From: Candidatus Staskawiczbacteria bacterium
Lineage (GTDB): Bacteria; Patescibacteriota; Minisyncoccia; Minisyncoccales; Staskawiczbacteraceae
Direction: 5' to 3'
Assembly: GCA_903831095.1 (NCBI GenBank)
Contig: CAIKWD010000026.1
Location: 136,477 to 200,476, forward strand
Length of the DNA: 64,000 nucleotides
The notes beneath the pieces were generated by a model that worked only from the letters and a program-made list of their open reading frames with translations, was not told the DNA's origin and searched no databases. The translations under genes and the position numbers were made by a program. Numbering within the stretch: position 1 is the stretch's first letter; every line of letters starts with the position of its first letter. Positions 1-64,000 of this stretch are shown here, in pieces.

Positions 1-44
1 TGAATAAGATATATAGAAGAGAGACAGAAGTTAGGGATTCTAAA

Positions 45-728
45 ATGAGGAAGTGGTTAATATATTTAACTTTGTTTATTGCTTCTCTAATTATTATGGG
101 CGACTTGGTTTTTACAATAAACACATTTTTAGGTGGAGAAATTACAACCAGGTTTATTTTGAAATCTTTGTCAGTTTTGTTGGTTGCGGGAGTAATTTTT
201 GGATATTATTTGAATGATGTCAGAAAAGAAACCCCTACTGCCTCGGCAAAATATTTTGCTTGGGTATCTGGAGTTTTGGTTTTGGCAGTTTTAGTTATGT
301 CTTTTATTGTTATTGGCTCGCCAAATTCAGCCAGGCTTTTGCAGTTTGACCAGCAGAAGGTTAACGATTTGCAAAATATACAGTCTCAGGTGGTAAATTA
401 TTATCAGAAGAAAGGAACTCTTCCGGCAAAAGCTGTAGATCTGCAAGATTCAATTTCTGGTTTTGTCATACCCGTTGATCCGCAAGCTGGGAGCAATGGT
501 TTTATTTACGAATACAATATAAAAGATGTTGCCAATTTATCATTTGAATTATGTGCAACATTTAACAAACCGTCTCAGTTGCAATCTGGCTTGATGAAAA
601 CTCCTGCCTTAAATCCAATTGACGGAAGAAATCAAGTTTGGGATCACTTAGTTGGAAGAGTTTGTTTTCAGAGAACAATCGATAAACAGCTTTATCCAGT
701 AAATCCAAATGTTGTGCCTGTAAAGTAG
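45..728 (+). CDS. Multi-pass membrane protein (DUF5671-like N-terminus, pilin-like C-terminal region)
   Basis: 227-aa ORF with three hydrophobic helices in the first ~95 aa. The C-terminal ...PVDPQ...YEYN...FELCATF pattern resembles pseudopilin-type domains. Family assigned from memory only. Confidence 0.5.
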   Translation: MRKWLIYLTLFIASLIIMGDLVFTINTFLGGEITTRFILKSLSVLLVAGVIFGYYLNDVRKETPTASAKYFAWVSGVLVLAVLVMSFIVIGSPNSARLLQFDQQKVNDLQNIQSQVVNYYQKKGTLPAKAVDLQDSISGFVIPVDPQAGSNGFIYEYNIKDVANLSFELCATFNKPSQLQSGLMKTPALNPIDGRNQVWDHLVGRVCFQRTIDKQLYPVNPNVVPVK

Positions 729-779
729 TAAGCTGTGAGTAACTTGTGGACAAGGGGTATAATAACTATGTAAATAAAA

Positions 780-1655
780 ATGGCAGAAGCTGTTGAAACA
801 ACAGATAATAAATATCCTAAAGTATTAAAGGAATCTTTAAAGAATCTTATAGCAAGCCAGGGGCCCAAGAAGTTATATTACAAGGGAAACTGGAGCGAGG
901 AAATATTTGAAAATTGTCTGGCAGTTGTGGGTTCGCGCCACCTGACTTATTATGGCAGGAAAGCAACAGAACAATTGGTGACAGAATGTGCTGCTGCCGG
1001 GCTTACAATTGTTTCTGGGTTTATGTATGGGGGCGACGAAGCGGCTCATTCTGCAACTGTAAAATGCGGAGGCAAAACGATAGCTGTAATGCCTTGCGGA
1101 ATTGATTTAATACATCCTGGTACTCAGAAAAAACTTTATCAGGAAATTTTGGAAAAAGGCGGGTTGATTATTTCCGAATATGAAGGAGTCACTCAGCCTC
1201 AAACCTTTACTTATGTTCAACGTGACAGAATTGTAGCCGGATTATGCAAAGCAGTTTTGGTAACAGAAGCTGCCTTGGAGTCCGGCTCTTTAATTACAGC
1301 CAGTTATGCAAAAAAATATGGCAAGAAAATATTTGCCTTGCCAGGGCCAATTACCAGCGAGCTTTCAAAAGGCACAATTAAACTTATAAAAGAAGGGGCT
1401 TATCCCGTGACCGAAGCAAAAGAGATTTTGGATTTTTATAAAATTACTCCTACTCATAAAAAAGCAAATAAAAGTTTTATTACTGGCAATACGCTCGAAG
1501 ACAAAATTATAGAGCAGTTAAAAAGAGAGCCGCTGAAAGCTGATCAACTTGCTAGAATGTTTGCAGTCCCTGTGGCAAAGCTGGGCACTTCCCTATCGCT
1601 CATGCAGTTGAAGGGGTTTATAAATTGTGAAAATGGAAAATATTACATCAACTAA
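780..1655 (+). CDS. dprA: DNA processing protein DprA/Smf
   Basis: 291 aa. Contains VVGSRHLTYYGRKAT...IVSGFMYGGDEAAH...IAVMPCGID, the typical DprA Rossmann core, plus a C-terminal wHTH-like tail. Confidence 0.85.
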   Translation: MAEAVETTDNKYPKVLKESLKNLIASQGPKKLYYKGNWSEEIFENCLAVVGSRHLTYYGRKATEQLVTECAAAGLTIVSGFMYGGDEAAHSATVKCGGKTIAVMPCGIDLIHPGTQKKLYQEILEKGGLIISEYEGVTQPQTFTYVQRDRIVAGLCKAVLVTEAALESGSLITASYAKKYGKKIFALPGPITSELSKGTIKLIKEGAYPVTEAKEILDFYKITPTHKKANKSFITGNTLEDKIIEQLKREPLKADQLARMFAVPVAKLGTSLSLMQLKGFINCENGKYYIN

Positions 1656-2094
1656 AATAAAGCGTTTAATTTTTGAAACATATATTGCTGTCATAAAAAA
1701 TAGCATTGGCGCAAATTTATTTAGAAATTTTTACGTTAAAAAAAATAATAGGAAAATTGACGTGGCAAACAACGGAGAGTTTTCCTGTGCGTTTTATGTT
1801 TCTTCAATTTTAGTTTTGTTTAAATTGATTAAGGAGGTTCATTTAACAGTTGACTCTACAGTCAAAGATTTAGAAAAATCAGGCTGGAAGAAAATCAAGA
1901 AGCCAAAAATAGGAAGTATTTTGGTTTGGGAAAGTTTAGCTTTTAATAGTGAGGCTCATAAACATGTAGGTTTTTTTATTGGGAATAACAAGGCAATAAG
2001 TAATAGTTATAAGAAGGGTTGTCCTGTTGAACACAGTTGGAATTTTAATGGCAAGAGAAAGGTTGATTTCATATTTTGGAATAATAATTTATAA
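1633..2094 (+). CDS. Putative NlpC/P60-like papain-fold hydrolase
   Basis: A Cys...His arrangement (FSCAFYVSSIL ... GSILVWE ... HKHVGFFIGNNKAISNS) resembles NlpC/P60/CHAP. ATG at 1633 is preferred over the GTG at 1627. The ORF overlaps the dprA end. Confidence 0.4.
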   Translation: MENITSTKIKRLIFETYIAVIKNSIGANLFRNFYVKKNNRKIDVANNGEFSCAFYVSSILVLFKLIKEVHLTVDSTVKDLEKSGWKKIKKPKIGSILVWESLAFNSEAHKHVGFFIGNNKAISNSYKKGCPVEHSWNFNGKRKVDFIFWNNNL

Positions 2095-2114
2095 TTGATT
2101 AATACTAAAAAGTA

Positions 2115-2142
2115 ACCGCTTAGGCGGTACCGCTTAAGCGGT
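2115..2142. repeat. Two abutting 14-bp palindromes (ACCGCTTAGGCGGT, ACCGCTTAAGCGGT), REP-like
   Basis: Read directly from the sequence. Same family as the 5.2-5.7 kb array. Lies between two + strand genes and could fold as hairpins. Confidence 0.8.
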
Positions 2143-2168
2143 ATTTATATTATTTAAATTTATATATT

Positions 2169-3704
2169 ATGCTAATTAAAGTTCCTTCGGTAGTTAATTT
2201 GGGGTTAGAAACAATTAAGGTAGACATTGAAATTAATTTGGCCAACAAAGGCCTGCCCGGGTTTGAAATTGTGGGCTTAGCTGGTAAAGCAGTAGACGAA
2301 AGTAAGGAAAGAGTACGCACGGCAATTGTAAGTAGTGAGGTTGATTTTCCACAAAAGAAAATAACTGTAAATATGGCGCCAGCTGATGTGCCAAAAGAGG
2401 GTTCAATGTATGACTTGCCAATTGCTTTGGGAATTTTAAGTAGTGTTCTGGATTTTCCAATTCCGCAGAAATCTTTATTTTTAGGAGAGCTTTCTTTTGA
2501 TGGCAGTTTGCGCCACACTAAGGGTGCTTTTTTAATGGCGCTTTTTGCCAAAGAAAACGGATTTGTAAATCTATATGTTCCAAAAGATTCAGCCAACGAA
2601 GCTGCAGCAATTAAAGGACTTAAAGTTTTTCCTGTAGAAAATTTAGAGCAAATTTGTAATCACTTGCTTGGAAAGATAGATATTTATCCAATTACCTATA
2701 AGCAAGGTAAAGAAGAAAAAACTTCTGGAGTTGAATTTGATATGAAAGAAGTTTTAGGCCAAGAACAGGCTAAGCGTGCCATGGAAATTGCAGCTTCAGG
2801 TGGACACAATATTATTATGGTAGGAAGCCCTGGGTCTGGTAAAACAATGTTGGCCCGTGCTTTGGCAGGAATTTTGCCTCCACTTAATGAGGCAGAAAGT
2901 TTGGAAGTTACAAAAATATATTCGGCTTCTGGCGGAATTCCGCCTGGTGGAAGTTTGATAACAATGCGCCAGTTTCGCGCGCCTCATCACACTGCTTCTT
3001 TGGCGGGCTTGGTGGGAGGAGGGTCAAAACCTCAGCCTGGTGAAATTAGTTTGGCTCACAGAGGTGTTTTGTTCTTAGACGAGTTTAACGAATTTCCGCG
3101 CACAATTGTGGAAGCCTTGCGCCAGCCTTTGGAAGACGGGCATTTGACAATTTCTCGAAGTAAACAGCGCATTACCTACCCCGCCGACTTTATGCTGGTG
3201 GCTTCGGCCAACCCCTGCCCTTGCGGATATGCAATGCATCCTAAAAAAAGCTGCAACTGCAGTCAGAACCAAATTCAAAAATATCAGAAACGCATTTCGG
3301 GCCCAATTTTAGACAGAATAGATTTGCATATTTCTGTAATGCCAGTTGACGCAACTGAGTTTGAAGGCAACCAGGAGAAGTCGGAATTTTTGGAAGCTTC
3401 AGAAAAAATAAGACAGAGAGTTATTCAGGCTCGGCAAAGGCAGGAGGCTAGGTTTGCTGGCGAACAAATTTGCGCAAACAGCCAGATGAAGAATAGCCAC
3501 ATTAAAAAGTACTGCAAGCTGGCAAATGATGTTGAGGAAATTTTACGGCAGGCCAGCTTGAAGTTCCAGCTTTCAGCCAGGTCTTATATGAAAATGATAA
3601 AAGTGGCACGAACAATTGCCGACTTAGATGGGGCTGACGAAATTGCAATTTCGCATATGGCTGAAGCGCTTCAGTACAAGCCAAAAAATTTCGAAACAGC
3701 TTAA
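2169..3704 (+). CDS. comM: ComM/YifB family Mg-chelatase-like AAA+ ATPase
   Basis: 511 aa. Lon-like N-terminal domain, Walker A GSPGSGKT, and the HRGVLFLDEF and PCPCG motifs typical of YifB/ComM. Confidence 0.85.
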   Translation: MLIKVPSVVNLGLETIKVDIEINLANKGLPGFEIVGLAGKAVDESKERVRTAIVSSEVDFPQKKITVNMAPADVPKEGSMYDLPIALGILSSVLDFPIPQKSLFLGELSFDGSLRHTKGAFLMALFAKENGFVNLYVPKDSANEAAAIKGLKVFPVENLEQICNHLLGKIDIYPITYKQGKEEKTSGVEFDMKEVLGQEQAKRAMEIAASGGHNIIMVGSPGSGKTMLARALAGILPPLNEAESLEVTKIYSASGGIPPGGSLITMRQFRAPHHTASLAGLVGGGSKPQPGEISLAHRGVLFLDEFNEFPRTIVEALRQPLEDGHLTISRSKQRITYPADFMLVASANPCPCGYAMHPKKSCNCSQNQIQKYQKRISGPILDRIDLHISVMPVDATEFEGNQEKSEFLEASEKIRQRVIQARQRQEARFAGEQICANSQMKNSHIKKYCKLANDVEEILRQASLKFQLSARSYMKMIKVARTIADLDGADEIAISHMAEALQYKPKNFETA

Positions 3705-3760
3705 AATACTTGCTTGTACATTAATAATCATGTAAAGTTAAATCAACAATTTAATAATTA

Positions 3761-3900
3761 GCCTAAACCCGCAGATTTATTTGTGGGCATGGTAATAAAA
3801 GTCCGATTAAGAATAGAGATCCCATCATGGGGTTTAGCTTAATCGGCCATACTTGGAAACTTGTATGAGAGACTTTGTCTCTACCTGTGGTGGGCTTTTT
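3761..3900 (+). ncRNA. Unclassified structured RNA motif, copy 1 (leader or sRNA ending in a U-tract)
   Basis: About 140 nt homologous to the reverse complement of 44420-44555, with compensatory helix changes. GAAA-capped and UUU/UUCG-capped hairpins. Ends GTGGTGGGCTTTTT. Confidence 0.45.
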
Positions 3901-3939
3901 GTTAAGCAAAATCCTTCTGCAGGTGAAAAGAGAAAATTT

Positions 3940-4797
3940 ATGGGAACAAGAAATATAGAAAATCGACGTCAGGAGACTGACGAAAATGAGGGTGGAAATA
4001 TGGAATCTGTCTGGGGTAATATTACTCCAGATTATAATAGCCCGGATTTTGAAAAGAAATTTCAAACTGTGCTTGAGTCAAATTCTAAATTTCCTGGTCA
4101 ACTTATTAAAATATTAGATGAATTGCGAGTTGTATATGGCGCAGAACGAGAAAATGCTTATTCCAAAGATGTCGAGAATTTTGGTAAAAAAAGCGGCGTT
4201 AGTAATGAAGACTGGCTTGAGTTAAAAATTGAAAAATATTCCAAACAGGCCTATGAAACATTGTTAAAATCGCCTGATGTTTCTAAGGAGCAATTAATTC
4301 AATCAATCACATTCAAGGATTACATGTTTGATGATGGAGCATCACTTGTTGCCGAAAAATTAGGTACAGAAGCTAAAGACAACAAAGAAAGGATTGAACT
4401 TATTGTCTCTATGAAGGATCGTCTTCCTTATTCAATATCTGTAATTGCTGATCAACTAATGGAAAATAGTGCAACAAAAGGTGAAATAGCGGAAGCAATA
4501 AAATCTATAGCTTGTCCATATGCGGCGGGCGAAGCATTAAATACCCTTTTAACTGGTTTTTTGAAATTAGAAGATACTTCCGTAGATGATGTAAAAGAAA
4601 TTTTTAAGTCACCAGGGATCAATAGTTATCTTGCCCGTAACTCTATATTTGATGAAGCAACTGATAAAAAACAAGCACTTCAATCTGTTAATGCTTTTTT
4701 CCGAAAGGAACATTTTTACAGCGTTGAACAGCGTATTGCTATGGCAGAACATGTAGATGAAGAGAATAAGCCCAAAAAATCAACAAAGAGATATTAA
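3940..4797 (+). CDS. Hypothetical helical protein
   Basis: Long ORF. The track start at 3853 lies inside the RNA motif, so ATG 3940 is used. ATG 4000, preceded by GAGGGTGGA, is an equally plausible start. Confidence 0.55.
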   Translation: MGTRNIENRRQETDENEGGNMESVWGNITPDYNSPDFEKKFQTVLESNSKFPGQLIKILDELRVVYGAERENAYSKDVENFGKKSGVSNEDWLELKIEKYSKQAYETLLKSPDVSKEQLIQSITFKDYMFDDGASLVAEKLGTEAKDNKERIELIVSMKDRLPYSISVIADQLMENSATKGEIAEAIKSIACPYAAGEALNTLLTGFLKLEDTSVDDVKEIFKSPGINSYLARNSIFDEATDKKQALQSVNAFFRKEHFYSVEQRIAMAEHVDEENKPKKSTKRY

Positions 4798-4851
4798 TTA
4801 GAATACAAAATGTAAAATTAAAAAGACCTGCCAATTAGCAGGTCTTTTATA

Positions 4852-5529
4852 TTAGATGTTTTTTTCAGATTCTTCAGACTCGGTAAAGCTTCCATTCTCG
4901 AACTTAATCCCCTCTCCTGTCTCGCCGAAAGGTTGGTCTTTTTTGGGCGCGTGAAGTTGCTTTTGGAGATGGTTTATTTGAGCTGCCAACAGTTGCTTTG
5001 TATTTTTTGCGTCGGTTATTATTTTTTCAATTAGGCCTTGCAAAAACTTCTCTCTTTCTACTAATTCGTTGTCTTTGGCTTTGTAGTCTCCAAGCAAAGA
5101 TTCATATTTTTTTATCCAGTCTTTTTTCTCGGCTCGGTCTTCTTTTAATATCTCCAAAAACTCTCGATCAACTGTTATTTGGTCTGGCTCAATTTCCTCG
5201 GACCGCTTAGTCGCTTCGTCTGACCGCTTAAGCGGTACCGCATAAGCGGTGGGGGTACCGCTTAAGCGGTTTGCCTCAATTTCATCGGACCGCTTAGGCG
5301 GTACCGCATAAGCGGTTTCCTGAGGCACTACTTCCAACTCTTTTACCCAAAAATTTTCTTTTAAAAGAATAATGTTCCCAACTCCCTTTTCATATTTTTC
5401 ACTCAAATTTCCCTCGAGTTTCTGAGGGTCAGTCAATTTATACTTTCTAATTCTTCTTCTAATCCTTATGTCTGCAACTTCATATTTTTGGATGAATTCC
5501 TGTATTGTTAAAAAGTCGTTATTGTTCAT
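4852..5529 (-). CDS. Hypothetical protein with HTH-like N-terminus, palindrome-encoded peptide repeats and a C-terminal coiled coil
   Basis: 225 aa. The internal repeats TAYAVP(P/L)KRSDE are encoded by the CCGCTTAAGCGG palindromes at 5201-5316. The C-terminus is heptad-rich. Confidence 0.6.
   Translation of the reverse strand: MNNNDFLTIQEFIQKYEVADIRIRRRIRKYKLTDPQKLEGNLSEKYEKGVGNIILLKENFWVKELEVVPQETAYAVPPKRSDEIEANRLSGTPTAYAVPLKRSDEATKRSEEIEPDQITVDREFLEILKEDRAEKKDWIKKYESLLGDYKAKDNELVEREKFLQGLIEKIITDAKNTKQLLAAQINHLQKQLHAPKKDQPFGETGEGIKFENGSFTESEESEKNI
5201..5316. repeat. Cluster of 5-6 ACCGC(T/A)TA(A/G)GCGGT palindromes inside a CDS
   Basis: Copies at 5223-5236, 5237-5250, 5257-5270, 5289-5302 and 5303-5316, plus a degenerate copy at about 5201-5215. 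Confidence 0.85.
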
Positions 5530-5549
5530 TTTTTTGTTTTATTTTTAAG

Positions 5550-5666
5550 ACCGCTTAAGCGGTAGCGCTTAAGCGGTTTGGGAAGCGCTTAAGCGGTTTT
5601 GGGGTACCGCTTAAGCGGTAGCGCTTAAGCGGTGGGGGGGCGCTTAAGCGGTTCCGCTTAAGCGCT
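5550..5666. repeat. Intergenic array of 7 (A/G)(C/G)CGCTTAAGCG(G/C)T palindromes
   Basis: Copies at 5550-5563, 5564-5577, 5584-5597, 5606-5619, 5620-5633, 5640-5652 and 5653-5666, separated by 0-8 nt with G-runs between them. Located in the divergent intergenic region. Confidence 0.85.
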
Positions 5667-5727
5667 TTATTAATTAATTTTACCAACGTAGGAAAGCAAT
5701 GTCAACATCAAGTTTACCTAAAAACTG

Positions 5728-5769
5728 TCAGGTTAACATATGTTAACCTGAAGTCGTAAGTGGTATAAT
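5728..5769 (+). promoter_or_regulatory. Perfect inverted repeat TCAGGTTAAC-ATAT-GTTAACCTGA overlapping the -35 region of an extended -10 promoter (TGGTATAAT)
   Basis: IR at 5728-5751. TATAAT at 5764-5769, 6 nt before ATG 5776. The GTTAAC half-site sits where a -35 element would be. Confidence 0.5.
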
Positions 5770-5775
5770 AGAAGT

Positions 5776-5967
5776 ATGATAGAAATTAACGGAAAAGATT
5801 ATTATACAATTAAGGAATTAGCCGAGGTTCTGAAAATCAGTCGGATATCTGTTTTTAAAAGAGTGAGGCAGGGTTCAATTATAGGGCAGAAAATTGGCCG
5901 CGATTTTGTCATATTTAAAAGGGATATAGATTTAGGTAAATTGAAATCCATAGTAAAGCATAATTAA
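5776..5967 (+). CDS. Excisionase-family (HTH_17/MerR-like) DNA-binding protein
   Basis: 63 aa. YYTIKELAEVLKISRISVFKRVRQGSIIGQKIGRDFVIFKRDID matches the excisionase-type HTH pattern. Confidence 0.75.
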   Translation: MIEINGKDYYTIKELAEVLKISRISVFKRVRQGSIIGQKIGRDFVIFKRDIDLGKLKSIVKHN

Positions 5968-5980
5968 GTTTTGTGTTTCT

Positions 5981-6004
5981 TCAGGTTAACAGTGGTTAAC
6001 CTGA
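5981..6004 (+). promoter_or_regulatory. Second copy of the inverted repeat TCAGGTTAAC-AGTG-GTTAACCTGA (operator or hairpin)
   Basis: Identical 10-bp arms to 5728-5751. Lies 14 nt after the HTH stop codon with no T-tract after it. Confidence 0.45.
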
Positions 6005-6042
6005 GATTAAATAGAATATAACGTATCCTTTACACATCTCAT

Positions 6043-6999
6043 ATGAATCCACAAGAGTATATACAGTTACAATTAAAGGAGTTGGAAAATTTCAACCCTA
6101 GGGAAATTACAACAGAAAACCTTCACGAGGAGATTTTTAGACTTTTAATGTCAAAAAAATTTAGGAAATATTCTGCTAAGCCCGAACTTGTTGAACATAT
6201 AAAAAATGCAATCAAGATAAATATCAAAGAAAATAAACCAATTAACTTGGTCTTTCCTCATGGCGCTTATAAATTGTGGAGACTTGAAGAGGCGCCCTTT
6301 CCAGATTGGGCAGAATTATTTACGGTAATGTATTATATAAAATGGCTTAAACCGATTTGTGAGATTTATACTCCAGGTGTGCGACTTGAGTTTTATGTTG
6401 ATGACATTATACTCCCTAAAATAAATAATATCTCATTGGAAGATGTCGAACTTTACATTAGTGAGTATCAGAAGATTTTAGATTTTCTCAAGCAATATCG
6501 TCTACAAAATTTTGCAGTGGAAATAACTAGATTTAAAGATTGGTTCCCTAAGGAAGAAATCTTTGAGCAGGCTCTACAAAAAAATATTGAAAAACTTTCA
6601 CTCACAAATCCCATTTTTACCGATAAACAACTAAAAGCAGTTGAATTGAACGCACAACCAACATTAGAACAATTGAAAGATCCTATATGGCGAGAAAAAA
6701 TTAGATTAATTCATGACGCATACATTAATTTAAAGAGAGAAAGGGGCTATTATTTTCAGCCTGATAAGATTGCTATATTTAGCCAACAGCTTAGTTCAGG
6801 AATGTTTCTTGCAGTTGGAACAACTAAAACTTCCATTGCCAAATTTTGGGTAGGCGCTGGTATTCTTGAAAGGAGGGGAGAGAATTATATTGAACATATT
6901 TTTTCGCCTAAACAACTAGCCTCGAAAAAATTTACACTTGAAGCAGTGTCTATCAAAGGATTAGATTCTAAAAATTTCAAAACAATAAGGGTTTTATAA
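6043..6999 (+). CDS. Hypothetical protein
   Basis: 318-aa ORF with normal composition. No motif I recognise. Confidence 0.6.
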   Translation: MNPQEYIQLQLKELENFNPREITTENLHEEIFRLLMSKKFRKYSAKPELVEHIKNAIKINIKENKPINLVFPHGAYKLWRLEEAPFPDWAELFTVMYYIKWLKPICEIYTPGVRLEFYVDDIILPKINNISLEDVELYISEYQKILDFLKQYRLQNFAVEITRFKDWFPKEEIFEQALQKNIEKLSLTNPIFTDKQLKAVELNAQPTLEQLKDPIWREKIRLIHDAYINLKRERGYYFQPDKIAIFSQQLSSGMFLAVGTTKTSIAKFWVGAGILERRGENYIEHIFSPKQLASKKFTLEAVSIKGLDSKNFKTIRVL

Positions 7000-7023
7000 T
7001 TGGTTATTTTTTAGTTGAAAATT

Positions 7024-7401
7024 ATGGCAGAGCATAATTATGTAGGAAAAATTGGTGAGGACTTGGCACGGAAATATTTGGAGGAGAATGGATATAAAAT
7101 TCTTGAGCAGAATTATAAAACAAAATATGCTGAGATTGATTTGGTTGCAGAAAAGTCAGCAAAGTTTTTGGGAAAGAGTACTTTGGTTTTTGTGGAGGTG
7201 CGAACCAAGGTTGGTGAACAGTGGGGCAGTCCTGAAGATACAATAAACAAAGCCAAGCTTTGGAAGGTTTTGCAAAATGCCAAAAGTTACGCAGCTTTTA
7301 AAAAGTGGCAGGGGGCAGAAAGAATTGATGCTATATGTATTGTCTTGAAACCTGATTATTCTGTTGTGCGTCTTACACACCATGAAAACATAATTGCTTG
7401 A
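7024..7401 (+). CDS. yraN: YraN family (UPF0102) endonuclease-like protein
   Basis: GEDLARKYLEENGYKILEQNYKTKYAEIDLVA...LVFVEVRTK is the typical YraN PD-(D/E)xK core. ATG 7024 is preferred over TTG 7015. Confidence 0.8.
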   Translation: MAEHNYVGKIGEDLARKYLEENGYKILEQNYKTKYAEIDLVAEKSAKFLGKSTLVFVEVRTKVGEQWGSPEDTINKAKLWKVLQNAKSYAAFKKWQGAERIDAICIVLKPDYSVVRLTHHENIIA

Positions 7402-7451
7402 CATCAGTGGTTTAAATTGCTAAACTTAATCCAAGATAAGAAAGATTATTT

Positions 7452-7479
7452 GTCCGTCTGACCACGGGCTTTTATTTTT
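7452..7479 (+). terminator. Rho-independent terminator after yraN
   Basis: GTCCGT-CTGACC-ACGGGC stem-loop followed by TTTTATTTTT. Confidence 0.6.
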
Positions 7480-7523
7480 CTCGCACCCTTCTTATTAAAT
7501 ATATATAGAAGGCTGTAATTAAT

Positions 7524-7603
7524 AATCGCTCGGTAATAAACTTTTCTGCGCTATTTCGCCACTTCGTGTGCGAAGGGCTTTCGAAAAGTTCATTACCTCG
7601 CTT
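7524..7603 (+). repeat. Palindromic ~80-nt repeat element, copy a (5' of nusA)
   Basis: ATCGCTCGGTAATAAACTTTT...GAAAAGTTCATTACCTCGCTT. Homologous to 17146-17224 and 33442-33576. Confidence 0.7.
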
Positions 7604-7615
7604 AAACATACAATT

Positions 7616-9007
7616 ATGGATATCAAAAATTTTAAGGTAGCTTTGTCACAAATTGCAGAAGAGAGGGGAATATCACCAGAAAAGGTGATAGAGACAATTG
7701 AGTCGGCAATAGCTACAGCATATAAGAAAGACTACGGAGAAAAAGGGCAGAAAATCAAAGCTAAGTTTAACCCGGTATCGGGTGACGTTAAGTTTTGGCA
7801 AGTAAAATTGGTTGTAAACAACGACATGCTTTATACTGACGAGGAAATTGAAGAAATGCAGGAAAGAAAGGAAATCCCACAAGACGAGGCTAGAGCTGGA
7901 GAAGAAGCTCCAAAGAAATATGTGTTCAATCCTGAAAAGCACATAATGATTGACGAGGCCAAAAAAGATTATCCAAAAATTAAGCTTGGTGAAGAAATTG
8001 AAATTCCTTTAGTTTCAAAACAGGATTACGGCAGAATTGCAGCTCAAACTGCCAAGCAAGTTATTTTACAAAAAATCAGGGAAGCTGAGAAAGAAACTAT
8101 TTCTTCAGAATACAGGTCTAAAGAAGGGGAAATTGTTTCGGGAATTGTACAAAGAGTTGAAGGCCACACAGTGTTTGTGGATATTGGAAAGACTTTGGGA
8201 ATTCTAAATAGGGAAGAACAAATACCTGGAGAATTTTACAGACCAAGCCAAAGGCTCAAGCTATATATAATGAAGGTGGAAGATACACCAAAGGGTTCGG
8301 TTGTCATGCTTTCAAGAGCTTATCCAAAACTTATATCAAAATTGTTTGAGTTGGAAGTGCCAGAAGTTGCTTCTGGGACAGTTGTTATAAAAGCAATTGC
8401 TAGAGAACCTGGATATAGAACAAAGATTGCAGTTTCTTCAAACGAGGAGGGAGTTGACCCAATTGGAGCTTGTGTTGGACAAAGGGGAACAAGAATTATG
8501 GCTGTTATAAATGAACTTGGCGGAGAAAAGATTGACGTAATTGCTTGGGAAGAAAAACCTGAGAAATTTATTGCCAACTCTTTGTCGCCAGCTAAAATTG
8601 TCAAAGTGCAGGTTGAGGATAAAAATACCGCCATTGTATTTGTGCCGGAAGATCAGCTTTCTTTGGCTATTGGAAAAGATGGAAGAAATGTAAGATTGGC
8701 TGCAAACTTAACAGGATGGAAAATAGACATTAAAATGTCTGACAAAGTTGTCGAAGAAACTGAAGGGGGAGAAGAAGTAGTTGTAGAAGATGGCGAGCCA
8801 GTTAAAGAAGAATCCGCCTCCGCCAAGGCTTCAGCGGACAAAGAAAAGCCAAAGAAAGAAAAGAAAGTTGTCAAAAAAGCCAAGAAAGCCGTTTTAGAGG
8901 AAATTAAAGAAGAGGAGGCAGAAACAATTGAGGAGGAAATTCCTGAAGAGTTGCCTGCTGAGGAAGCAGTAGAAGAAACTGAACAAACTCCAGCAGAAGA
9001 AAAATAA
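7616..9007 (+). CDS. nusA: Transcription termination/antitermination factor NusA
   Basis: N-terminal MDIKNFKVALSQIAEERGIS, then S1 and two KH regions (GACVGQRGTRI, LAIGKDGRNVRLA) and an acidic/lysine-rich tail. ATG 7616 is preferred over the GTG 7568 extension through the repeat. Confidence 0.9.
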   Translation: MDIKNFKVALSQIAEERGISPEKVIETIESAIATAYKKDYGEKGQKIKAKFNPVSGDVKFWQVKLVVNNDMLYTDEEIEEMQERKEIPQDEARAGEEAPKKYVFNPEKHIMIDEAKKDYPKIKLGEEIEIPLVSKQDYGRIAAQTAKQVILQKIREAEKETISSEYRSKEGEIVSGIVQRVEGHTVFVDIGKTLGILNREEQIPGEFYRPSQRLKLYIMKVEDTPKGSVVMLSRAYPKLISKLFELEVPEVASGTVVIKAIAREPGYRTKIAVSSNEEGVDPIGACVGQRGTRIMAVINELGGEKIDVIAWEEKPEKFIANSLSPAKIVKVQVEDKNTAIVFVPEDQLSLAIGKDGRNVRLAANLTGWKIDIKMSDKVVEETEGGEEVVVEDGEPVKEESASAKASADKEKPKKEKKVVKKAKKAVLEEIKEEEAETIEEEIPEELPAEEAVEETEQTPAEEK

Positions 9008-9016
9008 TTTTATTCT

Positions 9017-9769
9017 ATGGCAGAATTTGGAAAAAGCGAATCATCTGAGAACATATATATAGAAGAGCCAGAACACCTAGAAGGTTCCAAGCCAATTATA
9101 GCTTGTATTGGGACTGAAAAAGAACACGAAAAAGGATGGAAACAAATTGAGAATATTAATGATTCTGGTTTGGATGTTAATTTTTTTGGGAAAACAATGG
9201 AATTAATTGGAAAAGGGTTTAAGGCTGGAGGAGAACAAACATATGTCATTTCACCAATTACAGAAAAGCCTTTGAGGACAAGAGGTCTTAGAGATTGCAC
9301 TAGCGTAGTTGTAGTTGGCACAGATGCTAAAACAGGAGAACAAATATCTTTTATAAGCCATCAAAACCCAAAGGAATTTTTAAAAGATATTAAAGACCGA
9401 TTTACGCGTGATTTTAATGAAAGCTTGGAAGAATTAAAAAATAGATGTGTGCCCGGATCTATTGATGTGGTTATATGTGGAGGAAGGAATAATCCGTCAG
9501 CGGTAGAAGGTTATAAAAATTCATTGAAAACATTAAGTTCTGCTATAAATGAAAGGATGGGATTTGTTCCAACAGTTATTTGCGGTTCAAAAAATGCTGG
9601 AGAAGATGATATTTATTTTAAGCCTAAAGATAGACAATTGCATATAGTTCGCCCAGATGGAGTTATTTTGGACAATCGTTCCTTCCTTGCAACACCTGAA
9701 AATATTGATCAGATAAAATCAGCTGGAAAAGATGGGATGGAAGATCTTAGTAATTTACATATTTCATAA
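9017..9769 (+). CDS. Hypothetical protein
   Basis: 250-aa ORF located 10 nt after nusA. No recognised motif. Confidence 0.55.
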   Translation: MAEFGKSESSENIYIEEPEHLEGSKPIIACIGTEKEHEKGWKQIENINDSGLDVNFFGKTMELIGKGFKAGGEQTYVISPITEKPLRTRGLRDCTSVVVVGTDAKTGEQISFISHQNPKEFLKDIKDRFTRDFNESLEELKNRCVPGSIDVVICGGRNNPSAVEGYKNSLKTLSSAINERMGFVPTVICGSKNAGEDDIYFKPKDRQLHIVRPDGVILDNRSFLATPENIDQIKSAGKDGMEDLSNLHIS

Positions 9770-9887
9770 ATTAAAATTAAAAAATAATTAATTAGCAGTT
9801 AAAGGCATCGCCTCGCTTGAAACAATAAAGCAATTTATATATCATGTTTCAATCTCGGCATGAATTTACTCGCTTGCTCATAAATTC

Positions 9888-11897
9888 ATGAGTCTATTAT
9901 TATTTCCGATAATCGTATCGCTATTTGCGATAGCATTTGTATGGTTTCTGGTTACGCAAATCAAGCGCGCGCCAGTTGCTGGAGACAAGGCAATTGCAAT
10001 TACAGCAGCAGTTCAGGAGGGTGCTATGTCTTACTTAAAAAGGCAGTACAAGACAATTGCTATAGTGGGAATAGTTTTGTTTTTACTTCTTTTACTCCCA
10101 ATTCAGGGTTTTGGATGGAAAGTTGCCATTGGGTTTTTAATTGGAGCAGTTTTAAGCGGAGTTTCAGGATTTATTGGAATGATAGTTTCTACACAAGCCA
10201 ATACCAGAGTTGCCGAAGCCGCCAGAAAAGGTATGGCAAAAGCTTTAGATATTGCTTTTAAAGGAGGTTTAATAACGGGTTTAATGGTTGTAAGCTTGGG
10301 ATTATTGGCAGTTTCAGGATATTATATGTTAACTAAAGACATTAATGGATTAATTGGCTTGGGTTTTGGAGCTTCATTAATATCCGTCTTTGCCAGAGTT
10401 GGTGGAGGCATTTATACAAAAGCTGCAGACGTAGGAGCTGACTTGGTAGGTAAGGTTGAAAAAGGAATACCTGAAGATGATCCAAGAAATCCAGCAGTTA
10501 TAGCAGATCAAGTTGGAGACAACGTTGGAGACTGTGCAGGAATGGCAGCAGATATTTTTGAAACTTATGCAGTTACAACTGTTGCTACAATGATTTTGGC
10601 CAGCTTATTATTTCCAAACTCAGTACCAGCAATTATGTTGCCTTTAATATTGGGAAGCGTAGCTATTTTAGCCTCTATAATTGGAAGCTTTTTTGTAAGG
10701 CTCGGCAAAAAGCAGAATATAATGGGATCTATGTACAAGGGTTTGGCTGCAACAGTTATTTTATCTGCAGGTGCTTTCTTGCCTATTATTCTAAAGTATA
10801 TGCCTACGTTGTATATTTCAGGCAGGACAATTACCCCAATACAGCTTTATTTTTCTACAATAGTTGGTTTGGTAATTGCTATTGGAATGTTTGTGATTAC
10901 AGAATGGTACACTTCAAAAGATTACAGCCCAGTCAAATCTATTGCCAAAGCCAGTGAAACAGGACACGCTACAAACATAATAAGGGGATTGGGAATTGGA
11001 ATGCAGTCTACAGCTTACCCAGTTTTGCTTATAGCTTTAGGAACAATTGTAAGCTTCTGGTTAGCTGGCATTTACGGAGTGGCGCTGGCTGTTATGGCAA
11101 TGCTTTCAATTTCGGGAATAGTTGTAGGAGTTGACGCTTATGGTCCAATTACAGACAACGCCGGAGGAATTGCAGAAATGTCTGGAATGCCAGAAGATGT
11201 TAGAAAAATTACCGATGCTTTGGATGCAGTTGGAAACACAACAAAAGCAGTTACAAAAGGATACGCCATTGCTTCTGCTGGATTAGCGGCCTTGGTTTTA
11301 TTTTCAGCATACGTTCAAGAAGTTGGTGGAAAGGGAGTTATAGATTTCTCTTTAACAAATGCTCAAGTTATCGCAGGACTTTTAATTGGAGGATTGCTTC
11401 CATATTTATTTGCTTCATTTTTAATGGGAGCTGTTGGAAAAACAGCTGGAAAAGTTGTTGATGAAGTTAGAAGACAATTCCGCGATATTAAAGGATTAAT
11501 GGAAGGAACTGCCAAACCAGAATACGGAAAAGCAGTTGATATTGTTACAAAAGCAGCAATTAAAGAAATGATGATACCAGCTTTGTTGCCAATCGTAGCT
11601 CCAATATTAGTTGGAAAGATTTTGGGAGTTGAAGCTTTAGGAGGGATGTTAATTGGAGCAATTGTGACAGGATTGTTTGTTGGAATTTCAATGACAACAG
11701 GAGGTGCAGCTTGGGACAACGCCAAAAAATATATTGAGGGCGGAGCATTTGGAGGCAAGGGAGGTGATGCTCACAAAGCAGCAGTTACAGGAGATACAGT
11801 TGGTGACCCATATAAAGACACAGCAGGGCCAGCTATTAACCCTATGATCAAAGTGCTCAACATTGTCGCTTTGCTTATTGTCGCATTCTTAATTTAG
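9888..11897 (+). CDS. hppA: Membrane-bound proton/sodium-translocating pyrophosphatase
   Basis: 669 aa, polytopic. [18 protein letters not shown] and [17 protein letters not shown] are signature H+-PPase motifs. Confidence 0.9.
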
Positions 11898-11908
11898 TAC
11901 TAAAATTC

Positions 11909-11938
11909 AAAGACCGCCGAAAGGCGGTCTTTTGTTTT
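11909..11938. terminator. Hairpin terminator between convergent hppA and glnA
   Basis: AGACCGCC-GAAA-GGCGGTCT followed by TTTGTTTT. Confidence 0.7.
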
Positions 11939-12019
11939 AGAAAATTTATAATTAAAAAATAAATAATAAAAAAGGAGAAGCGTTAAGCTTCTCTTTTGTT
12001 TTATATGTTTGCTAAAATT

Positions 12020-13402
12020 CTACAGATATTTTTTTATGTCCCAGTCGGTGACCGACTGGCTGTGTTCTCTCCAATTTTTCATGCCAAGCATGAACAGAGT
12101 ATCAATGATGAAATCTCCCATTCCTTTTCTGAGCATTTTGCTTTTCTGAGTTAGTAAAAGGGCTTCAGCAAGGTTTCCCGGTAACTCTTCTACGCCGTCG
12201 TGGTCGTGGTAGAGGTTTCTTTTATCAGGAGGGGAGAGCTTCAAATTTTGTTCAATTCCGGCCAGTCCTGCCAAAAGCAAAGCGGAAAACCCTAGGTAAG
12301 GGTTACACATTGGGTCGGGAGCCCTGTATTCTACTCTGACCTTTGTGGTTCCTTTTGAGTGACCTCTGCAAAGTGCCGTCCTATTGAGCCAGTCCCACGA
12401 AATTCGTGTGGGCGCTTCTGCTCCCGGAACAAGACGCTTGTAGCTTATTGTCGTCGAGTTGGTTAAGGAGGTTACTTCATCTGCGTACTTTAGAAGTCCT
12501 GCAATGAATTTTTTCCCTAAGTCAGAAAGTCCGTCTGGCTTTCTTGGGTCATAAAATAGGTTAACCTCTTTTCCATCAATAACACCAGAGATGTTTATAT
12601 GCACATGCATTCCACTACCGTTTACATTTTGGTTAAATTTTGGAATGAAGGACGCTCTCAGACTATTTTTTTCAGCCACTGTGCTGATAATGTCCTTGGC
12701 AGTCATGGTTCCATCGGCAATACGCAAAACATTGCCGTGTCCTATACCAATTTCGCATTGGTACGTAGCAACTTCGGTATGGAACTTCTCTTTTTTAAGC
12801 GCAACTACTCCCAAATGGCGAGTAATTGTCTTTAGGGTTTCATTGACCCGGCTTTCTGGAGGAACAAAATAATGGTCGTTCTTCAGGTTGGGGTCAAGAT
12901 GGATATTGGAGGCGTCGTATTCTGCTGGCAAAAGTAAAAACTCGAGTTCTGGCGCAAAAAGCGCTTTTACTCTTGAGATTTTCATTTTTGGATGTTGCCT
13001 TTTTATAAGGTTTTCCATCTTTTTTACAACTTGTTTGAGAATGCCCCGACTGCAACCTTTAAAAGGTTTAAGTGTGTCACCCTCTTTTTCAGCAGGATGA
13101 AAAACATCGCAGATTACCTGCGCCGTGTCTGGTGACCATGGAACCATAAAAAGAGTCGAAGTGTCTGGGACAAGAACCATGTCACTTTCAGTAGGGGGAA
13201 TTATCTTCCCGAATACTGAAGATCCGTCAACAGTGGTAATTCCAGTGCTGCCAATCTGTTCTTTGGTAACGGTTACTTCACGGAGATTACCTGCAATGTC
13301 AGTCAACTGACACCGCATAAATTCAACATTTTTGTTCTTTTCGAAGAAATCGGCAAAAACCGTTTTCCTGTTGTTTGCTTCTTTAGCGCCTGCTTTTTTC
13401 AT
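12020..13402 (-). CDS. glnA: Glutamine synthetase
   Basis: 460 aa with NGSGMHVHINIS, the beta-grasp N-terminus (QLTDIAGNLREV) and a RVEYRAPDPMCNPYL region. Confidence 0.85.
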   Translation of the reverse strand: MKKAGAKEANNRKTVFADFFEKNKNVEFMRCQLTDIAGNLREVTVTKEQIGSTGITTVDGSSVFGKIIPPTESDMVLVPDTSTLFMVPWSPDTAQVICDVFHPAEKEGDTLKPFKGCSRGILKQVVKKMENLIKRQHPKMKISRVKALFAPELEFLLLPAEYDASNIHLDPNLKNDHYFVPPESRVNETLKTITRHLGVVALKKEKFHTEVATYQCEIGIGHGNVLRIADGTMTAKDIISTVAEKNSLRASFIPKFNQNVNGSGMHVHINISGVIDGKEVNLFYDPRKPDGLSDLGKKFIAGLLKYADEVTSLTNSTTISYKRLVPGAEAPTRISWDWLNRTALCRGHSKGTTKVRVEYRAPDPMCNPYLGFSALLLAGLAGIEQNLKLSPPDKRNLYHDHDGVEELPGNLAEALLLTQKSKMLRKGMGDFIIDTLFMLGMKNWREHSQSVTDWDIKKYL

Positions 13403-13544
13403 TTTCTGTCTCCTTGTTAATTTTTTCTGTAGTTTTTAGTTTAAATGAACCGGCTTGATTATAGCAGATATTATTTTTGATTCAATATGGTTTTTGATAT
13501 AATACAATAATAGGCAAATAAAATATTATTAAATTAAAAAAAAT

Positions 13545-13949
13545 ATGGCAGATAAAAATATGAAACAATTTTTAAGAGATGCAATAGGATGGGGGATTGG
13601 GTTGTGGTTTGTTGGCTGGGTACTGGGCATAATTGCTTTTATGGTAGTTCCAAAAGATATGATAGGTTGGGTTGTTTCCCCTATTGGAATTGTAATAACG
13701 CTTTGGGTCTTGCTGAAAAAGATAAACCCGCCTACTGGCGAGGCAGGTAGCGAAAATATTTCTTATTATCTGAGAATCGCCATTGTTTGGACAATAATTG
13801 CAATTGTTTTTGATTATTTATTTTTAGTTTTGTTATTTAAGCCAGCTGGCGGATATTACAAGCTGGATGTTTACATTTATTACACTACAACCTTTGTACT
13901 TCCCCTATTAGTTGGGTATTTCAAAACTAAAAATTTTAAAAAAAATTAA
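13545..13949 (+). CDS. Small integral membrane protein
   Basis: 134 aa with four hydrophobic segments. Confidence 0.55.
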   Translation: MADKNMKQFLRDAIGWGIGLWFVGWVLGIIAFMVVPKDMIGWVVSPIGIVITLWVLLKKINPPTGEAGSENISYYLRIAIVWTIIAIVFDYLFLVLLFKPAGGYYKLDVYIYYTTTFVLPLLVGYFKTKNFKKN

Positions 13950-13950
13950 T

Positions 13951-14649
13951 ATGAAACAGTGGAATGAAATATTTAAGGAAGATGGAAGAGTTTTTCTTGA
14001 ACCGCAAAAAGATATGCCGAGGATAGCAAAGCTGTTTAAGAAAAAAGGCATAAAAAGAATACTTGATTTGGGTTGTGGTTCAGGGAGACATACAGTTTAT
14101 TTGGCTAAGAATGGATTTGATGTTTATGGGTTTGATATAGCTCCTGTTGGTATAAACCTTGCAAAAAAATGGTTAAAGCAAGAAAAGCTAAAAGCAAAAT
14201 TTAGAATAGGTTCTGTATTTGGGAAATTACCTTACAAGGATAATTTTTTTGACGCTTTAATATCTACTCAAGTCATTAATCATGCAGAAATTAGCGACAT
14301 TAGAAAGTTAATCAAAGAAATGGAGAGAGTATTAAAGCCCAAGGGACTAATATTTATTACAGTGATGCAGAAAACTGGGCTGAAAGAATGGAAGCAGAAA
14401 AATTGGAAAATAAATTCTATCCGAGAAGAGGTTTCCCTTGGAGACGACGGGATCTCGGTAATGAAAAATAAATACAAAATAATTGGCCCTCAAACATATG
14501 TATATCTTGAAGGCGGAGAAAAAGGGTTAATTCATTATATTTTTAATAAAAATATAGTCAGAAAGGAATTTAAAAATTTTAAAATTCCTAATATTTGGCT
14601 CAGTCCTAATAAGCGTCACGACTGTTTTTTGGGAGAATTGAACAAGTAA
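13951..14649 (+). CDS. Class I SAM-dependent methyltransferase
   Basis: ILDLGCGSGRHTVYLAKNGFDVYGFDIAP is SAM-binding motif I. ATG 13951 is preferred over TTG 13912. Confidence 0.8.
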   Translation: MKQWNEIFKEDGRVFLEPQKDMPRIAKLFKKKGIKRILDLGCGSGRHTVYLAKNGFDVYGFDIAPVGINLAKKWLKQEKLKAKFRIGSVFGKLPYKDNFFDALISTQVINHAEISDIRKLIKEMERVLKPKGLIFITVMQKTGLKEWKQKNWKINSIREEVSLGDDGISVMKNKYKIIGPQTYVYLEGGEKGLIHYIFNKNIVRKEFKNFKIPNIWLSPNKRHDCFLGELNK

Positions 14650-14765
14650 ATTATCTAGCAAAAAAGTGGGTTGAGTCCTGCTTTTTAGTTGATTTTTGGC
14701 AAAAAAAAGCCGAGTTGAGCTCATATAATGGGCTCAAAACGGCATTGGAGTTTTTGGGAGAAAAT

Positions 14766-15014
14766 TTATCCTCCACAACCTTCGCAAAAAGCTTGCGTTG
14801 TGATTTCACTTGGTTCACAGAGCATATTTGCTTTATAACAGATTAGTTCAAACCTCCGATTTCCTCGGCGTATACTACTTGAGCGCAAGCCCATTCTATG
14901 AATTTGTGCAATTGCGTCTTTAACGCAGATTGCTTGGAGCTCGCCTCTTTTTATGCAGCCGCTTTTTTTAAAGCCCTTGTAGAAAAATCTTTTTAAAGCA
15001 TTTTCTTTAGGCAT
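14766..15014 (-). CDS. Small Cys-containing hypothetical protein
   Basis: 82-aa ORF followed on its strand by a hairpin and T-run at about 14700-14745. Confidence 0.4.
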   Translation of the reverse strand: MPKENALKRFFYKGFKKSGCIKRGELQAICVKDAIAQIHRMGLRSSSIRRGNRRFELICYKANMLCEPSEITTQAFCEGCGG

Positions 15015-15186
15015 TTTTTGTTTCTCCTTATTTTGTGTTGAGTTGTTGAAAGAGCGTTAATACAAATACTATAGCATTAAGAATTTTAAATCAAGCCTTT
15101 TGGAAGGTTGATTTTTTGGGTAAAAAAGGGTATTCTATATAATTATTATTCGTAAAATAAAATATTAAAAATAATTAAATAAAAAA

Positions 15187-16455
15187 ATGGAAGTAAAACA
15201 AAAGAAGTTGCCAAAAAGTCAGATAGAGTTGGAGTTTGAGATTACAGCAGAGGAATTTAAGGAACACACAGCCCACGCAATAGAGCATATGAAGGGCCAT
15301 ATTAAAGTTGATGGATTTCGCCCAGGAAAGGCTCCAGCAAGTATGGTGGAAGAAAAAATAAAACCCGAAGCTTTGCTTATGGAAGCTGGAGATCACGCAG
15401 TACAGCATGTTTATACAGATTATATAAAAACCAGCAAATTAGAGCCAGTTGGAAATCCAGAGGTTTCTATTGTAAAAATTGCCCAGGGTTCGCCCTTTGT
15501 GTTTAAGGCTGTAATAACAGTATTGCCAGAAGTTGAGTTGCCAGAGTATAAAGAAATTGCCAAAACAGTCAAAGGACAGGAAATTACTGTGACCGATGAA
15601 GAAGTTTTAGAGTCTTTGAATTATTTACAGAAAACTAGGGCAAAGTTTACTTTGAAAAATGAGCCAGCTGACAAGAAAGATTTTGTGGAAATAAAATATA
15701 CCAACAAAGATATAAACGATGGTAAAGAAGTAGATGACAAGTTTATTTTAAGCGAGGGCGGATTTATGAATGGATTTGAACAAAATATAATTGGCATGAA
15801 AGCAGGGGAGGAGAAAGAGTTTACTGTAAAGTTTCCAGAAACTTCTCCAAGAAAAGATTTGGCAGGGAAAGATGCCAGTTTTAAAGTGAAAGTTGTTTCT
15901 GTACAGAAAATGGAATTGCCAGAAATAAACGACGAGTTTGCCAAACAGCTTGGCGCCTTTGATACTTTAGTAGCTTTGAAAGCTAGTATGAAAGAAGGCA
16001 TTACCCATGAAAAAACAGAAGAGGAAAAACAGAGAAAGAGAGGAGAAATTTTAAATAAAATAGCTGAAAAGGCAAAATTTGAAATGCCAGAAGCCATGGT
16101 TGAATATGAAAAAGAAAGATTGCTTGAAGATTTAAAAAACAAAATTGCCCAAAATATCAAAATCAGCTTTGAGGAGTATTTGGCTTCTATAAAAAAGACA
16201 GAGCAGGAAATAAAGGAAACCTATCAAAAAGAGGCTGAAAAGAGGCTTCGTGGGTTCTTGGTTTTGAGAGAACTTGGAAAGAAAGAAAGCGTTTCTGTTA
16301 CTGATGAAGAGATTACAGAAGAGGTAGCAAAATCCGTCAAAAACTACACTCCAGAGCAATTAAAGCAAATTGACATAAGTGAGCTAAAAGAGTATACTAA
16401 GGGTGTGATTCAGAATGAGAAAATTTTCCAAATCTTGGAAAAAATGGCTCAATAA
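15187..16455 (+). CDS. tig: Trigger factor
   Basis: 422 aa. N-terminal ...VDGFRPGKAP ribosome-binding signature, central FKBP-like region and acidic C-terminal arm. Confidence 0.85.
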   Translation: MEVKQKKLPKSQIELEFEITAEEFKEHTAHAIEHMKGHIKVDGFRPGKAPASMVEEKIKPEALLMEAGDHAVQHVYTDYIKTSKLEPVGNPEVSIVKIAQGSPFVFKAVITVLPEVELPEYKEIAKTVKGQEITVTDEEVLESLNYLQKTRAKFTLKNEPADKKDFVEIKYTNKDINDGKEVDDKFILSEGGFMNGFEQNIIGMKAGEEKEFTVKFPETSPRKDLAGKDASFKVKVVSVQKMELPEINDEFAKQLGAFDTLVALKASMKEGITHEKTEEEKQRKRGEILNKIAEKAKFEMPEAMVEYEKERLLEDLKNKIAQNIKISFEEYLASIKKTEQEIKETYQKEAEKRLRGFLVLRELGKKESVSVTDEEITEEVAKSVKNYTPEQLKQIDISELKEYTKGVIQNEKIFQILEKMAQ

Positions 16456-16491
16456 ATCATAAATATACAAATTAAAAAATTAAATTAACGA

Positions 16492-17073
16492 ATGCCAATA
16501 GTACCAACTATTGTAGAAAGAACACAGCGCGGTGAGCGCGCATACGATATATTTTCAAGGCTTTTAGAAGAGCGTATAATTTTTTTGGCTGGGCCAGTAA
16601 CAGACATGAATGCAAATGTGGTTATTGCTCAGATGCTTTATTTAGCATCAAAAGATTCAAAAAGAGATATCAAGCTTTATATAAACAGCCCAGGAGGTTC
16701 GGTTACAGCGGGATTAGCTATTTTTGACACAATGCAATACTTAAAATGCCCGGTTTCCACCATTTGCATAGGTCTTACAGCTTCGATGGCAGCAGTTATT
16801 TTGGCAGCAGGCACAAAGGGAAAGAGATTTTCTCTGCCTAATGCTGAAATACTTCTGCATCAAGTTGCCGGAGGTATGCAGGGTCAGGCGACAGACATTG
16901 AAATTACTGCCAAACAGATTGTTTTGATGAAAGAGAAATTAAATAAGATCTTGTCAGCTGCCACAGGACAGTCATTAGCCAAGGTGGAAAAAGACACTGA
17001 TAGGGATTTTTATTTAACACCGCAAGAAGCTGTAAAATACGGTCTAATCGACGAAGTGATTGGCGGCAAATAA
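16492..17073 (+). CDS. clpP: ATP-dependent Clp protease proteolytic subunit
   Basis: [29 protein letters not shown] and [12 protein letters not shown] motifs. Confidence 0.92.
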
Positions 17074-17112
17074 CCTCCTTTTTTAAGTTTTAGAAAATAT
17101 ATCATATGCAAG

Positions 17113-17138
17113 CTCACTGAGTAAGTGAGTTTTATTTA
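17113..17138 (+). terminator. Terminator after clpP
   Basis: CTCACT-GAGTA-AGTGAG followed by TTTTATTTATTT. Confidence 0.55.
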
Positions 17139-17145
17139 TTTAATC

Positions 17146-17224
17146 ATCGCTCGGCAACAATCTTTTTTCCGGCTATCTGGCACTTCGTGTCTCAGAGGCC
17201 TACAAAAAGTTTATTGCCTCGCTT
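17146..17224 (+). repeat. Palindromic ~80-nt repeat element, copy b (5' of rny)
   Basis: ATCGCTCGGCAACAATCTTTTT...AAAAAGTTTATTGCCTCGCTT. Shares the central CACTTCGTGT with copy a. Confidence 0.7.
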
Positions 17225-17234
17225 TCAAAAAAAC

Positions 17235-18761
17235 ATGGATATAATAAGTTTTATAATAATATTATTGGCCTTGGGTTTGGGAATTGTTGTAGGTTACTAC
17301 ATCAGGCAAAATTTGGCCAAGAAAAGAGCAGGAACTCTTGAAGCAAAATTGCAAAAAAGAGTTATAGATGTAAAAGAAGAAACATCTAATTTAGTTAAAA
17401 ATGCGGAGAAAAAGTCTTCCGAGCTTTTGGAGAGGACACAGAAAGACATAGATGAAAGGAGAAAGGAGTTTGTAAAAGCTCAGGAACTTTTGCTGGGCAG
17501 GGAAAAGTTGCTCAACGACAGGATTGTCTCCTTTGAAACAAAGGAGAAAGATTTGCAGGACAAAGTAGAAAAATTAAGAATTTTAAAGGAAAATTTGGAG
17601 CAGTTAAGGCTTGAGGCAGAAGGCAAATTGGAAAAAGTTGCTTCCCTTTCAAGAGAAGATGCTAAAAAGGAATTATTAGCTTTAGTTGAAGTGGAGAATG
17701 AAAAAGAAATTTTAGACAGGATGAAAAGGCTTGAGGAAGGCAATCAAGATAAGTTGCAATTGAGAGCCAGGGAAATTGTGGCTTTAGCAATTCAAAAATG
17801 TGCAGTTCCACAAACTCAGGAGTTGACCACAACCAGTGTTATTTTAGCCAATGAAGATTTGAAGGGAAGAATTATTGGTAAAGAAGGCAGAAATATTAGA
17901 ACTTTTGAAAAGTTAACCGGTGTAGAACTCATTGTTGACGAAACTCCAGACTCTGTAGTTATTTCTTGTTTTAATCCTATTAGAAGACAAATTGCCAAAG
18001 TGGCTTTAGATAAGCTTATTGCCGATGGCAGAATTCAGCCAGCTAAGATTGAAGAAAAAGTTGAAGAGGCAAAAGCAGAAATTTCTGTCAAAATTAAGGA
18101 AGCTGGAGACAAAGCAACTTATGACGCAGGAGTTATTGGGCTTAATGAAAAGTTGGTGCAGATCTTGGGCAGGTTATATTATAGAACCAGTTATGGTCAG
18201 AATGTTTTGTCGCACTCAATGGAGGTTGCTTTGATATCTGAAGCAATTGCAGCAGAATTGGGAGCCAACACACAGATAGCAAAAAGAGCAGGCTTGTTGC
18301 ACGATATAGGAAAGGCCATAGACCAGCAAATTCAGGGTTCACATATAGAAATTGGTATTAAGATATTGGAGAAGTTTGGCGAATCTGAGGCCATAATTAA
18401 GGCTATGAGAGCTCACCATGGCGACTACCCAGTGGAATCGCTGGAAGCTACTATTGTCACTGTTGCAGACGCAATTTCAAGCTCAAGACCAGGTGCTAGG
18501 AAAGACTCAATGGAAAACTACCTTCAGAGGCTCAAAGACTTGGAAGACATTGCTAATAAGTTTGAAGGAGTTGAGAAAACCTATGCTATTCAAGCTGGAA
18601 GGGAAATTCGTGTGTTTGTAAAATCAGACAGGGTTGATGACTTGGGAGCTGTAAGAATGGCAAAAGCCATAGCAGGGGAGATAGAAGAAGAATTAAAATA
18701 TCCTGGTGAAATTAAAGTGGTAGTTATCCGCGAAAACCGCGTCATCGAATACGCTAGGTAA
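17235..18761 (+). CDS. rny: Ribonuclease Y
   Basis: N-terminal TM helix, coiled coil, KH domain (GRIIGKEGRNIRTFE) and HD domain (LLHDIGKA). ATG 17235 is preferred over the GTG 17187 extension through the repeat. Confidence 0.9.
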   Translation: MDIISFIIILLALGLGIVVGYYIRQNLAKKRAGTLEAKLQKRVIDVKEETSNLVKNAEKKSSELLERTQKDIDERRKEFVKAQELLLGREKLLNDRIVSFETKEKDLQDKVEKLRILKENLEQLRLEAEGKLEKVASLSREDAKKELLALVEVENEKEILDRMKRLEEGNQDKLQLRAREIVALAIQKCAVPQTQELTTTSVILANEDLKGRIIGKEGRNIRTFEKLTGVELIVDETPDSVVISCFNPIRRQIAKVALDKLIADGRIQPAKIEEKVEEAKAEISVKIKEAGDKATYDAGVIGLNEKLVQILGRLYYRTSYGQNVLSHSMEVALISEAIAAELGANTQIAKRAGLLHDIGKAIDQQIQGSHIEIGIKILEKFGESEAIIKAMRAHHGDYPVESLEATIVTVADAISSSRPGARKDSMENYLQRLKDLEDIANKFEGVEKTYAIQAGREIRVFVKSDRVDDLGAVRMAKAIAGEIEEELKYPGEIKVVVIRENRVIEYAR

Positions 18762-18767
18762 AATAAT

Positions 18768-18796
18768 AAAAAAACCAGCCACAAAGGCTGGTTTTT
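18768..18796. terminator. Bidirectional hairpin terminator
   Basis: AAAAAAACCAGCC-ACAA-GGCTGGTTTTT between convergent genes. Confidence 0.7.
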
Positions 18797-18809
18797 AGTT
18801 ACCAAGTTT

Positions 18810-19139
18810 TTATTTTGGTTCTTTCCAGATGTGCAGATACCAATATATTGGCATAGCGATCATGTTGCCTAAAAATAATACGACTGCCCATAGGGTTTTC
18901 TTATCTTGAGCGATATGTCCGCTTTTAAATACATCTCTTATATAAATAATCATAAGAATAACTATCAATAACATAGTTAAAAGATGCAGCGGAAATATCA
19001 GAAGAAGTGCTGGTGGTATTTGATTTGATGAACTGTCAACCGTAAATATCATTGATATGGCAAGGGCAAAAAACAAAAACATATATATTATAGGCCATAT
19101 AGTAAATAGTCCGAGTAATATTTTTTTAGCTTTTGACAT
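18810..19139 (-). CDS. Small membrane protein (PLD N-terminal-domain-like)
   Basis: 109 aa with three TM segments. The C-terminal WAVVLFLGNMIAMPIYWYL pattern supports the call. Confidence 0.5.
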   Translation of the reverse strand: MSKAKKILLGLFTIWPIIYMFLFFALAISMIFTVDSSSNQIPPALLLIFPLHLLTMLLIVILMIIYIRDVFKSGHIAQDKKTLWAVVLFLGNMIAMPIYWYLHIWKEPK

Positions 19140-19177
19140 GTTTTTTATTGGTTAATTATATTATATTCTAAATTATC

Positions 19178-19909
19178 TTAAATAAGGCGGGTGATGATGA
19201 ATATGAATAGGGTACCAAGGACCGTAAGGCCCATAAGTTTGTAGGAGCTTTGCTTTGAGTGGGCTTCTGGTAAAATATCAGAGGCTCCAATGTAGAGAAG
19301 GAAACCGGCAAAGAAACCCAAGTATAAAGTTAAGAAATAAGCTGGGACTGTAAAAAATAGGGTAGACAAGGCTCCCAAAATTGGAGTTATGGCAACTAGA
19401 AGTAGTAATAATTTTGATTTTTTATCGCTGTTTTTATTACTTAACATTAAGCTGACTGTGTTCATGCCGTCTGTAAAGTCGTGCGAAATAACAGCTACTG
19501 CAACCAATAACCCAACAGCAGGGGAGACTTGAAACCCAAGCCCTATACCAAGACCATCCATAAAGCTATGCCCAGCCAACGCCAAAGCTGAAGCAAGTCC
19601 AATGTCGGGGTGTTTGTGGTGCAAAAAACATTCTTCGTCGTGGCAGTGCTGTATTAAGATGCTTTTTTCCAATATATGGAATATTAAGAACCCTAAAACC
19701 AAGGCAATCATTATGCTTATAGGATTAAAATCATAGGTTTTGACCTGTTGTATAATTTCTGGAAAAATATCAAAAGCTACAACTCCAAGCAATACGCCTG
19801 CGGCAAAAGCCATTATATAATGAAGCTTGTCTTTATATTTAATTGCAAAAAGCCCGCCCAGTAGGGTAGAGATAAATGTTGCTATTGAAAGTAATATTAC
19901 TGCTATCAT
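19178..19909 (-). CDS. ZIP family metal cation transporter
   Basis: 243 aa, polytopic, with HSFMDGLGIG and HDFTDGMN motifs. Confidence 0.8.
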   Translation of the reverse strand: MIAVILLSIATFISTLLGGLFAIKYKDKLHYIMAFAAGVLLGVVAFDIFPEIIQQVKTYDFNPISIMIALVLGFLIFHILEKSILIQHCHDEECFLHHKHPDIGLASALALAGHSFMDGLGIGLGFQVSPAVGLLVAVAVISHDFTDGMNTVSLMLSNKNSDKKSKLLLLLVAITPILGALSTLFFTVPAYFLTLYLGFFAGFLLYIGASDILPEAHSKQSSYKLMGLTVLGTLFIFIITRLI

Positions 19910-19920
19910 ATTTGTTTATT

Positions 19921-20454
19921 TTACTCCTCAACTGATAGGGAATCAAGGATACCTTTAATCATTTTAATTTCTTTTGCAGTTATATCTTTAGGAACTTGTA
20001 TGACTGATTTGAGATTTTCTCTTAAGGATAACTCAATCTTATGCACAGGGGTGTTAGTATGGTCAGATAATCCTATCTGAGGCTTGTCTGGCTCTTTATC
20101 TGTTTTATCTTTTTTTACTATGTTATGACTGGCAAGCTTATATGATTTTGTATCCCAACCTTGTATTTTGCTTGGGTTTGTCCCGTATCTTTGGTAGTCT
20201 TTTATAATTTTAAGTAATCTGGCTTTATATGTATTGAGTGATCCTATGCTTTTGTCTTTATTTTTGGCTACAACATTTATAAATATCTCCTCTATATTGT
20301 CTTCAATTAAATCTACCGAGTTAAGTTCATCTACATTGAGAACCTTTTCAAATATTTTTAAAGCAGACTTAAGTCCATTGGCTGTATTTTCGGCATATTT
20401 TCTGTTGCCCTTGGCAAAGTCTATAAAATTGTATAAGTCTGTTAATTTGTTCAT
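19921..20454 (-). CDS. Hypothetical protein
   Basis: 177-aa ORF. The N-terminal part weakly recalls integrase core-binding (SAM-like) domains, but there is no catalytic domain. Confidence 0.5.
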   Translation of the reverse strand: MNKLTDLYNFIDFAKGNRKYAENTANGLKSALKIFEKVLNVDELNSVDLIEDNIEEIFINVVAKNKDKSIGSLNTYKARLLKIIKDYQRYGTNPSKIQGWDTKSYKLASHNIVKKDKTDKEPDKPQIGLSDHTNTPVHKIELSLRENLKSVIQVPKDITAKEIKMIKGILDSLSVEE

Positions 20455-20592
20455 ATATTTTTTATCTTAATATTTATAATCTTATTATATTTCAATCTTT
20501 TATCTAAATCAAGATAAAAGACAAGATAAGTAGTCAGACATAAAAAGATAGATAAAAATTACAGCAAAAAACCGCCCTAGACAAAGCGGTTT

Positions 20593-21963
20593 TTAGATTA
20601 CTTCTTTTAATATCTTATCTGCGCTGTAAGCACTGATAATTTTATCCCCTTTTTTAATTATCCCTGAGTTTATAAGCTTCTTTTTAGCAGATTCGATTAA
20701 ATCCTTACCCTTTACAACTATAGGTGTAACTCCCCAGACTAATGATAGAGATCTAGCGATTTTTGGATCTTTTGTAGCTGCTATTATCATGGCCCTTGGC
20801 CTGAAATGAGAAATGGTTTTAGCTAGTATGTCATCTTCTGCTCCTATAATAATGGCTTTTGCCCCGGACTTTTCAACAATATGTGCAGTTGAATTGGCAA
20901 TGCACAATTCTGGAGCCATATTAGAAAGTTTTAGTTTTTCATGTATGGTTTCCTGGTGGTCGTCTGTGGCTTCAAGGATTTTTCTCATCATGTCTACTGT
21001 TTCTGTAGGATATTTACCAGAGGCTGTTTCTCCAGAAAGCATAACTGTATCTGTTGAGTCAAATACAGCATTAGCAACATCTGAAACTTCAGCTCTTGTT
21101 GGAATTGGGTTTCTTATCATTGAGTCTAACATCTGAGTGGCCACTATAACTGGCTTTACTTTTTTTCTGACGGATTCTATTATTTCCTTTTGTCTTATTG
21201 GGAGCTCCCAAAGTGGGGTTTCAATTCCAAGGTCGCCTCTAGCAATCATAATCATATCTGCCTCATCTATAATTTCGTTTATATTCAAAATTGCTTCTGG
21301 CCTTTCTATTTTAGCAATTATTTTTATTTTTGATTTGCCTAAAAACTTTTTTGTTTCTAGTAAGTCCTTTGCATTTTTTAAAAAGGAAATGGCAATATAA
21401 TCAGCGCCAGCTTTTACAGAGAACTCTATATCAGCCTTGTCTTTTGCGCTTAATATTGAAGAGCTTATTTCAAGCGAAGGAGCATTAACTCCTTTTTTAG
21501 AAAGTAAAATTCCACCCTTTAAAACTATAGCCTTGAAAATGCCAGCTCTTCTGCTGGTTATTCTTACTTGTATAGTGCCATCATCGAAAAAAACTGTGTG
21601 GCCCTCTCTAGTGCCGTCTCGGAAAAGTAAAGAAGGCAAGGGAATTCTATTCTCATAAAATTCTCTGGTGCCGGTGTCTATGGTAATTTCTTGTCCGTCT
21701 TTGAGTTCTATTCCATTTTCTGGTAGGTTTCCAATTCTTATTTTAGGTCCTTGAATATCAGCTATAACAGCTATGTGTCGGTCTAATTTCTTTTCAATTT
21801 TTCTTATTGTTTCTATAATCCTTCCATGTTCTTGGTGGCTTCCATGTGAAAAATTTAATCGTGCGCCATCAACTCCAAGAAAAATTAATTTTTCTAGTAT
21901 TTTTTCTTGTTCGGACGAGGGTCCGATAGTAGCGATGATTTTTGTTTTTTTCTTGGTGATCAT
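20593..21963 (-). CDS. pyk: Pyruvate kinase
   Basis: KTKIIATIGPSS, ARGDLGIE and MLSGETA motifs. 456 aa. Confidence 0.9.
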   Translation of the reverse strand: MITKKKTKIIATIGPSSEQEKILEKLIFLGVDGARLNFSHGSHQEHGRIIETIRKIEKKLDRHIAVIADIQGPKIRIGNLPENGIELKDGQEITIDTGTREFYENRIPLPSLLFRDGTREGHTVFFDDGTIQVRITSRRAGIFKAIVLKGGILLSKKGVNAPSLEISSSILSAKDKADIEFSVKAGADYIAISFLKNAKDLLETKKFLGKSKIKIIAKIERPEAILNINEIIDEADMIMIARGDLGIETPLWELPIRQKEIIESVRKKVKPVIVATQMLDSMIRNPIPTRAEVSDVANAVFDSTDTVMLSGETASGKYPTETVDMMRKILEATDDHQETIHEKLKLSNMAPELCIANSTAHIVEKSGAKAIIIGAEDDILAKTISHFRPRAMIIAATKDPKIARSLSLVWGVTPIVVKGKDLIESAKKKLINSGIIKKGDKIISAYSADKILKEVI

Positions 21964-22007
21964 AAAAAGAAAACATGACCTAAAAGAAAGATCATGCTAA
22001 CACTTAT

Positions 22008-22081
22008 TGGAGCAGGTAAGGGGAGTCGAACCCCTCTCATTAGCTTGGAAAGCTAAGGTAATACCGATATACGATACCTGC
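22008..22081 (-). tRNA. tRNA-Gly(UCC), CCA encoded
   Basis: Cloverleaf folded by hand. Acceptor GCAGGTA/TACCTGC, anticodon loop TTTCCAA, T-loop TTCGACT. Confidence 0.85.
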
Positions 22082-22082
22082 G

Positions 22083-22157
22083 TGGTGCCCTCGGTTGGAA
22101 TCGGACCAACATCTAAATCTTAGAAGGATCTTGTTCTATCCATTGAACTACGAGGGC
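22083..22157 (-). tRNA. tRNA-Arg(UCU), CCA encoded
   Basis: Acceptor GCCCTCG/CGAGGGC, anticodon loop CTTCTAA. Lies 1 nt from tRNA-Gly. Confidence 0.85.
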
Positions 22158-22294
22158 CGATTAACTAGTATGTTATCATAAAACTTTTCCTTTGACAATA
22201 ACACTCTTTTGCTATATAATCCAAGATAGTTTTATTTTATATTATAATTTGTTTGAACCTTGATTATCGCTCCCAAAAATATTATAATATAATT

Positions 22295-22669
22295 ATGAAG
22301 CTGTGCAAATATTGCAGCAAAAATTATCCTGAATCTGACTTTGGTGTGGCTAGAACAATAGGGGAAAAAGTTTATCGGCGCCTAAAATGCAGAAATTGTT
22401 TTAATGATGCTAAAAAGCTGTTAAGGGGTAAATATCAAAAATTACTATCTGATTATAAAGAAGAATGTGGTTGTTGTAAATGCAAAACAAAAGATTTCAG
22501 GGTATTGGAATTTCATCATCCTGGAGACAAAGGATTTACCATCGGTTATGCGACTCACAATCATTTTGGGATTGAAAGGGTTAAAAAAGAGATTAGGAAG
22601 TGTATCGTAATTTGTGCAAATTGTCATAGAATATTGCATTATGGGCAGGCCTGGAAGCATAATGGCTGA
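22295..22669 (+). CDS. Zinc-ribbon HNH endonuclease
   Basis: CKYC...CRNC, CGCCKC, LEFHH...N...CANCHRILH. ATG 22295 is preferred. Sits between two tRNA pairs. Confidence 0.7.
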   Translation: MKLCKYCSKNYPESDFGVARTIGEKVYRRLKCRNCFNDAKKLLRGKYQKLLSDYKEECGCCKCKTKDFRVLEFHHPGDKGFTIGYATHNHFGIERVKKEIRKCIVICANCHRILHYGQAWKHNG

Positions 22670-22676
22670 TTTATTT

Positions 22677-22747
22677 CGGGGTGTGGTGTAATGGTAACAC
22701 GAACGCTTTGGGAGCGTTTGTTTCGAGTTCGAGTCTCGACACCCCGA
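22677..22747 (+). tRNA. tRNA-Pro(UGG)
   Basis: Acceptor CGGGGTG/CACCCCG, anticodon loop TTTGGGA, T-loop TTCGAGT. Confidence 0.85.
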
Positions 22748-22768
22748 CAAGTTTTAGGAAAAATTTAT

Positions 22769-22841
22769 GGCGGCTATGGTGTAATGGTTAGCACAGGACT
22801 CTGTGGCAGTCCCAGTACGGGTTCGAATCCCGTTAGCCGCC
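22769..22841 (+). tRNA. tRNA-His(GUG) with G-1
   Basis: Extra 5' G, acceptor GCGGCTA/TAGCCGC, anticodon loop CTGTGGC, discriminator C. Confidence 0.85.
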
Positions 22842-22929
22842 CATTTTCAGAAGATCGCTTTTAATTGAAGCGCTTTTTTGTTATACTTAAATAGTAATCG
22901 TTATTAATTAATAAATAAAAAAATAAATT

Positions 22930-23325
22930 ATGGCAAAAGGATTTTGTTCAAATATAGAAAAAGATACATTAGAGAATGACAATTTTAGAAAAGTTTTGTA
23001 CACTGGCAAGCACTGCCAATTGGTTTTAATGTCGCTTTTACCAAATGAGGAAATTGGCATGGAAGTTCATGAAGAAAATGATCAGTTTTTTAGGTTTGAG
23101 AAAGGCCAAGGAAAAGTGATAATAGATGGAAATGAATATGAAGTAAAAGATGGCTCGGCTGTAATTGTGCCTTCGGGAGCACAGCACAATGTAATTGCAG
23201 GAGAAAGTGGGTTAAAGCTTTACACAATATATTCTCCAGCTCATCACCAAGATGGAGTTGTCAGAAAAACAAAAGCAGAAGCTGAGGCAAATGGCCCAGA
23301 ATTTGACGGTAAAACTACTGAATAA
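22930..23325 (+). CDS. Cupin domain protein
   Basis: 131 aa with G..MEVHEENDQFFRFEKGQG...VIVPSGAQHNV cupin motifs 1 and 2. Confidence 0.7.
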   Translation: MAKGFCSNIEKDTLENDNFRKVLYTGKHCQLVLMSLLPNEEIGMEVHEENDQFFRFEKGQGKVIIDGNEYEVKDGSAVIVPSGAQHNVIAGESGLKLYTIYSPAHHQDGVVRKTKAEAEANGPEFDGKTTE

Positions 23326-23393
23326 AAAACGAAAAAAGCGGGGATAATTTCCCGCTTTTGTTTTGTGAGAAAAGTTGGTACAATGAACAATCT

Positions 23394-24584
23394 ATGAAAT
23401 CTTATATCTGGAAAAATATTTTTGTTGTTTTAGTGTTGGCTGCAATTTTAACTGCAGGTGTTTCTTTTGCCTTGAGGAATAAGAATTATCTTGCGACAGC
23501 ATCTGTTTCAAGTGGGTTAAGTTCCATAAGTAATATTCCTGACAATGTAATTGTTCCACCACAAAAATTGAGCAATCCTCCGCAAATTGTAAAAGCAGTT
23601 TATGTAACAGCGTATTCTGCTGGAAGTAAAAAATATTTAAATTATTTGGAGAGCATTTTTCAAAATACTGAAATAAATGCAGTAGTAGTTGATATAAAGG
23701 GAAGTAACGGATATGTTTCGTATGCTTCTGGAGTGGAGGATGTTGCAAAATATGGCTTGTACAATAGCGCCATTAAAAACATTGATTTATTGGTAAATTT
23801 TCTGCACAGTAAGAACATTTATGTAATTGGTAGAATTGCATGTTTTGAAGATCCTATCTATTCTAAAGCCAGGCCTGAATTGGCAATTTATAATAAAATT
23901 GAGACGGTAGATTTAACCAAACCTGTTTTATGGCAGGACAACAATGGTCTTTCGTGGTTGGATCCCGCTTCAAAAGATGTTTGGAATTATGACATTTCTT
24001 TGGCGCACGACGCTTTGAGCCACGGTTTTGATGAAATAAATTTTGATTACATAAGGTTTCCTTCCGATGGAAAAGCAGAGACAATAGGATACCCAGTTTA
24101 TGATGGTAAAACAGCAAAAGCCGAAGTTATTAAGGAATTTTTCAGCTATATGAGACAGCAATTGGCTGGTGAAAAAATATCTGCAGACTTGTTTGGTCAG
24201 ACAACAGTAAATAAAGACGACATGGGAATTGGCCAGATAATTGAAAACGCTTTTGAAAATTTTGATTATGTCTCACCAATGGTTTATCCGTCTCATTATG
24301 CAAATAATTTTATAGGCTTTCTTAATCCAGCGGACCATCCTTACGAGGTTGTAAAATACTCCATGGGTAGCGCTTTGGCAAAAGAAAAAGCATATTTGCC
24401 TCAGGTCAACTTAGCAAAATTCAGGCCTTGGTTGCAAGATTTCAACATGGGGGCTGACTATACCAGTGCAATGGTACAGGACGAAATTAGGGCAACAGAG
24501 GACTCTCTGGGAGCCGATTATGCAGGTTTTATGCTTTGGAACCCATCTAACATATATACTCAGGATGCAGTCTTAAAAAAATAA
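23394..24584 (+). CDS. Putative glycoside hydrolase (DUF4015-like), membrane-anchored
   Basis: N-terminal TM helix, then KAVYVTAYSAGS...INAVVVDIKGSNGYVSY...EINFDYIRFP. ATG 23394 is preferred. Confidence 0.6.
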   Translation: MKSYIWKNIFVVLVLAAILTAGVSFALRNKNYLATASVSSGLSSISNIPDNVIVPPQKLSNPPQIVKAVYVTAYSAGSKKYLNYLESIFQNTEINAVVVDIKGSNGYVSYASGVEDVAKYGLYNSAIKNIDLLVNFLHSKNIYVIGRIACFEDPIYSKARPELAIYNKIETVDLTKPVLWQDNNGLSWLDPASKDVWNYDISLAHDALSHGFDEINFDYIRFPSDGKAETIGYPVYDGKTAKAEVIKEFFSYMRQQLAGEKISADLFGQTTVNKDDMGIGQIIENAFENFDYVSPMVYPSHYANNFIGFLNPADHPYEVVKYSMGSALAKEKAYLPQVNLAKFRPWLQDFNMGADYTSAMVQDEIRATEDSLGADYAGFMLWNPSNIYTQDAVLKK

Positions 24585-24585
24585 A

Positions 24586-25377
24586 ATGGATAACATAATT
24601 GAAATTAAAAATCTAACAAAAAAGTTTAAGAATTTTACTGCCGTTGACGGCATAACTTTTGATGTAAAAAAAGGGGAAATATTTTCTTTTTTGGGGCCCA
24701 ATGGCGCGGGAAAAACAACAACTATAAAAATGCTCACAACTTTGGCCAGCCCAACATCCGGAAGTATTTTGATAAATGGATTTGACCCAGCTAAGCAACA
24801 AAATCAAGCCAGGGCTTCTTTTGGAATAGTTTTTCAAGATCCAAGTTTGGATGACGAACTTACTGCCTACGAAAATCTGAATATGCATGGCATGCTTTAC
24901 AAGATAAAAGTGAAAGAAAGAAGGGAAAGAATAAAACAACTGCTTAATTTTGTGGAGTTGTGGGATAGGAAAGACGACTTGGTAAAACATTTTTCTGGAG
25001 GAATGAAACGCCGGCTGGAAATTGCACGCGGATTTTTGCATCATCCAAAAATATTATTTTTAGACGAGCCTACAATTGGCCTTGACCCACAAACCCGAAA
25101 TCACATTTGGGAATATTTAAAGAAAATGAACAAGGAAGAGGGTACAACAGTTTTCCTTACAACTCATTATATGGAAGAGGCAGAAAAAGTTTCAAGCAGA
25201 ATTGCTATAATAGATCATGGAAAAATAATTGCCCAAGGAACATCTGAAGAACTTAAGAAATCTACAAAAACAAATTCCTTAGAAGAGGCATTTTTAAAAC
25301 TTACCGGAAGTGAAATTAGGGAAGAAACAGTTAAAAACCAAGTCATGACTGGTCATGCCAGAGTTTGGCGCAAATAA
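24586..25377 (+). CDS. ABC transporter ATP-binding protein
   Basis: Walker A GPNGAGKTT, signature FSGGMKRRLEIA, Walker B ILFLDEPT. Confidence 0.9.
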   Translation: MDNIIEIKNLTKKFKNFTAVDGITFDVKKGEIFSFLGPNGAGKTTTIKMLTTLASPTSGSILINGFDPAKQQNQARASFGIVFQDPSLDDELTAYENLNMHGMLYKIKVKERRERIKQLLNFVELWDRKDDLVKHFSGGMKRRLEIARGFLHHPKILFLDEPTIGLDPQTRNHIWEYLKKMNKEEGTTVFLTTHYMEEAEKVSSRIAIIDHGKIIAQGTSEELKKSTKTNSLEEAFLKLTGSEIREETVKNQVMTGHARVWRK

Positions 25378-25378
25378 T

Positions 25379-26125
25379 ATGATTGCAATTTACACTCTTT
25401 GGTTGAGAGAAGTTAAAAAATATTTCAGGTCAAAGTCTAGGATAATTGGCTCGTTGGGCCAACCACTTTTGTTTTTAGTTGCATTGGGTTTTGGATTGGG
25501 TCCTATTTTCAAAGCAGCAGGGCAGGGTGACTACATACAGTTTTTGGTGCCGGGAATTATTTCCATGAGTATTTTGTTTCTGGCAATATTCTCTGGCATT
25601 AGCGTAATTTGGGACAGGCAGTTTGGATATTTGAAAGAAACTTTAGTAGCCCCGGTTCCGCGTTGGCAAATAATGTTTGGCCGGACTTTGGGCGGAGCCA
25701 CAGTGGCTGTTTTGCAGGGAATAATTGTTTTTGCAATTTCTTTTGCATTTGGTTTTAGGATACACAGCTTTGGATTGTTTTTGGAAGCGTTTGTCTTTAT
25801 GTCTTTGGTCGCCTTGATTTTTACAGCCTTGGGAACGGCCATAGCCTCGGTGCTTGAGGATATGCATGGCTTCCAATTAATTATGAATTTTCTAGTAATG
25901 CCAATATTTTTTCTGTCGGGAGCTTTGTTTCCTTTAGCTGGTTTGCCAAAAGTTTTAAAAACAATTGTCATGTTTGACCCAATGTCTTATGGGGTAGATG
26001 GCTTGCGCGGAACTTTGGGAGGCATTTCACAATTTGGTTTGTTTACAGATTTTTGGATTTTGTCAGTTATAGTTGTGGTTTTAATTTCAGTCGGTAGTTA
26101 TGTTTTTTCCAAAATCCAAGTTTAG
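25379..26125 (+). CDS. ABC-2 type transporter permease
   Basis: Six hydrophobic segments. Starts 2 nt after the ATPase stop codon. Confidence 0.8.
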   Translation: MIAIYTLWLREVKKYFRSKSRIIGSLGQPLLFLVALGFGLGPIFKAAGQGDYIQFLVPGIISMSILFLAIFSGISVIWDRQFGYLKETLVAPVPRWQIMFGRTLGGATVAVLQGIIVFAISFAFGFRIHSFGLFLEAFVFMSLVALIFTALGTAIASVLEDMHGFQLIMNFLVMPIFFLSGALFPLAGLPKVLKTIVMFDPMSYGVDGLRGTLGGISQFGLFTDFWILSVIVVVLISVGSYVFSKIQV

Positions 26126-26247
26126 GCTTGCATATTGACTTGTGTAAGCTGCAAGAATATCATAAAAGAATAATATTTAATATTTTAGTAAAATGGCATT
26201 AAATTTTTTAGGATAAAAATTTAATACGTTTTATAAATAAATAAGAA

Positions 26248-26913
26248 ATGTCTAAGTTTATTTTATTCTCAGCTGTTTTATCGACAGCCGTTTTATGTTT
26301 GGCTGGATTTGCTTTGGCTCAAAGTTCTGCTCCAATATGCCCAGGCGGGACAGCATATAGTTCAACTTTGTTAAAATGCGCTGGAGATATTGCAACATGT
26401 ACTCCTGGAGTAATATATGATACAACAACCAATAAATGCGCCGATGGCAAGGTTCCAGTATGTCCTTCTTCTGAAATGAGATTAATAGCTGGTACTAAAA
26501 CTTGCAAAGTAAATCCAACTTGTATAGATGGAATGAAGTTTGATTCTACACAAGGAATATGTACTGGAGTGGCAACAACAGTTAAAATTGCTTGCATTGG
26601 AACAGCAGTTACTACCAGAGAAACAGTCATTAATTCTGCAATGACAACATACACAACTTCTTTAAATACAGCTTATACTGCCAGGTCAACAGCTTTAAGC
26701 CAGGCATATACTTTGACTACATTGGTAGATGTAAAAGCTGCAGTCAAAACAGCTTGGACTAATTTTTCTACATCTAAAAAGAATGCTAATACTGCATGGA
26801 AAAATGCCCGCAATAATACATGGTCTCAATATAGAACAGCAGCAACAGCTTGCAAAGCTCCATCTGGAGTTAGCGATAGCACGAAGTCTTCTTACGAATT
26901 GGGAGTTCAATAA
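26248..26913 (+). CDS. Secreted Cys-rich protein with Ala/Thr-rich C-terminus
   Basis: Signal peptide ending ...GFALAQS. Repeated C-x(n)-C modules. Confidence 0.6.
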   Translation: MSKFILFSAVLSTAVLCLAGFALAQSSAPICPGGTAYSSTLLKCAGDIATCTPGVIYDTTTNKCADGKVPVCPSSEMRLIAGTKTCKVNPTCIDGMKFDSTQGICTGVATTVKIACIGTAVTTRETVINSAMTTYTTSLNTAYTARSTALSQAYTLTTLVDVKAAVKTAWTNFSTSKKNANTAWKNARNNTWSQYRTAATACKAPSGVSDSTKSSYELGVQ

Positions 26914-26924
26914 AAAAGTAATTA

Positions 26925-26953
26925 AAAAACCGCCTTTTATAGGCGGTTTTTTT
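26925..26953. terminator. Bidirectional hairpin terminator
   Basis: AAAAAACCGCC-TTTTATA-GGCGGTTTTTTT between convergent genes. Confidence 0.7.
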
Positions 26954-26964
26954 GTTGAGTTAAA

Positions 26965-28002
26965 TTAAATTTTTTCTTCCAGTTTTACTGTTAGGTTTAT
27001 TTTTTTGCCGTTGCGCAATACAGTTACTGGAGTTTGACCGCCAATTTTGCATTTCTGCAAAATGTTTGCCAAAGGGTTTTTGGTGGTAATTTTTTCACCG
27101 TTGCATTCTAGAATAATATCCCATTCTTTCATGCCAGCTTTGTCTGCAGCAGAATCTTTCACTACTGGTGGTTCACCCAATGCCTCTCTGACCACAATTG
27201 CTCCATCGTTTACTGGGAGTTTGTTGGCTTCGGCCATTTCTTTGGAAACTAAAACATATTTTACTCCTAAAAATGGCATTAAAATTTTTCCGTATTTTTT
27301 AACTTCTTCTAAATCTTTCTTGGCATAGTTAATTGGAATGGCAAATCCAATGTTTTGGGCTCCAGCTATCATGGCAGTGTTTATGCCAATAACTTTTCCT
27401 TCCATATTTATTAAAGGTCCGCCAGAATTGCCCGGATTAATGGCTGCGTCTGTTTGTATCAAGCCCCTCAGGTTTTGCGACTGGTTTTCGATTCCTCCAA
27501 AAGCAGTAATAAAGCGAGAAAGCCCAGAAACAATTCCAGCTGATAAAGTGTCGGTAAATTCGCCCAAGGCGTTTCCAACTGCAATTACTTCTTCACCCAG
27601 CTCAACTTCGCTTGAGTCTGCCATTTCCAAAAATGGAAAGCGCTCGCCATCAATTTTTAAAACTGCAGTATCATTTATTGGGTTGCGTGACAAAACTTTT
27701 GCCGAGTATTTGTGCTTTGGATCTAAAATAACTGTGTAGTCAGCGGCTGTGTCAGACACAACATGGTTGGAAGTGAAAACATATCCGTTCTCGGAAATTA
27801 TAAACCCAGAGCCTCCGCCGATTTTTGTTTTTTCTATTTTATTTTTTTGACCTTTTTCATATTTTGGCATCATATATTCCTTGTCGCCATACGGAAAAGA
27901 ATAAAAATTCTCCGCTTTAGGCAGGTCTTTGGTGACTATGACTGTAATTACAGCTGGACACACTTTTTTTGCAATTGCTATTATTGGCGATTTGATTGGC
28001 AT
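26965..28002 (-). CDS. HtrA/DegP-family serine protease with PDZ domain
   Basis: TSNHVV (His), DTAVLKI (Asp), GNSGGPLINMEGKVIGINTA (Ser) and a C-terminal PDZ domain. Confidence 0.85.
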   Translation of the reverse strand: MPIKSPIIAIAKKVCPAVITVIVTKDLPKAENFYSFPYGDKEYMMPKYEKGQKNKIEKTKIGGGSGFIISENGYVFTSNHVVSDTAADYTVILDPKHKYSAKVLSRNPINDTAVLKIDGERFPFLEMADSSEVELGEEVIAVGNALGEFTDTLSAGIVSGLSRFITAFGGIENQSQNLRGLIQTDAAINPGNSGGPLINMEGKVIGINTAMIAGAQNIGFAIPINYAKKDLEEVKKYGKILMPFLGVKYVLVSKEMAEANKLPVNDGAIVVREALGEPPVVKDSAADKAGMKEWDIILECNGEKITTKNPLANILQKCKIGGQTPVTVLRNGKKINLTVKLEEKI

Positions 28003-28133
28003 GTTTTTGTTTGTTTATTATAATTTAACTTATTATACTCTATATTGTAAAAAGGGAAAGAATCTGTTAGTCTTAACAGCAATAATTAGTCGGTTAAAAT
28101 GTTCTTTGAAACAATAAAGAAGGAAGGTGTAAA

Positions 28134-29090
28134 ATGAAAAAAGGGGTGATTAACGTGTTGGATTTGGGCGAACTTTCGAAACAAGAAACAAAAAGGGTTT
28201 TGGAGGTTGGCGGCACTAATGTAATTAGGGCAGATGTTTATGGAACTCACATCTACAATTATGTCATGCTCGATACAAAGAGTTTTGCTAGTGCAATGCA
28301 GATTGTTGAGTTTGCAGTTAAAGATTTGCCCTTGAATAATAAAGCCATTTGCTATCTCATTGCGGGCGTAGTTTTGCCAAACGGCTTGATTGAAAAATCT
28401 CCGCAGGTACCCATGCTCAATGGTCGCAATTTTATTGAAATGACAAAAGCAATTTACGACGGAAGAATATTCATTGGTAATGACATGGATGGGGGAGCAA
28501 TGGGAGTGTCGCTTCTTCTTCCCAACCTGCGGTATTTTATTAATGTTGTCTTGGGCACAGGAACAAATGGTAGAATTGTTCATGAGGGTAAGATTATCTG
28601 TAAGGGTGAATATGGGCACATAATCTATAAAAGAGATTTGTCGGCCAGACTTTGCCATTGCGGACTTACGGGTTGTTATGAATCGGAAATTGGTGGCTGG
28701 GCATTGGAGAAAAAAATAATCGAAAGCGCGCGGATATTGAGAATAGAAATTCCTGAAGGGCTAAACCCCTGCTGTTTTCTGGACATGTGTTTTGACCGGG
28801 GAGATAAATGGGCAGTTATAATGTATCAAGAAATCGCATATGACATTGCCCATTATTTTGCCAATTTACAGTCAATTGCACACGCTCCGGTTTTTGTTCT
28901 GAAAGGAACATTTTCCGTAAGAGGCTTTCCGCTGATTGAAAAAGATGTCCGTTCTTTTATGAAAGACGGCATGATTATCAGGAAAGAATGGGTTGATGAA
29001 ATTAAATTCATTATTTCACCCGAGCCTAAACTCGATTCAATTATCGGTGTAGCCGAACTTGAAGAGCGGGCTTTTAATGAGCTTTATTAG
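28134..29090 (+). CDS. ROK family sugar kinase/regulator-like protein
   Basis: VGGTNV, GNDMDGGAMG, LGTGTNG and the ROK zinc motif HCGLTGCYES. Confidence 0.75.
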   Translation: MKKGVINVLDLGELSKQETKRVLEVGGTNVIRADVYGTHIYNYVMLDTKSFASAMQIVEFAVKDLPLNNKAICYLIAGVVLPNGLIEKSPQVPMLNGRNFIEMTKAIYDGRIFIGNDMDGGAMGVSLLLPNLRYFINVVLGTGTNGRIVHEGKIICKGEYGHIIYKRDLSARLCHCGLTGCYESEIGGWALEKKIIESARILRIEIPEGLNPCCFLDMCFDRGDKWAVIMYQEIAYDIAHYFANLQSIAHAPVFVLKGTFSVRGFPLIEKDVRSFMKDGMIIRKEWVDEIKFIISPEPKLDSIIGVAELEERAFNELY

Positions 29091-29104
29091 CTTAGTATTT
29101 TAAT

Positions 29105-29131
29105 AAAGGCAGTTTGAAACTGCCTTTTTTT
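29105..29131 (+). terminator. Terminator after the ROK gene
   Basis: AAAGGCAGT-TTGAA-ACTGCCTTT followed by TTTTT. Confidence 0.65.
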
Positions 29132-29197
29132 ATTGTATAAAGCTCTTGCGAAAAGCTGTTTTTTGTGTTATTTTTGTAATATCGGTTTTAAAAATTA

Positions 29198-29269
29198 GCC
29201 CCCGTCGTTCAATGGATAGGACGGAAGTTTCCTAAACCTCAAATATAGGTTCGATTCCTATCGGGGGCA
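29198..29269 (+). tRNA. tRNA-Arg(CCU)
   Basis: Acceptor GCCCCCG/CGGGGGC, anticodon loop TTCCTAA (one A-C mismatch in the anticodon stem), T-loop TTCGATT. Confidence 0.8.
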
Positions 29270-29379
29270 CAAATAAAATTGCGGCTGTTGGGCCGTTTTT
29301 TTATTGCATTTTGTTCATATTTTTGCTAATTTTATATTAGCTGTTTTACAATTTAATTTATAATAAATGGAGGTTTATA

Positions 29380-29790
29380 ATGAAGATTTTTTCTACAATC
29401 GACAAAATGCTTTTTGGAAAAATGCGCGAACGCAAGGCAAACAAAATCAAGGAAGCAGAAGTCGCAGAACAGCAAAGAATAAAGAAATTAATGGATATTG
29501 AAATGGAAAGGCGTGAGGAAAAGGAAGCTAGAATGATTTTTAAGTTTCCTGTTATTGGAATGACAAATGAGGAATTGGCTAAAATTCCAAATAGCGATAC
29601 TATTTCCAATCATTTTCTTCAAACTTGCCCATTTGGCACAAAATTTATTTGTCGAAAAAATCGCTTTCATCCCGATGCTATTGTAATTGGAAAGGTAGTT
29701 AAAGGCGAAGATTTATTCTGTGCTCAATGGGGTGCAGGGCTTTCTGTACCTGATAGGGGGATAAATCGTTATCGAGTTGAAATTGAATAA
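29380..29790 (+). CDS. Hypothetical protein
   Basis: 136-aa ORF with GGAGG 7 nt upstream and a hairpin terminator at about 29795-29822. Confidence 0.5.
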   Translation: MKIFSTIDKMLFGKMRERKANKIKEAEVAEQQRIKKLMDIEMERREEKEARMIFKFPVIGMTNEELAKIPNSDTISNHFLQTCPFGTKFICRKNRFHPDAIVIGKVVKGEDLFCAQWGAGLSVPDRGINRYRVEIE

Positions 29791-29927
29791 GTTTATGCCG
29801 GGATAATACCTGGCATTTTTATTGCTTGAATTTTATTTTTAGTTATTGTAACTTATATTAATAGTTAGATTTATTTAATTATTTTGGACTTTGTAAACTT
29901 AAAACTTTTTAAATAGGAGGGTTTTTT

Positions 29928-30353
29928 ATGAATGATTTGAATGATGTTAAGGTAGTTTATGAGACGCTAGGGGATTATAAAGATTGGCAACTGGATATGG
30001 CTTATATCTTGGAAGTTGTCCATGAAAATCGCCAACAGCTTTGTATCTCTGCCATGACAGCCTCAGAAGAAGGAGAACCCGAAGAAACTGTGTGCGTGCT
30101 TAAAAAACATCATCTCAAAAAAGTTTGGGATTGCATAGCAAAGCGAGACGCAACAGTTAGGGATTTTCCAGCTGCAATAAATATTGAGAAAAGAGTGGCA
30201 TATGACCTGAGGTCTTTTAACTTGAATTCAAAGCCAATGCGCATTTTTACAGAGGAAAAAATAGAGGCTATTTGCCTTAAAAGATTTCCTTTTGTATGGA
30301 TGCCCGGGCTAATATGCTCCTTACAAAACCCAAGGATCGAACCTATATTTTAA
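29928..30353 (+). CDS. Hypothetical protein
   Basis: 141-aa ORF with AGGAGGG upstream and a terminator at about 30373-30400. Confidence 0.5.
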   Translation: MNDLNDVKVVYETLGDYKDWQLDMAYILEVVHENRQQLCISAMTASEEGEPEETVCVLKKHHLKKVWDCIAKRDATVRDFPAAINIEKRVAYDLRSFNLNSKPMRIFTEEKIEAICLKRFPFVWMPGLICSLQNPRIEPIF

Positions 30354-30523
30354 AGTTAATAGAAATAATGGCCAGGCCTGAAAACCAGGCCTTTTTTATT
30401 GCATTTTTGGTCAAAAAATCGGGTTTTTGAGCTGTGGATAAAATAGGGGTCTAAGTCTGGACAGGGGGGCTTCTGGATGGTAAAATAGCCTAATAGTAGA
30501 TTTAACGTTAATAGAGGAAAATT

Positions 30524-30943
30524 ATGGAAAATAACGGTGAATTGAGCAATATCAACGACAAGCTAATAGACTTAGAACTAGCAAAAAGCGACAACAAAAA
30601 CTCAAAAGTAAGGAAATATCTGCCAGCATTCGTGTTGGTGGTTTCATTCTATTACTCTTTCCTTTTAGCCATAGGTTTGGCTTTGGGATATATTGGGTCT
30701 AAAATTTTCTCGAAATACCTTCTTGAAAACGGAAAAGTAGACTGCATTTTTATAGATTGTGGAAAGTACAAAATACACTTGCATCACTGGATTTTAGGAG
30801 CTTTATTGTTGTTGCTTGTGTGGTTCATAGATTACTTTTATCTTCCAAGATTCTTTGTGGGAGTGGTAGCTGGAATTATTGCTCACGACATTTACGACTT
30901 TAACGACTGGCACAAGGTTTTGATCAAAAACGAGGTAAAATAG
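30524..30943 (+). CDS. Small membrane protein
   Basis: 139 aa with three hydrophobic segments and His-rich loops. Confidence 0.55.
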   Translation: MENNGELSNINDKLIDLELAKSDNKNSKVRKYLPAFVLVVSFYYSFLLAIGLALGYIGSKIFSKYLLENGKVDCIFIDCGKYKIHLHHWILGALLLLLVWFIDYFYLPRFFVGVVAGIIAHDIYDFNDWHKVLIKNEVK

Positions 30944-31048
30944 GTAATAAAATATGTCTTTACAAATGCAGCTTACGGCTGCATTTTAGTTTGTCCTGAG
31001 CCTGTTGAAGGATTGAAGTAACAGTGTTTTTAAAGTATTATAATTTTA

Positions 31049-31389
31049 TGGAGGAGTCGCATATCCCGCGTAGCGGGACCCCGCTTCGCGGGGGTGGCTT
31101 CATTATTTATGTTTACAACGTATATTCTAAAAAGTTTAAAAACCGGACGATACTATATTGGACAAACGGAAGATATTGTAGATAGAATTAAAAGGCATAA
31201 TTCGGGGCGGTCTAAAGCTACAAAAAATTCTATGCCTTGGGAGCTTATTTATTCCGAAGAATATTCAACCAGATCTTTAGCTTTTAGGAGAGAACAGGAA
31301 ATAAAATCATATAAAGGTGGTATAAAGTTTAAAAAGTTGCTAGGTTTATGGAAAGATAATTAAATCAATATTTTTGGAGGAGTCGCATA
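31049..31389 (+). mobile_element. GIY-YIG cassette bounded by a 15-bp direct repeat of the tRNA-Ser 5' end
   Basis: TGGAGGAGTCGCATA occurs at 31049-31063 and 31375-31389. Two GC-rich hairpins (CCCGC-GTA-GCGGG, CCCCGC-TTC-GCGGGG) follow the first copy. Confidence 0.5.
31109..31363 (+). CDS. GIY-YIG nuclease family protein (UPF0213-like)
   Basis: YILKSLKTGRYYIGQTEDIVDRIKRHNSG...TKNSMPWELIYSEEY...REQEIKSYKG. ATG 31109 is preferred over GTG 31094. Confidence 0.8.
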   Translation: MFTTYILKSLKTGRYYIGQTEDIVDRIKRHNSGRSKATKNSMPWELIYSEEYSTRSLAFRREQEIKSYKGGIKFKKLLGLWKDN

Positions 31390-31460
31390 GTGGCTATTGC
31401 AACGGTTTCGAAAACCGTAATCCCTTACGGGATTCGTGAGTTCGAGTCTCACCTCCTCCG
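31376..31460 (+). tRNA. tRNA-Ser(CGA)
   Basis: Acceptor GGAGGAG/CTCCTCC, anticodon loop TTCGAAA, long variable arm, T-loop TTCGAGT. Confidence 0.85.
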
Positions 31461-31489
31461 CATTAAATTTATAATTAAATTTAAAAAAA

Positions 31490-32638
31490 ATGCAAAAAGT
31501 AAAAGTGGCAATTATTGGTGGAGGAGTAGCTGGTTTAATGTGTGCTCGTGAGTTAGAGAAAAAGGGGGTGAAAGATTTTGTGGTTATATCAAAGGATATC
31601 GGCGGGCGAGTCATATGCTCTAGTAATAGAAAAGTAAATTATGGCGCTTATTTTGTAACTAAAACTTATAAAAATCTAAAGCCATTTTTGCAATTTTTGC
31701 GTCCTATTAGGAAAAAAGATTGTCTTTTTGTTAAGTCACGAAAAATATATACGATATTTTCTTTTCATTTTGTTCCCTATATTTTTAGTTATTTGCGGTT
31801 AATCTTGGGGCTGATTAAGTTTAGAATACATTTTGAGCGTTTTAGAAAAAATACCCTTAAAATTTCTCAGAAAAAAGCCATAGAATTAGACCCATATCTT
31901 TCAAAGCTATATTTTACAAAGGCTTCTGATTTTATAGAACAGAAGAGATTGCAAAAGTATGAACATGAGTATCTTGACGCCATGGCTAATGCAATGTCTT
32001 TTTCAGACCCCAATAAAGCTTCTGCATTTTTGTTTCTTCAATGGGCTTCAGAAATGTTGCTTTACACATTGTATGAGTTTTACATGGATATTCCTAAAAT
32101 GATTAATAATTTTAAGGAAAAAATAATTATAGATACTGTTAAAAAAATAGATTATAACGACGGAAAGTATATTGTTAAAACTGAGAACAATTTGCAAATT
32201 GAATCTTCATATTTGGTAATGGCAGCTGAGCCTTGGCTCAGTAAAGACATTATTGATGTTAAATTGCCAGAATATGATTTTACCAATGCTCATATGTGGC
32301 ATATTGCCGGAAATGTTAGAGAAACATATAAAAAGAAAATTTATGTATTTTTTCCAGCCAAGGCATCATTTATTGTGCTTGCTCGGCAATTAGATGATAC
32401 TTACATAGTTTATGCAGATAACAAAGATGTAGATCTTGGGCATTGTTTTATTGATTACCAGATAATTTTTGAAAAAGACTGGGTTCCAGCTTTTCAATAC
32501 AATAGATATGATATTTTTGAGGCGGAAAAAGAAAATGGTTTGTATTTTATAGGTAGTCAAAATCTAGATGGGTTAGAAGACTCGGCGATAACTGGTGTAT
32601 GGGCAGCGCGTAAAATAATCAATGCCTGTAAAAAATAG
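31490..32638 (+). CDS. FAD/NAD(P)-binding oxidoreductase (amine-oxidase-like)
   Basis: N-terminal KVAIIGGGVAGLMCARELEKKG dinucleotide-binding motif. Confidence 0.65.
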   Translation: MQKVKVAIIGGGVAGLMCARELEKKGVKDFVVISKDIGGRVICSSNRKVNYGAYFVTKTYKNLKPFLQFLRPIRKKDCLFVKSRKIYTIFSFHFVPYIFSYLRLILGLIKFRIHFERFRKNTLKISQKKAIELDPYLSKLYFTKASDFIEQKRLQKYEHEYLDAMANAMSFSDPNKASAFLFLQWASEMLLYTLYEFYMDIPKMINNFKEKIIIDTVKKIDYNDGKYIVKTENNLQIESSYLVMAAEPWLSKDIIDVKLPEYDFTNAHMWHIAGNVRETYKKKIYVFFPAKASFIVLARQLDDTYIVYADNKDVDLGHCFIDYQIIFEKDWVPAFQYNRYDIFEAEKENGLYFIGSQNLDGLEDSAITGVWAARKIINACKK

Positions 32639-32681
32639 TTAAGATTAGGTTAAGGTAGGCATTTATTAAAAAGTATCTGAT

Positions 32682-33158
32682 ATGAACAAAGAAATATTTC
32701 AAACAAAAAATTTCATAGTTGAGGCTGTTGAAAAGCCACATGTGACTAGGTTAGATGGCGGGCATATTAAAATTACCCCAAAAGTTAAATTACTGGATCG
32801 CACACAGCTTTCTCCAGAATTGGCAATAGAACTTATAAGGTTGACTATGGTAGCTGGAGAAGCAATGGCAAAAGCACTGAACAATAGAGGGATTGATGTA
32901 GGTAGGATAAATTATCAGGACAATGGAAATTGGGGTGTTTTCAACCCTGAAGGACCTTTTCTGCATATTCATTTATATGGCAGGGCCAAAAGCGCAAAAA
33001 TAAACAAATGGGGAGATGCAATTTTTGCGGGGCACAGGGACACAGGATTTTATGATAATTTTGAGCCTCTTAACGATGGCGACATTGCCGAAATAAAAAA
33101 AGAGATTGAGTTGATTTTCAAGGGAGAAAAATATCAAGACAAAAACTGGCATTTATAG
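32682..33158 (+). CDS. HIT-like domain protein
   Basis: PFLHIHLYGR resembles the histidine-triad motif. 158 aa. Confidence 0.45.
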   Translation: MNKEIFQTKNFIVEAVEKPHVTRLDGGHIKITPKVKLLDRTQLSPELAIELIRLTMVAGEAMAKALNNRGIDVGRINYQDNGNWGVFNPEGPFLHIHLYGRAKSAKINKWGDAIFAGHRDTGFYDNFEPLNDGDIAEIKKEIELIFKGEKYQDKNWHL

Positions 33159-33169
33159 AACTTGTATTT

Positions 33170-34018
33170 GTGAAAAAAGTAATTGTGCTAAATAAAAAAG
33201 AAGGTCAGACTCCGCTTTTTGCGTTGGAGGAATTTAGGAAGAAAAATTCAGAATATATAGACGTGCCAATGACTTACGCAGGTAGACTCGACCCAATGGC
33301 CAGCGGAGTTTTGATTGTGTTGGCAGGGGAGGAAACAAAGAACAAAGAGAAATATTTAGCTTTGGACAAGGAATATGAATTTAGTGTGCTGTTTGGTTTT
33401 AACACTGATACTTATGACATTTTAGGAAAAGTTGTAAAACAATCGCTCGACAACAAATTTCTCTTAGCTCAGCAACAAACTTTTTTCGGCAAGCAGGAAC
33501 TCGCTTTGCCTCTTCGGGCAAGTCGACCTGGGCCTTCAAAAAGTTTATTGCTTCGCTCTGAGTTTATTGTCTCGCTTGTTAAAAATAATTTAAAATATTT
33601 TAAAGGAAGGTTAAAGCAGAAATATCCAATTTATTCTTCTAAAAATGTAAATGGAAAACCACTCTTTAGTTATGCTAGAAGTGGGGAAGATGTAGAAATA
33701 CCAGAGAGAGAAATTTTTATTAAAAGTATAAAGCTGGGAAAAATTAGGGAAATTGGTAGTGAAAAATTAATTTTGAATGTTAAAAAAAGAGTAGAGAAAG
33801 TTGATGGAGATTTTAGGCAAAAGGAAATACTGAAAATATGGCAGAAAAAATTGCTAGGCAGTAAAAAATTGCAGTCATTCTATATTGCCGACTTTAAAAT
33901 AAAATGTACAAGCGGAACTTATGTGAGAACCTTGGCAAATTCTTTGGGAGAAAAAATGAAAATTCCTGCGTTGGCGTTTTCTATAAAAAGGACAAAAGTA
34001 GGAAAATATAAATTATAA
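33170..34018 (+). CDS. truB: tRNA pseudouridine(55) synthase TruB carrying an in-frame repeat insertion
   Basis: AGRLDPMASGVLIV catalytic Asp motif and YPIYSSKNVNGKPLFSYARSG. About 45 extra codons lie between conserved blocks. Confidence 0.85.
   Translation: MKKVIVLNKKEGQTPLFALEEFRKKNSEYIDVPMTYAGRLDPMASGVLIVLAGEETKNKEKYLALDKEYEFSVLFGFNTDTYDILGKVVKQSLDNKFLLAQQQTFFGKQELALPLRASRPGPSKSLLLRSEFIVSLVKNNLKYFKGRLKQKYPIYSSKNVNGKPLFSYARSGEDVEIPEREIFIKSIKLGKIREIGSEKLILNVKKRVEKVDGDFRQKEILKIWQKKLLGSKKLQSFYIADFKIKCTSGTYVRTLANSLGEKMKIPALAFSIKRTKVGKYKL
33442..33576 (+). repeat. Palindromic repeat element, copy c (nested/double, inside truB, in-frame)
   Basis: Outer arms ATCGCTCGACAACAAA / TTTATTGTCTCGCT. 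Inner arms GCTCAGCAACAAACTTTTT / AAAAAGTTTATTGCTTCGCT. Confidence 0.7.
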
Positions 34019-34021
34019 AAA

Positions 34022-34996
34022 ATGGAACTTGGTTTCTGGAAAAAAATTAAAAAGCCTGTTATGGTAATTGCCCCGATGTCTGGGGTTACTGATGAGCCTT
34101 TTCGCTTGATGTTTTTGAAATACGGCAAGCCAAGCGCTTTTTGGACAGAGTTTGTGTCAGCTGATGGCTTATTTTCCCGTGGCAGGGCATATTGCTTGGG
34201 AGTTTTAAAACATTCGCCAAAAGAGCGGCCAATAGTGGCTCAAATTTTTGGCTCTGACCCAGTAAATTTTGAAAAGACTGCTAGCTTAATTTCAGAACTT
34301 GGTTTTGACGGAATAGACATTAATATGGGTTGCCCTGACAACGGTATAGAAAAACAGGGAGCAGGGTCAGCCTTAATAAAGAATCCTGCTTTAGCTGTGG
34401 AAATTATAAGGGCTACCAAACTCGGAGCAGGTAAAATTCCAGTTTCTGTAAAAACCAGAATTGGATATAGTAAAAATGAAATCTCAGAATGGTTGCCTGC
34501 TATTTTAAAAGAAGAAATAGCTGTTTTAACTGTGCATTTTAGAACTAGAGACGACTTGTATTACAAGCCAGCTAATTGGGAGTTGGCAAAAGAGGTTGTA
34601 AAGCTTCGCGACAAATATTCACCAAAGACTTTGATTCTTGGAAATGGAGACGTAAAGTCACTTGTGGAAGCTAAAAAGTTGATTAAAGAAAACGGATTGG
34701 ATGGGGTAATGATTGGAAGAGCAGTTGTGGGAAACCCTTGGTTTTTTGCTAAGAAGCTTCCCACTTTGAAAACCAGGCTTGAGGCAATAATAAAGCATGC
34801 GGAAATTTTTGATGACTTTCATAAGGAGGAAATAAACAATAAAAAATACTATAAAAAGTTTGTAAGCATTAGAAAACATTTTCATCATTATTCTAAAGGA
34901 TTTGTTGGCGCTAGGGAATTGAGAGATCAATTGATGAAAGTAAAAAGCACCAAGGAAACAAAAGAAGTAATTAAAAAATTCTTAAAATCGCTGTAA
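34022..34996 (+). CDS. tRNA-dihydrouridine synthase
   Basis: APMSGVTDEPFRLM, DINMGCP and TVHFRTR motifs. Confidence 0.85.
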   Translation: MELGFWKKIKKPVMVIAPMSGVTDEPFRLMFLKYGKPSAFWTEFVSADGLFSRGRAYCLGVLKHSPKERPIVAQIFGSDPVNFEKTASLISELGFDGIDINMGCPDNGIEKQGAGSALIKNPALAVEIIRATKLGAGKIPVSVKTRIGYSKNEISEWLPAILKEEIAVLTVHFRTRDDLYYKPANWELAKEVVKLRDKYSPKTLILGNGDVKSLVEAKKLIKENGLDGVMIGRAVVGNPWFFAKKLPTLKTRLEAIIKHAEIFDDFHKEEINNKKYYKKFVSIRKHFHHYSKGFVGARELRDQLMKVKSTKETKEVIKKFLKSL

Positions 34997-35023
34997 TGGC
35001 GATTTTTAAGTTATAATGTAAGT

Positions 35024-36043
35024 ATGAAAAGGTTTTTGCTGATTATTTTATTGTTTGTTTTTTTTCTGGCGCCGGTTTTGTGTTTGGCTGAAAATTATAG
35101 CATGGAAAAGATTTTCTATATGTCGCAGTTAAAGGAGAAAGAGGGAATTGCCAGTATAAAAATTAATGCCGACAAAATTGATATTTTGGCTCCGCAGTTT
35201 TTTACAGTTTCAGCTAAAATGACTTTAGATGGAAAGCTCGACGCTCAGCTTAAAAATGTTATAAACCAAAAGAAACTAAAAGTCATGCCTTTGGTGACAA
35301 ATGCCGGTTTTAAGCAAAGCGTAATACATAACTTGTTGCTTTCCAGCAAATCTCAAAATTCTGTTATAAAAGCCTTGGTTGATTTAGCAAAAAAAGAAAA
35401 ATATATTGGCTGGCAGTTTGATTTTGAAAATATAAGCTATTTAGACAAAGATTTATATTCGGCTTTTGTAGAAAGAACTTATAAATCCTTTCAAAAGAAT
35501 AAATTAATTTTAAGTATAGCTGCTGTTTCACGTAGTGTTGATTATGAGGATACAGATGCATTTAAAAATTGGGGAGGAGTTTTTGACTATGCCAGGCTTG
35601 CCAAGTCAGCAGATTTTATAAGTTTGATGACATATGACGACCCAGATTCAGTTGGCCCAGTTGCATCTTTGTCATTTGTTAATAAAGTGCTTGTTTATGT
35701 AAAAGGCAAGATTCCACCTGAAAAGCTGTCTTTAGGAATCCCTTTGTACAATTGGGGATGGAGTATAAGTCCGTTTAAAAAGGTTGTAGCTAGCGGCACT
35801 TACGATGGTTTTTTAAAAACTAAATCTGAGCATTTAAATGTTTCAGGTTTTAACGAGCAATTAGGGGCATCTTGGCTAACATATTTTTTGAATAATAAAT
35901 TTTATTTGCTTTGGTTCCAAGACAAAAAAGTCATAGATAGCAAGTTAGACATAATTAAGCAGAATAATCTTAGAGGTTTTTCCGCCTGGGTTTTGGGTGT
36001 AGAAGATCCTGAAATCTGGAGCTCCTTGGGCAATAATCATTGA
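35024..36043 (+). CDS. Secreted glycoside hydrolase family 18-like protein
   Basis: Signal peptide. IGWQFDFENI matches the GH18 DxxDxDxE-type catalytic strip. Confidence 0.7.
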   Translation: MKRFLLIILLFVFFLAPVLCLAENYSMEKIFYMSQLKEKEGIASIKINADKIDILAPQFFTVSAKMTLDGKLDAQLKNVINQKKLKVMPLVTNAGFKQSVIHNLLLSSKSQNSVIKALVDLAKKEKYIGWQFDFENISYLDKDLYSAFVERTYKSFQKNKLILSIAAVSRSVDYEDTDAFKNWGGVFDYARLAKSADFISLMTYDDPDSVGPVASLSFVNKVLVYVKGKIPPEKLSLGIPLYNWGWSISPFKKVVASGTYDGFLKTKSEHLNVSGFNEQLGASWLTYFLNNKFYLLWFQDKKVIDSKLDIIKQNNLRGFSAWVLGVEDPEIWSSLGNNH

Positions 36044-36076
36044 AGTTTTGTCAAATTTAGAGTAAGATAATAAATT

Positions 36077-36553
36077 ATGGATATCATCCTAATTTCTTTA
36101 ATTGCATCAGCTGTTGTCATACTAATTTTAGTTGTGATCAATATTTTTTTATTGGTGAAATTCAGCCAGACAAATAAGAAATTAGATAAGCTTTTAGAGG
36201 GTGGGAAAATTAAGGATTTTAAGGATATTTTTCTGTCGCAGAAAGATAAAAATAAGGAGCTTGAATTGCAGATAAAAGATGCATTTTTAAAGATAGAAAA
36301 AATAGAGGGAATATGCCAGACAACAATTAGGAAAATTGGAGTTGTAAGGTTTAATCCGTTTAACGACATGGGAGGCAACCAAAGCTTTGTTGTTGCTATG
36401 TTGGACGAAAACAATAATGGCTTTATAATTTCTAGTATATTTGCTAAGGAAGGAAGCAGAGTTTATGCAAAAACAGTAAAAGCAGGAAAGTCAGAATATA
36501 TTTTATCAAAAGACGAAGTTGAGGCAATAGAGAAGGCAATTAACTTTAAGTAA
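36077..36553 (+). CDS. DUF4446 family protein
   Basis: N-terminal TM helix and GVVRFNPFNDMGGNQSFVVAMLDENNNGFIISSI. Confidence 0.65.
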   Translation: MDIILISLIASAVVILILVVINIFLLVKFSQTNKKLDKLLEGGKIKDFKDIFLSQKDKNKELELQIKDAFLKIEKIEGICQTTIRKIGVVRFNPFNDMGGNQSFVVAMLDENNNGFIISSIFAKEGSRVYAKTVKAGKSEYILSKDEVEAIEKAINFK

Positions 36554-36557
36554 TATT

Positions 36558-38072
36558 ATGGTAAAGAAAGAAATTAAGAAAAAGGAACTTTTGAGCAGGC
36601 CACCAGTGGTGGTTGTTTTGGGGCACGTTGACCATGGAAAATCTTCACTTTTGGAAGCCATTAGGGACTTTAAAATTACTTCAAAAGAATCAGGTGGAAT
36701 TACTCAACACATTGGAGCATATGAAATTGAAGAAAAAGGTAAAAAGATTACTTTTATAGATACTCCAGGACACGAAGCTTTTTCTGCTATGCGTGCTAGA
36801 GGCGCAGAAGTGGCTGATATTGCGTTGTTGGTGGTAGATGCTGCTCAAAGCGTACAACCCCAGACAAAAGAGGCCATAATGGCAATAAAGCGCGCAGAAA
36901 TACCAATGATTGTAGTGTTAAACAAGATTGACTTGCCAACAGCTAACCCTACTAAAATCAAAGGAGAGCTTTCCAAGGTTGATGTGGTTGTGGAATCTTT
37001 TGGCGGAACAATTCCTTCGGTGGAAGTTTCTGCTAAAGAAAAAACTGGTATTGAAGAATTGATTGATATTATTTTGCTTGTAGCCGACATGCAGGAGTTA
37101 AAATCTGACGTTGATGTACCCGCTGAAGGTTTAATTATTGAGTCTTATATGGATGTTGCTCGAGGACCAGTGGCTACAGCAATAGTTCAAAAAGGGGTTC
37201 TTAAGTCAAAAGCAATTATTGCCACAGATTTGGCAATGGCAAAAGTAAAAGCTGTAAAAGATTTTATGGGAAAGGAAATTTTAGAAGCGTTTCCTTCTCA
37301 GCCAGTAATTATATTGGGTTTTGAAAAGGTTCCCGCAGTTGGAGAAAAATTTAAAAGTTATGCGACTGCTGAAGAAGCGATGAAAGAAATGAAAAGGGAA
37401 ATTCCAAAGAGGGAAGTTGGTTCAACTGTTTTGGATTCTGATCCAACTAAAAAAGTTTTGAATATAATTTTGAAGGGAGATGTTTTTGGTTCAATTGAAG
37501 CTATTGAAGGAATGCTGAAAAATTTGCCACAGGACAAGGCTATAATAAGAATTTTAAAATCGGAAGTTGGAGAAATAAATGAAACAGATGCCAAACTGGC
37601 CGAAATGTCAAAAGCCATAATTATTGGGTTTAGGGTAAAAATCAGCCCGTTAGTTGTGCAGTTTATGAGAAACGACTTGGATAAGAAGTTGAGAATTAAA
37701 ACTTTTGAGATAATTTACGAGCTTATACAGGATGTTAGAAACAGTTTGGAAAAAACTTTAGAAGCTGAAACAATTAGAAAAGATGTTGGAAAATTAAGGA
37801 CCATTTTGGTTTTTTGGGGAGAAAAGAGCAGGCAAATTGTTGGTGGAAAAATTACCGAAGGAGAATTGAAAAAAGGTTTGAAGCTTGAAATTATGCGAGA
37901 TGATAAAAAAGTTGGTTCGGGCAGGATTATTAATTTGCAAAGGGACAAGAAAGACATAGACAAACTTACCAAGGGTGACGAGGCTGGTATACTTTTTGAG
38001 GGAAACGTAAAAATTGAAAAGGGAGATATAATAGTCGCATACGTTGAGGAAAGAAGAAAAGGAGAATTATAA
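36558..38072 (+). CDS. infB: Translation initiation factor IF-2 (short form)
   Basis: RPPVVVVLGHVDHGKSSLLEAIR, DTPGHEAF and NKID G-domain motifs. 504 aa. Confidence 0.9.
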   Translation: MVKKEIKKKELLSRPPVVVVLGHVDHGKSSLLEAIRDFKITSKESGGITQHIGAYEIEEKGKKITFIDTPGHEAFSAMRARGAEVADIALLVVDAAQSVQPQTKEAIMAIKRAEIPMIVVLNKIDLPTANPTKIKGELSKVDVVVESFGGTIPSVEVSAKEKTGIEELIDIILLVADMQELKSDVDVPAEGLIIESYMDVARGPVATAIVQKGVLKSKAIIATDLAMAKVKAVKDFMGKEILEAFPSQPVIILGFEKVPAVGEKFKSYATAEEAMKEMKREIPKREVGSTVLDSDPTKKVLNIILKGDVFGSIEAIEGMLKNLPQDKAIIRILKSEVGEINETDAKLAEMSKAIIIGFRVKISPLVVQFMRNDLDKKLRIKTFEIIYELIQDVRNSLEKTLEAETIRKDVGKLRTILVFWGEKSRQIVGGKITEGELKKGLKLEIMRDDKKVGSGRIINLQRDKKDIDKLTKGDEAGILFEGNVKIEKGDIIVAYVEERRKGEL

Positions 38073-38075
38073 ATT

Positions 38076-38447
38076 ATGGTAGATAGAATAGATAAAGTAA
38101 ATTCATTGTTGCAGCATGAAATTGGGAAAATTCTCCTTAAAGATTTTGCTTTTTCCCCAGAAATTTTAGTTACCATCACCAGAGTAGACACTTCTTCCAA
38201 CATGATTGAAACAAAAGTGTTTGTTTCAGTTTTCCCAGAGACAAAATCAGACGGAATTATAAATGCGCTTAACAAATCGGTTTCAGATATACAGTACCAA
38301 ATAAATAGGACTTTACGCATGAGGCCAATTCCAAAAATTAAGTTTGTTAGGGAAACTGAGATTTTACAGGCTGCCAGAATTGAGGAACTTTTATATAAGG
38401 CAAAAGAATCTGACGGACAGTCGCCAGATGTTGAAAAAACAGAATAA
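38076..38447 (+). CDS. rbfA: Ribosome-binding factor A
   Basis: Follows infB by 3 nt. RIDKVNSLLQHEIGKIL...ITRVDTSSNMIETKVFVS matches the family. Confidence 0.8.
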   Translation: MVDRIDKVNSLLQHEIGKILLKDFAFSPEILVTITRVDTSSNMIETKVFVSVFPETKSDGIINALNKSVSDIQYQINRTLRMRPIPKIKFVRETEILQAARIEELLYKAKESDGQSPDVEKTE

Positions 38448-38474
38448 ATTGGTAGAATAGTATTATAAATCATT

Positions 38475-38546
38475 GGCACGGTAGCAAAGTAGTAATGCAC
38501 TTCTCTGCAAAAGAAGTATACGTGAGTGCGATTCTCACCCGTGCCT
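38475..38546 (+). tRNA. tRNA-Cys(GCA)
   Basis: Acceptor GGCACGG/CCGTGCC, anticodon loop CTGCAAA. Confidence 0.85.
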
Positions 38547-38566
38547 CAAAATTAGTAAAATATTAT

Positions 38567-38652
38567 GCCCGAGTGGTGGAATGGTATACACGAAGGACTT
38601 AAAATCCTTTGAGGGAAACTTCATGCGGGTTCGACTCCCGCCTCGGGCACCA
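38567..38652 (+). tRNA. tRNA-Leu(UAA), CCA encoded; integration target
   Basis: Acceptor GCCCGAG/CTCGGGC, anticodon loop CTTAAAA, long variable arm, T-loop TTCGACT. Confidence 0.88.
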
Positions 38653-40206
38653 GTAGCTCCTTAGTAAAACTTTACGCTCGTTTTGGAAGGTTTTTATTAT
38701 TTTTGTGGGTTCAGAACGGACGATTATCCTGTCTTTTACCCAAAAGCCTTCCCAGAATAGCGACAAATAAAGCCTCTTTAAGTCATTAGGGGCTTTTTTG
38801 TATGCTCCATAAACATCTCTTGCCAACATTAGTATTTTCCTAATAGTCTCAAAATCTATCTCATTTTCTCGTTCAAGTTCTCCGATTTGGCTGTTTATGT
38901 CATTTTCTTCGCCTCGTAGTCGGTCTTTTATCCTCCCATAGTCCTCATCATCGAGAATGCCCGAAATCAATTTTTTTTCGGCTACCTCCCGATATTTTTC
39001 AATACCCATTTTCTTATTAAGCTGAATTCTCACCTTTTGTTTTTTATCTTTTTGTTGTTTTTCGTAGTATTTTTCAACTTTATGAATAATAAGTTTAATA
39101 AAAGTTTCACTGAATTTGATTGTTTTAAATTGGTTTTCCACTTGTTCTTCCAGCTCTTCTGCTGTGATATTTTGTCCTTTATTACTATGGCTCATACTTA
39201 TAACTTTAATACCACAGCGATAATAGTCATGGCTTTTTCCAGGACGACGTTTTTCCGCCACATATCTTCCTTGGCAAATATCACAAAAAATGAAACCACG
39301 TAGGAGAAAATTGTGAATCCTTCTCCTACTTTGGTGCATATTATGGATGTCCATAATATTGGTTATTCGGTTATGTTCTTCTACACTTATCATTGCTTCA
39401 TGATTTCCTGTTTTTTCTTGTCCATTCCATCTCAATATTCCGCAATAGTAGGGGTCTCTGAGGATTTTTATCATAACGCTGTTGCAGATTCTCTTATCAT
39501 TTTTAGACCTTAATCCTTTTGTATATAGGATGTCTGATATTTCTAACGCTGAGTAATTATCTGTCAGATACATTTTCAACCCTTGTTTAACCAAATCAAA
39601 TTTTTCAGGGTCTTTGATTATTATTCCCTTAGTTTTACTTTTTTTGGTAAAATAATCTTCATTTGCCAAGCTACGCTTCTGGAATTCTTGTACGTCTCCA
39701 TTTCCATCAATTCTTTTATTGAGGTAACCAATCGGTGCCCAGCCAGGATAATCTCCTAAATCGAACTTGGTCTGCATTCCTTTTTTAGTTTTTCTTCCAG
39801 TAATTTGTGATTGAAATTGGTTAACACTGGCGACAATAGTATCTATCATATTTCCTTCCGGACTATCATCTATCATTGGTTGAGCAACAGATATTACTTT
39901 GACGCCAACTTTTTTTAGGACTGTTTTTATGGTTAAGTGGTCATTTGTATTTCGTGCCAACCGATCTGTTTCTTGTACTATAACAATATTAATAGACTTA
40001 TCCTGCTGGCATCTTGCAAGCATATCTTGCAAAGCAGGTCTGTTAAGATTAGTGGCAGATTTTCCCTCATCAACATAAATACCCGCTACTTCGTAGTCGT
40101 TATCTCCTGCAAATTTCTTACAAAAGTTTTCTTGGGTAAGCAGGGAATTGTTGTTTTTTGCCTGTTCTTCCGTGCTTACTCGACAATATATTAGTGCTTG
40201 TTCCAT
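38599..40206 (-). CDS. Large serine recombinase
   Basis: ALIYCRVSTEEQ catalytic-Ser resolvase domain, recombinase domain, zinc ribbon (CDICQGRY...YYRCG) and coiled coil. The last 17 codons are the reverse complement of the tRNA-Leu 3' half. Confidence 0.85.
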   Translation of the reverse strand: MEQALIYCRVSTEEQAKNNNSLLTQENFCKKFAGDNDYEVAGIYVDEGKSATNLNRPALQDMLARCQQDKSINIVIVQETDRLARNTNDHLTIKTVLKKVGVKVISVAQPMIDDSPEGNMIDTIVASVNQFQSQITGRKTKKGMQTKFDLGDYPGWAPIGYLNKRIDGNGDVQEFQKRSLANEDYFTKKSKTKGIIIKDPEKFDLVKQGLKMYLTDNYSALEISDILYTKGLRSKNDKRICNSVMIKILRDPYYCGILRWNGQEKTGNHEAMISVEEHNRITNIMDIHNMHQSRRRIHNFLLRGFIFCDICQGRYVAEKRRPGKSHDYYRCGIKVISMSHSNKGQNITAEELEEQVENQFKTIKFSETFIKLIIHKVEKYYEKQQKDKKQKVRIQLNKKMGIEKYREVAEKKLISGILDDEDYGRIKDRLRGEENDINSQIGELERENEIDFETIRKILMLARDVYGAYKKAPNDLKRLYLSLFWEGFWVKDRIIVRSEPTKIIKTFQNERKVLLRSYWCPRRESNPHEVSLKGF

Positions 40207-40407
40207 AATTTTATAAACTAAAAGGAGCTGGATGCAAAAGATTATTGTTGAAGTAATCAGGCACCAGCTCCTCATTTGTATGTTAGCAAAATAAAAACCT
40301 TTTGCAAAACACCTAATTACTTCAACGATTTAATTAAAGCTCTTATCCATCTATAAAGCAACAGTCAATCCCAGTTTTTCAGTTATTTATCCCTTAAGGA
40401 AAAAAAA

Positions 40408-41430
40408 CTAAAGAGCAGATTTTTTACTAACTTTGAAGTAGAGGAAAGTATTGTGCCCTAACCTCTCTATTCTAACTTCTCCAACTGTTTCGAGCTCTTT
40501 CAAAGCGGTTCTTATTTTGTTAAACCCAACTTGAATGCTCTTATTTATTTCTTCGCAGACAGTTTTTAAGTCTTTACCTGCTTCAGGATTTAAAACTGTT
40601 AATGCAATATCTTTAATTTCTTTCATTCCATGTAATTGAGGTTGAACATAATCAACAAACCTAAAATTAAGCCCGTTTTCTCTATCAGTTTTGACTATGA
40701 ACGATTTTTCGGCTTTGCTTCTTCTTGCTTTGCCTTGAGTTAATTGAAGAATTTCCAATTCATTATCTTCACCCTTAATCTCGATATGGGAATCGATTGC
40801 TCCATGTATAGCAGAAGACCCTCTCATACGTAAACTAGGGTTAACACTGTCGTCATTTTTTTTGTGATGATGAATTATTAAAACCGTAGCTCCTGCACGT
40901 GTAATCTGTTTAACTGCGTCCATAACTTTTTGCATCCCATTTGAAGCGTTCTCATCACTATTGTGTAGAGCAATGAGAGGATCCAAAATGACGAGGTTTA
41001 TTTTTTTTCTTTTTACAAAGTTAACAACTTTTCCTATACCTGCCTTTTGATCTATCTTCACTTCGCATTCAGAGGAAATAAAAATTCTTTTACACGACCT
41101 GAATTTCATATCTTTCATCCTACTATTTATTTCAGAAAAATCAGTTTCGCCATCAACAAAAAGGACAGATCCTTTTTTTGCATTAAACTTATCGAAAACC
41201 TTTTTTTGTGAAGCTATGCATTGCATTATATGAAGTGCTACCCAACTTTTGCCACATCCTGGCTGCCCCGAAATTATGGTTATTCCTTTTTCAGGGATTA
41301 GGTTTTCTACTAGAAAGCGATTTTTTGGAAACTTCATTTTGAGTACGTCGCCTATTGGTACGGGATCAAAACTTGTTATTTCCTCTATTTCTTTTAATCT
41401 TTTTTCTAACTCGAAAATATTTTCTTCCAT
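40408..41430 (-). CDS. RecA-fold AAA_25/RepA-like ATPase with C-terminal wHTH
   Basis: Walker A SGQPGCGKSW, Walker B LVILDPL and LIIHHHKK. Confidence 0.75.
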   Translation of the reverse strand: MEENIFELEKRLKEIEEITSFDPVPIGDVLKMKFPKNRFLVENLIPEKGITIISGQPGCGKSWVALHIMQCIASQKKVFDKFNAKKGSVLFVDGETDFSEINSRMKDMKFRSCKRIFISSECEVKIDQKAGIGKVVNFVKRKKINLVILDPLIALHNSDENASNGMQKVMDAVKQITRAGATVLIIHHHKKNDDSVNPSLRMRGSSAIHGAIDSHIEIKGEDNELEILQLTQGKARRSKAEKSFIVKTDRENGLNFRFVDYVQPQLHGMKEIKDIALTVLNPEAGKDLKTVCEEINKSIQVGFNKIRTALKELETVGEVRIERLGHNTFLYFKVSKKSAL

Positions 41431-41462
41431 ACTTTTACATTTAATGGTTATTATTAATTTCG

Positions 41463-41633
41463 TTATTTTGATCCAGGAGGACTTTTATTTTTTTCTTTAG
41501 ATTTTTCAATTTGTTCAATCAAAAGATGTGCAATCGCTTCTGCGAGCTTCTCTTCTTCGACACTCCATTCCTGGTTATCCCTTTTGTCCTCAGAGGGATT
41601 ATCTTTTGATATTAAAAAAGCCTGATTTTTCAT
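41463..41633 (-). CDS. Small acidic ORF (56 aa), below the track cutoff
   Basis: Hand-translated as MKNQAFLISKDNPSEDKRDNQEWSVEEEKLAEAIAHLLIEQIEKSKEKNKSPPGSK. Sits directly upstream of the ATPase. Confidence 0.3.
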   Translation of the reverse strand: MKNQAFLISKDNPSEDKRDNQEWSVEEEKLAEAIAHLLIEQIEKSKEKNKSPPGSK

Positions 41634-41676
41634 CAGGTTCTTTATAAAGCATTAGATATCGTCTGAATTCAGATGA

Positions 41677-42375
41677 CTAAGTACTAGTTGGTAAATATCT
41701 TGGGTTTATTCTTATTTTTTTGCTATCTTTTTTTATAAAATCTTTTATACCAGTTTCAATAGCTATCTCATCATTGATACTGTCTCCCGCTGAATCAAAT
41801 TTTTTCCAATAAAGTTTTGGTAATTTAATAAGGTTCATTTTTTTTAAATCGTCCCATTCCTCTAACATTTTGTCATAATAAAACCAACCTTCCAGGGGTT
41901 CTTTAAAAATTATATCAAGCATTTCTTTTTGGTGATATTTTTTATTGAAATCTATCTTTTTATCTAAAAAGTATAAAATGCCATCTTTATATTCTGGTTT
42001 TGAAACCTTATTATCTTTTTCTGTGGTAGCTCTTTTAAGGGCTTTTTTAAATTCCATTAAATAGGTTAGATCGGAATTTGTAATGTGTATTTTTACATAA
42101 CTGTCCTTTCCATTGCTTCTTGGAATAAATTTATAATCAATCAATGGGATTTCTTTCCAAATCAGAAGAAATACATTTTCAATGTCATCCTCTGTTAGTC
42201 CTTGTTTTGAAAACTGTTCACCATTTATTCTTATATCTACATCTCGTATTATTTCGTTATTTACATCTTCTAAAGAAAAAAATAACTCTGTTTCAATGAG
42301 TGTTAAAACCCTTATGGCTCTTTCTATAACTAGTTCTGGTAAATAATTTAAACTTTTACTTATGTCTATTTTCAT
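41677..42375 (-). CDS. Hypothetical protein
   Basis: 232-aa ORF with no recognised motif. Confidence 0.55.
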   Translation of the reverse strand: MKIDISKSLNYLPELVIERAIRVLTLIETELFFSLEDVNNEIIRDVDIRINGEQFSKQGLTEDDIENVFLLIWKEIPLIDYKFIPRSNGKDSYVKIHITNSDLTYLMEFKKALKRATTEKDNKVSKPEYKDGILYFLDKKIDFNKKYHQKEMLDIIFKEPLEGWFYYDKMLEEWDDLKKMNLIKLPKLYWKKFDSAGDSINDEIAIETGIKDFIKKDSKKIRINPRYLPTST

Positions 42376-42583
42376 TAGTCTATTTTGCCACTTTTGGTAT
42401 TTTTTTCAAGTTTGGAATACCCAAAATTCAGCGATCTATCCATGGAGTCATAGAAATGCCCATTTCTTCATGGAACTCCTTGTATATGGTCTTTTATGGT
42501 GCTAAAACACATCTCTCTAACATTATGTCGCCACATCTGAACTTGTAGAAAATGTTTAAAGTCACAAACCATTATTTTATATT

Positions 42584-43597
42584 CTAGTAATAGTTCTCTA
42601 CGGTAACTGAATAATCACTATTCCAGTTACTTAGATGGAGATAATATTGTCCTGGAGGCAACGAGTATTCGTTGAAGGTTTTACTTATTGGGCAATCGAC
42701 TGTTGTAGCAAAATTATCACTTTGAGGATAGGGCTGGCTTGGGTCGGTTGCCTCAATAATTCCGTTAAACCATCCAGCATTCAGGCTAGAATCAGATGTG
42801 GTGCAACTATATGTAATTCTTGATTGATTACCTCTTAAAGAAAAAGATGTAGTGTTGTTTCCTGAGGTGTCACTATACGAAAAAGCTGTGTGCCAAGTAG
42901 CAAGTGTGTTGCAAGTACCGTTACTACAGGTTTGGCTTGAATTGCAGGTTTGCTGTAGCTGCTGAGTTTTACTGTTTGAGCAATAAGATTGTAGAGTGCC
43001 TGCTTTATTGCAAATATAAGTTATATAATTTTGGTAAACTGCATTATTCTGACAAGAGGGGCTTCCTGTTAGGGCATTAGTACCGCACTGGTTATCAGTA
43101 GAACAACTAATACTCGCGACTGGAGTAGGTGTCGGCGTGGGTTGGGTTGTGGCAGGTTGTTGAGTAGGTATTGTTTTTTTTGCTTTTGTTGCAGGTAACT
43201 GTATTTGTGTCCATGTGCCACAATTTTTAGATTGGAAACCTTTATCAGTTGAAGATATGGTTACGATAGCTGAAGTATCGGTATTTTCATTATCGATAAT
43301 ATCTGCACTGGTTCCTCCAAAACCGCTAAGTCTCGCATAATAACAATTTGACCCACCTGAATTGCGATAGGTACCAGATTGAATGTCGGTTCCAACAATG
43401 TATGTTCCATCACCGAATGATGTTAATGGAGATTTTGGAACAGACGCTGACTGAGTTGGAGTTGGTGCTGATGTAGGCGATGGAGTAGAGCCTTGATTTC
43501 CGGCGTTCGCGATAATAATTATAAAAATTACCACTAATGCCCAAAACCACCAGCGTGTATAGAATTTCTTTTTAGGTTCTTCTGTTTGATTTTCCAT
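42584..43597 (-). CDS. Membrane-anchored secreted protein with Pro/Thr linkers and a Cys-rich module
   Basis: N-terminal TM helix, PTPT-rich linkers and repeated C-x-C motifs. Confidence 0.6.
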   Translation of the reverse strand: MENQTEEPKKKFYTRWWFWALVVIFIIIIANAGNQGSTPSPTSAPTPTQSASVPKSPLTSFGDGTYIVGTDIQSGTYRNSGGSNCYYARLSGFGGTSADIIDNENTDTSAIVTISSTDKGFQSKNCGTWTQIQLPATKAKKTIPTQQPATTQPTPTPTPVASISCSTDNQCGTNALTGSPSCQNNAVYQNYITYICNKAGTLQSYCSNSKTQQLQQTCNSSQTCSNGTCNTLATWHTAFSYSDTSGNNTTSFSLRGNQSRITYSCTTSDSSLNAGWFNGIIEATDPSQPYPQSDNFATTVDCPISKTFNEYSLPPGQYYLHLSNWNSDYSVTVENYY

Positions 43598-43641
43598 ATT
43601 TTTATTTATTATTTTTAATTAAGATTAAAATAAATAAATTG

Positions 43642-44382
43642 CTATTGAGTAATCGTCGTCCAATCAGTGCATTGAAAATTATCGCTTAAACTTGATCCAG
43701 TAAGGATTGTGGTATTCATACTGCCGTGAAGACACTTGTTGGTTCGAGTAACACTGATAACAGGAACCCAAATATTCCTACTAATAAATGCATTTGTTTG
43801 AGAAAGCGACTGGCTCAACACTCCGGTGCCATATACCTGAAGGAATTGTAGTATAGGGCTACTTTTATCTTGAAGACTAGCAACCGCGGAAGTATATGTT
43901 GCACTATCATCAATCTCGAGCATCATCTCTGGCTGAGAAGGGTCAAATGGATTGATGATTTCAATATAATTACTATTTCCCCCTCTACCGCCTTTAGGTA
44001 AAAAACTATTGACCATACCAATCATAGAAATGGTTTTACCAAGATAAGCTCCAGGATTAGAACTGTATAACTCAAAGGAAACGGGGGTGTAAACCGAATA
44101 GTCTATGGATAATGAACTTGTTTGCGGGGCAGGAGTTAACACGGGCAAAGTAGGTGTGATAACCGTGGGCGTTGTATTTTCAGAAACCGACGGCACAGGT
44201 TGCGTAGTTGCTTTTTGAGCCAATATTTGCTGTATTTGTTGCTCCAATTGTGCAATCATTTGAGTAAGCAACTGGATTAGTTGTTGGGTTAATTGTGCCT
44301 GGGTTGATACGGTTTGTGCTGTTGCAAAAACGGGCATTATTAAAAATGATGCCAAGACTAACGAGATTAAAAGTTTTTTCAT
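43642..44382 (-). CDS. Secreted protein with Gln-rich coiled segment
   Basis: Signal peptide ...VFATAQ and a QLTQQLIQLLTQMIAQLEQQIQQILAQ segment. Confidence 0.6.
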   Translation of the reverse strand: MKKLLISLVLASFLIMPVFATAQTVSTQAQLTQQLIQLLTQMIAQLEQQIQQILAQKATTQPVPSVSENTTPTVITPTLPVLTPAPQTSSLSIDYSVYTPVSFELYSSNPGAYLGKTISMIGMVNSFLPKGGRGGNSNYIEIINPFDPSQPEMMLEIDDSATYTSAVASLQDKSSPILQFLQVYGTGVLSQSLSQTNAFISRNIWVPVISVTRTNKCLHGSMNTTILTGSSLSDNFQCTDWTTITQ

Positions 44383-44419
44383 ATTTTTAATTTTTTACCA
44401 GAGGAAGGATTTTTTACAC

Positions 44420-44555
44420 AAAAAGCCCACCACGGGTAGAGACCGAAGTCTCTCATATAGGTTTCCCTATACGGCGATCAAACACAACCCCATGATGGGT
44501 TCTTTATGTTTGATCGTCTTTAGTGCCATGCCCATAGATAACTATGAGTTTAGGC
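44420..44555 (-). ncRNA. Unclassified structured RNA motif, copy 2
   Basis: Homologous to 3761-3900. Contains a C(UUCG)G-capped hairpin and a GAAA-capped hairpin. Ends GTGGTGGGCTTTTT about 35 nt before ATG 44382. Confidence 0.45.
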
Positions 44556-44634
44556 GAATTATTAAATTGTTATTTCAATTATGCCTTTAAAATGTTAAAT
44601 AATCAACAAAATAGATAATATTTAGTGACAATCA

Positions 44635-44663
44635 TTGACATAGATACCTCATTTTGCTACAAT
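44635..44663 (+). promoter_or_regulatory. Near-consensus sigma70-type promoter
   Basis: TTGACA (44635-44640), a 17-nt spacer, then TACAAT (44658-44663), about 44 nt before ATG 44707. Confidence 0.55.
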
Positions 44664-44706
44664 ACATCATTACGTTATAAATATAATCATTTAATAAAAA
44701 AATACT

Positions 44707-44943
44707 ATGCCAAGAAAAAGGATCCTTACAAACGAAAATAAACGAGAAAGATTTTTGAGATTAGCCAGTCATAGGACACAAGATGTTTTAAACCGTCTGC
44801 GTGTTTTAGGTAATTGTGCTAATCATTCTGTTTATGAATACAGCAAGGATGATATAGATAAAATTTTTTCAGCTTTAAAGGATCAGCTCAAAACCGTTGA
44901 GGCAAAATTTCATTTTCCAAAACACAAAGAATTTAAATTATAA
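44707..44943 (+). CDS. Small basic helical protein
   Basis: 78 aa. First gene after the promoter. Confidence 0.55.
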   Translation: MPRKRILTNENKRERFLRLASHRTQDVLNRLRVLGNCANHSVYEYSKDDIDKIFSALKDQLKTVEAKFHFPKHKEFKL

Positions 44944-44954
44944 ATAAAAATTTT

Positions 44955-45545
44955 ATGGAAAAAATAGACATAACAAAGCAAGACAAAATAATATTAGTTA
45001 TTTCGGAAATCTCTGATTCAACAAAAAAAAGTATCAAATTTGAAGAGATTGCAGTAGGTTTGTTCAAAAAATTTCCTAAAGATTTCCATTTAAGAGGTTA
45101 TAACAATTATCCTGATTCTGGAGATGCCGTGAAGAGGGCATTATACACGCTTAGGGATAGGGGTTTTCTTTCGGTAAATAATATGATATTTAGTTTAACA
45201 GAAAAAGGAATAGATTCTGGGAAAAAGATGCTATATCATATTAAGGGCAATAAAATCGTTCAAACTGATAATTTAGACAGATATATTCTTAGTGAAATAA
45301 ATAGAATTAAAAGATTAGAATCTTTTAACATGTTTATAAATGGTAAATCAAAAGATATATCTTTGACTGATCTTTTTAATTATTTAGGAGTCAGCGTTAG
45401 AACAAATAGAATGGATTTTAAGGCTAAACTTCATTTTATTGAAGAAGTAGTAGAAAAGATTGGTAAGAAGGATAAAGTATTTAAATTCCATAATTTTATA
45501 GTTAAAAAGTTTGAACAAGATATTGATTATAAGTTAAATAATTGA
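44955..45545 (+). CDS. Putative winged-helix protein
   Basis: 196 aa. The N-terminal ~90 aa (ILVISEIS...IAVGLFKKFP...AVKRALYTLRDRGFLSV...FSLTEKG) has a wHTH-like pattern. Confidence 0.5.
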   Translation: MEKIDITKQDKIILVISEISDSTKKSIKFEEIAVGLFKKFPKDFHLRGYNNYPDSGDAVKRALYTLRDRGFLSVNNMIFSLTEKGIDSGKKMLYHIKGNKIVQTDNLDRYILSEINRIKRLESFNMFINGKSKDISLTDLFNYLGVSVRTNRMDFKAKLHFIEEVVEKIGKKDKVFKFHNFIVKKFEQDIDYKLNN

Positions 45546-45549
45546 AAAT

Positions 45550-47625
45550 ATGACACAGTATAAAATTTTAGAGGAAAAAAATGAATACGACGACAATATA
45601 CTAGATATTTTTGGTAATAGTTTTAAATTTGAACATCCTAAAGGAATTTCGGAATGGTTAAAAAATTCAGCAGACGCATATAAAAGAGACCGTATGTCTG
45701 GGAAAGACCAACCGATTATTTTGAATTTCAGTGATGCTGATAAGAAATCTATTAAATTTACATGTATTGATTTTGTCGGAATGATGGAAGAAGATATTAA
45801 TAAATTCAAGCGTTGGGGAGATCCGATTGCTGCTACTAGGGGTAAAAAGAATTTAACGACATACGGTGGTCATGGGAATGGGGGTAAATTTTATATGAGG
45901 CAGATGTTTGAAAAATCATTTTTTATAACATATAGAAATAACCTTTTAAATATTTATGGATTTAATGATAAAAAAAGATATGGCTATTTAGAAAATTTTA
46001 GAAATATTGAATTATCTCCAGTAGAAGCATTAAAAATCGCCGATATAGATTATGGCATAGTACCACCAAATATTTTAAAGCTAATATTGTCTGGAGATAG
46101 AGGATTTACCGTTTTTAATGGTTTTGGACCAAAAGAGATAAGGGGGGACATAAAAATGGACAAACTACTGCAGAAAATAAGAAACCATCCACAAGCTAGG
46201 TCTGTTTTAGATAGGAACAAAATATCGATTTTTTATAATAATCAGCTTATTGAAGAGAGACTAAATCCAGAAGTTATTAAACCATTGATTGAATTTGAGA
46301 ATGACAGAAAAATAGTTATACCACAAAAAATAAAATTAGGAGATAAGTCAATCACTACTTCTAATAGTGATTTCCCTCAAGGGTATTTATTACTGAAAAC
46401 ATCTGAGACAGCATTTAGCAGCTATACTGCCTTAGAGGAGTTAAATAGGATAGATTTTATTAGTAATAAAATAGGAGTTATAGCATCTTACAAATTATCT
46501 GAACTTGGAGTTAAGACATTTCCTCAAGCAAGTTTTATTTATGGTGAGTGTTTCTGTCCAATATTAGAAAATCCCGATGAAGATATGGTCAGTAATGATA
46601 GGAGCAAATTAAATGAAAGTAATTTAACGAATGCAATGTTGAATTGGGTTTCTGAACAGATAGATTTATTGGCACAGGAAATTTTAAGAAAAGAACAAAA
46701 AGATCGTAAAAAGGTAAAGGCAGAGATATCTTCCAAGTTAAATGAGTATCTAAATAAATGGAAAAATGATAGTAATATAATGAAAAAAGTCTTTTCCGAA
46801 GTTTTTGGTGAAATTGGAAAAGGCGGTATTTCCTCTATCAAGAAACCAACAAGAAAAGAGAATTTAGAATTTATTAATGGTTTAAGTTTTAGTTATTCTT
46901 ATGTTAATTTACCCATAAATGAAGAATCTAATTTGACCCTGAAAGCGAATATTAGCGACATACCAGTAGGAGTGATGATAAATATATCATCAGATAATAA
47001 TCATATTGATATATTAGAAAAGGAAGTCATCATTAAGAATGATTATGTCAAAAAGACCGATAAAGGAGACCCAATCGCAGTAATAAATGTAAAGGTTATA
47101 GGTAATAAGTTGGAAGAGAGAGGAATAGTTGTAGCTACAGCAGGTCAGTATAAGACAGAGATAGGTTTTTCTATTATTGAAAATCAAGAAACTGAAAATA
47201 AAGCGAGTAAGTCGAATGTTAAAATCTTGTTATCAGGTATAGATGAAGATCCGTTGGGCATTGCCTCTGAAGGTAAATTATTTTTAAATCCTAGGGAGCC
47301 ATTGATATATCAAAGACCAAGGGATTTCGATGAGGGGATATATTGGATTAATACCCAGAGCTATCTCGCTGATTCTATATTGGATAAATTAGGAGAAGGT
47401 TCTCTTGTGTGGAGAAATTACTTAATTCAAAGGTATGTCGAGGTTTTCTTAAAAGAAGCTATCTATAAATTACAAAAAAATAACCCAGATTCGTTTAACG
47501 CTGAAAAAGTTGACAATGAAATATTTGGCAAATATAGCACAAGTTTATACGAGAAAATAACGAAAGATTTAGATAGGTTTTTATTAGAAGAATATTATGA
47601 CCCATCGAGTAATTTAAATAAATAA
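45550..47625 (+). CDS. GHKL-superfamily (HATPase_c_3/MORC-like) ATPase, 691 aa
   Basis: N-box EWLKNSADA, G1 IDFVGM and G2 YGGHGNGGKFYMRQMF in the first ~120 aa. The C-terminal ~550 aa are unassigned. Confidence 0.72.
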   Translation: MTQYKILEEKNEYDDNILDIFGNSFKFEHPKGISEWLKNSADAYKRDRMSGKDQPIILNFSDADKKSIKFTCIDFVGMMEEDINKFKRWGDPIAATRGKKNLTTYGGHGNGGKFYMRQMFEKSFFITYRNNLLNIYGFNDKKRYGYLENFRNIELSPVEALKIADIDYGIVPPNILKLILSGDRGFTVFNGFGPKEIRGDIKMDKLLQKIRNHPQARSVLDRNKISIFYNNQLIEERLNPEVIKPLIEFENDRKIVIPQKIKLGDKSITTSNSDFPQGYLLLKTSETAFSSYTALEELNRIDFISNKIGVIASYKLSELGVKTFPQASFIYGECFCPILENPDEDMVSNDRSKLNESNLTNAMLNWVSEQIDLLAQEILRKEQKDRKKVKAEISSKLNEYLNKWKNDSNIMKKVFSEVFGEIGKGGISSIKKPTRKENLEFINGLSFSYSYVNLPINEESNLTLKANISDIPVGVMINISSDNNHIDILEKEVIIKNDYVKKTDKGDPIAVINVKVIGNKLEERGIVVATAGQYKTEIGFSIIENQETENKASKSNVKILLSGIDEDPLGIASEGKLFLNPREPLIYQRPRDFDEGIYWINTQSYLADSILDKLGEGSLVWRNYLIQRYVEVFLKEAIYKLQKNNPDSFNAEKVDNEIFGKYSTSLYEKITKDLDRFLLEEYYDPSSNLNK

Positions 47626-47633
47626 ATATCAAC

Positions 47634-48833
47634 ATGGACGGTTTTCAACTAGAGAAAAAGAGATTTACCGCTGATAACATTCTGGATGTTGTGTCTAATT
47701 TTTATGAAGTTAATTCAAAAGTTATAACGGGTTCTTCTAGGATAAAAAATATAGTTGCTATACGATGGATTGTTGTATATATTTTGAGAAAGTATCTAAA
47801 TAAATCATTTCCTTATATCGGTAAAAAATTAGGTAATCGTAATCATACTTCTGTGCTATATGCATACAATAAAATTAGTGATGTCATAGAAAAAAACTCA
47901 GACATTGAACAAGAGGTTAATTCTATTATGTCGTATTTTAGACATGGACTTCCTTTAAGAAAATTCGTGGTCAAAAATACTAACTACCTTATCGTAAAAA
48001 AACAAAGGGATTTAAAATTGAAAAAAGTTTTGAATATTATAAGATCGATAGAAGACTTACCAAATCATGAGTTGTCATTGGAAAACAAAAATAGACAAGA
48101 CAGTATTATTGAAAAATATCAAGATGGATATAGTCTACATGAAATAGGTGAGATATACCGCTTGACTAGAGAAAGAATAAATCAGATTGTCAAAATTGGT
48201 TTACAAAATAATGTAAGAGAAATGGTTGGAAAAGGGTTTACAATAGATTTTAGGGAGTTTTTAAAAGAAGAAAAACAGAAACATATAAAAGCATACAAAG
48301 AAAGACGGGGAATTTTTGAAAAAGAAACCCCTCCCAAAAGAGTAGAAAATAAATGGAGTAGATATTATAATTTTTGTAGGGCATGTCATACAATAATAAT
48401 CCCACATGCCGCACTTGGTTATTGTAAAAAATGTTATACAAAAACAGAGGGTTTTAAAGAGATACAAAATGCTTCTCGTCTAAAAAATATAGAAAAGATA
48501 AAAGCTTATACAAAAAAATATTCTAAAGAATACAATAAAAGGCCAGAAGTCAGGAATAGATTAAGCCTAGCAGCTCTTGGTGGTAATAGGGAAAAAGCAT
48601 TGATAAGAGATGGATACAAATGTAGAATTTGTGGGATGACTCGTGAAGAAAATCATCTAAAATATGGTAGAGACTTAAATGTTGTGCATACTAATGGTAA
48701 TCAGAATCACGATTTAGATTATTTAAAAACTATATGTAAAGATTGCTATACTGACTTCACAACTAAATTAATGAGACAAAATAAAAAAAATATTTATGGT
48801 AAATCAAATATCGCCAAAAGCGGATATTTATAA
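47634..48833 (+). CDS. Fusion protein: DnaA domain-IV-like HTH + sigma-70 region-4-like HTH + zinc ribbon + HNH nuclease
   Basis: aa 12-100 (...SSRIKNIVAIRWIVVYILRKYLNKSFPYIGKKLGNRNHTSVLYAYNKI...) resembles DnaA domain IV. aa 155-190 (GYSLHEIGEIYRLTRERINQIV) resembles sigma r4. CRAC..CKKC forms a zinc ribbon. aa 320-372 (DGYKCRICG...LNVVHTNGNQNHD...LKTICKDCY) forms the HNH. Confidence 0.75.
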   Translation: MDGFQLEKKRFTADNILDVVSNFYEVNSKVITGSSRIKNIVAIRWIVVYILRKYLNKSFPYIGKKLGNRNHTSVLYAYNKISDVIEKNSDIEQEVNSIMSYFRHGLPLRKFVVKNTNYLIVKKQRDLKLKKVLNIIRSIEDLPNHELSLENKNRQDSIIEKYQDGYSLHEIGEIYRLTRERINQIVKIGLQNNVREMVGKGFTIDFREFLKEEKQKHIKAYKERRGIFEKETPPKRVENKWSRYYNFCRACHTIIIPHAALGYCKKCYTKTEGFKEIQNASRLKNIEKIKAYTKKYSKEYNKRPEVRNRLSLAALGGNREKALIRDGYKCRICGMTREENHLKYGRDLNVVHTNGNQNHDLDYLKTICKDCYTDFTTKLMRQNKKNIYGKSNIAKSGYL

Positions 48834-49017
48834 GGACGACCTTCTTTTAAATGCCAAAGAAATAAATGAGGTTCGTGGAATACTCCGTATTACGCTTGGA
48901 AAGTATGTGGATAAATTATCAGACGAAGAAGTAAATGATTTTGCTAGTACCATGCTTCGAGTAACAGCGATTGTGCTTAAAGCAAAACATTCGCACGCAA
49001 AAGGTACGCGAGCTTAA
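48796..49017 (+). CDS. Small hypothetical protein
   Basis: 73-aa ORF overlapping the upstream gene by 38 nt. Confidence 0.4.
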   Translation: MVNQISPKADIYKDDLLLNAKEINEVRGILRITLGKYVDKLSDEEVNDFASTMLRVTAIVLKAKHSHAKGTRA

Positions 49018-49023
49018 TAAGAT

Positions 49024-49482
49024 ATGGGGAATCAAGCATCACTAAAAACATATATTGAAAAAGGTTTTATTGATTTGGCAGATAATGTTGCCTTCAGAAC
49101 TATTAAAGATGGTTGCAATTGTTTTGGTTATAATTACAAAGGGTATCAAAAGGCTGCGGCTCCTCATCCGTATGAATCTGACACCAGATTATGGTTTCCG
49201 AAAATAACCGTGGATAGTATATGGGATAATTCAATCTCAGGCGATGGAAAAGTTATCATTGAAAAATGTACGGATGATAGATTGAGGGCTGAACATGTTG
49301 AAAACTGCCTGAATGATGAAAGAGTAAAAAGAACTGTATTCGCAAGGGAGAAAGATATCTACGGAGAATTAATGTATGTATTTAAAGGATTATTTGAAAT
49401 AGATAGAAATAAATCCAATTCTATAGATGGTGTGTTCTGGAACAGAATAGCTACAAGAGTAAAAACATATCCGCCAATATAA
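49024..49482 (+). CDS. Hypothetical protein
   Basis: 152-aa ORF starting 6 nt after the previous stop codon. No motif recognised. Confidence 0.55.
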   Translation: MGNQASLKTYIEKGFIDLADNVAFRTIKDGCNCFGYNYKGYQKAAAPHPYESDTRLWFPKITVDSIWDNSISGDGKVIIEKCTDDRLRAEHVENCLNDERVKRTVFAREKDIYGELMYVFKGLFEIDRNKSNSIDGVFWNRIATRVKTYPPI

Positions 49483-49542
49483 AAAAACATTAGGCGTTGG
49501 TGGGGATTATGGATAAAGTTTTAGAAGATATAAAATAAATTT

Positions 49543-52500
49543 ATGGAAGATGATATTAAAGAAAAATTACTTAAAGAATACACAGGGAAAGAGCCCTTAT
49601 ATATAGAGTTTGCCAAGGAGACAGAAAAATTGCTTAAGGCTTTTTTAGATGGGCAAGATTTTAAATTCTATATTTATAACAGGGCTAAAGAGATGTGTAA
49701 TCTTTCTGAAAAGATTGATAGGAAAGAACAAGAAGGGAAACAGTATGCAAAATTAGAAGACATTGAAGACTTGGCAGGAGTAAGAGTCGTCTTTTATTTA
49801 GAAAGCGACAAGAAGCGGTTTTTAAATCTATTTTTAAGTGAATTCCGTAATTGCATTATTTCTCATGAAGAAAAATATATTTCTAAAGGATATAGGGGAT
49901 CTCATATTATTTTTCACTTAGACGATAAGAGATCGACACCAGCTGAATATCAAAAATATAAGGGGCTTAAATGTGAAATACAAATATTAACAATTCTATT
50001 TCATGCTTGGTCCGAAGTTGAGCATGATATTATTTATAAGCCGAAGGGAGATGCAATACTTCTTAGAACATTGGGGTTGGATGAACTCGAAAAAACTTTT
50101 GAAAAATTGATGGCAGAACATATTCAAGCGGCGACTATCCAGCTTGATTGTATTAATAAAAAATATGAGGAAATAAGACGGGCTGGAGAAATATTAAGCG
50201 TTGATTTTATTAATGATATTATCAATTCAAAAACTAATGACGAAATTTATGAGAGATTAGAAGTAATAGAAAAATTTTATTATAAAAAACCAGATGAAAC
50301 ATTAGTAATTGTTGAAACAGTGCTGAAACAGAAACCATTGGAGCCAGCAGTAATCTACCAGTTTAAGGATAGTCCACTTTATGGCAAGACGCACAAAGAC
50401 ATTGTTTTAAAAGCAATCGACTTGCTCTCATCAATCAGATATTATAAATCAGATGAAGTTTTGGATTTGCTCTCTGTTCTGTCTTTGTCTGAAGATAACG
50501 ATATAAAAAATAAGGCCCTGGATATTGCGAAGAAGTTTGCAAAGTACGATTTTAATATTCTTACTAAGTCAAAAATTGGATATGGAGCACAAAGAAAATC
50601 CCTTGATTATATTTTATCATGGCCGGGAGCAAAAAAAATTGAAAACTTCGATTTTATAGAAGTGATAACGCAAGAACTTCTGGGATCATCAGTTGAAGGG
50701 ACGACGTCTGGGATAAATGCAGAAGCACAATATACTATAACATTACACTCTAATGTTGTTCAGCCGACTGTTTTCTTAAAAAAGATTCGTCGCGACACCA
50801 TTGATTTAATATTTAATCTTTATGAGAACATAAACGACGAAAAGAAAAAGATAAGATTAGTAAGAGTTCTTGAAGAGGTCATAAGAACACCAAGCAGTGT
50901 GGCCTATGGTGAAGATATAGAAAACATGATTAGTGATGATGCTCAATATTTAACAAATATCTATCGAAGTATGCTTTTTAAGGAAGGCAAGCTAGTTGGC
51001 AGTATTTCCGTTGCCGAGGAGATAGAAGAAAGACTCTACTGGTTCCATAAAAATGGAAAACTAAATACGCCAGAATCTAAAAAATTGAGAGAAGATATCT
51101 TAGCAGATTCTTTTTATTCTGTATTTCGTTTATTTGCTGGCGATGATGTTATTTTTCGTGAAGAAGAGGGCTGGGATAAGGCAGAATCAAAACGTAATAA
51201 AGCTATTGATACTAAAATTGGGGAGGTTAACGAATCTAATTTAACTGAGTGGATTAATGTTATCAACAGAATTGCAGACCAAATTGGTTTGGTGGATGAG
51301 TGGAAGTTTAGCCCCTTTAAAATGTTTTTAAGAAAATTAACAGTTAAACAACCAGAGACAGCCTCAATCATACTTAATAATGCTATAGATAATAATGAAT
51401 CAATTAAAATTCTTACAAGGGATATTTTAGATGGTTTTCGTGATGCTGATCGTCTTGATCTATGGGATGCAATTACAGAAAAAATAATAAAGAAGGAAGA
51501 AACTAGTTTGATAGGTTCAATAATATACTCGCTTAATATTGGTAGAGAGGGAGTTGATCTAACAAAAGAAATTCGGGATCAAGATTTAATATTACTTGAA
51601 GACGTTGTAAAACAAACTGGGAAGTTTTCTTTTCTCGCTAATAAGAAAGAAAATAATTTGGTTTTACAACACGCAATTATTAACACCCTTATAAGTAATT
51701 TTAAACGTGATCCTGCTCGTATTGAAGCTCTTATATTAGAAATGATTCGAAAAAATCAAGGCAGGGAAAAATTTCTTATTAGAGAACTAGAATTCGGGAC
51801 TATGAGGTCCATGATTGATTGTAGTGAATTTGGTACAGATAGTATTAATCTTCTAAAATCATCACTTGTAGAATTAGATGATTTAGATTGGAATGCACAA
51901 GGCCTATTATTAAATCTCGGCAAAAAGAATGTGAGAATAATTTTTGATGTATTATGGGATAGGATTGAGAAAGATGTTCAAAAAAAAGAGAGCAAAGGTT
52001 TTGATGGATTAGAACACTATCGGGCAATTCCTTATCATTTCAACGATGATCTTAAAAAACATCTTTTTGCTTGTCCACAATTTCAAGTTTTAGCTGAAGA
52101 ATGGCTCGACAAGGTTACACTTACTTGGTCACCATATAATTGGAATATTAGCCATTTTCTTAAAGAAATAGGCAATTCTTTAACAGTTATACTTAAAAGT
52201 ATGATTGAACGTGGGGATGAGAATAGTTTAACTAAAGCTGTACAGCTAATGGACCGTTTTGAGGGAGGTGATATTGAATTAGGCATAGAGGTAATTAGAA
52301 GAACCAAGAATAAGAAAAATATAAGCCATATTGAGGGGATGTTATTTTCCACTGGTGTTGTCTCTGGAGAAGATGGAATCGCACGTACCTATGAATCTAA
52401 GGCAGAGATATTAAAGAAGTACTTAAACGATGACAATAAGCAAGTAAAATCATTTGCCGAGAAAATGAGTAAAATCCTTGAGGAAAATGCAAAAAGAGAA

Positions 52501-52554
52501 CGACAACAAAATGAGGAAGAAAAACAAATAAGAAAAATAGAGTTTGAGGAGTAG
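49543..52554 (+). CDS. RelA/SpoT-domain (RSH, small-alarmone-synthetase-like) nucleotide pyrophosphokinase fused to a ~830-aa helical C-terminal region
   Basis: aa 45-170: NRAKE...KIDRK...IEDLAGVRVVFY...KGYRGSHIIFHL...KCEIQILTILFHAWSEVEHDIIYKP matches the RelA_SpoT synthetase fold. The remainder is Leu/Ile/Glu/Lys-rich and apparently helical. Confidence 0.8.
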   Translation: MEDDIKEKLLKEYTGKEPLYIEFAKETEKLLKAFLDGQDFKFYIYNRAKEMCNLSEKIDRKEQEGKQYAKLEDIEDLAGVRVVFYLESDKKRFLNLFLSEFRNCIISHEEKYISKGYRGSHIIFHLDDKRSTPAEYQKYKGLKCEIQILTILFHAWSEVEHDIIYKPKGDAILLRTLGLDELEKTFEKLMAEHIQAATIQLDCINKKYEEIRRAGEILSVDFINDIINSKTNDEIYERLEVIEKFYYKKPDETLVIVETVLKQKPLEPAVIYQFKDSPLYGKTHKDIVLKAIDLLSSIRYYKSDEVLDLLSVLSLSEDNDIKNKALDIAKKFAKYDFNILTKSKIGYGAQRKSLDYILSWPGAKKIENFDFIEVITQELLGSSVEGTTSGINAEAQYTITLHSNVVQPTVFLKKIRRDTIDLIFNLYENINDEKKKIRLVRVLEEVIRTPSSVAYGEDIENMISDDAQYLTNIYRSMLFKEGKLVGSISVAEEIEERLYWFHKNGKLNTPESKKLREDILADSFYSVFRLFAGDDVIFREEEGWDKAESKRNKAIDTKIGEVNESNLTEWINVINRIADQIGLVDEWKFSPFKMFLRKLTVKQPETASIILNNAIDNNESIKILTRDILDGFRDADRLDLWDAITEKIIKKEETSLIGSIIYSLNIGREGVDLTKEIRDQDLILLEDVVKQTGKFSFLANKKENNLVLQHAIINTLISNFKRDPARIEALILEMIRKNQGREKFLIRELEFGTMRSMIDCSEFGTDSINLLKSSLVELDDLDWNAQGLLLNLGKKNVRIIFDVLWDRIEKDVQKKESKGFDGLEHYRAIPYHFNDDLKKHLFACPQFQVLAEEWLDKVTLTWSPYNWNISHFLKEIGNSLTVILKSMIERGDENSLTKAVQLMDRFEGGDIELGIEVIRRTKNKKNISHIEGMLFSTGVVSGEDGIARTYESKAEILKKYLNDDNKQVKSFAEKMSKILEENAKRERQQNEEEKQIRKIEFEE

Positions 52555-52659
52555 TCTCTTTTGTCTGTTCTTGATTATAGAATATTTTAGAGTTAAGATA
52601 AATTACAATTTAATATTGATTGAGTTGCCTAAAACCCTAAAAAGTCATGGCACAAAATT

Positions 52660-52803
52660 CCTAAGAATAATACCGAACACGTCGTTCAGGCCTCTTATTC
52701 TTAGGTCGTATATCGAAAGATGTACGGGAGAGCAATCTCCGGCTTGGCGGCGTGTTCCGTGTTTACAGACTCAACACACTAGCCATAAAAAGCTGGTTTT
52801 TTG
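52660..52803 (+). ncRNA. Candidate structured 5' leader RNA
   Basis: An 11-bp stem CCTAAGAATAA/TTATTCTTAGG, hairpin CGTATATC-GAAA-GATGTACG, hairpin GGAGA-GCAA-TCTCC, and a weak terminator-like hairpin with T6 ending 18 nt before ATG 52821. Local GC is well above the flanks. Confidence 0.35.
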
Positions 52804-52820
52804 TTTATAAAAACAAAACT

Positions 52821-54704
52821 ATGAAAAAACAATTTATATTTCTCGTTATTTTTTCTCTTATAATTTTAGGTTATGCATTTCCGCTGTTCGCAAGGGCTGA
52901 GACATTGCCAGTATGTGTGGCAACTGACTGGTCATGCACTGATTGGGGTGCTTGCCATGCAGATGGCAACTATTTTCAAAATAGAACTTGTAGTAAAACA
53001 GCAAATTGTGAAGGGGGAGTTGCGTCGCCTTCAACCCAACAAATATGTACACCACCCTTCTGTACTTCATGGACATATTCTGATTGGGGTCCTTGCGATC
53101 CTAATCTTGGGTATAAACAGAGAACTGAAATTTCTGCTTTTCCTACGGACTGCATAATCGACTATACAAATGGCCCTGGCCCTATAGATAGGCAGACGTG
53201 TAGTGTTTTCCCGGCATGTACTTCAGGCGATTGGTCATGTGCTGATTGGACCGCATGTTCGCAAAATAATAACCAAACAAGAACTTGTAGTAAAATCTCA
53301 AATTGCCAAGGTGGTGTTGTTTCCCCCGCGACTTCGCAGACTTGTACTTATACTCCAACATGTATTTCATTTGGTTACTCCATATGGTCAGTCTGTTCAT
53401 CTAACGGAACTCAAACGAGAAGTGTTGTCTCAACATTGCCTAGCAGTTGTATCGGAGGTAATCCGGTTTTGACCCAGAGTTGTAGCTATATTAAGCCCGC
53501 TAAATCCTTAGATCAACAATGTAAGGATTATTATGGTGCTAACTACGCATGGAATGACAATAGCGGTAAATGTATCAACCTTGTGGCCCCGCAATCAAAT
53601 TGTACTGCCGACACGTGGACTTGTGGTGCGTGGGGTACTTGTTCACCGCAAGGAATTCAAACAAGGAGTTGCAACAAAACCTATGATTGTTCGTCTGCAG
53701 AGACCGCAGTACCTGTTACAACGCAATACTGTCAGCCCTCCAGCAGCCCCATATATCAAAGTCCAGCAGATACTCAAAATGTTACAAACCAAGGATCGAT
53801 AATAAAAGCAACAGTAAAACTTAAGTGTTGGGTCACTTTAGCTGGTGGCAGAGCGGGGTCCGGTACAATAATAGATTCTGAAGGAATAATACTTACCAAT
53901 AAACATTTGATTACCAACGAAAAAGGGGTAATTGATGTGTCGGGTTGCCATATTGGGTTTATTAACTCTTACAAAGATATACCATATTTTGATGATAGTG
54001 GGAGTGGACATTTTGCAGATATTTATAAGGTGTCTACGAACGAAGATATCGTCTTACTAAAATTAAGAAATCCAAATAATAAGATTCTTCCATCAATAGA
54101 TATTTCAAAGGGAAACAACAACAATTTAAAACTCACTGACGAATTAATTATTTATGGCTATCCCGGAATTGGAGGGGACACTATAACAGTTACGAAGGGA
54201 TATTATAATGGCATAAGAGAAAATTACTTAAAAACCGATGCACTTATCGCACATGGTAATTCAGGAGGAGGGGCATACACCACAAATGGTATATTTATGG
54301 GAATACCAACAGGAGCAATCCCTGACGATATTACTCATCTTGGTTATGTTTTGTCTGTAAATACAATCAATTCCTGGATAAATAATACTCCGGTTGTATA
54401 TTCTCCACTCGACATAAATAATTATTCACGGGTTGCTTCAATATTGGAAAACATGACAGTAGATCAAATAGATAAATTTAAGATATATGCGCCCGGCACT
54501 GAACCAACGAGTTTATCCCAAGATAATGAAAATGTTGTTCCTAAAACTATAAAAAGTTCTACACCACCAATAACTAATCAAAAAATAGAGCCAAATCAGA
54601 TTGCCATGATATTTGGGGCCGGAACCACCCAGCAAGCTAGTCCAGCACTAACCAAAAAAATAACATGGTATCAAAAAATATGGGATTGGTTTATGAGAAA
54701 ATGA
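52821..54704 (+). CDS. Secreted protein: five thrombospondin-type-1-like Cys repeats + trypsin-like (S1) serine protease domain
   Basis: Signal peptide MKKQFIFLVIFSLIILGYAFPLFARA. Repeats W..C..W..C...G.Q(T/N)R.C lie at 52914-53731. Protease triad context: TNKHLI, DIVLLKL, HGNSGGGAY. Confidence 0.75.
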   Translation: MKKQFIFLVIFSLIILGYAFPLFARAETLPVCVATDWSCTDWGACHADGNYFQNRTCSKTANCEGGVASPSTQQICTPPFCTSWTYSDWGPCDPNLGYKQRTEISAFPTDCIIDYTNGPGPIDRQTCSVFPACTSGDWSCADWTACSQNNNQTRTCSKISNCQGGVVSPATSQTCTYTPTCISFGYSIWSVCSSNGTQTRSVVSTLPSSCIGGNPVLTQSCSYIKPAKSLDQQCKDYYGANYAWNDNSGKCINLVAPQSNCTADTWTCGAWGTCSPQGIQTRSCNKTYDCSSAETAVPVTTQYCQPSSSPIYQSPADTQNVTNQGSIIKATVKLKCWVTLAGGRAGSGTIIDSEGIILTNKHLITNEKGVIDVSGCHIGFINSYKDIPYFDDSGSGHFADIYKVSTNEDIVLLKLRNPNNKILPSIDISKGNNNNLKLTDELIIYGYPGIGGDTITVTKGYYNGIRENYLKTDALIAHGNSGGGAYTTNGIFMGIPTGAIPDDITHLGYVLSVNTINSWINNTPVVYSPLDINNYSRVASILENMTVDQIDKFKIYAPGTEPTSLSQDNENVVPKTIKSSTPPITNQKIEPNQIAMIFGAGTTQQASPALTKKITWYQKIWDWFMRK

Positions 54705-54734
54705 TTGTTAACTACAGGTAAAATAAAATTATAA

Positions 54735-57410
54735 ATGAGTCAAAAATGTTCAAGATGTGGCGAAGAAACAAGATATAGCGACAATTTCCACTGTCGTCAA
54801 ATTCTTATTGGGAAGTTAAGAAAATTAGGGAATAAAGAAAGAAATGATTTAATTTTACATTCACAAGGTGATGAATCGTGGGAACATTGGAAAAGAGATG
54901 AATTTAGGCAATTATATATTGAAAAGGATATAGAGGCGTCAAGATCTGCATTGGAGGAATATGAAAGAAATGCAAAGAAACAAAAAGAAAAAATTATAGA
55001 AACCTTAGAACCTGCACAGTTGTTATTAGATAACAATGATTTTTTAAAAGCTGACCAGTTTGTTTCAGAATTGGAAAAACATTCTGAGCAGTTAATTGAA
55101 GAATATGAGAAAATAAAATCTAGGTATGTTAAAACATTTTTTAAAAAAACTTTTAAAAAGATAAAGGAATTATCAAACGAACAATTTCTTGCTATTGCTG
55201 ACACAAGTAAGAATTTATTATTAAGAGCGAGAGCTGGTTCTGGCAAAACAACAACTTTATCTTCAAAAATAGCTTATCTTATAAAAGGTGAAAATATAGA
55301 TCAAAACAAAATTGTTGCACTATGTTTTAATACAGTAGCTACAAAGAATATTATTAAAAAACTGGTAGAAGACTTTGATATAAAATATCGGGAGAAGGAG
55401 AATATAGCAACTTTTCATAGTTTAGCTTTTCAAATATCACCACCAAATGAAGGAGTAGAGACCCTATTCGACGATCATAATCTGCAAGGCGAGCAAAAGC
55501 TCACAGCTTTTGTTGAAAAAATATTAGAAAAAAAATGGAACGACCCTTTTACTGATTTAAGAAGTGAAGGCATCCAGAGTAACCCAAACAACATTTTTGG
55601 GTTTATTAAAAAAATCTGGACGAATTTAAAATATGCACAATTCAAAACTGTTGTGTATGCAATTGCAAGAGAAGATAGGCGTTTTGATATTGACGAAGAG
55701 GCTGACAGGCTTAAAAGTAATGGCATACAATTTGGCTCAAGAGAACATTATCTATACAGAAGAATGAATCTTTCTTATATTACATTAGATGGAAAGCACG
55801 TCAAATCATCTGGGGAGAAGTGTATCGCCGATTATTTGTTTGAACATGATATAAAATATAAATATGAGCCTAATTTTCGAATGGGAGAGCACACATACTA
55901 TCCCGATTTTCAACTATACGAAAATAATGTCATTATTGAACACTGGGGCATAGATGAGTTGGACAATAAAAAGAGAGTTCCACAAGAATGGCTAAAAACC
56001 TGGCACGAGTATAAAAATGAAATGAAAGAAAAAAGAGCTTATTGGAAGGCGTATAATAAAAATAGTACGACTTATCGTTTATTAGAAACTAACATAACTC
56101 AATTGAGGGATGGGCGAGAAGCATTCGAAGAAATACTTTCTGAAAAATTACATGACTATGGGGTTCATAATAACAGATTAGATATAGACACAATTATTAA
56201 AGAAATGTCTCATAATCTGAGGAGTGAGTTTTCTAAAAAAATAGTAAGTTATATCCAAAAAGCTAAACAAAATGAGCTTTCTCCTGAAAAGATGAAGCTT
56301 AAAATATTTGAAGCGAAGTATCCTAAATATAGTAAAGTAAATGTTTTTTTAAATTTAGCAAATATAATATATAAGCAATACGAAGTTGATAAAGGGGGAG
56401 AGGAAAAAAAGAAGATAGATTTTTATGACTTTCTGTCTAATGCGGAGAAAAAAATAGATACGACGAAAGGGGAATGCAAACTTAGGTCTGGCGTAAGTAT
56501 TAATGAGATTGAATGGTTGTTAATCGATGAGTTCCAAGACTTTTCCCCACTTTTTCTTGCCCTAATAAAAGTAATCCAGAAATATAATTCGAAAGTAAAA
56601 TTATTTTGTGTTGGGGATAATTGGCAGGCTATAAATTCCTTTGCCGGATCTGACGTTGAACTATTCAACAAATTTAAAGAAGAGTTTCCGATTAAATCGG
56701 CAATAAAAGATTTAACAATTAATAGACGAAGTAATCGTGATATAGTAAATTTTGGAAATAGAATAATGGAGGGGCGAGGTATTGAATCCGATGTAGACCC
56801 TGATAACCGAGAAGGTGGCATTATTAAATGTTTGAATATTAATCAAGATCAAGAATGGTTTGATATTAACAAGGCAAGGGCTGAGTTCGACACAGATGCT
56901 GATGTTGTTTTACTTAGATATTTAGATCGAGCAGTGAATATTGTTGATAAATATTTTGAAAAATTAAAAGAAAGCAATACATTTAAAATACTTTTTCTAA
57001 GTAGAAAATCAAAAGTTAGGCAGATTGGATTAGATGATTTTACTAAAAAAATAGAAATATTTCTTACAAAAAAATATCCCGAAGATAAGAATAAAATTAA
57101 AGTTTTTTTCAATGAGCAGATTGATAAAAATGGAGAGAAATACCGACAAATAGAATCTAAAACAGTGCATCAATCAAAAGGGCTTGAAGCGAATGTGGTA
57201 ATTGTGATAGAGGCAACAAATCGTTGTTTCCCCTTAATACACCCTGACTCTCTATTATTTGAAATATTCGGTGATAAACTAGATAAGATTATAGATGAGG
57301 AACAACGATTATTCTATGTTGCCTGTACTAGAGCGAAGTCACATTTATATTTACTGTATGAGGAGGATTTCGACAAGAAAAAAATATTAACAGCATTTTA
57401 CCCATATTAA
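54735..57410 (+). CDS. UvrD/helicase-IV-like SF1 helicase with N-terminal zinc ribbon and embedded PD-(D/E)xK-like insert
   Basis: Motifs RAGSGKTT, IDEFQD, GDNWQAINSFAGS, NRRS, HQSKGLEANVV and YVACTRA. The insert GEKCIADYLFEHDIKYKYEPNF...YYPDFQLYENNVIIEHWG lies between motifs Ia and II. Confidence 0.85.
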   Translation: MSQKCSRCGEETRYSDNFHCRQILIGKLRKLGNKERNDLILHSQGDESWEHWKRDEFRQLYIEKDIEASRSALEEYERNAKKQKEKIIETLEPAQLLLDNNDFLKADQFVSELEKHSEQLIEEYEKIKSRYVKTFFKKTFKKIKELSNEQFLAIADTSKNLLLRARAGSGKTTTLSSKIAYLIKGENIDQNKIVALCFNTVATKNIIKKLVEDFDIKYREKENIATFHSLAFQISPPNEGVETLFDDHNLQGEQKLTAFVEKILEKKWNDPFTDLRSEGIQSNPNNIFGFIKKIWTNLKYAQFKTVVYAIAREDRRFDIDEEADRLKSNGIQFGSREHYLYRRMNLSYITLDGKHVKSSGEKCIADYLFEHDIKYKYEPNFRMGEHTYYPDFQLYENNVIIEHWGIDELDNKKRVPQEWLKTWHEYKNEMKEKRAYWKAYNKNSTTYRLLETNITQLRDGREAFEEILSEKLHDYGVHNNRLDIDTIIKEMSHNLRSEFSKKIVSYIQKAKQNELSPEKMKLKIFEAKYPKYSKVNVFLNLANIIYKQYEVDKGGEEKKKIDFYDFLSNAEKKIDTTKGECKLRSGVSINEIEWLLIDEFQDFSPLFLALIKVIQKYNSKVKLFCVGDNWQAINSFAGSDVELFNKFKEEFPIKSAIKDLTINRRSNRDIVNFGNRIMEGRGIESDVDPDNREGGIIKCLNINQDQEWFDINKARAEFDTDADVVLLRYLDRAVNIVDKYFEKLKESNTFKILFLSRKSKVRQIGLDDFTKKIEIFLTKKYPEDKNKIKVFFNEQIDKNGEKYRQIESKTVHQSKGLEANVVIVIEATNRCFPLIHPDSLLFEIFGDKLDKIIDEEQRLFYVACTRAKSHLYLLYEEDFDKKKILTAFYPY

Positions 57411-57455
57411 TAAATATATTATAAAATATTTGAAAGTGTTAACCAGAATAAAAAA

Positions 57456-58340
57456 ATGAAAAAGAAAATTCTTTATACTTTAATAGTGATAATAATAGCG
57501 GCAATAATAGCGGTAATTTTTTCTCTAGAGCTGGTTTTGGTTTACATTGGATGGCGTTGGCATGGGATTAGCTTTAGTGCATCGTCAAATACTGTTTCCA
57601 CACAGCAAAATACTGCGGCTGTAGCACCTAAAGTGGATTTGACTGTTTATCCGACATCTACGCTACCTCCAGATTATTCTCCCAGTTTTGTTGACTGGTT
57701 TGTATTTGGAGCTAACAAAATATACGAATTTACTGATCAAGAGGTAAGCGATAAAGTGCCAGAGGGACAGGTGAAAAGTCTTACACTTACTAGCGGTTCG
57801 CCAGACTATATAAAAGTAATGCTAATAAGTACGCTCACGACACAAGACTGGTATGTGATGGAAAACGAGACAGCGAGACTGCTTGTTTCTGATGCCACGA
57901 AACCAATATTGCTTACATTGTTCGATGCAGACAAAAAGTGGATAATAGATATATCCCCAGACCAACAATTCGCAAATATACTCTTTGCGTGGTATATAAT
58001 ACCTGATAATAGATATAAATCAGACAAGTATCCTTTAGCGTTTTGGTTGACATACAACATTGCAAACGCAGACGGATTTACGCAAGTACTTACGCTGTTT
58101 AAAACAGAATCAGATGGATCGTTGCGGGTAATAAAGACATTTGAGGGTAGGAATGGATTTGCATCTCTTGATGGTGATATAATTTGGGTTGGTGAGGCTA
58201 CAACTACAGATCCATCGAATGGAGTTCTAGGGTACGAGAAAACGCATATCACAAAATATTCAGCGTCCACTTTCAAACAAATTTCTGAACAGACAGTGCC
58301 CAATGTGTATTGGAGCGATGCATGGTTAAAGTGGAACTAA
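57456..58340 (+). CDS. Membrane-anchored hypothetical protein
   Basis: 294 aa with an N-terminal TM helix. Confidence 0.55.
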   Translation: MKKKILYTLIVIIIAAIIAVIFSLELVLVYIGWRWHGISFSASSNTVSTQQNTAAVAPKVDLTVYPTSTLPPDYSPSFVDWFVFGANKIYEFTDQEVSDKVPEGQVKSLTLTSGSPDYIKVMLISTLTTQDWYVMENETARLLVSDATKPILLTLFDADKKWIIDISPDQQFANILFAWYIIPDNRYKSDKYPLAFWLTYNIANADGFTQVLTLFKTESDGSLRVIKTFEGRNGFASLDGDIIWVGEATTTDPSNGVLGYEKTHITKYSASTFKQISEQTVPNVYWSDAWLKWN

Positions 58341-58345
58341 TAATT

Positions 58346-59158
58346 ATGAATAAGAAAACCTTTTATATCGGTATAGTTTGTGTAGTGGTTATTTTATGCG
58401 TTACTGCTGGTTTTTTTGTTTATAAAAGTTCAACATCAAAACAAATCAGTATTCATCAAAAATGTCCAGAAGATTATGCCGAAAATGATGCCGGAACAGC
58501 AGAATATGAGAAAGCAATGCTCGATTGGACAAAGAATTACTTAACAATACATTCTGAGCCTACGGCTTCTGTACCGACAGTTTCTGGTTGGGCAGAGGCA
58601 AGAACTAAGCTTTGGTCGGATAATAACTGCACCGTCGCATTACAGAGGTTAAAAATGTCTGGTAAGGTAGCAGATCTTAAACCATATGAACTAATAGATA
58701 ATAAGATACAAACTGTACTAATTAAAACATTAGAAGATACTTTATATACCAGTGAGCTTGGTTTTTCTTTTTATTATCCAAATGACATGTATGTTCAAAA
58801 CGGTTCTGACGGTCCTGACGATAATTATCGCTTATTAATAATTCCTAACTCTTACCAAGATAATGAGGACCAGGACTTAACTGCGATAGTTATTAGCGCA
58901 AGCCTAAATGAGCCACCACAAACGCCATTAGAATGGCTAAGGGGCCCATATTCCGGTGCTGATATGGCGAAAGGGTATTCTAAGCTGGATATAGATGGGC
59001 AAGAAGCAATTTCAATGAATGGAAGGAATTGGGTTACAGTTGATACTCCTGACAATAAATACCAAATAAGTATTGCTACTTTGCCGGGCGAGAATCCTAG
59101 CCAAGGCCTACAGGATGAGATGAGTACTATTGTTAATTCTATTGTTTTTACTAAATAA
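58346..59158 (+). CDS. Membrane-anchored hypothetical protein
   Basis: ATG 58346 (MNKKTFYIGIVCVVVILCV...) is preferred over the upstream start that overlaps the previous gene. Confidence 0.55.
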   Translation: MNKKTFYIGIVCVVVILCVTAGFFVYKSSTSKQISIHQKCPEDYAENDAGTAEYEKAMLDWTKNYLTIHSEPTASVPTVSGWAEARTKLWSDNNCTVALQRLKMSGKVADLKPYELIDNKIQTVLIKTLEDTLYTSELGFSFYYPNDMYVQNGSDGPDDNYRLLIIPNSYQDNEDQDLTAIVISASLNEPPQTPLEWLRGPYSGADMAKGYSKLDIDGQEAISMNGRNWVTVDTPDNKYQISIATLPGENPSQGLQDEMSTIVNSIVFTK

Positions 59159-59168
59159 AAAATAATCA

Positions 59169-59330
59169 ATGGTAGAAATAAAATCACAAGAACTAATTTT
59201 AAAGTGGCAGAGTCTTATTAAGAGGAAATATAATTGGCCGGATGTCACGCTTCAAGAGGCAAAACAATTCGGGGAGGATCTGTGTAACTATTTTGAGGTG
59301 CTTCTTGAACCAGATGGGCAGATAAAATAA
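59169..59330 (+). CDS. Small ORF (53 aa), below the track cutoff
   Basis: Hand-translated as MVEIKSQELILKWQSLIKRKYNWPDVTLQEAKQFGEDLCNYFEVLLEPDGQIK. Starts 10 nt after the previous stop codon. Confidence 0.3.
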   Translation: MVEIKSQELILKWQSLIKRKYNWPDVTLQEAKQFGEDLCNYFEVLLEPDGQIK

Positions 59331-59359
59331 TAAAAATTATAATAGTTTGAAAAGAAAAT

Positions 59360-59998
59360 ATGAGAGTTACATACCATTATGATGAGCCAAAGACTCCGGA
59401 AGAGAAAGAGGAGCAGGAACGAAGAGTATCAGCAGTTTATAAAATTATATTTGATGCGGTATTGGAAGAAAGAAAGCTAGAAGAGAAACTAAAAGATTAT
59501 CCTAATGGTTTTGCTATCATGGATGGTAAAAGTTACAACTGTTGTATCTGCGATATGCATATTAAAGATGAGGAACTCTGGTATGACAAATGGGGAAAGA
59601 AATGTCTTGCATGTCAGGATGCAGTAGGCAGAAATATAATTCCGGGAAGCATTTGTCGCAAACATAAAGATTGGTATATAAATTGGGAGTTTGATTTATA
59701 TTTTAAAATCAAAGCGTCTACGATTAAAAAACTCATCAGGCAAGATATCCTCAAGGTGCGCATTATACCAAAGAATGGATTCGAGGTATTTCTTATCAAA
59801 GATAATGCTGGTGTATTACCAGTGAAAGATATATTAAAGGATGTTTCATTTCCTGTTGAGGGAGATAAAAATGCTATAACTACAATTCCTTGGTATGAGG
59901 CGAAAGATCCAAAGAAAATACTGGGGAAGTATAAGATTTGGCCGTATTCAACCGCTTTGCAAGCGGACAGTAAAAATAATCATCAAAAATGTGTGTAG
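59360..59998 (+). CDS. Hypothetical zinc-ribbon protein
   Basis: 212 aa with CCICD...CLAC. Confidence 0.5.
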   Translation: MRVTYHYDEPKTPEEKEEQERRVSAVYKIIFDAVLEERKLEEKLKDYPNGFAIMDGKSYNCCICDMHIKDEELWYDKWGKKCLACQDAVGRNIIPGSICRKHKDWYINWEFDLYFKIKASTIKKLIRQDILKVRIIPKNGFEVFLIKDNAGVLPVKDILKDVSFPVEGDKNAITTIPWYEAKDPKKILGKYKIWPYSTALQADSKNNHQKCV

Positions 59999-60114
59999 GT
60001 AAGAGCGCCCTCATTTATTTGACTTATTTTAGTAATAGTTGTAGAATATAAGTCAGTTCGATGAGAATATGGGTTTCTCATTTTTGACAATTTACACAGA
60101 AAGAGGGCATAGAA

Positions 60115-60813
60115 ATGAAAAAGACCATAGAAATTAGAACGGCTGACAAAGCCGATCTCGATGGCATCTTGGAGCTGGAAAAAAGGGTTTGGATAGAGAT
60201 CCCAGCATCAAGGAAAATGGTAATGGGAAGGCTGGAGAATTTCCCTGAAGGCAATTTCATTGCCGTAGACAAGGCGTCTGGGAAAATCGTCGGGTACCTC
60301 TGTCTAATGTTTTTGGGGCATGAGCCGTCAGAGCTTCCAAATTCATGGATGGATATCACCGGAGACGGAACGATTCGCACCCACAACCCTGATGGGAAAT
60401 ATATGTATGGGGTAACCTTAACCGTAGACAAGGGGTATGCAGTAGGGATGGAGCTCCAAATCTACGGATGGGCTTTCGGGCTCAAACACCATCGCAAGGG
60501 ATGCTATTTCGGTTCTCCAATCCCAAGGTTCGCCGAGTACCAAAAGAAACATCCGGATATAACGGTTGAGGACTATGTTTTCAGGACGAAAACAAAACGG
60601 GGCGTTCCGTATGATCCTGAATTGGCATACTACCACGGCGCCGGTTTCAAAGCTGTAAGGATCCTGTCAAATTACGAGAAAGATCCGAATAGCTTGGACT
60701 ATGGTGTGTTAGTCTACACCCCAAACATTTTCTATCACTGGCCCTTTCGTTCATTTATCGCCTGGCTGGTGAAGAAGTTTGGATTCAGTCTGCTCAAGGC
60801 GTTAGGGGTTTAG
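60115..60813 (+). CDS. Putative GNAT-like acyltransferase
   Basis: IRTADKADLDGILELEKRVW...FIAVDKASGKIVGYLC. The region is GC-richer than the rest of the window. Confidence 0.5.
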   Translation: MKKTIEIRTADKADLDGILELEKRVWIEIPASRKMVMGRLENFPEGNFIAVDKASGKIVGYLCLMFLGHEPSELPNSWMDITGDGTIRTHNPDGKYMYGVTLTVDKGYAVGMELQIYGWAFGLKHHRKGCYFGSPIPRFAEYQKKHPDITVEDYVFRTKTKRGVPYDPELAYYHGAGFKAVRILSNYEKDPNSLDYGVLVYTPNIFYHWPFRSFIAWLVKKFGFSLLKALGV

Positions 60814-60886
60814 CTTGTTGCTTACCCCTTTTTTTATTACAAAAAAAACCCAGAGAACTCGCTGTTCCGCTGGGTATGGATTTCTC

Positions 60887-61882
60887 TCATCCTAATTCCC
60901 TGCAAGGGCAGGAAAGTTGGCTGAAAAGAGAGATATCAAAGCTGTCACGATATCGGTCAATTGCCCGATTGACTGACTCTGTACATGCTGGGCAGTTGTG
61001 AGGTATATCGATGGGTTTAGGGTCGTCTTCAAAAGTTCCGATTCTTACCGGCCCCAAATGAGCAGTTTGCTTGATAACCTCGATAATCGACCAGAGCTGT
61101 GGCAGTTTGTAGCTACCATTTCGATACTGGCGACACATCTCTGTCCCGTTTTGGATAAAGGCGCAGGAAAGCGACACTTCATCTACTCCCGTTTCAAAAC
61201 AGAATTGAATTGTGCGTACAGCATCCACGATCGCCTCAGATTCGCCAAGCCCCATCGGCTTTAGGAAAACATAGGCAAGAGACTTGGCGCCATGCCCCTT
61301 AAGCGTGGCTATGGCCCGCCGAAAGTTGCCAATATCAATTCCTTTCCTTAGGATTTTGTTGCGTACTCTGTCGTCTCTTGATTCTAGCCCGATCCCTACT
61401 TGAAGAGTTTTTCCTTTAAGCAAATCGCCTAACAGGGCGATATTACTTGAAGTGATAAACTCCGGGCGACTTTCTACAAAAAGTTTCTGAATCGTAGGGT
61501 GCCTACCGATATGTCGGCAGATAGCAATCTGTAGCGAGAGAGGAATCTCTGGCTTTGATCCAAAGACCTCGTGTCCGCTGTTTAAGAAGCTGCCACCATT
61601 ATAGATGGTCAGATTCTGCGGGTTTTGGTCTTTGACGCCAAGATATCCCAACCAGTAAACAAAATGTAATGCACGGGCGCCAAAGTATCTGGCGATCCAT
61701 GCATACTGTTGCTTGCTGGATTTCGGGCAGTTGAACCCGCACATAGTGCATCCGCCAGATCTCAAATACCAGTGACACAGATTCATTGCAGGCAGCAGAA
61801 GGACCCATCGGTTAACCATTTGTTTGATTAACGGGTCAAAAAAGGCACTGGTAGCCGAGAAGCTTTCCCATGGCTTTTTCAT
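60887..61882 (-). CDS. Radical SAM protein of the TIGR01210/archaeosine-synthase-beta (RaSEA)-like type
   Basis: CHWYLRSGGCTMCGF cluster, VGIGLESRDD and PQLWSIIEV. Family recalled from memory. Confidence 0.65.
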   Translation of the reverse strand: MKKPWESFSATSAFFDPLIKQMVNRWVLLLPAMNLCHWYLRSGGCTMCGFNCPKSSKQQYAWIARYFGARALHFVYWLGYLGVKDQNPQNLTIYNGGSFLNSGHEVFGSKPEIPLSLQIAICRHIGRHPTIQKLFVESRPEFITSSNIALLGDLLKGKTLQVGIGLESRDDRVRNKILRKGIDIGNFRRAIATLKGHGAKSLAYVFLKPMGLGESEAIVDAVRTIQFCFETGVDEVSLSCAFIQNGTEMCRQYRNGSYKLPQLWSIIEVIKQTAHLGPVRIGTFEDDPKPIDIPHNCPACTESVNRAIDRYRDSFDISLFSQLSCPCRELG

Positions 61883-62013
61883 ATTAATATCTCCTTGTTT
61901 GAGTTAAGGTGCTAACTATTACTATATCATTTAATTTAATATCTGTCAAAATATTGCGCGGGTTTGGTTGAAACCATAATAAATGATATAATTATTATAA
62001 TTTATGAAAAAAT

Positions 62014-64000
62014 ATGTTTGATGCTAACATCTGGATAATATCAATTATCGTTTTATTCTCTATCTCTCTAGGGTTGGTTGCTTTCTTCAAGAATCCCAGA
62101 AGCAAGACTAACAGAATTTTCTTGCTGTTGATTCTGTTTATGGTTACATGGCAGTTGAGTAATTTTTTAGAGAACGAGAAGATTGGTCAAAATTTAGCTA
62201 AACTTTTTTTGAGGACTGACTTTGCCTCAGCCATGCTGGTTGGTTATTTTTGGTTTCTTTTTGTTTTGAATTTTTCACAAATAAAACGTTTTATCGTAAA
62301 GCCATTTTTAAAGGTTGTAATTTTCCTCGTATCCCTTGCGCTGTCTCTTTTGGCATTCACCAATTTAATTATTTCTAATATTAATTTTAACACAGGAGCA
62401 ATAAGATTTGATGATGGTCGCTTATGGCCCATTTATGCGCTGGTTCTGGTGTTTCTTTTTATCGCAGGTTATGCAATGCTTATTTTAAATTTATTTAAGG
62501 CACACGGCTTGATAAAAATGCAGATACTGTATATCTTTTTGGGTGCCAGCATCTCGTCAATAATTGCCCTCGTAATCAATTTGTTCTTTTCAAACTTTTT
62601 GACTATTGATCAATCAAGAATTGGATTATACGGAACTATTGTCTTTATTATGTGTGCTTTTTATGCAATTATACGCTATCGTTTCATGGACATTAGGATA
62701 GCCGCCAGAAAAACTTTTATTTATACCGTTTCAGCCGTATTTATCTATTTAATATTCTATTCTGTAGCGTGGTTTTATGAAAGATATTTTGGAGGAATTT
62801 TTGCAACCTCTTCTTATCTTTTGGGGTTAATATTGGCGCCTTTGTTTGCGGTAGTTTTTATTTGGCTATATAAATTCATACAAAAAATCGCTAACAAATA
62901 TTTGTTTTTTAGTTTGTATAGCAACCAAGAAACAATTGCTAGATTATCAGATGAGTTAACAAATTCCATTGATTTAAGTAAAATTGTAGATTCTATTGTA
63001 GATAGCATCAAACAGGCGATGCAGTTAGACCGGGCAGGTATTTTATTAATTGATCAAAATGACAATGCAGTTAAATACAAAATAGCAAAAGTTATTGGTT
63101 TTAACGAAAACAATGGTATTAGTTTGGTGCAAGATAATTTTTTAACACGCCACCTAGAGAAAACACAAAGAGTATTAGTCAGAGACGAGATGCAGTTACT
63201 TTCAAGAGACTCAAACAATGCCGAAGAAAGACAGGGGTTTGATCAGCTGGCAGAAAATATGAAACACATTGAGGCGTCATTGTGTTTGCCAATGATAATT
63301 TCAAATAAGCTAATTGGAATGATTGTTTTGGGAAGTAAGATTTCTAATGATGCATATACGAAAGAAGATTTAGATCTTCTAACGACACTGTCAAAACAGG
63401 CAGCCATAGCAGTTGACAACGCCCGTTTGTATAAAGAAGTTCAAGATTTTAATAAAACTCTTAAACAAAAAGTAGACGAGCAGACGAAAGACATACAACA
63501 GGCATACGATGTGGAAAAGCAAGCGCATGAAGAATTGAAAAAGTTAGACCAAAATAAAACCGAGTTTATGCTGGTAACCCAGCATCATCTCCGCACCCCG
63601 TTATCTGTGAACAGGGGGTTTTTGGATCTTTTAAATCAAGGCCAGTTTGGTAAAATACCAGCAAAAATGCAGAAAGTGATTTCAGAACTAATTGAATCCA
63701 CGCAAAAGGAAATAAACGTGGTAAACGAATTGTTGGACGTTTCCAGCTACCAGCTCGGAAAACAGATGATACATTTGGAGCCCGATACAGACATGCCAGC
63801 CTTAATGGATGAAACTTTAAAAGATTTAATTGTTGAGGCAGAAAATAAAGGACTATATCTTAAATTTGAAAAACAAGGTGTTATTCCAAAAATTCCTTGC
63901 GACCGTACAAAAATGAAATTAGCTCTTACAAATGTTATAGACGACTGCGTAAAGTATACCAAGCAAGGAGGCATAGTTGTAACCTTAAAAACACAAAATG
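62014..64000 (+). CDS. Sensor histidine kinase (polytopic N-terminus, GAF, HisKA; 3' partial at window end)
   Basis: Hand-read ORF from ATG 62014, open to the window end. About 7 hydrophobic segments, a GAF-like region (LCLPMIISNKLIGMIVLGSK) and H-box FMLVTQHHLRTPLS. Absent from the track because no stop codon falls in the window. Confidence 0.8.
   Translation, partial: MFDANIWIISIIVLFSISLGLVAFFKNPRSKTNRIFLLLILFMVTWQLSNFLENEKIGQNLAKLFLRTDFASAMLVGYFWFLFVLNFSQIKRFIVKPFLKVVIFLVSLALSLLAFTNLIISNINFNTGAIRFDDGRLWPIYALVLVFLFIAGYAMLILNLFKAHGLIKMQILYIFLGASISSIIALVINLFFSNFLTIDQSRIGLYGTIVFIMCAFYAIIRYRFMDIRIAARKTFIYTVSAVFIYLIFYSVAWFYERYFGGIFATSSYLLGLILAPLFAVVFIWLYKFIQKIANKYLFFSLYSNQETIARLSDELTNSIDLSKIVDSIVDSIKQAMQLDRAGILLIDQNDNAVKYKIAKVIGFNENNGISLVQDNFLTRHLEKTQRVLVRDEMQLLSRDSNNAEERQGFDQLAENMKHIEASLCLPMIISNKLIGMIVLGSKISNDAYTKEDLDLLTTLSKQAAIAVDNARLYKEVQDFNKTLKQKVDEQTKDIQQAYDVEKQAHEELKKLDQNKTEFMLVTQHHLRTPLSVNRGFLDLLNQGQFGKIPAKMQKVISELIESTQKEINVVNELLDVSSYQLGKQMIHLEPDTDMPALMDETLKDLIVEAENKGLYLKFEKQGVIPKIPCDRTKMKLALTNVIDDCVKYTKQGGIVVTLKTQN

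Follow-up and report, generated by a model that had tools for sequence, protein, structure and literature searches.

Three LOOT RNA elements in a Staskawiczbacteria genome segment, with a predicted 3' tail pseudoknot and a possible role as gene leaders

Membership in the LOOT RNA family

The DNA analysed here, 64,000 nt of a Candidatus Staskawiczbacteria contig that we refer to as the window, contains two similar segments on opposite strands, which raises the question of whether they encode a structured RNA, to which family it belongs and what it might do. When 3761-3900 (+) was aligned globally with the reverse complement of 44420-44555, 110 of 141 columns were identical (78.0%), so that the 70 to 75% given in the initial annotation of this DNA was slightly low. 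That annotation had seen no fit with several known RNA classes and had named a match to a known Rfam family, to be sought with cmscan, among the findings that would refute its reading. Such a match was found. Both segments, here called copies 1 and 2, matched the curated LOOT model (RF03000) over its full length and well above its gathering score of 46.4 bits, and the window holds three such elements, the two reported loci and a third, copy 3, that had been missed. All three matches span positions 1-121 of the 121-nt model with none truncated (scores are given in the table), and no other Rfam family came near its gathering threshold at any of the three loci. Copy 3 extends over 52626-52768 (+) and is 56 to 58% identical to copies 1 and 2. 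No further copy was detected within the window at E values up to 0.5, and a pattern of the conserved core matched the window three times and 100 shuffles not once. These results demonstrate that all three elements are members of the LOOT RNA family, which was already catalogued, and that the window adds no new kind of element.

The name LOOT derives from the lineages OD1, OP11 and TM7. The family comes from the comparative-genomics alignments of Weinberg and Breaker and was imported into Rfam 14 (PMC7779021; discovery paper, PMC5737381), where it is classed as "Gene; sRNA" and not as a cis-regulatory element. Neither the main text of the discovery paper nor other papers gave information on its function. 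Homologues were retrieved by a pattern of core features, which gave 118 loci, nearly all labelled as CPR/Patescibacteria bins. Five pattern matches were left out as not LOOT, three by eye (L087, L103 and L116) and two from the alignment (L043 and L048), and the comparison set consisted of 113 loci from CPR/Patescibacteria genome bins. The closest DNA relatives of the window among the retrieved loci were from Staskawiczbacteria and Paceibacterota bins. A search of 2.9 million viral contigs returned zero LOOT matches, and a phage origin is not supported. Few conserved structured RNAs are specific to CPR/Patescibacteria, a very large branch of the bacteria of which hardly any members have been cultivated, and LOOT is one of them. 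Elsewhere in the window, sub-threshold Rfam matches at 11795-12074 (L20 and Trp leaders) were taken as chance; this region is a convergent intergenic gap in which inverted repeats of at least 14 nt were absent.

Table 1. Positions of the LOOT elements, their predicted features and the genes that follow them
Feature	Position	Strand	Evidence or remark
Copy 1 promoter-like site	3710-3738	+	TTGCTT 3710-3715, 17-nt spacer, TAAAGT 3733-3738
Copy 1 5' leader ACAAUUUAAUAAUU	3746-3759	+	Predicted transcript start; beyond Rfam model
Copy 1 LOOT core	3760-3882	+	cmscan 71.9 bits, E 1.5e-11; helices read from sequence
Copy 1 P1	3761-3763/3791-3793	+	Internal loop CCUAAA/CAUGG
Copy 1 P1a	3768-3775/3780-3787	+	
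Copy 1 P2a	3803-3811/3838-3846	+	
Copy 1 P3	3848-3855/3860-3867	+	GAAA loop 3856-3859
Copy 1 P4	3868-3873/3877-3882	+	
Copy 1 predicted pseudoknot, 5' strand AAUAGAGAUCCCAUCAUGGG	3812-3831	+	Apical P2; duplex energy, covariation
Copy 1 predicted pseudoknot, 3' strand CCUGUGGUGGGCUUUUUGUU	3884-3903	+	G/U-rich tail with U-tract; beyond Rfam model
Copy 1 segment d AGCAAAAUCCUUCUGCAGGUG	3905-3925	+	Putative alternative tail partner (tail:d hairpin)
Copy 1 downstream gene, 285 aa	3940-4797	+	No Pfam match; ATG 39 nt past U-tract
Copy 2 promoter-like site	44578-44606	-	TTGATT 44606-44601, 17-nt spacer, CATAAT 44583-44578; promoter scan
Copy 2 5' leader ACAAUUUAAUAAUU (44570-44557) and LOOT core (44556-44438)	44438-44570	-	cmscan 84.1 bits, E 2e-14
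Copy 2 predicted pseudoknot, 5' strand AUAAAGAACCCAUCAUGGG	44489-44507	-	Duplex energy
Copy 2 predicted pseudoknot, 3' strand CCCGUGGUGGGCUUUUUGU	44418-44436	-	Tail with U-tract; also terminator-like scan
Copy 2 segment d AAAAAAUCCUUCCUCUGGUA	44396-44415	-	Putative, weaker alternative tail partner
Copy 2 downstream gene, 246 aa	43642-44382	-	No Pfam match; signal-peptide-like N-terminus; ATG 44382
Copy 3 promoter-like site	52571-52599	+	TTGATT 52571-52576, 17-nt spacer, TAAGAT 52594-52599
Copy 3 5' leader ACAAUUUAAUAUUGAUUGAGUU (52605-52626) and LOOT core (52626-52740)	52605-52740	+	cmscan 69.0 bits, E 7e-11
Copy 3 P2a	52660-52670/52695-52705	+	
Copy 3 predicted pseudoknot, 5' strand ACCGAACACGUCGUUCAGGCC	52672-52692	+	Duplex energy
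Copy 3 predicted pseudoknot, 3' strand GGCUUGGCGGCGUGUUCCGUGUU	52741-52763	+	
Copy 3 terminator-like hairpin ACUAGCCAUAAAAAGCUGGU, then UUUUUU	52778-52803	+	Terminator scan; 18 nt before ATG
Copy 3 downstream gene, 627 aa	52821-54704	+	Signal peptide; Trypsin_2, PF13365, E 2.6e-13

Core helices and predicted pairing of apical P2 with the tail

The copies in the window share with the LOOT family a P1 helix with a CCUAAAC/GCAUGG loop that encloses the P1a hairpin and leads into an A-rich linker, a long P2, a P3 capped by GAAA and an abutting P4, which cmscan placed directly after P3 in all three. GCCUAAA, followed by CAUGGNANNAAA, is present in each copy, and the blocks TGGGCATGG, CCCATCATGGGG and GTGGTGGGCTTTTT, reported initially as invariant, were found in copies 1 and 2 alike. 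Substitutions between these two copies had been described as preserving the helices, and compensatory changes could indeed be read directly in P1a, where a C-G pair is replaced by U-A, in P2a, where CCGAUUAAG/CUUAAUCGG in copy 1 and CGAUCAAAC/GUUUGAUCG in copy 2 differ by two double changes, and in P3, which reads CAUACUUG-GAAA-CUUGUAUG in copy 1 and CGUAUAGG-GAAA-CCUAUAUG in copy 2. Two of the strings quoted for this pattern had been slightly miscopied (the true ones are GACGATCAAAC and GTTTGATCGCC, not GCGATCAAAC/GTTTGATCGT). P4 is GAGAC-UUU-GUCUC in copy 1 and GAGAC-UUCG-GUCUC in copy 2. In the homologue alignment P1 was 99.7%, P1a 89.7% and P3 97.2% paired; all 7 P1a pairs showed double changes, and the GAAA loop of P3 was invariant. 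P2a, the basal helix of P2, was intact in all three copies and carried compensatory changes.

The apical P2 hairpin of the Rfam model was 59% paired across homologues compared to 54.7% in shuffled sequences, and cmscan flagged it as mismatched or non-canonical in all three copies. The entire apical P2 instead pairs, with strong covariation, with the G/U-rich 3' tail, U-tract included, over approximately 17 to 20 bp; this tail falls outside the 121-nt Rfam model. A loop-tail pseudoknot of 8 bp had been proposed initially, and it is the length of the helix, not its existence, that needed correction, as the pairing covaries in more than 100 homologues. Among the 113 homologues, the duplex of apical P2 with the RNA's own tail had a mean energy of -26.9 kcal/mol, compared to -18.0 kcal/mol with the tails of other RNAs, and the own tail was among the best 10% for 92 of the 113 RNAs (p 4e-71). 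Covariation was evaluated on a MAFFT alignment of 115 sequences that was fitted to no structure, with copy 2 as the reference row of the pair table. An 11-bp pseudoknot helix showed 88.2% pairing and double changes at 10 of its 11 pairs, and a helix between the purine tract and the U-tract showed 84.3% pairing and double changes at 5 of its 6 pairs, which makes 15 of the 17 pairs in all. None of 500 shuffles reached the observed pairing values, sliding the pseudoknot partners lowered pairing to 38 to 46%, and 984 double-change cells were observed versus 368 in shuffles. The calculated duplex energies of the window copies were -24.2 (copy 1), -25.7 (copy 2) and -32.2 kcal/mol (copy 3), and the 5' strand of copy 3 differs entirely in sequence from its counterparts in copies 1 and 2 but has kept its complementarity to the tail of the same copy. 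Taken together, covariation and duplex energies strongly support a real pseudoknot, and pairing with the 3' tail appears to suit the apical P2 nucleotides better than the apical hairpin does.

The pseudoknot columns of the 113 homologues are mostly U-G pairs with G on the tail side, and the G-U pairs in CCCAUCAU:GUGGUGGG become A-C mismatches on the other strand. These two observations fix the transcribed strand, which is the one assigned initially. A helix of 17 to 20 bp formed from the loop of an intact 9- to 11-bp hairpin with linkers of 0 to 6 nt is sterically difficult, so that P2a and the full pseudoknot may exclude each other, or the tail of one molecule could pair with the loop of another. 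The invariant nucleotides of LOOT are mostly explained by the receptor-like loop of P1 (discussed below), the GAAA loop and the pseudoknot, and few remain for an obvious ligand pocket.

Predicted transcript start, tail partners and downstream genes

The 78 homologues that could be anchored on ACAAY had a TAtAAT-like hexamer at -12 to -7 and TT at -35/-34. ACAAY lies 5 to 24 nt before GCCUAAA in approximately 70% of homologues, and in 37 loci a strong -10-like hexamer lies 6 to 7 nt before it. The promoter-like site of copy 2 is 7 nt before the ACAAUU at 44570. Those of copies 1 and 3 were placed by analogy with homologues and are absent from the promoter scan list, the copy 1 site being a weak consensus match. 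Each copy appears to have a sigma-70-like promoter of its own from which it would be transcribed, with a predicted start at the conserved ACAAUU. The resulting 5' leader of 14 to 22 nt, starting with ACAAUU, lies outside the Rfam model. No pairing partner for it was found in the 3' leader or the LOOT body, own-locus pairing being in the best 10% in 6 of 61 and 5 of 61 cases, no better than pairing with other loci. Between the tail and the ATG, no promoter-like site was found in the three window copies.

At the 3' end, the terminator-like scan flagged TCTACCTGTGGTGGG followed by CTTTTTGTTA in the tail of copy 1. The local hairpin before the U-tract in copies 1 and 2 has 6 pairs, three of them G-U, and the stronger GC-rich helix before the U-tract in these copies would be the long-range pseudoknot. 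The U-tract ends 39 nt (copy 1) and 37 nt (copy 2) before a same-strand ATG, in agreement with the initial annotation, and the distance to the ORF in copy 3 is 18 to 57 nt. The separate terminator-like hairpin of copy 3 overlaps, with its 5' half, the segment able to pair with the tail.

An alternative pairing of the tail had also been anticipated, and a downstream partner, segment d, was found for it. The tail:d duplex of copy 1 has a calculated energy of -20.7 kcal/mol, and only 2 of 115 downstream segments provided a stronger partner. For copy 3 the duplex of the tail with the downstream 45 nt reached -18.4 kcal/mol (stronger in 4 of 115 segments), and for copy 2 the tail:d duplex reached -12.2 kcal/mol (stronger in 41 of 115). 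The own downstream segment was among the best 10% of tail partners in 30 of 115 cases, compared to 11.5 expected. Both copy 1 and copy 2 contain the tail:d hairpin in their nested minimum-energy fold, and in copy 1 a difference from homologue L065 (ACCCGUGG/CUAUGGGU) is a compensatory change from C-G to U-A. These results lend moderate support to a predicted tail:d pairing across the family; the pairing is strong for copies 1 and 3 and weak for copy 2. In energy sums that ignore any pseudoknot penalty, the two states of the full leader in copies 1 and 2 were within approximately 1 to 4 kcal/mol of each other, and the pseudoknot state was favoured by 2.5 to 8 kcal/mol, the penalty again being ignored, when the transcript ended at the tail. 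Sequestration of the start region was also considered. Start-region pairing was -14.5 kcal/mol within the own locus compared to -12.4 kcal/mol with other loci, a modest excess that stems mainly from loci (17 of 113) that carry a repeat of the 5' strand of P2a at the ATG; this repeat is absent from the window copies, and sequestration was rejected for them.

The position upstream of a coding sequence, also noted initially, extends to the homologues: 105 of 107 loci are followed by an ORF on the same strand that starts no more than 130 nt away. The median distance is 34 nt, and distances of 30 to 39 nt are the most frequent. The encoded proteins are diverse (107 of them fall into 74 blastp clusters, and 62 Pfam families are represented in 106), and they do not make up a functionally coherent set. 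The genes are enriched for envelope and defence-type proteins and include accessory types such as DUF4352, superinfection immunity proteins, nucleases, DNA methyltransferases and secreted proteases. The sole shared trend was an N-terminal hydrophobic segment, present in 62% of the downstream proteins versus 17% of control ORFs. DNA conservation with relatives spans the stretch from ACAAUU to the ATG and then ends; in L065, for example, identity is 89% over 198 nt, but the genes that follow encode unrelated proteins. No terminal repeats and no target duplications that would indicate mobility are present. The exact protein sequence encoded downstream of copy 2 occurs on 17 metagenome contigs. 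A 100-aa ORF on the minus strand overlaps copy 1.

The Rfam LOOT model lacks the 5' leader, the tail pseudoknot and the constant gene-leader position described here. These details may be new, and the results suggest extending the model at both ends. The covarying tail pseudoknot, the near-fixed distance to the gene and the second tail partner together provide a testable regulatory hypothesis for an orphan motif.

Possible modes of action and likeness to known RNAs

LOOT may be a cis-acting 5' leader for the gene that starts approximately 35 to 40 nt downstream. The predicted pseudoknot helix and the U-tract are laid out like an intrinsic terminator, with a purine tract, a GC-rich stem and a U-tract, and the tail may pair instead with segment d immediately downstream. 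In a closed state, the pseudoknot would form, transcription would stop and an RNA of approximately 155 nt would be released; in an open state, the tail:d hairpin would form and the mRNA would be read through. In copy 3, segment d shares sequence with the 5' half of a separate canonical terminator; this terminator would be available when the pseudoknot forms and unavailable when the tail pairs with segment d. The choice between the two states might be set by a ligand, an ion, a protein, temperature or folding kinetics. Our tentative inference is a leader or attenuator that acts in cis and switches between the pseudoknot and the tail hairpin, a reading drawn from sequence comparison that we hold to be close to evenly balanced between right and wrong. 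The explanation of the locus as a whole, in which LOOT identity is the established part and the cis leader mechanism the less certain one, is very probably the best available. More doubtful is the further suggestion of a CPR-specific riboregulator with the long pseudoknot as its on/off element. A second messenger, an ion, a molecule from the host or a protein would serve as a global signal and determine whether the pseudoknot closes, with termination and release of the small RNA, or the tail pairs with the leader downstream, with read-through. If true, dozens of accessory genes that are unrelated to one another and encode envelope, secreted and defence-type proteins would share one control, and both the published secondary structure of LOOT and its "sRNA" label would need revision.

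That label reflects the strongest competing explanation, which we consider unlikely though not negligible: a stand-alone, trans-acting sRNA with its own promoter and an end at the pseudoknot and U-tract, functionally unrelated to the gene downstream. The Rfam type agrees with it, as do the promoter-like elements with their conserved start sequence, the GC-rich helix followed by a U-rich tract, the extra canonical terminator between copy 3 and its gene and the greater stability of the pseudoknot state when the transcript ends at the tail. Against a free-standing RNA, the same-strand ORF sits at a nearly fixed position after the tail, the intervening gap is too short for a separate promoter and contains no match for one, and conservation persists over the 35 to 40 nt up to the ATG. 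Within this same stretch lies a putative conserved alternative partner for the tail. In the 17 loci mentioned above the start codon carries a repeat of the 5' strand of P2a, and a conserved single-stranded seed region is not apparent.

Leaders that are nearly identical between related genomes although the genes joined to them are unrelated, the occurrence of three copies in 64 kb, accessory downstream genes and a receptor-like loop and GAAA loop suggestive of a rigid fold would also fit a portable promoter-and-leader cassette that constitutively stabilises mRNA or gives high expression, its pseudoknot serving as a compact, nuclease-resistant fold. Such a simple stabiliser would need neither a conserved second tail partner nor a terminator-like U-tract that covaries with a purine tract, and the lack of terminal repeats, target duplications and viral matches also speaks against it; we regard it as quite improbable. 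Hardly credible at all is the notion that the similarity reflects a repeat family, a leader-peptide ORF or chance instead of functional RNA structure. The ATG in the conserved CAUGG does open short ORFs, of 17 codons in copy 1, 20 in copy 2 and 5 in copy 3, and the minus-strand ORF overlapping copy 1 could be taken as coding, but base pairs and not codons are preserved, the G-U pairs are strand specific and the core pattern was never found in shuffled sequence. A leader peptide was rejected as the CAUGG ORFs differ in length and are unrelated in sequence, and an upstream ORF from the tail was rejected as copies 1 and 2 do not share the possible TTG or GUG starts that follow the G-rich tail.

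The preferred reading of LOOT as a cis-acting leader invites comparison with riboswitches. In the preQ1, SAM-II and fluoride riboswitches the expression platform is a pseudoknot or a terminator. Like riboswitches and attenuators, LOOT has a conserved domain in a 5' leader, with a 3' strand that may engage in mutually exclusive pairings and that adjoins the U-tract or, in some loci, the ribosome-binding region. The LOOT pseudoknot would be far longer than those of the preQ1, SAM-II and fluoride classes, and the genes downstream, unlike those of metabolite riboswitches, form no coherent regulon. Membership in a known riboswitch class was excluded, as no Rfam riboswitch model matches.

The 11-nt receptor of the GAAA tetraloop is CCUAAG/UAUGG, as in the Tetrahymena P4-P6 domain (bioRxiv 10.1101/2024.03.11.584472). 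All three window copies have CCUAAA/CAUGG as the P1 internal loop, which was itself part of the pattern used to retrieve homologues, together with the invariant GAAA of P3. The two motifs differ by one position per strand, the closing G-U wobble of the receptor being an A/C juxtaposition in LOOT. By sequence resemblance, therefore, the P1 internal loop looks like a variant GAAA-tetraloop receptor. LOOT also resembles raiA, ROOL, GOLLD and OLE, large orphan bacterial RNAs from the same discovery programme (PMC12286853, PMC12968392), in being a conserved, elaborately folded orphan that came from comparative genomics. It differs from them in being much smaller, at approximately 150 nt, restricted to CPR and tied to the start of an adjacent gene.

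Identity and distribution of the element

The entire window was scanned against Rfam 15 at gathering thresholds, and the three full-length matches obtained were all to a single family, LOOT RNA (RF03000, gathering score 46.4). A permissive scan of the window added no further LOOT copy and no competing family, and neither scan matched a known riboswitch class at the LOOT loci. The conserved-core pattern had three matches in the window, against none in any of 100 shuffles. The Rfam matches, this shuffled-pattern test and base-pair covariation exclude a coding, repeat or chance origin. Copies 1 and 2 lay where the initial annotation had placed them, and copy 3 had been overlooked. The likeness noted between the first two was correct and its estimate of 70-75% low, with a global alignment of 3761-3900 (+) and the reverse complement of 44420-44555 giving 110 of 141 columns (78.0%). 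The blocks described as invariant were found (TGGGCATGG, CCCATCATGGGG and GTGGTGGGCTTTTT), and the helix differences between copy 1 and copy 2 were mostly compensatory: C-G to U-A in P1a, CCGAUUAAG/CUUAAUCGG versus CGAUCAAAC/GUUUGAUCG in P2a, and CAUACUUG-GAAA-CUUGUAUG versus CGUAUAGG-GAAA-CCUAUAUG in P3. Two of the strings originally quoted were slightly miscopied, which leaves the argument from compensation unaffected.

Coordinates of the LOOT copies and of other features in the window
Feature	Position	Strand	Remarks
LOOT copy 1	3760-3882	+	Rfam 71.9 bits
LOOT copy 2	44556-44438	-	Rfam 84.1 bits
LOOT copy 3	52626-52740	+	Rfam 69.0 bits
Copy 1 promoter-like site			TTGCTT, 17 nt, TAAAGT
Copy 2 promoter-like site			TTGATT, 17 nt, CATAAT; listed by promoter scan
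Copy 3 promoter-like site			TTGATT, 17 nt, TAAGAT
Copy 1 ACAAUUnA	3746-3753
Copy 2 ACAAUUnA	44570-44563	-
Copy 3 ACAAUUnA	52605-52612
Copy 1 pseudoknot, 5' strand	3812-3831		AAUAGAGAUCCCAUCAUGGG
Copy 1 pseudoknot, 3' strand	3884-3903		CCUGUGGUGGGCUUUUUGUU
Copy 1 second partner of tail	3905-3925		AGCAAAAUCCUUCUGCAGGUG
Copy 3 locus	52605-52803	+
Copy 3 additional terminator-like hairpin	52778-52803
Copy 1 gene start	3940		ATG
Copy 2 gene start	44382		ATG
Copy 3 gene	52821-54704		ATG at 52821
Gene after the copy-2-led gene	42584-43597	-
Gene directly upstream of copy 3	49543-52554	+	1003 aa
Copy 1 stretch compared with relatives	3738-3946
Copy 2 stretch compared with relatives	44375-44575
Sub-threshold Rfam cluster	11795-12074	both	E 0.02-0.18
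tRNA gene(s)	22011-22157	-
tRNA gene(s)	22677-22841	+
tRNA gene(s)	29198-29269
tRNA gene(s)	31376-31460
tRNA gene(s)	38475-38649	+

The initial annotation had found the motif unlike SRP RNA, tmRNA, RNase P, 6S and the common riboswitch classes and had named a match to an Rfam family as grounds for giving that up; the region belongs to the known family LOOT, so that part falls, while the observation itself is confirmed and its interpretation supported in part. The element is a LOOT member, with all of the defining features that could be tested here except the apical hairpin. LOOT entered Rfam 14 through the Weinberg/Breaker alignments (PMC7779021), which accompany a survey, published in 2017, of RNAs that are candidates for structure (PMC5737381); other papers mention it just as an example in covariation studies (PMC7657543, PMC11701678). 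The 2017 survey's supplement aside, we found in the literature neither an assigned function nor a description of four features that are outside the Rfam model, namely a 3' pseudoknot, a 5' ACAAUU leader, a constant leader position and an alternative pairing. What is added here is further anatomical detail for an orphan RNA of CPR bacteria; the motif itself is not new.

Species-representative genomes were scanned once with a pattern of core features only, which matched at least 118 loci (L001-L118). Removal of five false positives left 113 distinct LOOT sequences among the matches listed, the window's three included. Nearly all of the matches listed were in CPR/Patescibacteria bins (Uhr-, Staskawicz-, Roizman-, Doudna- and Saccharibacteria, Paceibacterota, Minisyncoccia), the window's closest DNA relatives among them being in Staskawiczbacteria and Paceibacterota bins, and the few other labels probably reflect binning or labelling problems. 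From these relatives, the source of the window is very probably a CPR genome of Parcubacteria type; an exact look-up of the copy 2 protein matched only short metagenome contigs. Many true LOOT loci among these matches were in bins titled Gammaproteobacteria or Sulfotelmatobacter, and L005 (labelled Nanoarchaeia) and L016 (Uhrbacteria) had identical LOOT sequences and flanks; together with L038, these label anomalies are likely mis-binned contigs or placeholders, not LOOT outside CPR. A search of 2.9 million viral contigs gave no LOOT match.

A covarying pseudoknot between apical P2 and the tail

The Rfam model ends with P4, and beyond it lies a conserved tail, a G/U-rich 3' segment that includes the U-tract. 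In copy 1 the apical P2 sequence pairs with this tail, and copy 2 has the equivalent pairing. The apical sequence of copy 3 is wholly different (ACCGAACACGUCGUUCAGGCC), yet its tail matches it (GGCUUGGCGGCGUGUUCCGUGUU). For the 113 sequences among the matches listed, the duplex between the apical region and its own tail averaged -26.9 kcal/mol, versus -18.0 kcal/mol with foreign tails, and for 92 of the 113 the own tail was among the best 10% (binomial p 4e-71). Pairs were counted in a MAFFT alignment of the matches listed to which no structure was fitted. The 11-bp GC-rich part of the pseudoknot was 88.2% paired, and 10 of its 11 pairs had changes on both sides (counts in one pair of columns, for example, were CG 43, GC 32, AU 23 and UG 12). 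The adjoining helix of purine-rich and U-rich tracts was 84.3% paired, with double changes in five of six pairs. Observed pairing values for the entire structure were reached by none of 500 shuffles, and pairing fell to 38-46% once the 3' partners were shifted 1-3 columns. The Rfam apical hairpin, which uses the same nucleotides, was 59% paired versus 54.7% when shuffled among these matches, and cmscan placed non-canonical pairs in it in all three window copies; it is poorly supported family-wide. The pseudoknot proposed in the initial annotation is therefore real, covarying among the homologues listed, and at 17-20 bp larger than was described there. Many of its pairs are U-G, the tail contributing the G, and this fixes the transcribed strand as originally deduced. 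Geometrically, a 17-20 bp helix would be hard to build from the loop of a 9-11 bp hairpin that stays intact, given linkers of 0-6 nt. P2a and the complete pseudoknot may therefore exclude each other in part, or the paired strands may belong to different molecules.

Leader position, predicted start and downstream genes

A same-strand ORF (ATG start, at least 40 codons, within 130 nt of the tail) followed LOOT in 105 of the 107 listed loci that had enough sequence, at a median of 34 nt and a mode of 30-39 nt. The leader position given in the initial annotation holds, the ATG lying 39 nt (copy 1) and 37 nt (copy 2) past the U-tract; that of copy 3 is 57 nt past the tail and 18 nt past a second terminator-like hairpin. 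The copy 3 locus has its own loop-tail sequence plus this additional, ordinary hairpin. Upstream, ACAAY was found 5-24 nt before GCCUAAA in about 70% of the homologues listed, and 37 listed loci had a strong -10-like hexamer 6-7 nt before it. The 78 listed sequences anchored on ACAAY gave a TAtAAT-like profile at -12..-7 and TT at -35/-34, and each promoter-like site in the window was followed by ACAAUUUAAUA. The window copies agree with this profile. We infer from these sequences that LOOT is transcribed from a promoter of its own and that ACAAUU marks the transcript start. The conserved ACAAUUnA, present in the window copies and 78 related loci among the matches listed, lies 5-24 nt ahead of the Rfam model start, at the predicted transcript start; a pairing partner for it was sought and none was found.

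The genes behind LOOT were diverse. Copy 1 precedes a 285-aa product without a Pfam match, copy 2 a secreted-looking 246-aa product and copy 3 a 627-aa secreted trypsin-like protease. Downstream proteins fell into 74 clusters (107 proteins) and 62 Pfam families (106 proteins) among the matches listed, the commonest being DUF4352 (11), DUF5067 (10) and superinfection immunity protein (5), followed by staphylococcal nuclease, bacterial PH domain and zinc ribbons (3 each), with restriction-modification methyltransferases and Trypsin_2 also frequent. An N-terminal hydrophobic segment was present in 62% of these proteins versus 17% of same-locus control ORFs (Fisher p 1e-21; matches listed). DNA likeness to relatives spans ACAAUU to ATG and then ends, as in L065, with 89% identity over 198 nt and unrelated downstream proteins. 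Leaders and genes appear, from these comparisons, to have been shuffled between loci.

Several further observations concern these genes. Secreted nucleases and restriction-modification components recur as LOOT-led types among the matches listed. Compared with L065, L059, L063, L108, L015 and L023, the copy 1 and copy 2 stretches share only the LOOT leader, at up to 89% identity, and the genes that follow have no relation to each other. At L113, a homologue of the window's copy-2 gene stands behind a LOOT of the copy 3 type. The gene after the copy-2-led one carries a precomputed Pfam PF27111 (Rv1352-like) assignment in metagenome records, and a Pfam scan at E up to 0.01 gave no match. The protein encoded directly upstream of copy 3 has a RelA/SpoT nucleotidyltransferase domain (residues 47-168) as its sole Pfam match.

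Alternative pairing and possible modes of action

The tail can also pair with a second partner just downstream, at -20.7 kcal/mol in copy 1, -12.2 in copy 2 and -18.4 in copy 3. For 30 of 115 RNAs among the matches listed, versus 11.5 expected, the own downstream segment was among the best 10%, and for copies 1 and 2 the nested minimum-energy fold includes this hairpin. In copy 3 the segment able to pair with the tail coincides in part with the ordinary terminator, in its 5' half. Rough energy sums that omit a pseudoknot penalty gave, for the pseudoknot versus the nested state (apical hairpin plus tail hairpin) of the full leader, -59.8/-63.9 (copy 1), -65.8/-64.5 (copy 2) and -77.4/-69.9 kcal/mol (copy 3), and for a transcript cut at the tail -55.4/-52.9, -63.7/-55.8 and -61.1/-54.2 kcal/mol. 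With the penalty omitted, the states of the full leader are thus about 1-4 kcal/mol apart in copies 1 and 2, and a transcript ending at the tail favours the pseudoknot.

We tentatively propose, at close to an even chance for the whole mechanism, that LOOT is a cis-acting leader that would work like terminator- or pseudoknot-based leader switches. A purine tract, then the GC-rich stem of the pseudoknot and finally the U-tract would give it an intrinsic terminator layout. If the pseudoknot closed as the tail emerged, transcription would stop and an RNA of about 155 nt be released; if it did not, polymerase would continue, the tail would pair with its downstream partner, and expression of the gene would follow. 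Rfam types LOOT as an sRNA, and a stand-alone sRNA would account for the promoter and U-tract; we consider it unlikely, as the near-fixed distance to a same-strand ORF, conservation of the leader as far as the ATG and the lack of a separate gene promoter (no promoter-like site was found in the tail-to-ATG gaps of the three window copies) would be left unexplained. Another reading, in which LOOT is a portable cassette of promoter and leader that acts constitutively, would explain its fusions to unrelated accessory genes but not the second partner of the tail, and seems improbable. For the proposed switch, gene diversity and the few spare invariant nucleotides disfavour a classical metabolite riboswitch, and a global signal, protein, ion or kinetic control fits better.

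Two further features bear on folding and translation. The P1 loop (CCUAAA/CAUGG) is similar to the 11-nt GAAA-tetraloop receptor (CCUAAG/UAUGG; bioRxiv 10.1101/2024.03.11.584472), whose G-U pair is replaced by A/C; by resemblance only, this loop and the invariant P3 GAAA loop suggest a tertiary dock. A stretch of 9-15 nt from the P2a 5' strand is repeated downstream in 23 of 113 listed loci and in no window copy, and 17 of those 23 have the end of the repeat no more than a few nucleotides from the ATG (L001, L004, L010, L011, L018, L021, L026, L029, L033, L053, L061, L068, L085, L086, L095, L096, L106). At these 17 the repeats are exact, often with the preceding AAAA linker, whereas pairs from different listed loci share repeats of such length in about 1%. 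Since the repeat ends near the ATG, the ribosome-binding region there could be covered by the 3' strand of P2a.

Elsewhere in the window, sub-threshold matches to L20 leader, Trp leader and BSnc120 clustered where two convergent genes leave a gap of 122 nt. Inverted repeats of at least 14 nt were absent there, and the cluster probably reflects chance or a terminator region. The window also has eight tRNA genes, several of which lie in close pairs.

Follow-up and report, generated by a model that had tools for sequence, protein, structure and literature searches.

The truB gene in the 64,000-nucleotide stretch of Candidatus Staskawiczbacteria DNA analyzed here (hereafter, the window) contains a segment of 45 codons that interrupts the TruB_N domain of its product, which raises the question of what this segment is and how it came to lie in frame inside a tRNA-modifying enzyme. 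The original prediction described it as a stop-free segment of ~135 nt, formed by a palindromic repeat resembling the Rickettsia palindromic element (RPE), and the segment itself was confirmed (Table 1). Comparison of the window TruB with Pfam TruB_N gave a match of 1.1e-31 that was broken into two separated stretches. In the HMMER alignment, residues 92–140 of the window protein (49 aa) align to residues 99–111 of E. coli TruB (13 aa); the E. coli interval had been put at about 16 residues, which is approximately right. Every residue that is invariant among 74 aligned TruB homologues is kept in the window TruB. Its AF2 model (mean pLDDT 88.9, pTM 0.83), for which the top structural match was E. 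coli TruB (1k8w), is confident except in the insert, where residues 96–107 form a moderately confident helix and residues 111–130 have a pLDDT of 56–58, between flanks above 90. An example of the peptide predicted to be encoded by the insert is FFGKQELALPLR.

Table 1. Positions of the truB gene, the parts of its inserted segment and related sites in the 64,000-nucleotide window.
Feature	Position	Strand	Description
truB (tRNA pseudouridine-55 synthase, TruB_N domain only)	33170..34018	+	ORF, 282 aa, 0 in-frame stops
Composite palindromic element within truB	33442..33577	+	residues 92-136, 45 aa, in frame, stop-free
Outer left arm L1 (ATCGCTCGACAACAAATTTCTCTT)	33442..33465	+	4 mismatches vs 21-nt left-arm consensus
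Inner complete element	33466..33558	+	L2 33466-33486, core 33487-33537, R1 33538-33558
Outer right arm R2 (TGAGTTTATTGTCTCGCTT)	33559..33577	+	5 mismatches vs right-arm consensus
Copy a (short core)	7526..7603	+	12 nt 5' of nusA ATG at 7616
Copy b (short core)	17146..17224	+	10 nt 5' of RNase Y (rny) ATG at 17235
Empty site	25375..25381	+	stop and next ATG 1 nt apart (TAATATG)

The segment is a composite copy made up of two left arms, a core and two right arms, in agreement with the doubled or nested element that had been proposed. The inner complete element was matched by nhmmer with an E-value of 4.4e-26; its core, which we designate type A, has an apical stem-loop at 33505–33522 and also occurs at non-orthologous sites of other genomes (L023, L031, L036, L037 and L048). 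A Hamming scan located the arms at 33444–33464 (L1), 33466–33486 (L2), 33538–33558 (R1) and 33557–33577 (R2). The outer left arm gave an E-value of 0.016 with the left-arm HMM, and its partner in the fold is R2, which codes for the beginning of the helix ..EFIVSL. The whole segment folds as a single long hairpin (z-score -5.5 for the + strand, -8.1 for the - strand), the base of which contains a symmetric 2x2 loop and a 1x1 mismatch. Doubled outer arms were also found in L011, L023, L033, L041 and L056.

Homology of the segment to sequences at 7524–7603 and 17146–17224, also part of the original prediction, was borne out. The left-arm pattern ATCGCTCGRYAAYAA has exactly three matches in the 64 kb (7525, 17146 and 33442), all on the + strand, and the right-arm pattern AAAAGTTYATTRCYTCGCT matched at 7584, 17205 and 33539, a number that 0 of 100 shuffles reached. 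The joint arm-gap-arm pattern found these three places in the window and nothing else, with 0 matches in 100 shuffles, and the three copies, which are spaced 9.6 and 16.3 kb apart, had nhmmer E-values of 4e-26, 2e-18 and 8e-13. Both copy a and copy b are preceded by a terminator-like hairpin (7452–7469 and 17110–17132, respectively). With nhmmer profiles built for the entire element and for the two arms separately, no further credible copy was found in the window: a marginal match at 18012–18025 was rejected as plain rny coding sequence, and candidates for decayed remnants spotted by eye 5' of the gene at 9888 (TTTACTCGCTTGCTC) and at ~22220 (TATCGCTCCC) received no support from the profiles.

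Rather than being lost on proper alignment, the similarity extends to 189 non-redundant copies, almost all from Staskawiczbacteria, which were collected from 177 sources (1.2 Mb of related DNA) by a Hamming scan for the arms with a shuffle control; a fuzzy-regex arm search missed copy a. An exact-pattern scan with one genome per species yielded 49 loci, nearly all in metagenome-assembled genomes of Candidatus Staskawiczbacteria, and several genomes had 5–7 or more matches each even under this strict pattern. At least 120 loci were found in a pattern scan of metagenomes. The same kind of scan gave 0 matches in viral contigs and thus no sign of a phage vector. In Rfam scans of the whole window at gathering thresholds and of the truB region at E <= 10, no family covered the element; apart from tRNAs, those scans matched three LOOT RNAs elsewhere and, by chance, UPD-PKc once. 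To judge from Rfam and the full-text literature on CPR and repeat elements, the family has been undescribed so far.

The arms of the family are ~21 nt long and nearly invariant, and they form an imperfect inverted repeat with the consensus (T)CGCTCGGCAACAAACTTTTTT and AAAAAGTTTATTGCCTCGCT(T). A simple palindromic unit spans 75–95 nt. Element lengths cluster at ~77 nt and ~93 nt, next to a 45-nt form without a core and nested forms of up to 136 nt, nested arms being frequent. The cores, rod-like and base-paired, belong to a small number of discrete types. An alignment of 70 long-type copies yielded a consensus hairpin of 27 pairs, with 96.2% of the cells paired and double-sided changes in 14 of the 27 pairs; compensated cells numbered 128, as against 39 ± 4.5 in shuffles and at most 12 with slid partners. 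The core helices were visible only in this long-type-only alignment (A4), whereas the mixed-subfamily alignment (A2) gave the arm pairs alone. Fold z-scores ranged from -4.2 to -8.1. A compensatory T-A versus C-G change, noticed earlier between copies a and b, is real and recurs throughout the family. Compensatory change thus maintains the hairpin of the family, and the covariation over the 70 long-type copies indicates selection on the hairpin, whether in RNA or in single-stranded DNA. At the 3' base of the stem, CTT directly follows CCTCG in 112 of 174 copies; the sequence carrying the corresponding CUU is ..CCUCGCUU.

Presence and absence of the segment could be followed among TruB orthologues, as the original prediction had proposed. 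Most of the best 120 homologues are 245–256 aa long and have a short loop (median 19 aa with the boundaries chosen in this analysis) and no insert. The ten or so closest relatives carry element-derived sequence at the insert site in varying lengths and frames, and an arm is translated as SLGNKLF, SATNFF or ARQQTFF depending on the lineage, so that all three reading frames are used. The truB genes of L001 and L003 contain one element each, with the window core, and that of L054 has the window-type core moved by one T into another frame. Another core with extra arms is present in L056 and a long complex insert in L055. In L004, a loop of "normal" length is built of the right arms R1 and R2 alone, both left arms and the core being gone. 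The truB insertion is old and common to a subclade, not recent.

Among the window, L001 and L003, the truB core (63 nt) is 98–100% identical, as compared with 74–77% for the flanking truB DNA (best 63-nt window, 0.90) and 67–75% for the arms, in which the changes include compensatory ones. What is conserved is therefore the nucleotide sequence and not the peptide. Moreover, 5-mer peptides taken solely from intergenic copies reappear in the loops of the ten or so close TruB homologues. An ordinary lineage-specific expansion of a TruB loop at the protein level, with a coincidental likeness to the other two loci, would fit the position of the segment in a loop that is variable among TruB orthologues. 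However, this reading is refuted by the E-value of 4e-26 against the family profile, by a core identical to that of intergenic copies in other genomes, by the use of three frames among orthologues and by nucleotide conservation far above that of the gene, and we give it practically no credence. Protein-level conservation in all orthologues of the clade, for which the original prediction had asked, was not found, since most lack the insert and the core is conserved as nucleotides.

A second host gene is mnmA, in which in-frame copies lie after the motif "vatGHYa" in L016, L022, L034, L052 and L104/L164 and comprise three different cores at one site. The census of frame status, likewise suggested beforehand, found in-frame copies in these two genes only, truB and mnmA, among the 189 copies. 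All genuine in-ORF copies, that is, those in mnmA and at the seven truB loci (the window, L001, L003, L054, L055, L056 and the L004 remnant), keep the frame and are stop-free despite their variants of length and frame. The elements have a mean of 1.97 open sense frames of 3, compared with 0.92 in shuffles and 1.05 for the antisense frames.

Frame keeping bears on whether the insert is cut out of the RNA, by an intron-like or bulge-helix-bulge-type excision that would leave a TruB protein without the 45 residues, an alternative that the original prediction had left standing. The element is a very stable hairpin, its copies are sense-oriented, as introns must be, and archaeal cbf5, a TruB homologue, carries a spliced mRNA intron. 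However, excision imposes no constraint on the frame, and the in-ORF copies of both truB and mnmA stay in frame and free of stops although their lengths and frames differ, which makes translation the economical inference. In addition, no Rfam ribozyme or intron family was matched, and the 2x2 loop and 1x1 mismatch at the base of the truB hairpin are not the two 3-nt bulges 4 bp apart that a bulge-helix-bulge would present. Removal at the RNA level is therefore disfavored, and we consider it extremely improbable. Translation of the truB insert is accordingly predicted from the conservation of the frame.

In our assessment, the truB segment is quite probably a non-autonomous palindromic repeat specific to Candidatus Staskawiczbacteria that entered the gene in the ancestor of a subclade and has been tolerated since. 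One copy entered the TruB loop ahead of the helix equivalent to E. coli residues ~104–115 in this Staskawiczbacteria subclade ancestor, and it was later reshaped: arms were duplicated or nested, the core was replaced, frame-shifting indels arose and parts were lost, always with the frame kept. The insert would be transcribed and translated, adding ~45 residues to a flexible surface segment that the enzyme presumably tolerates, and the insert peptide itself would have no selected function. Conservation of the core could come from copying among members of the family (re-insertion into resident arms or gene conversion), from selection on the hairpin, or from both. The repeat may be "selfish" in nature; how its copies move, and their role at the RNA level, if any, we likewise infer.

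Copies are gained or lost at orthologous sites. Filled and empty versions of the same junction were found for two sites at which L020 is filled and L005 empty, and for a site that is filled in L046 and empty in the window (Table 1), where the flanking proteins are 82–85% identical. The inserted unit consists of the hairpin and an A/T-rich tail of ~17 nt, and no target-site duplication is visible at these three filled/empty junctions. No autonomous partner, sought as left and right arms 0.5–2 kb apart, was found in 54 sources (the window and L001–L053). An apical variant specific to one genome was present at three loci (one in L008 and two in L011), which argues for recent copying inside that genome.

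Besides presence and absence, the core itself changes. Depending on the genome, different cores occupy the same orthologous site upstream of trmD, rny, rpsP, rpsG, yqeY and an M50 protease gene; the site of copy b, for example, is filled in L023 and L071, but with another core. The internal sites of truB and mnmA likewise hold different cores in different genomes. We take these observations to mean that new copies may enter resident elements, or that cores may be swapped by recombination through the arms, and such arm-mediated entry or core replacement would explain the "young" core in the old truB insertion. In truB the core is better conserved than the arms, and a MITE mobilized through its terminal repeats should show the opposite, which counts against the palindromic-repeat explanation, as does the failure to find a transposase partner, long-range arm pairs or a target-site duplication. 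Different cores at shared orthologous sites are more in keeping with elements that stay in place and exchange their cores than with random transposition.

The usual home of the family is the spacer between two co-directional genes, in sense orientation, and genic copies are rare. Among the 189 copies, 123 lie in sense between co-directional genes, 14 after a stop and 11 before a start with the other side unknown, 10 at convergent gene ends in sense to the upstream gene, and 6 at divergent starts in sense to the downstream gene; only three (L075, L084 and L106) are clearly antisense. Five "antisense in ORF" and three "sense in ORF" calls turned out to be artefacts of short or over-extended frames. 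Overall, at least 95% of the copies are in sense orientation, and at least 164 intergenic copies are sense to the nearest gene. The element starts at a median of 4 nt past the upstream stop and ends at a median of 10 nt ahead of the downstream ATG. The genes downstream are varied, 112 proteins falling into 63 clusters, and a reading of the family as a regulon was rejected on this diversity; recurrent downstream genes are trmD, an M50 protease gene, yqeY, rpsG, rpsP, rny and frr. A Shine-Dalgarno-like 4-mer precedes only 12 of the 56 genes in the window, and the leaders are A/T-rich. Within the palindromic-repeat explanation, the family would persist chiefly as sense copies that lie after a stop and before the next start, where a hairpin with an A/U-rich 3' tail would be compatible with, and possibly useful for, expression of both neighbors. 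The near-absolute sense polarity requires either a transcription-linked mechanism or selection on RNA.

This polarity also suggests a rival, according to which the primary nature of the hairpin would be that of a functional RNA module acting in cis in polycistronic mRNAs; its copies would have spread over the genome, those in truB and mnmA being by-products. In one version, it would be an intercistronic processing or stability element cleaved near the conserved CUU at its 3' base, leaving a protective 3' hairpin on the upstream cistron and a short A/U-rich leader on the downstream cistron; in another, it would be a translational-coupling device melted by the ribosome that terminates beside the 5' arm. 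The sense orientation of the intergenic copies with their scarcity of antisense members, their tight spacing to the stop and the ATG, the frequency of the CUU after CCUCG, the A/T-rich tail that comes with the inserted unit, and A/U-rich leaders with few Shine-Dalgarno-like 4-mers all speak for such a module, as do the strong covariation and the filling of the same sites across species. Furthermore, the processing of stem-loop tigRNAs, for which a host RNase is apparently responsible, is marked by a stem-base CUU (bioRxiv 10.64898/2026.09.09.750476). On the other hand, empty orthologous sites show that the element is dispensable at a given junction, and the downstream genes are diverse.

The strand preference of the fold also weighs against an RNA module. 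The antisense transcript would fold better in 62 of 65 copies (mean -39.1 versus -33.7 kcal/mol), because 36 of 38 parsed copies have a conserved C.A mismatch in their sense arms that turns into U.G on the opposite strand. With the sense RNA as the selected fold, such wobbles would be expected on the sense strand instead; in the core, by contrast, a conserved U.G is on the sense strand (columns 44/69 of the long-type alignment). A possible reason for the asymmetry is selection on the bottom strand folded as single-stranded DNA; alternatively, mRNAs may tolerate just a weakened sense hairpin. We regard the RNA module as possible, while leaning against it as the primary nature of the element. 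It overlaps with the palindromic-repeat explanation and does not exclude it.

A more specific proposal is that the hairpins, beyond being tolerated selfish DNA, constitute an RNA-level system of Staskawiczbacteria operons: sense-only modules between stop and start would be read at the arms and the CUU by the same RNase or protein machinery as matures tigRNAs, and this machinery would set cistron boundaries, mRNA stability or translational coupling across the genome. We find this unlikely; if it were true, the truB and mnmA copies would tie the expression of two tRNA-modification enzymes to that machinery. A bolder version would make the hairpins the evolutionary source, or a dispersed relative, of stem-loop TIGR units.

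The stem-loop tigRNAs of CPR bacteria have extended terminal stems, a 5-bp central stem, a processing-linked CUU and in-frame intragenic placement (bioRxiv 10.64898/2026.09.09.750476; PMC12045711). Our family shares with them the extended terminal stem, a small central hairpin, the CUU at the 3' stem base, in-frame genic placement and the occurrence in Staskawiczbacteria, and the elements might accordingly be dispersed or orphan tigRNA-like guide units of a TIGR-Tas system. Common to the family and the CsTasR tigRNA are, besides the terminal stem, a central stem of ~5 bp, inner segments of 15–18 nt per side, the stem-base CUU and an occasional in-frame location in the disordered loop of a gene; the taxon is the same, and dead-RuvC TasR systems are known in Staskawiczbacteria. 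Unlike tigRNA units, however, the copies are single, scattered among housekeeping genes and without tandem arrays beside a tas gene: those in the window adjoin nusA and rny or lie in truB, and other loci are separated by housekeeping genes. Covarying base pairs join their inner segments, which belong to a few classes conserved over loci and species instead of being unique, variable spacers. Conservation is highest in the arms, in contrast to the variable stems described for tigRNAs, and inspection of the alignment by eye revealed no consistent CCA and UG box pair beside the inner segments. Membership among the TIGR stem-loop tigRNAs was therefore rejected, the array and the variable unpaired spacers being missing although the CUU is present, and we judge guide units of this kind very unlikely. 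The resemblance is a lead toward the processing machinery, not a classification. Integron attC sites, REP/RAYT elements, DNA-uptake sequences, H/ACA-like guides and intrinsic terminators were also rejected by inspection, since the motifs, the copy density or the missing U-tract 3' of the hairpin do not fit.

Correia/nemis elements of Neisseria, ERIC/IRU, BOX, RUP and REP/BIME are non-autonomous repeats that form long hairpins and lie in transcribed intergenic regions, and the Staskawiczbacteria family resembles these MITE- and REP-like repeats in all three respects. In contrast to MITE-like elements, it has no TA or other target duplication at the three filled/empty junctions, and unlike REPs, it has no GTAG or CGTC tag; its orientation is almost solely sense and its core is conserved above its ends. 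Some bacterial MITE- or REP-like hairpins alter mRNA processing or stability (PMC10969869; PMC3184786). Traits of RPE- and MITE-like repeats that the family does possess are dispersed copies, terminal inverted repeats that form a hairpin, in-frame genic copies and presence/absence polymorphism. The classical definition of a MITE does not apply, there being no target duplication at the three junctions, no cognate transposase found and, in the 54 sources, no longer element flanked by a pair of arms.

In-frame insertion of palindromes into housekeeping genes is a textbook peculiarity of Rickettsia, and to our knowledge, no transposase is known for RPEs, just as none was found for the present family. 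RPEs are palindromic repeats inserted in frame in unrelated genes; nearly half of the copies from three of ten families are located in ORFs, and the peptide segment is thought to be compatible with the fold of the host protein (PMC10969869). Like RPE-1, the Staskawiczbacteria repeat is a short palindrome (~100–150 bp) in a host-dependent bacterial lineage with a reduced genome; like RPEs, it is found both between genes and in frame within unrelated housekeeping genes, to which it would add a peptide segment. The RPE is its closest analogue by behavior; the sequences appear unrelated, and the phylum of the present family is a different one (Patescibacteria/CPR). The original prediction of an RPE-like in-frame insertion thus gained support from the 189 copies and from orthologues without the insert, with the qualifications that genic copies are rare (two host genes among 189 copies) and that the term "selfish" is a surmise. 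The family further differs from RPEs in using three frames, not one conserved peptide, in its orientation, at least 95% of the copies being sense and fitted closely into the gap from a stop to the following start, and in the swapping of cores at fixed sites.

The same phenomenon in an unrelated CPR lineage with ultra-small genomes suggests that it recurs in reduced genomes. The rules of polarity and placement set the family above a routine new MITE: polarity, stop-start placement, the stem-base CUU and core replacement provide a testable handle on the organization of operon mRNAs in CPR, and the same rules bear on how repeats spread without a known transposase. For annotation, such elements can pass for lineage-specific protein insertions, and, as the two pieces of the TruB_N match in the window illustrate, they inflate and split domain matches in CPR genomes.

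Besides truB, the only host gene found for the palindromic element was mnmA, which encodes the tRNA 2-thiouridylase and carries in-frame copies in at least five genomes. These copies are inserted directly after the 'vatGHYa' motif, and at this one site three different element cores were observed among the genomes. Comparison of the right junctions, TCTCGCTTGTTAAAAATAA for the truB copy of the window and CCTCGCTTGTTAAAAGCGG for the mnmA copy of the related-DNA locus L034, showed that the two have 14 nt in common, CTCGCTTGTTAAAA, despite the different genes and frames. This shared sequence may be a piece of the element's 3' tail or may reflect a target preference. As for the truB product, clade TruB proteins without the insert are ~245–255 aa long, and TruB_N was the only domain matched in the protein encoded at 33170-34018 and its homologues. 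The C-terminal PUA domain found in E. coli TruB appears to be missing from these proteins.

A minimal copy of the element without a core lies upstream of trmD in locus L021, and other genomes have full elements at the same site. Only three copies, in loci L075, L084, and L106, were clearly antisense; in all three, the downstream gene has its start codon 6–8 nt from the left end of the element, and the A/T-rich tail that copies usually carry is missing.

Element copies were also found on contigs labelled Solirubrobacteraceae or Saccharibacteria (L006 [CAVRQK010000009.1], L009, L013, L019, L028, L045, and L052). Mis-binning or mislabelling of Staskawiczbacteria-like DNA is a more probable explanation for these copies than genuine presence in other taxa.

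Analysis of all predicted starts in the window revealed a Shine-Dalgarno-like 4-mer upstream of only 12 of the 56 genes. The sequence ahead of most starts is rich in A/T and often includes a TATAAT-like box no more than ~15 nt from the ATG. Taken together, these sequence features suggest that the leaders of the window genes are very short or absent.

Three Rfam matches to LOOT RNA (RF03000) were detected in the window, scoring 69–84 bits (gathering score, 46.4). All three are intergenic, each following an AT-rich stretch, 'ACAATTTAATA(A/T)T', and are unrelated to the palindromic element. The window also contains a second palindromic repeat family with ACCGCTTAAGCGGT units, in which CCGCTTAAGCGG is self-complementary. 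Its tandem clusters lie across and just outside the 5' portion of ORF 4852-5529, which is on the minus strand, with one further occurrence at ~2114.

Coordinates of element copies (positions within the L-numbered locus) and of other window features
Feature	Position	Strand	Remark
mnmA in-frame copy	L016:3165-3243		
mnmA in-frame copy	L022:2092-2186		
mnmA in-frame copy	L034:6426-6504		
mnmA in-frame copy	L052:2636-2728		
mnmA in-frame copy	L104:7044-7156		
Minimal core-less element	L021:3175-3219		45 nt in total; left and right arms with 3-nt joint
Antisense copy	L075:4849-4930		
Antisense copy	L084:3155-3231		
Antisense copy	L106:1118-1194		
LOOT RNA	3760-3882	+	Rfam match
LOOT RNA	44438-44556	-	Rfam match
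LOOT RNA	52626-52740	+	Rfam match
Second palindromic repeat family	2114-2164, 5181-5338, 5549-5679		ACCGCTTAAGCGGT units
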